Position numbers and translations under genes: made by a program. Under the pieces are notes generated by a model. The model did not search any database, was not told the DNA's origin, and saw only the letters and a list, made by a program, of their open reading frames with translations. A stretch of DNA of 19,524 nt from Armatimonadota bacterium (lineage in GTDB: Bacteria; Armatimonadota; Zipacnadia; Zipacnadales; UBA5352), in NCBI GenBank assembly GCA_034722055.1, contig JAYENL010000293.1:1-19524 (forward strand), in the 5' to 3' direction. The number at the start of each line of letters is the position of its first letter. Position 1 is the first letter of the stretch. Of this stretch, positions 1 to 19,524 are shown in pieces.

Positions 1-812
1 GTGACGACCTGCGACGGTTCTTTGACTTCATGGAGAGCGAAGGGGTAGACTGCACGGTAGAGAACGTCACCACGTCGCTGGTCAGAGGCTGGGTCGTATC
101 GATGCACCGCAGGGGGCTTTCCAAGGGCACCGTCGCACGGAGGCTCTACGGGCTACGGAGCTTCTGGACGTACCTCCACGACTGCGGCCACACCGACGGT
201 GACCCGGTGCGGCAAGTGTCCGTCCCCAAGTACGAACGCAAGCTCCCGAAGTACCTGCCGGCCGAGGATCTGGAGAAGCTGCTGGAGGCGTCGCAGCAAA
301 GCCCGTCCGTGATGTGCGCCTTCCGCAACTACGCCATGATGTCGGTCCTGATCTTCACCGGGATGCGCCGAAGCGAGCTCATCGGCCTCAAGCTGTCAGA
401 CGTATCACTCCGAGACAGCACCGTCCGCATCCGCGGGAAGGACGACAGGGAGCGCGTGGTGCCGCTTGTGGACCGCGCGGTCGATGCCGTCCGCGACTGG
501 CTGGAGTTCCGCCCTGAGGACTGCGAACACGAGTACCTCTTCACGACCACCCACGGGAACCGCATCTACCCCTCGCGGATGCAGCGCATCTGGCGCAGCA
601 TCCTGGAGCGCACGGACGTCAAAGACGAGGGGATCAGTCTCCACACGCTCCGCCACTCCATGGCTACGCTGTTGCTGCAGAGCGGCGAGGCATCGCTGCC
701 GGAGATCCAGCGCATCCTCGGGCACGCGAGGCTGGATACGACCGCGATCTACTTGCACGTGACGGACGGCGGACTGAGAGGGGCGGTTCGGGCACCCCCG
801 CTCGCTGAGTAA
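1..812 (+). CDS. Tyrosine recombinase, XerC/XerD-like (5' end outside the window)
   Basis: Catalytic set is present: TGMRRSEL (R), RGKDDRER (K), HTLRHSMAT (HxxR), LGHARLDTTAIY (H, Y). The frame is open to the window edge (DDLRRFFDF before the ATG at 30), so the true start lies upstream. Confidence 0.9.
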   Translation, partial: DDLRRFFDFMESEGVDCTVENVTTSLVRGWVVSMHRRGLSKGTVARRLYGLRSFWTYLHDCGHTDGDPVRQVSVPKYERKLPKYLPAEDLEKLLEASQQSPSVMCAFRNYAMMSVLIFTGMRRSELIGLKLSDVSLRDSTVRIRGKDDRERVVPLVDRAVDAVRDWLEFRPEDCEHEYLFTTTHGNRIYPSRMQRIWRSILERTDVKDEGISLHTLRHSMATLLLQSGEASLPEIQRILGHARLDTTAIYLHVTDGGLRGAVRAPPLAE

Positions 813-1110
813 GCGCCTCGGCCCGAAGGGTCATAGGCCATCGTGGAGAAGAAGGTCACTAACGAGACGGGTGACAGGCACGGCGTTGTTGTTCACGGCA
901 CCGACCGTTGCACTGAGTGATGATGCGGTCGATCGGCGACACGTTCGGACACGTCTTCCAGCGCATGACCCGTCGCGTGTTGGTCAGTTCCACGTGCCGC
1001 CATATGCACGCAGAGCATCTGGGACGGGGAGTGGAAGCGCCTCGTTCTCTGCCGCGTCCTACGCAGGAGTCCCCGCTGTCCGGAGGTTGCGGACGCATGG
1101 GTCAGCCGTG

Positions 1111-2487
1111 TCAGGGGCGATGGCCGGTGGCTCCCACGCCTGATGCCGGGCTTCCCGGTCGCAGCCGCAGGTCAACGTTGGGCCATCCCGAAACGAAGAC
1201 CGGATCGGCGGCGAGGTCGCCATGGCCGTGGCCGCTCACGGTCGCCCACGTGCCATCGGTTATGTCCTGGCGAGACACCTCACGCCCCTCCGCTCCGATG
1301 AACCCGGCGTAGATCTCCTCGTCTTCGCGGCTGAAGAACACATTGTCCCCTTCGTCAACGAGGCGGACGCCCCGCCCCAGGTAGATCCCGGTCGGGGACC
1401 CCTGCGCAGGCCCGGTGTTGAATGCGAAGATGTTGCCGCGGAGCGTGAGCATGACGGTGGGCGGCCGGGCGCCGGGCTCGGCGTAGCCGAACGTCGAGGC
1501 GTAGTCACGCGCGCCGTAATCGGCATCCCACATGTTGTAGGCGATGGTGTTGTCTACGATGACTGCGGTACAGTCGAATGTGCCCACGTCCACGGGGTTC
1601 ACTCCCTGACCCCAGACTGTGTTACGCTCCATCCGGCCACCCGCCCAGAGCTTGATCCCGTTGAGGTGGTTCCTGTAGACGGCGTTGCGCATCACCACGA
1701 CCTGCCCGACATCGCCGTCTGTGTCACGCGAGTTGAGGTCAATGCCATCGCCGCCGTTATCGTGGATGCTGCACTCCTCGACCCGCAGGTCCCGCCCCCT
1801 CTCGATAGAGAGACCGTCCGCAGCGAAGGAGTCCTCCCCGCCCAGGCCGGCGCCGTAGACCTCCACGCGGCGGAAGGTGAGCTGGTTGCAGGGCCCCGGC
1901 GTGCCGTCAACGCCAGCATACAGGGTGTCGTGGATGCAGGTGTCCTGGATCGTGACACTCGATATGGGGCCGAACTCCGGCTCCTCCCCCGAGTAGCCCA
2001 CGGTGAGCCTGATACCCACCTCGCCCCCGCTCACCTCAAGGTCCGACAGCTCGATGTGGCTGTTATTCCCGTTGAGCGTGATGCCCCAGATCTCGTAGCC
2101 GCGCACGGCGAAGCCGTTCAGGCGGACGTGTGAGGCCCCGTGTGCCAGATCGAATGACCCAACGACCGTGGCGCGGTTCGGCGCTCCCTGCAACGTGATG
2201 GGCGCCCCGAGGTTGCCGGAGCGGCTCACGCGCACGTCCTCATCATACTGTCCCGCGTGGATGTAGACCGTCTCACCGGGCGTCGCGGCATCGGCGGCGT
2301 GCTGGATGGTGGCCCAGGGCTGATCGGCAGTGCCCGGGCCGGCGTCATTGCCGCCTGTCGCCACGTGGTGATCGGCCGCTGCGTCGCCAGGCGGCGGGAT
2401 GACGGGCTGACCTCCGCTGCAGCCGGCGACTGCCAAGGTCAGGCACGACACCAACAGGAGTCGTCCGACGCTCATGAGGCTCACCAC
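1111..2487 (-). CDS. Lipoprotein with DUF1565-like N-terminus and right-handed parallel beta-helix (pectin lyase-like fold)
   Basis: Lipobox LTLAVAG-C; HVATGGNDAGPGTADQPWATIQHAAD...PGETVYIHAGQY motif; beta-helix repeats (DNGGDGIDL, NAVYRNHLNGI); C-terminal ADPVFV...DLRLRPGSPA. An alternative start is the ATG at 2475. Confidence 0.8.
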   Translation of the reverse strand: MVSLMSVGRLLLVSCLTLAVAGCSGGQPVIPPPGDAAADHHVATGGNDAGPGTADQPWATIQHAADAATPGETVYIHAGQYDEDVRVSRSGNLGAPITLQGAPNRATVVGSFDLAHGASHVRLNGFAVRGYEIWGITLNGNNSHIELSDLEVSGGEVGIRLTVGYSGEEPEFGPISSVTIQDTCIHDTLYAGVDGTPGPCNQLTFRRVEVYGAGLGGEDSFAADGLSIERGRDLRVEECSIHDNGGDGIDLNSRDTDGDVGQVVVMRNAVYRNHLNGIKLWAGGRMERNTVWGQGVNPVDVGTFDCTAVIVDNTIAYNMWDADYGARDYASTFGYAEPGARPPTVMLTLRGNIFAFNTGPAQGSPTGIYLGRGVRLVDEGDNVFFSREDEEIYAGFIGAEGREVSRQDITDGTWATVSGHGHGDLAADPVFVSGWPNVDLRLRPGSPASGVGATGHRP

Positions 2488-2913
2488 CGGTGGCGAGCCG
2501 AGATGGCTCGCCGGAGATAGCTGCAGTCCCGTCCGCTACTCGCCCCCCTCTGTCCTGCGCGGACGATGTCCCACCCCACTCGGCAGCCCGGCCATGCGCA
2601 GTTGGAGTGCATTCGCCAGCGATCCGGCATCACCTGCCGGTTCGTAGGACGCTCGAGAATCTGATATGCCGACCGGTCCTCGAGGGCTCACTCAGACGGC
2701 GCGGTACAGACCCCGGAGGGGCCCTGACGGGCAGACTTGTCGGCTCGGGAATCCTCTTGTCCCCCTTCACACGGAACCCCGCGGTCATCTGATGGGGAGC
2801 GTCCTGGGCGCTCGCTCCTTTCTCGTCCTACCCGGCGTGCGCAACTTGCCATTGATCAGCCGTCGCATCGCCTGTCGAGGCCGTAACCCTGTGGGCTTGG
2901 AGGGCGAAGTCTA

Positions 2914-2942
2914 TTGCAGCCGCAGCGAGTCTGGGGTAGAAG
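2914..2942 (+). promoter_or_regulatory. Possible sigma70-type promoter for the 3059 gene
   Basis: TTGCAG-17 nt-TAGAAG, about 115 nt upstream of the start codon. Confidence 0.35.
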
Positions 2943-3058
2943 TCCCATATTGGGGTGGCCAGTTCATCTCTGATGCTCCTACGAAGCACGCCTCACTGCG
3001 TGCGGGATATGTGCTGGCACCTCGTTAGACGGATAGGCGCACGATGGAGGCGGTGGTG

Positions 3059-4600
3059 ATGCGCGCTTCGTGGCTGACGCTCACTGCTGCGGTCACCGTC
3101 TCATTGGTTGCATCAGCGCAGCCAGCGGAGGAGCCAACTCCAGCGGAGGCCGGGCAGTTGCCCGGCCCTGCCTCGACGCAGCCCTTCACCGAGACCTTCG
3201 AGGCACAACCTCTGCAGGGCTGGGAGCTGACCCCCGGTATCCAGGTGCAGCAGGTCGGCCAGGGGCACGCCCTGGTGTTCGGCCAGCCGGGGGTAGCGTG
3301 GGCACCGGCCAGCGCACAGGACTTCGCTCTGTCATTCAAGTACCGGCCGGCTGGGGGAACGATGGAGGCGGTCGTCCGTGCCTCGGGGGAGCCGCCGAAT
3401 CAGCGCAGCTACCATGTGATGCTCATGCCGGGTGAGGTAGTGCTGCTCCGGGAGTTCGGCCAGGGCAACATGACGGAGCTGGGCGGCGCTCCCTGCCAGT
3501 TGCAGTCGGGCGCCTGGAATCAGATCGGGCTCCAGGTCAGCGGTGGGCAGCTTACGGTGTCGGTGGGCGGGCAGCAACTCATCACAGCCACTGATCCCCA
3601 GCCGCTGCCTGCGGGTGGCGTGGGGTTCATGTCCCAGCAGGGCGGAGACGCGATCGACGATGTCTCCCTCACGTCGGGAGCCGGCGGCGCGGCAACACCG
3701 ACGGCGACCACGACCGGCCAGCCTGCGACCGCGTCGGGGCAGCAGCCCGCCACTGGACCGGTGGTCCAGCCGACCGTGGTGCAGCCGGGCCAGCCCCCGA
3801 TCACCACCGCCCAGCCCGTCGGGGCCGCAACCATGAGCGAGACCTTCGAGGCACAACCTCTGCAGGGCTGGGAGCTGATGGACGGCGCATCGGTCGCCAA
3901 CGGCATGCTCACATTCCCCTCGGCGGGCCGGGCGCTGTGGTCGATCCCTCCCACGGCTGATCTCACTCTCAACCTCCAGCACAGGCCCGGCACAGGCCCT
4001 GGAGTGGTGAGCCTCTGCCTGTCTGGTCAGCCGCCGCAGGACCAGGGCTACGACCTGGTCTTCTTTCCGGGGGAGATGGCGATCGTCCGCCGCCAGGGCC
4101 AACAGGTGCAGGAGCTGGGGGCCGGGCCCATCCAGCTTCAGCCGAACGCCCTCAATGCCCTCTCCATCTCGCTCAGCAACGGGCAGTTCCAGATAGGCGT
4201 AGGCGGGCAGGTGGTGGTCCAGGCGACCGATCCGCAGCCCCTGGGTCCGGGCGCGGTGATACTGGGATGCCCGGACGGAGGGGGCGGGGCCTTTGATAAC
4301 GTGACGCTTGGCGCCGCTGGCGGCGTTGCGGCCCTGACCGGCCTGCCGGCGACTGCCCAGCAGCCCGGCCAGCAGCAGGCTCCGGCTACGGTCCCGACCG
4401 CGCAGCCCGGGCCGGGTCAGGCGCCCGTTCTGCAGCCCGTCCCCGGCCAGACACCCACGCTGCAGCCAGCCGGGGCCACGCTGTCGGAGAGCTTCGAGGG
4501 GCAGACGCAGGGCTGGGAGTTCATGGAGAACGCCCAGGTGCAGCAGGTCGGACAGGGCAATGCGCTGGTGTGCTCCGGACCGGGGCATGCCTTCTGGAGC
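3059..4600 (+). pseudogene. Secreted protein with tandem ConA/LamG-like (DUF1080-like) beta-sandwich repeats and Q/P/T/G linkers; truncated in the third repeat (frame stays open to 5119)
   Basis: GGAGG at 3046-3050 before ATG 3059; signal peptide MRASWLTLTAAVTVSLVASA; repeats begin ETFEAQPLQGWEL (twice) and ESFEGQTQGWEF; repeats 1 and 2 end GGVGF...IDDVSL and GAVIL...FDNVTL. After HAFW (~4597) the translation is simply the antisense of the next gene. Confidence 0.65.
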
Positions 4601-4606
4601 AGCCGC

Positions 4607-5923
4607 TCACTGCGCCCTGCCGGTCCGCTCGCGCAGCCACTGCACGCACTCGTCCCACGCCTGGACCTGCTGGGGCATGTAGTACAGCCCGCTCTCGCGC
4701 GGCTCATCTCGATCCGTGCGGAAGTTGGCCCCCGCGTAGACATTGATAACCGCCGCGCCCGCCTCAACCGCCGCCCGGAAGACCTCGCGGATGCGCTCCG
4801 GCGCGATGCCCTCCTGCTCACCGTAGTGGCACAGCTCCACTGTCGCGCCCCACCGCTTGCCCGCTCGCAGGGCCGCCTCGCGGAACGGCTCAAACCTGGT
4901 GCCGCTCATGTAGCCCGCAGAGATGATGTCCAGGTGTGGGAGGGCCGCGAGCTTGTCCAGATTCTGCCCCAGCTCCGTCTTGATCCACGTGACCGGCATG
5001 ATGTACATGCAGCCCCGCCAGCCGGGGCTCGCATCACAGGCCTGCGTGGCCACCGTCGTGGCGGAGTCCATCCAGGCGGCGTAAAGGTCCTCGCGCCAGG
5101 TATACCAGTGCTGCCATAGGGGGCTGTTCGGCCAGTCGTTGTCCTCCTGCAGGCGCGCCCGGTTCTGTTCGGTCAGGGGTACGGCGGGCAGCCCCTCGTT
5201 CGCCTGCCCTCCAGGCTCAACCACCACCGTAGTGACGGGAAAGCGCGCCTCGTCCGCGCCGGGGTAGTCATGCGCCGCGAGGTGGGCGCGGAACGAAGCC
5301 AGGCTCTCCTCGCTGTAGGTCGGGCTGGTCCAGTAGGTGCTGATGGGCTGGAACCAGAAGTTCTGCCCCGGCTGCCCGAGTATTATCTCGTCCTGGTAGA
5401 ACATCTCCAGAGGGCGGTCAACAAGCTCCAAGAGGCGGGACAGGCGGGCCTCGAACTCCTCCTGTGCGGCCTCGCTGCCGCAGTCCCATCGCCTGACGGC
5501 CACGAAGCTCCCATCCTCGGGGTCCAGACGCTCTGCGGCGAAGGCGAAGGCCTCCAGGTCATCGCCGCGGGGCAGCAGGCTGGGCCAATGCAGCCCGAAG
5601 ACGACATCGAGGCCATGCTCGTGGGCCAGGTCCACTATCAAACGCACGCGCTGAATCTCATCCGGCGCGTTCAGGCAGTCCTTCGTCCACGTGGGAACGC
5701 CGACCCACAGGGCGTCGGCGTGGCCAGCGATGTCGCGGATCGCGGGCTCGACCTCCTCCGGCTCGGCCTGGTAGTGACTCAGCGACGCTCCCACCACTGC
5801 GGTGATGGCCTCAGGGCGAATCTCCGACCGCTCCTGCGCGGTGACCGGGAGAATCATCACTGTCATCAGCACCAGCACTACGAGGCTGTGCGCCGCACAG
5901 GCGCGTAGGTGTTGCTGCAACAT
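4607..5923 (-). CDS. Secreted hypothetical protein, probable glycoside hydrolase-like TIM barrel
   Basis: ATG at 5923 with GGAGG upstream; signal peptide ...VLVLMTVMILPVTA-QE; motifs VDLAHEHGLDV, FYQDE, SEESLASFRAHL and WQHWYTWRED resemble GH42/GHL10-type proteins. Family is not certain. Confidence 0.6.
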   Translation of the reverse strand: MLQQHLRACAAHSLVVLVLMTVMILPVTAQERSEIRPEAITAVVGASLSHYQAEPEEVEPAIRDIAGHADALWVGVPTWTKDCLNAPDEIQRVRLIVDLAHEHGLDVVFGLHWPSLLPRGDDLEAFAFAAERLDPEDGSFVAVRRWDCGSEAAQEEFEARLSRLLELVDRPLEMFYQDEIILGQPGQNFWFQPISTYWTSPTYSEESLASFRAHLAAHDYPGADEARFPVTTVVVEPGGQANEGLPAVPLTEQNRARLQEDNDWPNSPLWQHWYTWREDLYAAWMDSATTVATQACDASPGWRGCMYIMPVTWIKTELGQNLDKLAALPHLDIISAGYMSGTRFEPFREAALRAGKRWGATVELCHYGEQEGIAPERIREVFRAAVEAGAAVINVYAGANFRTDRDEPRESGLYYMPQQVQAWDECVQWLRERTGRAQ

Positions 5924-6380
5924 GGCATTGCGCCTCCGAGTGGCAATGGTCTGCAGGACCTCCATGGCGGGACCCTGAGCGCGCCCCGTCTCCGCCTCGG
6001 GTGATTCGTCAACATCGATCTCGCGGTCCGCGGTCTTCATCCCGGATTACTCGCGGATGGATGCAATAGAAAGCGGCAGGAGCGTCGAGATCCGGTGGCA
6101 CCAGCCATAACGTCATATTCAGGAGAGGCCTGCCGTAGGCACACACTGCGACAGGCAGCAGGAGTTCTCCTTCCAGCATGGCACAGAGACCCGCGCCCGG
6201 TGCGGCCGTCATTGGTCTTCTGATGCTCGCGGGCACGCCTGGGCCGACCTGCAGCCTGCCATCGCGGGCAGGGGTGCATGCAGGACTGATCCTGCCGCCC
6301 GCCGAAGGTCCCATCGCTGGAGCGCAAGCATAGTGCGGTGGTAGCGGGCCTTGACGGAGGCGGTAGTCGTGAAGGCGGAG

Positions 6381-7442
6381 ATGACAGTGGTGCTGACATT
6401 GCTGCTGGCGGGACAGGCGGTGCTGGGCGAGTACAAGGGCGACATCTGGATTCACCCCGACGCCGAGCGGCTGCCCACCGACCAGCGGGGGCCGTTCGTG
6501 CGGCTCTCTGACGGGCGGGTCATGGCGGTGGGGCGCAACCAAATCCTGTTCAGCGACGATGACGGGCAGACGTGGGAGAGCCGGCCCATGTACGAGGGGG
6601 TGGAGAATGTCGATGACACCGGAGGCGGGGTGCTCTTCCGCACCGAGGAGGGCGTGGTCCTCCGCGCCTTCCTGAACTTCGCGCACAAGAACTTCGCATG
6701 GGATTACGAGGGCGTCGGGCCGCTGCCGGAATGCCAGCTTCCCGTCTACATCACCCGGAGCTTCGACGAGGGCGAGACCTGGGAGGAGCCGCGCGAGCTG
6801 CAGGAGGGCTGGTGCGGGTACGTCCACAACATGATCCAGCTCGACAGCGGGCGGCTGGTGCTGGTCAGCCAGGTGGCGGTGCCCGACCCGGGCCATCACG
6901 TGAGCTTCACCTGGGTCTCCGACGACCTGGGCGAGCACTGGCAGAGGAGCAACCTCATCGACCTGGGCGGCGAGGGCGACCATGCCGGCGGCATCGAGCC
7001 CACGGTCATCGAGCTGGAGGACGGCCGCCTGTGGATGCTCATCCGCACCTACACCGGGCACTTCTGGGAGGCCTACTCCAGCGACCAGGGCCTGACCTGG
7101 GAGTACATTCGCGCCTCGGACATCGAGGCCAGCGGAGCGCCGGGGATCCTCCTGCGCCTGTCCAGCGGGCGCATCATCCTGGTGTGGAACCGCTTCGCGG
7201 AGGGCCGGCCCAAGAAGATCGGCCGCCGCGAGGAGATCTCCATCGCCTTCAGCGAGGATGAGGGCCGGACGTGGACGGAGCCGGTCATTGTCGCCCGCAA
7301 CCGCACGCCGGAGGGCGGCAACCCGGTGGAGTACCGCATCTCCTACCCGGACGTGTACGAGCACGAGCGGGGCGAGATCTGGATCACCACCGGCCAGGGG
7401 ATGCTGCGGATGAAGCTTTACGAGAGCGATTTCGTGAAGTAG
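6381..7442 (+). CDS. BNR/Asp-box repeat protein, exo-alpha-sialidase-like beta-propeller
   Basis: Five Asp boxes (SDDDGQTW, SFDEGETW, SDDLGEHW, SSDQGLTW, SEDEGRTW); IEPTVIELEDGRLWMLIR; ISYP; short hydrophobic signal peptide. Start is 6381 (ATG after GGCGGAG) or 6351. Confidence 0.85.
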   Translation: MTVVLTLLLAGQAVLGEYKGDIWIHPDAERLPTDQRGPFVRLSDGRVMAVGRNQILFSDDDGQTWESRPMYEGVENVDDTGGGVLFRTEEGVVLRAFLNFAHKNFAWDYEGVGPLPECQLPVYITRSFDEGETWEEPRELQEGWCGYVHNMIQLDSGRLVLVSQVAVPDPGHHVSFTWVSDDLGEHWQRSNLIDLGGEGDHAGGIEPTVIELEDGRLWMLIRTYTGHFWEAYSSDQGLTWEYIRASDIEASGAPGILLRLSSGRIILVWNRFAEGRPKKIGRREEISIAFSEDEGRTWTEPVIVARNRTPEGGNPVEYRISYPDVYEHERGEIWITTGQGMLRMKLYESDFVK

Positions 7443-7528
7443 TGCAGGCTATGACACGGGGGGAGAACGGTCGTGCGCCGCGAAGTTCTTGGTGCAGCCG
7501 AAGTGAAAGCGATCTGGGAGGGTCGGCG

Positions 7529-8233
7529 ATGAGCGACGAGCAGGTCCGTGACGAGGCTGAAGAGGAGTTCGATCCCCTCGCTCAGGCCCGGACCATGGGC
7601 TACACCGAGGAGCAGATCGCCTCGGTGCCCGCCGAGGCTGTGATGGGCTACGGCTGCGCCAATCCGCTGGCCTTCGCTGCCCTCCGGGAGGGCGAGAGCG
7701 TGCTGGACCTCGGCTGCGGCGGAGGCTTCGATGCCCTGCTGGCGGCCCAGGAGGTCGGTCCGGAGGGGAGCGTGGTGGGCGTGGATTCTGATGCCGAGAT
7801 GGTGGAGCTGGCGCGGCGGAATGCGGCCGAAAGCGGCGCTGGCAATGTCACCTTCGAGGTCGCACAGATGAGCGATCTGCCGCTGGAGGACGGGTCCGTG
7901 GACGTGGTCATCAGCAACTGTGTCATCAACCACTCTCTCGACCTGGAGGCGGTGTTCGGCGAGATACGCCGCTGCCTGCGGCCGAATGGCAGAATGGTCA
8001 TCGCGGATCTGGTGCTGGAGGAGCCGCTGGGCGCCGAGCAGTTGCGGCAGGTGCCGGAGGCCTGGCGGGAGTGGCTGGACCTGGCGGTGGCCCGCAAGGA
8101 GTACCTCCGCAGCATCGAGCGGGCGGCGCTGAGGGACATGGAGGTGGCCGAGGACTGCCCCTTCAACCTCGCCGAGGGCCACGAGGCCCTGGCTGGCGGA
8201 CTCGCGAGCCTGGTCATCAGAGCCCGACGGTAA
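7529..8233 (+). CDS. SAM-dependent methyltransferase, arsenite methyltransferase (ArsM)-like
   Basis: GGAGG upstream of ATG 7529; GY...GYGCANPLAFAALREGESVLDLGCGGGFD; VDVVISNCVIN; LRPNGR. Confidence 0.8.
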   Translation: MSDEQVRDEAEEEFDPLAQARTMGYTEEQIASVPAEAVMGYGCANPLAFAALREGESVLDLGCGGGFDALLAAQEVGPEGSVVGVDSDAEMVELARRNAAESGAGNVTFEVAQMSDLPLEDGSVDVVISNCVINHSLDLEAVFGEIRRCLRPNGRMVIADLVLEEPLGAEQLRQVPEAWREWLDLAVARKEYLRSIERAALRDMEVAEDCPFNLAEGHEALAGGLASLVIRARR

Positions 8234-8287
8234 CGCGCGTCGTCGTTGAGAGCCGGGCGTCACAATACTCACGGGAGGTAGAGGCGG

Positions 8288-8977
8288 ATGTGTGGTTGGA
8301 GGAGTGGAGGCTGGATGATGGCGCTTATCACCGCGGTCGTGGTGGTGATGCTGACCGGCTGCCGCGACGAGGAGCAGGCAGAGCAGCAGACGGTGGAGGG
8401 GCCGGCGGGCCAGGGCGGGGCGCCGGCGACCTCCGACCGGCCGCTGGCGGGCATGACCGTAGCGGTGCTGGTGGCCGATGAGTTCGAGGACAGCGAGCTG
8501 GCCAAGCCGGTTGAGGCGGTGCAGAAGGCCGGCGCCGGCGTGGTGCTGGTGGCGGCCAAGGCCGGGCAGCAGTACACCGGCAAGAACGGCGAGGTCACGG
8601 TGACCTCCGACCGGGCCGCCGGAAACGCCCGCGCGGAGCAGTTCGATGGCCTGGTGATTCCCGGCGGGCACGCGCCGGCGACGATGCGAGAGAACCAGGA
8701 CATGGTGCGACTGGTGCGGGAGATGGTGGCGGCCGGCAAGCCCGTGGCCGCCATCTGCCACGGCCCGCAGGTGCTGGTGACCGCGGGCGTCCTGGAGGGC
8801 CTGGAGGCCACCTGCTACCGGAGCGTGCGTGGCGAGCTGGAGGGGGCGGGGGCGGAGTACCACGACCTGCCGGTGATCGTCGATAGCAACATCATCACCT
8901 CCCGGCACCCGGGAGACCTGGCGCAGTTCAATGCCGCCCTCATCCGAGCGCTGAGCCGCCAGAGGGCGGGTCGGTAG
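8288..8977 (+). CDS. PfpI/DJ-1 family (type 1 glutamine amidotransferase-like) protein with a lipoprotein signal
   Basis: FEDSEL, LVIPGGHAP, AAICHGPQVL (nucleophile Cys), VDSNIITSRHPGDL; N-terminal AVVVVMLTG-C lipobox. Start is 8288 or 8315. Confidence 0.85.
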   Translation: MCGWRSGGWMMALITAVVVVMLTGCRDEEQAEQQTVEGPAGQGGAPATSDRPLAGMTVAVLVADEFEDSELAKPVEAVQKAGAGVVLVAAKAGQQYTGKNGEVTVTSDRAAGNARAEQFDGLVIPGGHAPATMRENQDMVRLVREMVAAGKPVAAICHGPQVLVTAGVLEGLEATCYRSVRGELEGAGAEYHDLPVIVDSNIITSRHPGDLAQFNAALIRALSRQRAGR

Positions 8978-9093
8978 GCCGGATCCGGTGTCGGATGCCG
9001 CGCGGGCGGCTGAGACGGCCGACTGGACGCTCGATCCCAGTGACGGGCAGTGGCGTGGCCCGGAGAGCGGACCGTGAGTGTGAGGTGGCGGCG

Positions 9094-10539
9094 ATGTCAG
9101 ACACAGGCCTCACCATCGTGCAGCTCAACGACAGCCACGGGTACCTGGATCAGCACCTGGAGTGCTTCCGGGCGCAGGATGGGCTGCGCTACGCGCCGGC
9201 CGGGGGCTTCTCGCGCATCAAGCGCATCGTGGACGGCATCCGCCAGGAGACCGGCGGCAACACCCTCTTCCTCGACTGCGGGGACACCATCCATGGAACC
9301 TACGCGGCGGTCCAGAGCCGGGGCGAGGCCGTGATCCCCATCGCGAACGAGCTGGGGCTGGAGGCGTGGACGGCGCACTGGGAGTTCGCCTGGGGCCCTG
9401 AGCGCCTCAAAGAGATCGCAGCGCTGATGGACCACCCCCTGCTGGCTATCAACTGCTACGACGAGGAGACCGATGAGCGGGTGTTCGAGCCGTGGATCGT
9501 GCGGGAGGTGGCCGGCCTGCGCCTGGGGATCATCGGGATCGCGGCCACCATCGTGGACAAGACCATGCCCGATCAGTTCAGCGAGGGTATCTACCTCACG
9601 GTGGGCGGCGAGGAGGTCCGCATCGGGATCGAGGCTCTGCGCGGCGACGAGGACTGCGACCTGATCCTTGTCATCTCGCACCTGGGCTTCCCGCAGGACG
9701 CGAAGCTCGCCGCGACCGTGGAGGGCATCGACGTGCTGGTGTCGGGGCACACGCACAACCGTATGTTCCGCCCGCACGTGGTCAACGACACCATCATCTT
9801 CCAGTCCGGCTGCCACGGCTCATTCCTGGGGCGGCTGGACCTGACCGTGAGAGACGGCGAGATTGCCGGCTTCGATCATGAGCTGATCGTGGTGGATGAG
9901 CGCATCGAGCCTGACTGGGAGCTGCAGGGGCTCGTGCGGACGGTCGAGGAGCCTGACGCGGAGATGCTGGCGGAGATCGTGGGGGAGACGCGCATCGGCC
10001 TGCCGCGCGTTCGGGCGACCGAGTCCACGATGGACAACCTGCTGCTGGATGGGTTGCTGCACGCCACTGGTGCGCAGATGGCGTTCTCGAACGGCTGGCG
10101 CTACGGCGCGCCCATCGCCCCGGGACCCATCACGCTCGGCGACCTGTGGAACATCATCCCGGTGAACCCGCCGGTCTCCACCTGCACTCTCACGGGCGCG
10201 GAGCTGCGGGAGATGCTGGAGGAGAACCTGCACCGCACATTCGCCGCCGATCCCTGGGAGCAGATGGGCGGGTACATCAAGCGGTGTGCGGGACTGACGT
10301 GCTACTTCAAGGCTGAGAACCCGGAGGGCGCGCGCATCCAGGAGCTTTTCGTTGAGGGACGCCATGTGCGTGACGATGACGAGTTCGACGTGGCCTTCGT
10401 CACCACACAGGGCGTGCCAGCGAAGTACGGGTGGGACCGCGAGGACCTGGACCTCCGGGCCATCGACGCGCTGCGGGATCACCTGGCCGAGGCCAGCCCC
10501 GTGGAGCCAGCGCTGCAAGGCGCCTTCGTGGCGGTTTGA
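9094..10539 (+). CDS. Bifunctional metallophosphatase/5'-nucleotidase family protein (SoxB-like), cytoplasmic
   Basis: LNDSHG, DCGDTIHGT, TAHWEF, SHLG and SGHTH metal motifs; 5'-nucleotidase C-terminal domain (AFSNGWRYG). ATG at 9094 follows GAGGTG; no signal peptide. Confidence 0.85.
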   Translation: MSDTGLTIVQLNDSHGYLDQHLECFRAQDGLRYAPAGGFSRIKRIVDGIRQETGGNTLFLDCGDTIHGTYAAVQSRGEAVIPIANELGLEAWTAHWEFAWGPERLKEIAALMDHPLLAINCYDEETDERVFEPWIVREVAGLRLGIIGIAATIVDKTMPDQFSEGIYLTVGGEEVRIGIEALRGDEDCDLILVISHLGFPQDAKLAATVEGIDVLVSGHTHNRMFRPHVVNDTIIFQSGCHGSFLGRLDLTVRDGEIAGFDHELIVVDERIEPDWELQGLVRTVEEPDAEMLAEIVGETRIGLPRVRATESTMDNLLLDGLLHATGAQMAFSNGWRYGAPIAPGPITLGDLWNIIPVNPPVSTCTLTGAELREMLEENLHRTFAADPWEQMGGYIKRCAGLTCYFKAENPEGARIQELFVEGRHVRDDDEFDVAFVTTQGVPAKYGWDREDLDLRAIDALRDHLAEASPVEPALQGAFVAV

Positions 10540-10620
10540 TCGCCTCCGGGAGCGGCCCGCCATACGGCCGAAGCGCATCACTGCCATCCACAGCAGTGCA
10601 TCGCGCCCAGGTACTGAGGA

Positions 10621-10650
10621 GAGGCCCCCGGGGCCGGCTCCGGGGGCCTC
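10621..10650. terminator. GC-rich hairpin downstream of the nucleotidase gene (possible terminator)
   Basis: GAGGCCCCCGG-8 nt-CCGGGGGCCTC perfect 11-bp stem; no U-tract on either strand. Confidence 0.45.
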
Positions 10651-10807
10651 CAACGCCGTCGGACAGTGTGGCTCGCGCGCCTATTCGGCGAACACCCCTG
10701 GCGCGTCCACGTTGCCTGCCCCTCTCGCGCCTCACCAGTGCAGCTCTCGCCACGAGACCGTCCGACATCGTCGGTTCCTGAGACGATGCTGCGATTCAGG
10801 ATGTTCA

Positions 10808-11173
10808 CCGCGCGCTACGGGAACGGCAGCTACAGGCCTCAAGCCACAACCTCCAAGCTTAAGGCTGAACTCCCACGCCGTACGGATCGGCGGCGTGCCC
10901 ACGCCGCCCGCCGTTGATGCCGTTGCCCGCGGTCGTTCCCGCGCCGTGTGGAGGGGCCGGACGACTGTCCGGCCCGCCGTTGCCAGCAACGACGGCGGGC
11001 TGGGCAGCCCGCCGCTCCGTACGACAGAACAGCAAACGACAGGCGCGGCACAGGTCCGCGCGCTACGGGAACGCCAGCTACAGGCCTCAAGCCACAACCT
11101 CCAAGCTTAAGGCTGAACGCCCACGCCGCCCGCCGTTGATGCCGTTGCCCGCGGTCGTTCCCGCGCCGTGTGG
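10808..11173. repeat. Direct repeat A: 10808-10951 and 11056-11173
   Basis: Near-identical copies (ccgcgcgctacgggaacg...gcgccgtgtgg); the second copy lacks 26 bp. Confidence 0.95.
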
Positions 11174-11560
11174 ATCGGGATAAGGCGGGGGCTTTCGCCC
11201 CCACCTCCCCCCTTCGAACCGCACGTGCGCTACTCACGCATGCGGCTCCCGTCCAGCTAGCCCGAAACGGGCGAGAAGATCGGGGCATTGGCATGTCCAT
11301 CGGAGTTGGCTGAAAGCCAACTCCTCCGACCATGCCGACGGCAGCTACCGGACAGGCCCTCGTGTCGGGCTTCGGAGAGCCCCTGCACCCTCGCCCACCT
11401 GCCCGGCCGTCATCCGTTCGCGTGTGCTTCGGCCTTTGTCGCCGACCCTTCACCTCCGGCCTCGCGCCCTCAGGCTGCCTTTGACTACGGAGGCTTCCAC
11501 ATCACACGAGTACCTCCGGTTGGACTCCAACCAACTGGATACGTGCGCTGCGAGGCGCAC
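11174..11560 (-). mobile_element. ORF-less group II intron or intron-derived element, 387 nt
   Basis: Minus strand begins GTGCG and ends CCCGAT. DV is GAGCCGCATGCGTGAGTAGCGCACGTGCGGTTC (11248-11216; AGC triad, AC bulge). DVI is a GAAA-capped stem with a bulged A at -8 (11181). alpha-alpha' is CTCGTGT/ACACGAG. EBS1 AGGG matches the 5' exon end CCCT. Confidence 0.9.
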
Positions 11561-12041
11561 AGGGGCGGGCTTCCTTGCCCGCCCGGTCGTTCGGGGGCAT
11601 CCAGTCGTTCGCAAGGGCGGGCAAGGGCGCCCGCCCGCAGAGAAGCGGGTGGGGCCGTTGCCCAGCCGTTTGGAGGGAGCCGGTCTCCGTCCCGGCCCGG
11701 TCGTCGTCGTTCGGCGTTGAGCCAACGCCGGGCGGCGCACGGACAGGAGTGTCCGTGCCACCGAACAGCGGCGCTTGCCGTGCCGTGAGGAGGGGCGGGC
11801 TTGTGTCCAGCGACGAGCTACGAGTCACGAGCTACCAGCCACGGAAACGACCACGTCGCTGGTCGCCGCGCTTCCTTGACCGCTCGAGGTCGTCAGGAGG
11901 GGCGGGCTTCCTTGCCCGCCCGGTCGTTCGGGGGCATCCAGTCGTTCGCAAGGGCGGGCGAGGGCGCCCGCCCCCAGAGAAGCGGGTAGGGCCGTTGCCC
12001 AGCCGTTTGGAGGGAGCCGGTCTCCGTCCCGGCCCGGTCGT
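11561..12041. repeat. Direct repeat B: 11561-11704 and 11898-12041, built from REP-like hairpins
   Basis: Two 144-bp copies with 3 mismatches, each starting AGGGGCGGGCTTCCTTGCCCGCCC. Confidence 0.95.
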
Positions 12042-12049
12042 TCCTGACC

Positions 12050-14599
12050 TCACCGCCCGGCCCCCGCCACCAGCTCCGCCCCCACGCCCTGTGCCCTGGA
12101 CGGCACTACGCGCACCCGCGAGCCGTCCGTGACCAGCGTGATCTGCCCGGAGAGATCGGTCCGCAGCAGCCGTATTCCTCGCTGACCGAGCACCGCCCGC
12201 GCCTCCGCCGTGATGTAGCGGTCGGCCGTATGGTCGCACGAGACCAGCGCCCAGGCCGGCGCCACCGCGTCAAGCAGCGGCGCCATCCCGGCCAGGCCGC
12301 GGCCGTGATGCGGAAGGACGAGCGCCTCTGCGGCCAGCGACCGCCCCGTCGAGCGAGCGTCCCGGAGCAGTCGCACCATGCCCGGCTGCTGCAGGTCGCC
12401 GGTGAACAGCACGCGGACGTCATCGCATCGAAGCATCGCCACCACGGAGTTGTTGTTCGCGTCATCGCTGGTCCCCGACAGGTACGGCAGCCTGGGCTCG
12501 AGCAGCTCCACTCGAGCGTTGTCACCCAGGCGGAGGACGTCCCCGGCGCCTGCGGGCGTCGCCGGCAGGCGGCTGACCCACGCCGGGGCCGTGGCGTCGG
12601 GAAGCTGCGGCGGGGCGATGAGTCTCGCCACCCGGACGCGCCTCATCACCTCCGGCAGCGCGTTGCAGTGATCGGTCTCCCAATGGGTGATGATCACTGC
12701 GTCGAGGCGCGTGATCCGCCGGGCCGAGAGGAAGGGCAGGACCACGGCCTCCGCCACCTCACGCCCTCCGCCAGGCACCCCGCTACCACCGCCGCAGTCG
12801 ATCATCACGGCGGCATCATCAGGCGTCCTGACCACCGCGCACTGTCCGGCACCGACCGGCAGCAGCGTGATCTCCACGTGCCGTGGCGCCGCTGAGTGGA
12901 CCAGATAGGTGGCGGCGAGCAGGCAGACGACGACGAAGCCGCTCACAGCGGGCAAGTTCGGGTGCATCCGCAGCAGGGCCTCGTCAAGCTTCCGGTGGGC
13001 GAGGCTGAACCCGCCGAGCACCACGGCCACCGCCACCGCCCCATACCACAACACACAGGCTCCAAGACCCATGTGCAGCTCGGGAACGAAGGCCACCGGC
13101 AGCGAGGCGGCCAGCCAGTTCACGTGCATCACCACCGCCAGCAGGCCGCGGGCCAGCCAGCACAGCACGCTCAGCAGCGGCGACAGCGGGGAGAAGAGCG
13201 CGATCGGAAGAGCCACGAACCCCAGCACCATGATCGCGACCGAGAGCGGCACGTTCGCCAGGTTCGCCAGGTTCCCGCTGACGGCGAAGCCGGACACGCT
13301 GTGCGCCAGCAGCGGGGTGGTCATCACCCATGCGCCAAAGGTCCCCCACAGCACCGCCCGCGGTGCGGTCACCGGCCAGGACGCCCGAGTCCCGTCGATG
13401 CGCTGAAGGGGCTCTCCCGGAAGGAAGAGGGCGACGCCCAGGGTGGCGGCGAAGGTGAGCTGGAAGCTGAGGCTCAGCAGCGCCTGGGCGTCGAAGACGC
13501 AGATGAGGGCCGCGGCCAGGCCGATGGAGGTGAAGATGTCGTAGTCCCGGCGCGTCAGCCCCGCCAGCATCACCACCGCGAACATGCCCACCGCGCGGGA
13601 CACCGACGCCTCCATCCCCACGATGAGCACCAGGATCGCCACACCCGCCCCGGCCAGCCCCACCTGCCACCATCGCAGCCCGTGGAAGCCGACGCCGGTG
13701 AGGCCCACGATGGCCACCGCAATCATGGAGATCTGGGCGCCGGAGACCACCAGCAGATGCACCGTGCCCGCGCGGCGGAACTGCTCCACGATCGTGTCCG
13801 GCAGCGGCGCCGCCTCCAGGCCGTAGACCATGCCGACGAAGAGGCGCGAGTACAGCCCTGCATCAGCCCCGGGCATGGCGCGGCTGATGGAGCCCATCAC
13901 CCGCCGGCGCAGGCCCAGCCCCGCCCGCGCCAGCCACAGGCGCCAGCCGCGCTCCTCCCCCATCCTTCTGGCCTCGCGTGCAGAGATCATGGCCCGCACG
14001 CCCTGCGTGGCCAGCCATGCCCGGTAGTCGAACTGCCCGGGAAGCTCGGCCGCCGGGGGCTTCTCCACCGAGGCTCGGCCCAGCCGAACACGGTCGCCCA
14101 GCGCAAGCGCCGGCTCCAGTGGCAGGCGGGCCTCGGCCGTGCCGCCGGCCGCGATGACCGCGCCCGACCTGGTATCACGGACGCGCTCCACCCGAAGGCG
14201 CAGCCGGCGCCGCCACCCGCGCTGCTCGGGCGAGGTGATGGCGACGCCCTCCACCACAGCGTCGTGCATGCCCGTCAGGTGGGAGATGTCATCACCGGGG
14301 ACGGCGGTCTGGACGGCGTAGATGAAGCCGCCCAGGCAGAGGAAGCAGCCCAGCAGCGGAGCGAGCGAGACATCGGCCGCCACGCGTGAGCCGACCAGCG
14401 ACAGCACCGCGCACGCCGCACACCCCACTGCCAGGGGCAGAGGCGAGGCGGCCAGCAGGTGGGCCAGCGCCATCCCGCAGATCAGTGCCACGGAGCACAG
14501 CAGCAGCGGGCGATGGCGGATCTCGACGATCGCCTGCCTGGCACGTGCGCCGGCGTTCGCAGTCTGCCCGTCCTGGCTGTCGGCTGGGCCTGTCATCAT
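12050..14599 (-). CDS. comEC: DNA internalization competence protein ComEC/Rec2 (OB/DUF4131 + Competence + MBL domains)
   Basis: PGQFDYRAWL; FRRAGTVHLLVVSG; SFQLTFAAT; MBL-like ITHWETDH, NNNSVV, LFTGDL, PHHG; RTDLSGQI. Confidence 0.92.
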   Translation of the reverse strand: MMTGPADSQDGQTANAGARARQAIVEIRHRPLLLCSVALICGMALAHLLAASPLPLAVGCAACAVLSLVGSRVAADVSLAPLLGCFLCLGGFIYAVQTAVPGDDISHLTGMHDAVVEGVAITSPEQRGWRRRLRLRVERVRDTRSGAVIAAGGTAEARLPLEPALALGDRVRLGRASVEKPPAAELPGQFDYRAWLATQGVRAMISAREARRMGEERGWRLWLARAGLGLRRRVMGSISRAMPGADAGLYSRLFVGMVYGLEAAPLPDTIVEQFRRAGTVHLLVVSGAQISMIAVAIVGLTGVGFHGLRWWQVGLAGAGVAILVLIVGMEASVSRAVGMFAVVMLAGLTRRDYDIFTSIGLAAALICVFDAQALLSLSFQLTFAATLGVALFLPGEPLQRIDGTRASWPVTAPRAVLWGTFGAWVMTTPLLAHSVSGFAVSGNLANLANVPLSVAIMVLGFVALPIALFSPLSPLLSVLCWLARGLLAVVMHVNWLAASLPVAFVPELHMGLGACVLWYGAVAVAVVLGGFSLAHRKLDEALLRMHPNLPAVSGFVVVCLLAATYLVHSAAPRHVEITLLPVGAGQCAVVRTPDDAAVMIDCGGGSGVPGGGREVAEAVVLPFLSARRITRLDAVIITHWETDHCNALPEVMRRVRVARLIAPPQLPDATAPAWVSRLPATPAGAGDVLRLGDNARVELLEPRLPYLSGTSDDANNNSVVAMLRCDDVRVLFTGDLQQPGMVRLLRDARSTGRSLAAEALVLPHHGRGLAGMAPLLDAVAPAWALVSCDHTADRYITAEARAVLGQRGIRLLRTDLSGQITLVTDGSRVRVVPSRAQGVGAELVAGAGR

Positions 14600-14620
14600 C
14601 CCCCGGCCGGGGTGCCCGGC

Positions 14621-15331
14621 CTATCGTAGCGTCGCGCTGACGCGGATCTGTTCAATCGTCCCGGGCCCGATGCCGGGGACCTCATCCAGCTCGGAGAAGC
14701 TGCGGAAGGGCCCATGCAGGTGCCGATAGGTCAGAATGCGCTTGGCTAACTCGGGCCCGACGCCCGGAATCCGCTGGAGCTCCTCCAGCCCGGCGTGGTT
14801 GAGCCGAACCGGGCCCTGGCGGGACTCCGTCGCGAAGGAGGGCAGCTCGCTCCCTTCATCGGCGGACGAGGTGGCCGAGACGGGTGGCACGCCGGTGGCC
14901 GCAGTGCTGTGTCTCGGCAGGGTTGCGGCAGGTGCGGCTGATTGCTGTGGGTGCACGGACCTGCGCGCGGCGGCCGTCTCAGCCGGCGGGGATGGCTTTG
15001 CCTCCACGCGAATCTGCTCGCCGTCCTCGCAGAAGGCGGCCAGGTTCACGGAGGCCGCATCGGCCTGCTGCGTGAAGCCGCCGGCGGCTCGCAGCGCGTC
15101 CTGGACGCGGACTCCCGCCGGGAGGTCGTAGACCCCCGGTCGTTGCACCTCGCCCACCACGTGCACCTTGATGGTCGGCGCCGGCTGTGCCCCGGGCTCG
15201 TAGACGACAGCGCCGGACTCCCCCGTGCCGTCGCCGGGCCCCCTCCCACGAGAGTACCAGAACGCCGCCAGCGCCGCCGCGGCGGCGAGGACCAACACCA
15301 CCTTCTGCGCAGGTGTCAGGCTGTGCAGCAC
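14621..15331 (-). CDS. comEA: Competence DNA receptor ComEA (TM anchor, SLBB, HhH)
   Basis: VHVVGEVQRPGVYDLPAGVRVQDALRAAGG; VNLA...DGEQIRV; LNHAGLEELQRIPGVGPELAKRI; VPGIGP. Confidence 0.93.
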   Translation of the reverse strand: MLHSLTPAQKVVLVLAAAAALAAFWYSRGRGPGDGTGESGAVVYEPGAQPAPTIKVHVVGEVQRPGVYDLPAGVRVQDALRAAGGFTQQADAASVNLAAFCEDGEQIRVEAKPSPPAETAAARRSVHPQQSAAPAATLPRHSTAATGVPPVSATSSADEGSELPSFATESRQGPVRLNHAGLEELQRIPGVGPELAKRILTYRHLHGPFRSFSELDEVPGIGPGTIEQIRVSATLR

Positions 15332-15351
15332 TGTGCTCGCCCCCGGGTCTG

Positions 15352-17838
15352 CTAACTTACGACCAGGTTGATGAGCTTCTCCGGCACCTTGATGGTCTTG
15401 GCGATCTCCTTGCCCTCCACGTACTTCGCGACCTTCTCGCGCTCCAGGGCCAGCTCTACGACATCGTCCATGTCGGTGCCGGCGGGCACGTCGATGTTGT
15501 CGCGGACCTTGCCGTTGATCTGCACCACGATCGTGATAGTCTCCTCCTCGGCAAGGCCCTCATCCGCCTCCGGCCACTGCTCCTCGACCAGCGACGGCTC
15601 CAGCCCCATGCGCGCCCACAGCTCGTCGCAGATGTGCGGTGTGATGGGCGAGAGCAGGACCACCAGCGTCCACAGCCCCTCGCTGAAGACCGCCCGATCG
15701 GCGGCATCCTCGGCATCCATCTCCTGGACGAAGGAGGCCAGGTCGTTGGACAGCTCCATGATCGCCGCGATGGCGGTGTTGAAGCGCATCTCCTCGAAGT
15801 CGTCGGTGACCTTCAGGATGGTCTGGTGACTCTTACGCCGGATCTGGCGCTGCTCCTCGGAGCCATCGGAGGGGAGATCGGCGCGGAAGTCCGCGTTCCA
15901 GGCCCCCATGTTCTCGGTGGCCAGTCGCCAGACGCGCCACAGGAAGCGGTGGGCGCCGATGACGCTCTCGTCGCTCCACTCCGTGTCCTGATCGGCCGGG
16001 CCCACGAAGAGGCTGAAGAGCCGGCCCGTATCCGCTCCGTACTCGTCATTGATCTCATCCGGCGTCACCACGTTGCCGCGGGACTTGCTCATCTTGGCGC
16101 CGTCCTTGTAGACCATCCCCTGGGTGAAGAGTCTCGCGAACGGCTCGCGGAAGCTCACCCATCCGAGGTCGTGGAGCACCTTGGTGATGAACCGGGAGTA
16201 CATGAGGTGGCCGGTGGCGTGCTCGATGCCGCCGACGTACTGGTCCACCGGCAGCCAGTACTCCACATCGTCACGGTTGAATGGCGCCTCATCCTCGTGC
16301 GGGCTGGGATACCGCAGGTAGTACCAGGCGGAGTAGACGAAGGTGTCCATGGTATCCGCCTCCCGGCGCGCGGGCCGGCCGCACCGGGGGCACTGTACCT
16401 GCATGAACTCCTCGTGCCGGGACAGCGGCGAGTCGCCGGTCACGGTGAACTCGGCGTCCTCCGGCAGCATGACGGGCAGCTCCTCCTCCGGCACCGGAAC
16501 GATCCCGCACTCGTCGCAGTAGATGACGGGGATCGGCGCCCCCCAGTAGCGCTGGCGGGAGATGCACCAGTCCCGCAGGCGGTAGCTCACGTCGCGGTGC
16601 CCCAGGCCCTCCGCCTCCATGTGGTCAGCGATCTGCTCCATCGCCGCGCGGTTGGACTGGCCGGAGAACCGGGCGGAGTTGACCTGTTCGCCATCGCCGA
16701 TGTAGGCCTCGGTCATGGTCTCGCCATCCAGCTCGGCGCCCTCCGGCTGGATCACCGGCACCACCGGCATGTCATACTTGCGCGCGAACTCGAAGTCGCG
16801 CTGATCGTGGGCCGGAACTGCCATGATGGCGCCGGTCCCGTAGTCCATCATCACGTAGTTCGCCACCCAGATCGGGACGCGCTCGCCGGTGAGCGGATGG
16901 ATGGCGTGGGCGCCGGTGAAGACGCCCTCAACCTCGGTGTCCTCGGCGGTGCGCTCCATGACGCTCTCAGCCATGGCCCTCTGGCAGAACTGCTGCACCG
17001 GCTCCTCGAACTCAGTGCCCCCGGTGAGCCGGCTCGTCAGCGGGTGCTCGGGGGCCAGGACCATGAAGGTCAGGCCGTAGATGGTGTCAATGCGGGTGGT
17101 GAAGACCTCCATCTCCTCGTCGAGGCCCTCAATCTCGAGCGTGAACGAGAAGCCCTCGGAGCGGCCGATCCAGTGCTCCTGCATCCTGACGACGCGCTCC
17201 GGCCAGTGCTCGAGCAGCTCCAGGTCCTCCAGGAGCGCCTCGGCGTAGTCGGTGATCTTGAAGAACCACTGCTCCCGGGTGGTGCGCTCCACGAGGGTGT
17301 CGCAGCGCTCGCAGCGGCCGCCCACCACCTGCTCGTTTGCCAGCACCGTGCCACACTCGGGGCACCAGTTCACCAGCCCCGGGCCGCGGTAGGCCAGGCC
17401 GCTGTTGTAGAGCTGCAGGAACAGCCACTGCGTCCAGCCATAGTACTCGGGGTCCGAGGTGTCGATCTCTCGCGACCAGTCGTAGCTGATGCCCAGGCGG
17501 TCGAACTGCTGCTTCATGATGCCCACGCACTGCTCGGTCCACTGCACCGGGTGCACGCCGAACTTGATGGCCGCGTTCTCGGTGGGCAGGCCCAGCGAGT
17601 CCCAGCCCATGGGGTGCAGGACATTGAACCCCTGCATGGTCTTGTAGCGCGCGAAGGCATCCCCGATGATGTAGTTGCGCACGTGCCCCATGTGCAGCTC
17701 CCCCGAGGGGTAGGGGTACATGTCGAGGTAGTAGAACTTGGGCCTGTCCTCCCGGCGCTCCACGTGGAAGAGGCTCCGCTCGCGCCAGTAGTCCTGCCAC
17801 TTGCGCTCGATCGAGGTGAAGTCGTAGCTGTCAGGCAC
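15352..17838 (-). CDS. leuS: Leucine--tRNA ligase
   Basis: YPSGELHMGH (HIGH), KMSKSRGN, CPEC...CERC zinc motif, GTGAIMAVPAHDQRD editing motif, VVQINGKVR. GTG start at 17838 follows GGAGGA (VPDSYDFTSIERKWQ). Confidence 0.97.
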   Translation of the reverse strand: MPDSYDFTSIERKWQDYWRERSLFHVERREDRPKFYYLDMYPYPSGELHMGHVRNYIIGDAFARYKTMQGFNVLHPMGWDSLGLPTENAAIKFGVHPVQWTEQCVGIMKQQFDRLGISYDWSREIDTSDPEYYGWTQWLFLQLYNSGLAYRGPGLVNWCPECGTVLANEQVVGGRCERCDTLVERTTREQWFFKITDYAEALLEDLELLEHWPERVVRMQEHWIGRSEGFSFTLEIEGLDEEMEVFTTRIDTIYGLTFMVLAPEHPLTSRLTGGTEFEEPVQQFCQRAMAESVMERTAEDTEVEGVFTGAHAIHPLTGERVPIWVANYVMMDYGTGAIMAVPAHDQRDFEFARKYDMPVVPVIQPEGAELDGETMTEAYIGDGEQVNSARFSGQSNRAAMEQIADHMEAEGLGHRDVSYRLRDWCISRQRYWGAPIPVIYCDECGIVPVPEEELPVMLPEDAEFTVTGDSPLSRHEEFMQVQCPRCGRPARREADTMDTFVYSAWYYLRYPSPHEDEAPFNRDDVEYWLPVDQYVGGIEHATGHLMYSRFITKVLHDLGWVSFREPFARLFTQGMVYKDGAKMSKSRGNVVTPDEINDEYGADTGRLFSLFVGPADQDTEWSDESVIGAHRFLWRVWRLATENMGAWNADFRADLPSDGSEEQRQIRRKSHQTILKVTDDFEEMRFNTAIAAIMELSNDLASFVQEMDAEDAADRAVFSEGLWTLVVLLSPITPHICDELWARMGLEPSLVEEQWPEADEGLAEEETITIVVQINGKVRDNIDVPAGTDMDDVVELALEREKVAKYVEGKEIAKTIKVPEKLINLVVS

Positions 17839-17870
17839 GCTGTCTCCTCCCAGCTCCATCGAGACCGGCC

Positions 17871-18758
17871 TCAGGGGACCAGCGCCCGCGTCAGGTAGCC
17901 CAGGCCGGCAAAGAGCAAGATCAGGAACGCGAACGCGATGACGAGAGCCCGCTTCTCCCGCGCCGTCAACGAGAAGCTTCCCCGGTTGGCAATCAGAAAG
18001 CCCAGCGCCATCAGCGGCAGCACCGGAACCGGCGGCGCTCCGGGCACCGCCACAATCGCCGCCAGCGCCAGGGCAACCACTCCGAAGATCCACCAGAAGC
18101 TGGCCCGCAGATCCAGGCCGAAGCGGACGATGCAGGCGAAAAACAGGGCCGCGAAGACCAGATCGCCCGGGCCGATGGTGGCCATGTGTGCCAGGCCCTT
18201 GACCCCCTCCGGACCGGCCGCCGAGCCCATCTCGGGCAGCTTCAGCGACAGCCGCGTCACCACCTCCGGAGCCTTCTCAAGCATAGCCCGGGTGGGACCT
18301 ATCAGCACCGTAAACACGTCCGCCAGCGCCAGCACCAGCGCAATGGGCAACATCAGATTGCGCTCCCGCAGGATTCGCGACAGCAGGCGCCCGCCCAGCA
18401 CACAGCCGAACAGGAAGATAACGTCCGCGCCCGCCACCGTCAGCAGGCGCACGGCGTCGCCCTTCCCCCCTACGTCGGCCAGCACGAACCACACGCCGAA
18501 GCACACCAGCATCCCAAGGAGCTCGACGGTCGGGGAGAGCTGCAGCCGTGCCGAGAGTGCAGCCGCCGCCAGGACGGCGGCGGCGAACAGCACCGTGACG
18601 ATGATTCCGCCCACCAGCGGCGGGATGCCGCGGACCAGGGGCGCTGCCACAAGCAACAGCCAGGTCGCCAACAGGATGCCGGCGACCAGCCGGGGCTGAA
18701 TGCGGGCCAGGGCGGCCCCGGTCGCCTCATCGTCGGACGCCTGATCCCGGTCGGTCAA
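17871..18758 (-). CDS. Polytopic membrane protein, presenilin/SPP-like GxGD aspartyl protease candidate
   Basis: Multiple hydrophobic segments; ALAD147VFTVLIGPTRAML, IGPGD199LVF and P245VLP motifs. The TTG start overlaps the upstream TGA. Confidence 0.65.
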   Translation of the reverse strand: MTDRDQASDDEATGAALARIQPRLVAGILLATWLLLVAAPLVRGIPPLVGGIIVTVLFAAAVLAAAALSARLQLSPTVELLGMLVCFGVWFVLADVGGKGDAVRLLTVAGADVIFLFGCVLGGRLLSRILRERNLMLPIALVLALADVFTVLIGPTRAMLEKAPEVVTRLSLKLPEMGSAAGPEGVKGLAHMATIGPGDLVFAALFFACIVRFGLDLRASFWWIFGVVALALAAIVAVPGAPPVPVLPLMALGFLIANRGSFSLTAREKRALVIAFAFLILLFAGLGYLTRALVP

Positions 18759-19135
18759 CTGCCGGACTCCGACCCCTGGGGTGCGAGCGCCCGTGTGCGC
18801 CCGGGCTCCTCGTCGATGAACTCCCCGCCCTCGATCTCCGAGGCCACCACCCCGCGATCGCGGTCGAAGCGGATGGTAAAGCGGATCAGGTTCTGGCAGT
18901 CTTCGCCCACGATCTCCTTGCGGAGGACGTACTCCTGCGGATCGTCGCCCTCCTCGGCATCCTCGGCGTAGACCGACTGCAGCTCATGGTCTCTATCGAT
19001 CCGCAGGCGAATAGTCTCGGCGCACTGGTGACACCTGACGGCCAGGGTGAAGGACCTGGACGAACAGAGCAGCGGCTGCTTGCCCTCGCCGCCGGAGAAC
19101 AGCCGCTCCAGCGCCTGGGCCAGTTGTGCTAACAT
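18755..19135 (-). CDS. Small hypothetical protein with a CxxC motif
   Basis: 126 aa; VRCHQC...YVLRKEIVGEDC; GAGAGGAG RBS upstream; first gene after the promoter; stop overlaps the next start. Confidence 0.7.
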   Translation of the reverse strand: MLAQLAQALERLFSGGEGKQPLLCSSRSFTLAVRCHQCAETIRLRIDRDHELQSVYAEDAEEGDDPQEYVLRKEIVGEDCQNLIRFTIRFDRDRGVVASEIEGGEFIDEEPGRTRALAPQGSESGS

Positions 19136-19228
19136 GCTGACCGATGCTCCTCTCAGGCCGGTGGTATTCGCACCTGCGCACGATGCGGACGAGTCTCCGA
19201 GCGGCCCAAATCCCCACAGGACGGATTC

Positions 19229-19256
19229 ATTATAGCACCGCCACCCGCCGCGTCAA
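19229..19256 (-). promoter_or_regulatory. Sigma70-type promoter of the hyp-protease-leuS-comEA-comEC operon
   Basis: Minus strand TTGACG-16 nt-TATAAT with extended -10 (TGcTATAAT). Confidence 0.75.
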
Positions 19257-19400
19257 GGAAATGCGCCGGGGGGGTGTGGCTCAGATTGTCGGTTTCGGGC
19301 GAGGGCGCCTGCAGCCCAGCAAGAATGGCTACGCAGTGCTGGCTAGCCGCCCCCACGCTGCGTACCGATGGGCCCGCGCAGTTCCGGCGCTGCGGTTCAG

Positions 19401-19517
19401 TGTCGTACGGAGGGCTGGCCTGCCTAGGCCAGCCGTCGCGCGAAGCGCGACTGTCGTTCCAGCGCACCCTCAACGGCACGGCATCTTGGGCCGGCCTCCT
19501 CCGGGTGCTTCGCACCC
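19401..19517. repeat. REP-like hairpin cluster
   Basis: tgtcgtacGGAG-GGCTGGCCT-gcct-AGGCCAGCC; GTCGCGC-gaa-GCGCGAC; GGGTGC-ttc-GCACCC. Confidence 0.6.
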
Positions 19518-19524
19518 ATCGTCG

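Follow-up and report, generated by a model that had tools for sequence, protein, structure and literature searches.

A decayed group II intron in a REP element and its relatives at dispersed palindromic repeats

Between two convergent genes of an Armatimonadota bacterium, a group II intron interrupts the conserved foot of a REP hairpin (the window, that is, the whole stretch of DNA analysed here, comprises 19,524 nt of contig JAYENL010000293.1). Does this insertion reflect an intron lineage specialised on REP elements, as an earlier note on this DNA had proposed? We consider it probable that the element is a dead copy from an unclassified clade whose members read a DNA hairpin, use a 5-nt EBS1 plus EBS3, and carry an EBS1 matched to a repeat family of their host. 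Below, G000 is the window's own genome and C plus number one of its contigs; G plus number is a relative's genome, L plus number a relative's intron locus and X plus number a sequencing run.

The interrupted REP and its surroundings

The features of the locus and of the relic are as follows.

8995..10539, plus strand, left flanking gene, 5'-nucleotidase-like (PF02872, PF00149)
10950..10975, plus strand, intact REP, second variant, with a left flank (10897-10952) that is the same as the relic's (11119-11174)
11172..11173, plus strand, the GG of the REP foot, with IBS3 at 11173
11174..11560, minus strand, 387-nt relic of a group II intron, deleted internally and bounded precisely by GUGCG and AU
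11174..11212, minus strand, domain VI (DVI) with bulged A and 3' AU
11216..11248, minus strand, domain V (DV), full length, AGC triad, 5-nt loop
11257..11295, minus strand, IEP remnant ahead of DV: the final 12 codons and the stop codon
11296..11324, minus strand, deletion junction zone, holding a single-copy 23-nt palindrome (11302-11324)
11321..11560, minus strand, domain I (DI) up to the deletion, matching positions 1-245 of a 518-position profile of 39 full-length relatives
11345, minus strand, EBS3 (G), partner of C at 11173, the base that opens the 3' exon
11380..11384, minus strand, EBS1 (AGGGG, 5 nt), pairing with exon positions -1 to -5
11504..11510, minus strand, putative alpha strand, complementary to alpha' (11359-11365), assigned from complementarity and alignment
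11561..11584, plus strand, interrupted REP: foot AG and 8-bp hairpin (11563-11584); IBS1 is 11561-11565 on the minus strand
11672..12040, plus strand, BIME-like mosaic with additional REP copies, imperfect or incomplete, at 11672, 11789 and 12009
11896..11921, plus strand, uninterrupted REP of the same sequence as the one split by the relic, within a 144-nt duplicate
12050..14599, minus strand, right flanking gene, ComEC-like (PF03772, PF13567, PF00753)
19409..19434, plus strand, isolated REP with the same type of foot

The alpha-alpha' naming and the placement of J2/3 used below follow what we take to be general group II anatomy.

Removal of 11174-11560 restores GG|AGGGG and the 8-bp hairpin without target duplication, in agreement with the earlier note. 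The right flank of the restored site corresponds to the intact REP at 11896, as also noted there, the two lying in copies of the 144-nt repeat (11898-12041 and 11561-11704) that are 98% identical. All six GGAGGG sites listed in that note are present, those at 11672 and 12009 being imperfect and that at 11789 partial.

The hairpins interrupted here are REPs, as had been supposed. REPs are described as short hairpins with a tetranucleotide foot (PMC3733652, PMC6006769), and the window's target family combines such a foot and short hairpin with high copy number: GGAGGG followed by a stem of at least 7 bp occurs at 416 sites on 151 contigs of G000, compared to 37 in the reversed-genome control. 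Two of the six Y1-transposase genes of G000 (on C256 and C30), scored against the REP-associated tyrosine transposase (RAYT) model NCBIfam NF047646, reached 93.8 and 91.3 bits (cut-off 80), and both are bordered on each side by GGAG hairpins in mixed orientation. The Y1-transposase genes on C193, C100 and C256 are located between long direct repeats of REP-containing modules. Elsewhere in the window, positions 1-812 at the contig start encode a tyrosine recombinase (PF00589), and a plus-strand secreted repeat-domain ORF (3044-5119) seems to meet an overlapping minus-strand ORF (4607-6040) near 4600, possibly a truncation or an assembly join.

The only other 5' end of the intron in G000, a 76-nt stub (C314:119-194) with a 100% identical 5' end, is also located at |AGGGG, in the same hairpin family. 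The stub is followed by modules of the type found at 11672-11885.

The history of the site itself is less simple than the clean restoration would suggest. When both flanks were considered, the restored site had no match elsewhere in the G000 assembly at any of five flank lengths, a point that the earlier note had missed, together with the internal deletion of the element. In both of its other copies the 16-nt left flank continues into a REP variant other than the one at the relic; the right 30 nt recur in seven other copies, never after the relic's left flank. Since the restored site is unique and its flanks derive from different repeat modules, the relic may join two neighbouring insertions: two introns in adjacent REP modules, one contributing its 5' portion and its neighbour its 3' portion to a deletion product, in which case the 'restored' REP never existed. 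The surroundings (10808-11174 and 11561-12041) indeed form a BIME-like mosaic of duplicated modules of 73, 56 and 144 nt. However, the REP modules are mosaic in any case, which makes a unique combination unremarkable. We regard such a fusion as a serious possibility, somewhat short of an even chance. It is compatible with the explanation we favour and would imply that GG|AG was hit a third time. Among the joints listed for four contig runs, none bypassed 11174-11560, which does not decide the history of the site.

Target choice among the relatives

Relatives were collected with a single 5'-end pattern and therefore form a biased sample. Genome records yielded 30 matching loci, 27 of them Armatimonadota-type, from 11 records; metagenomes yielded 78 stretches and viral contigs no match. 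De-duplication left 102 junctions, of which 95 entered the hairpin count, seven being too short or redundant.

A hairpin ending at most 8 nt from the splice site was found at 82 of the 95 junctions, compared to about 12 in shuffles (maximum 17); the remaining 13 sites had no qualifying hairpin. Control windows placed 40 nt upstream contained a hairpin in 16 of 88 cases, and the same 88 at the junction in 76. The gap between hairpin and splice site was 3-5 nt in 65 of the 82. T-tracts were present at only five of these 82 sites and A-tracts ahead of the stem at none, so a reading of the targets as terminators was rejected. At the relic's site, IBS1 overlaps the 8-bp stem by three bases, so that 5 bp remain, and no other arrangement is as frequent in the clade (38/95).

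All four bases of the EBS1 tetramer paired with the exon in 52 of 65 introns (shuffle mean 7.7, maximum 17), and the 65 carry 32 distinct tetramers between them; this count omits duplicates and the loci with deleted DI (L015, L036, L042, L055) and includes L039 and L128. Position by position, with L039, L128 and exons shorter than 20 nt also left out, Watson-Crick pairs were observed at positions 1-5 in 62, 49, 63, 61 and 54 of 66 introns (shuffle means 19-26, maximum at most 38), while position 6 was at chance level. These five columns were the top five in a co-variation scan of all columns. The hairpin, EBS1 and EBS3 counts are not phylogenetically independent, and the shuffle controls overstate significance because kin introns were counted. 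The AGGG proposed as a putative 4-nt EBS1 in the earlier note falls in the aligned EBS1 column (11384-11381) and co-varies with the target; its length has to be corrected to 5 nt, the fifth paired base being 11380. Of the 42 introns having both ends, 38 have an EBS3 that pairs with the base opening the 3' exon. Between exon positions -7 and -18 no contiguous complementarity suggestive of an EBS2-IBS2 interaction was detected, the strongest isolated signal having a z of 5.3, compared to 8.1-9.9 for EBS1.

Four introns (L091, L128, L066 and L191) sit directly 3' of the DVI hairpin of another intron, which suggests that a DVI hairpin can act as target stem for members of the clade.

The sequence of the foot is much less constant than its position. 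Only 4 of the 95 junctions read |AGGG and 20 read (G)|TAG, GAG or TGG, giving 24 GTAG-type feet in total, while 71 carry other feet. GG|AG is thus not the conserved target that had been supposed, and alignment of the relatives' flanks, the check proposed at the time, gave co-variation of EBS1 with the target without insertion always at GG|AG or GT|AG. The foot strand starts with TAG, GAG or TGG in 7 of 12 sites of the relic's nearest IEP subclade. One relative from a second study (X5) differs from the relic by two EBS1 bases and reads UAGG, that is, the G|TAG version.

We examined whether the occupied hairpins belong to repeat families in six relatives' genomes (G332, G357, G082, G387, G359 and G031) of the nine with a 5' end (G242, G247 and G317 were left out), using patterns designed from the intron flanks; backward-pattern controls gave 0-1 matches. 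Matches numbered 69, 125 (overlaps double-counted), 51, 11, 26 and 4, respectively. The occupied hairpin was a member of a dispersed palindrome family in all six, and each family was absent or nearly so in the other genomes tested, and thus largely host-specific. RAYT-like loci were flanked by target repeats in 2 of 10 cases in G332 and in 1 of 5 (below cut-off) in G359. Because such flanking was absent in G357 (0/4) and G082 (0/7), and no RAYT match was obtained in G387, the targets are demonstrably REPs in the strict sense for part of the clade only. Taken together, these results support dispersed short palindromes, often true REPs, as the targets of the clade. The proposal of a REP-specialised lineage therefore stands for dispersed palindromic repeats with few T-tails, and has to be relaxed for the foot.

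How far do the introns follow these repeats? They could simply belong to the g6/U1/U2 surroundings of class C and insert behind any stem with a matching IBS1. REP-like repeats would then be hit only for being tolerated and more numerous than other hairpins in GC-rich genomes, and EBS1 would not track host repeats adaptively. Introns of g6, U1 and U2 are indeed found right after predicted terminators, L- or I-shaped without preference (Miura 2022, PMC8919778), and the nearest sister group of the clade includes an intron that Miura labels 'Unclassified'. The abundance of non-GTAG feet points in the same direction, as does a second group II intron of G000, class C by its RNA features and with a CGC triad, which has a REP foot close by at three of its ten sites, so that REP use is not exclusive to the clade. 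Against such indifference stand the multi-copy, genome-private target family in every relative tested, the feet of the relic's own IEP subclade, and the rarity of T-tracts. A sister intron in G141 argues likewise: its EBS1 is GUAG, and the two non-tandem sites examined both have it at |GTAG, one site belonging to a family of seven copies. We rate hairpin targeting without repeat tracking as possible, though rather doubtful.

The CGC-triad intron of G000 is multi-copy, its body and IEP being unassembled, and its ends lie mostly at contig breaks (14 3' ends and 10 5' ends):

3' ends, at G000 contig ends: C7, C11, C46, C59, C65, C105, C173, C251, C274, C280, C286, C299, C314, C318
5' ends: C3, C17, C20, C54, C81, C104, C238, C248, C259, C323

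One of its copies ends 77 nt upstream of the C314 stub. An isolated DV/DVI relic of a third intron (C121:3777-3844, minus strand), 79% like the 3' end of the window relic, lies just past a gene.

Anatomy and class of the intron

Over DV and DVI the element matches Rfam Intron_gpII (RF00029; 11174-11250, 43.7 bits, gathering score 40), and it carries the group II hallmarks GUGYG...AY, DV and a DVI with bulged A. Its DI (11321..11560) is 79-81% identical to those of L063 and L074. The profile of the first 520 nt of the 39 full-length relatives matches nt 1-240 only, and five motifs of the DI-closing, DII, J2/3 and DIII regions, found in 36, 39, 34, 39 and 26 of these 39 relatives, are all absent, so that six-domain completeness is lacking. 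At the junction zone the DI basal 3' strand, DII, J2/3, DIII and the ORF are missing. Since the closest full-length relative, L063 (1978 nt), could be aligned to nt 1-236 and 289-387 only, about 1.6 kb would have been lost. The junction is bridged by contigs of runs X2 and X3 with 0-1 differences (one study, possibly the source sample). A variant contig of X2/X3 over 11406-11532 differs by five substitutions and, at 11430, by an insertion of 5 nt, the length by which the relic falls short of its relatives at that point; it possibly represents a less decayed copy from the same population.

J2/3 contributes to the catalytic pocket of group II introns (PMC3753933), and its loss suggests that the relic is splicing-incompetent. 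What had been taken for an active intron thus appears, as judged by its sequence, to be a dead copy, probably unable to splice or move. Decay by internal deletion recurs in the clade: L036 and L055 have lost EBS1, and L076, L092, L097, L103, L106 and L114 are deleted to ~730-990 nt.

Could the element nonetheless function as an ORF-less mini-intron, with a related IEP providing for its splicing and mobility in trans? Such introns are known (PMC4424553), and the precise ends, the intact EBS1, EBS3, DV and bulged A of DVI, a folding z-score of -5.0 and the identical second 5' end on C314 would all suit this role. The absence of J2/3, DII, DIII and the closing strand of DI speaks against it, as does the single copy, the second being a mere stub; we consider it very unlikely. 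A search of the G000 assembly, 92.7% complete, turned up no cognate IEP (best matches 38% and 33% identical), which is weak evidence since the IEP of the multi-copy class C intron is unassembled as well. The 38%-identical RT match lies directly 5' of a cas1-like ORF (by eye). An RT gene followed by cas1- and cas2-like ORFs (by eye) at C318:15350-17635 is possibly an RT-associated CRISPR adaptation module. The relic had no match in any of 12 genomes of the same family.

The class of the intron was approached through the IEPs of the relatives (465 aa, TIGR04416, RT and maturase), the relic having none. Trees, for which Toro 2013 (PMC3552965) supplied reference accessions, were quick searches with SH-aLRT support only. 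The 46 clade IEPs group together (SH-aLRT 99; 100 in a reduced tree with 14 of the 46, from which L143, L151, L158, L166, L171 and L184 were dropped as long branches or duplicates), and 13 class C IEPs form a separate group (SH-aLRT 100). The sister group (SH-aLRT 90) includes the intron of NZ_CP022993, 'Unclassified' in Miura's table, whose IEP is ~45% identical to those of the clade. The clade may belong to, or neighbour, Miura's U1/U2.

A CGC triad in DV is a criterion of class C (PMC7923331). The class C references have it, while the relic and the clade IEP loci with a recognised DV have AGC. Together with the separate IEP clade and five co-varying EBS1 pairs (54/66 at the fifth), this led us to reject the class IIC membership implied in the earlier note: the clade works like IIC introns yet lies outside class C. 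An ordinary class C intron behind a terminator-like hairpin is the reading to which we give least credence: the compact DI, the upstream hairpin, the lack of EBS2 signal, an En-minus IEP, a weak Rfam match (group-II-D1D4-3, 25.5 bits, below the cut-off of 32) and the best PDB sequence matches (7uim, 5hhj and 5hhl, which we take to be IIC, and 6ar1, labelled GsI-IIC RT) fit it, but the AGC triad, the 5-bp EBS1, the placement of the IEPs and the missing T-tract do not. Assignment to class E/F from the 5-nt DV loop was also rejected, most full-length members having other loops and no EBS2 signal; the g1, g2 and g3 reference IEPs branch elsewhere on a tree whose tips include no g6 or class E reference.

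A proposed explanation and its place among known systems

The explanation we favour, a dead copy from an unclassified clade with EBS1 matched to host repeats, could be pictured as follows. The ancestor would have been an En-minus group II intron of ~1.9-2.1 kb from a clade mainly found in Armatimonadota. Its members combine a compact IIC-like DI and a complete DV of AGC triad with EBS3 and an EBS1 of 5 nt, give no EBS2 signal, and insert with a DNA hairpin of 5-7 bp directly against IBS1. By analogy with class C, a lariat-IEP particle may grip the stem by its shape in single-stranded DNA, read 5+1 bases via EBS1 and EBS3 and reverse-splice without duplication, reverse transcription then being primed at a replication fork (PMC10190682, PMC4424553). 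Since the strand opposite a REP reads as a hairpin plus the complement of the conserved foot, a REP family would offer hundreds of identical intergenic targets, and an EBS1 matching the resident repeat family of the host would then be favoured. For G000, EBS1 AGGGG and EBS3 G would select GG|AG of the GGAG family, and the window copy would afterwards have lost its ~1.6 kb.

A bolder version sees in the clade a distinct, non-class-C intron class that parasitises REP/RAYT-type palindromes with an AGC domain, IIC-style stem recognition and a re-tunable 5+1-nt guide, repeatedly switched per host; here our opinion is evenly divided. If true, this would add a fourth target specificity to the three that a review gives for bacterial introns, namely homing sites, terminators and attC (PMC4424553). 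The stem-loop motif in the DNA is said in a structural paper to be exclusive to IIC introns (PMC10190682), an exclusivity that would no longer hold if introns outside class C combine an AGC triad with 5 bp of EBS1 pairing and a short abutting stem. The clade would be a candidate intermediate between IIC and IIB recognition and a natural test of how EBS2 replaced the stem, and its 32 natural EBS1 variants would provide a co-variation map for a retroelement programmable by structure plus sequence. The clade would moreover connect introns with REP/RAYT, both of them selfish systems; an insertion cuts the REP guide tetranucleotide in two and should inactivate that REP for its transposase. The window copy itself is a fossil, and the value lies in the clade.

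The earlier note had ventured that this target class was undescribed. The accessible text of PMC12584367, PMC7923331 and one bioRxiv preprint describes no REP-targeting lineage, and no description of a REP-specialised or repeat-tracking one was found in the literature searched, whose scope leaves out most subscription papers. There is precedent, however, for hairpin-adjacent non-C introns and for incidental REP insertions: besides the g6/U1/U2 introns past predicted terminators (PMC8919778), of nine P. putida group II introns, the table of Tobes and Pareja 2006 locates two at REPs, a partial association (PMC1525189).

Among known introns, the clade most resembles class C in that an upstream DNA stem replaces EBS2-IBS2, EBS1 is short and accompanied by EBS3, DI is compact, the IEP is En-minus and the sites are intergenic (PMC10190682, PMC4424553, PMC7923331). 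It differs from class C by its AGC triad with full-length DV, its 5-bp EBS1 (a structure of the E.r. IIC intron has a discontinuous fifth EBS1-IBS1 pair; PMC10190682), its separate IEP clade, and a stem of 5-7 bp abutting IBS1 instead of a ~12-bp stem and a spacer; several class C references (by eye) have longer stems and T-rich tails, rare in the clade. Like the clade, the U1/U2 and g6 groups adjoin class C on IEP trees, g6 having class C-like RNA (Toro 2014, PMC4244168), but their available descriptions include no RNA anatomy, EBS1 co-variation or repeat targeting comparable to those reported here (PMC8919778, PMC4244168). Classes E and F (IIE/IIF) share small IIB-like ribozymes and, with the relic, the 5-nt DV loop (PMC3753933), but they have EBS2-IBS2 and no described hairpin target.

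On the side of the target, the repeats resemble GTAG-family REPs with RAYT (TnpA-REP) genes in having a short hairpin preceded on its 5' side by a tetranucleotide foot, in their clustering and numerous copies, and in flanking RAYT genes (PMC3733652, PMC6006769), although the foot in the window is GGAG, a word absent from the text of Di Nocera. REPs also serve as abundant intergenic landing sites for the insertion sequences ISPpu9/10, ISPa11 and ISPsy8 (PMC1525189). These use DNA transposases, with a 3-bp duplication in the case of ISPsy8, whereas the clade would reach the same kind of site by RNA-guided reverse splicing.
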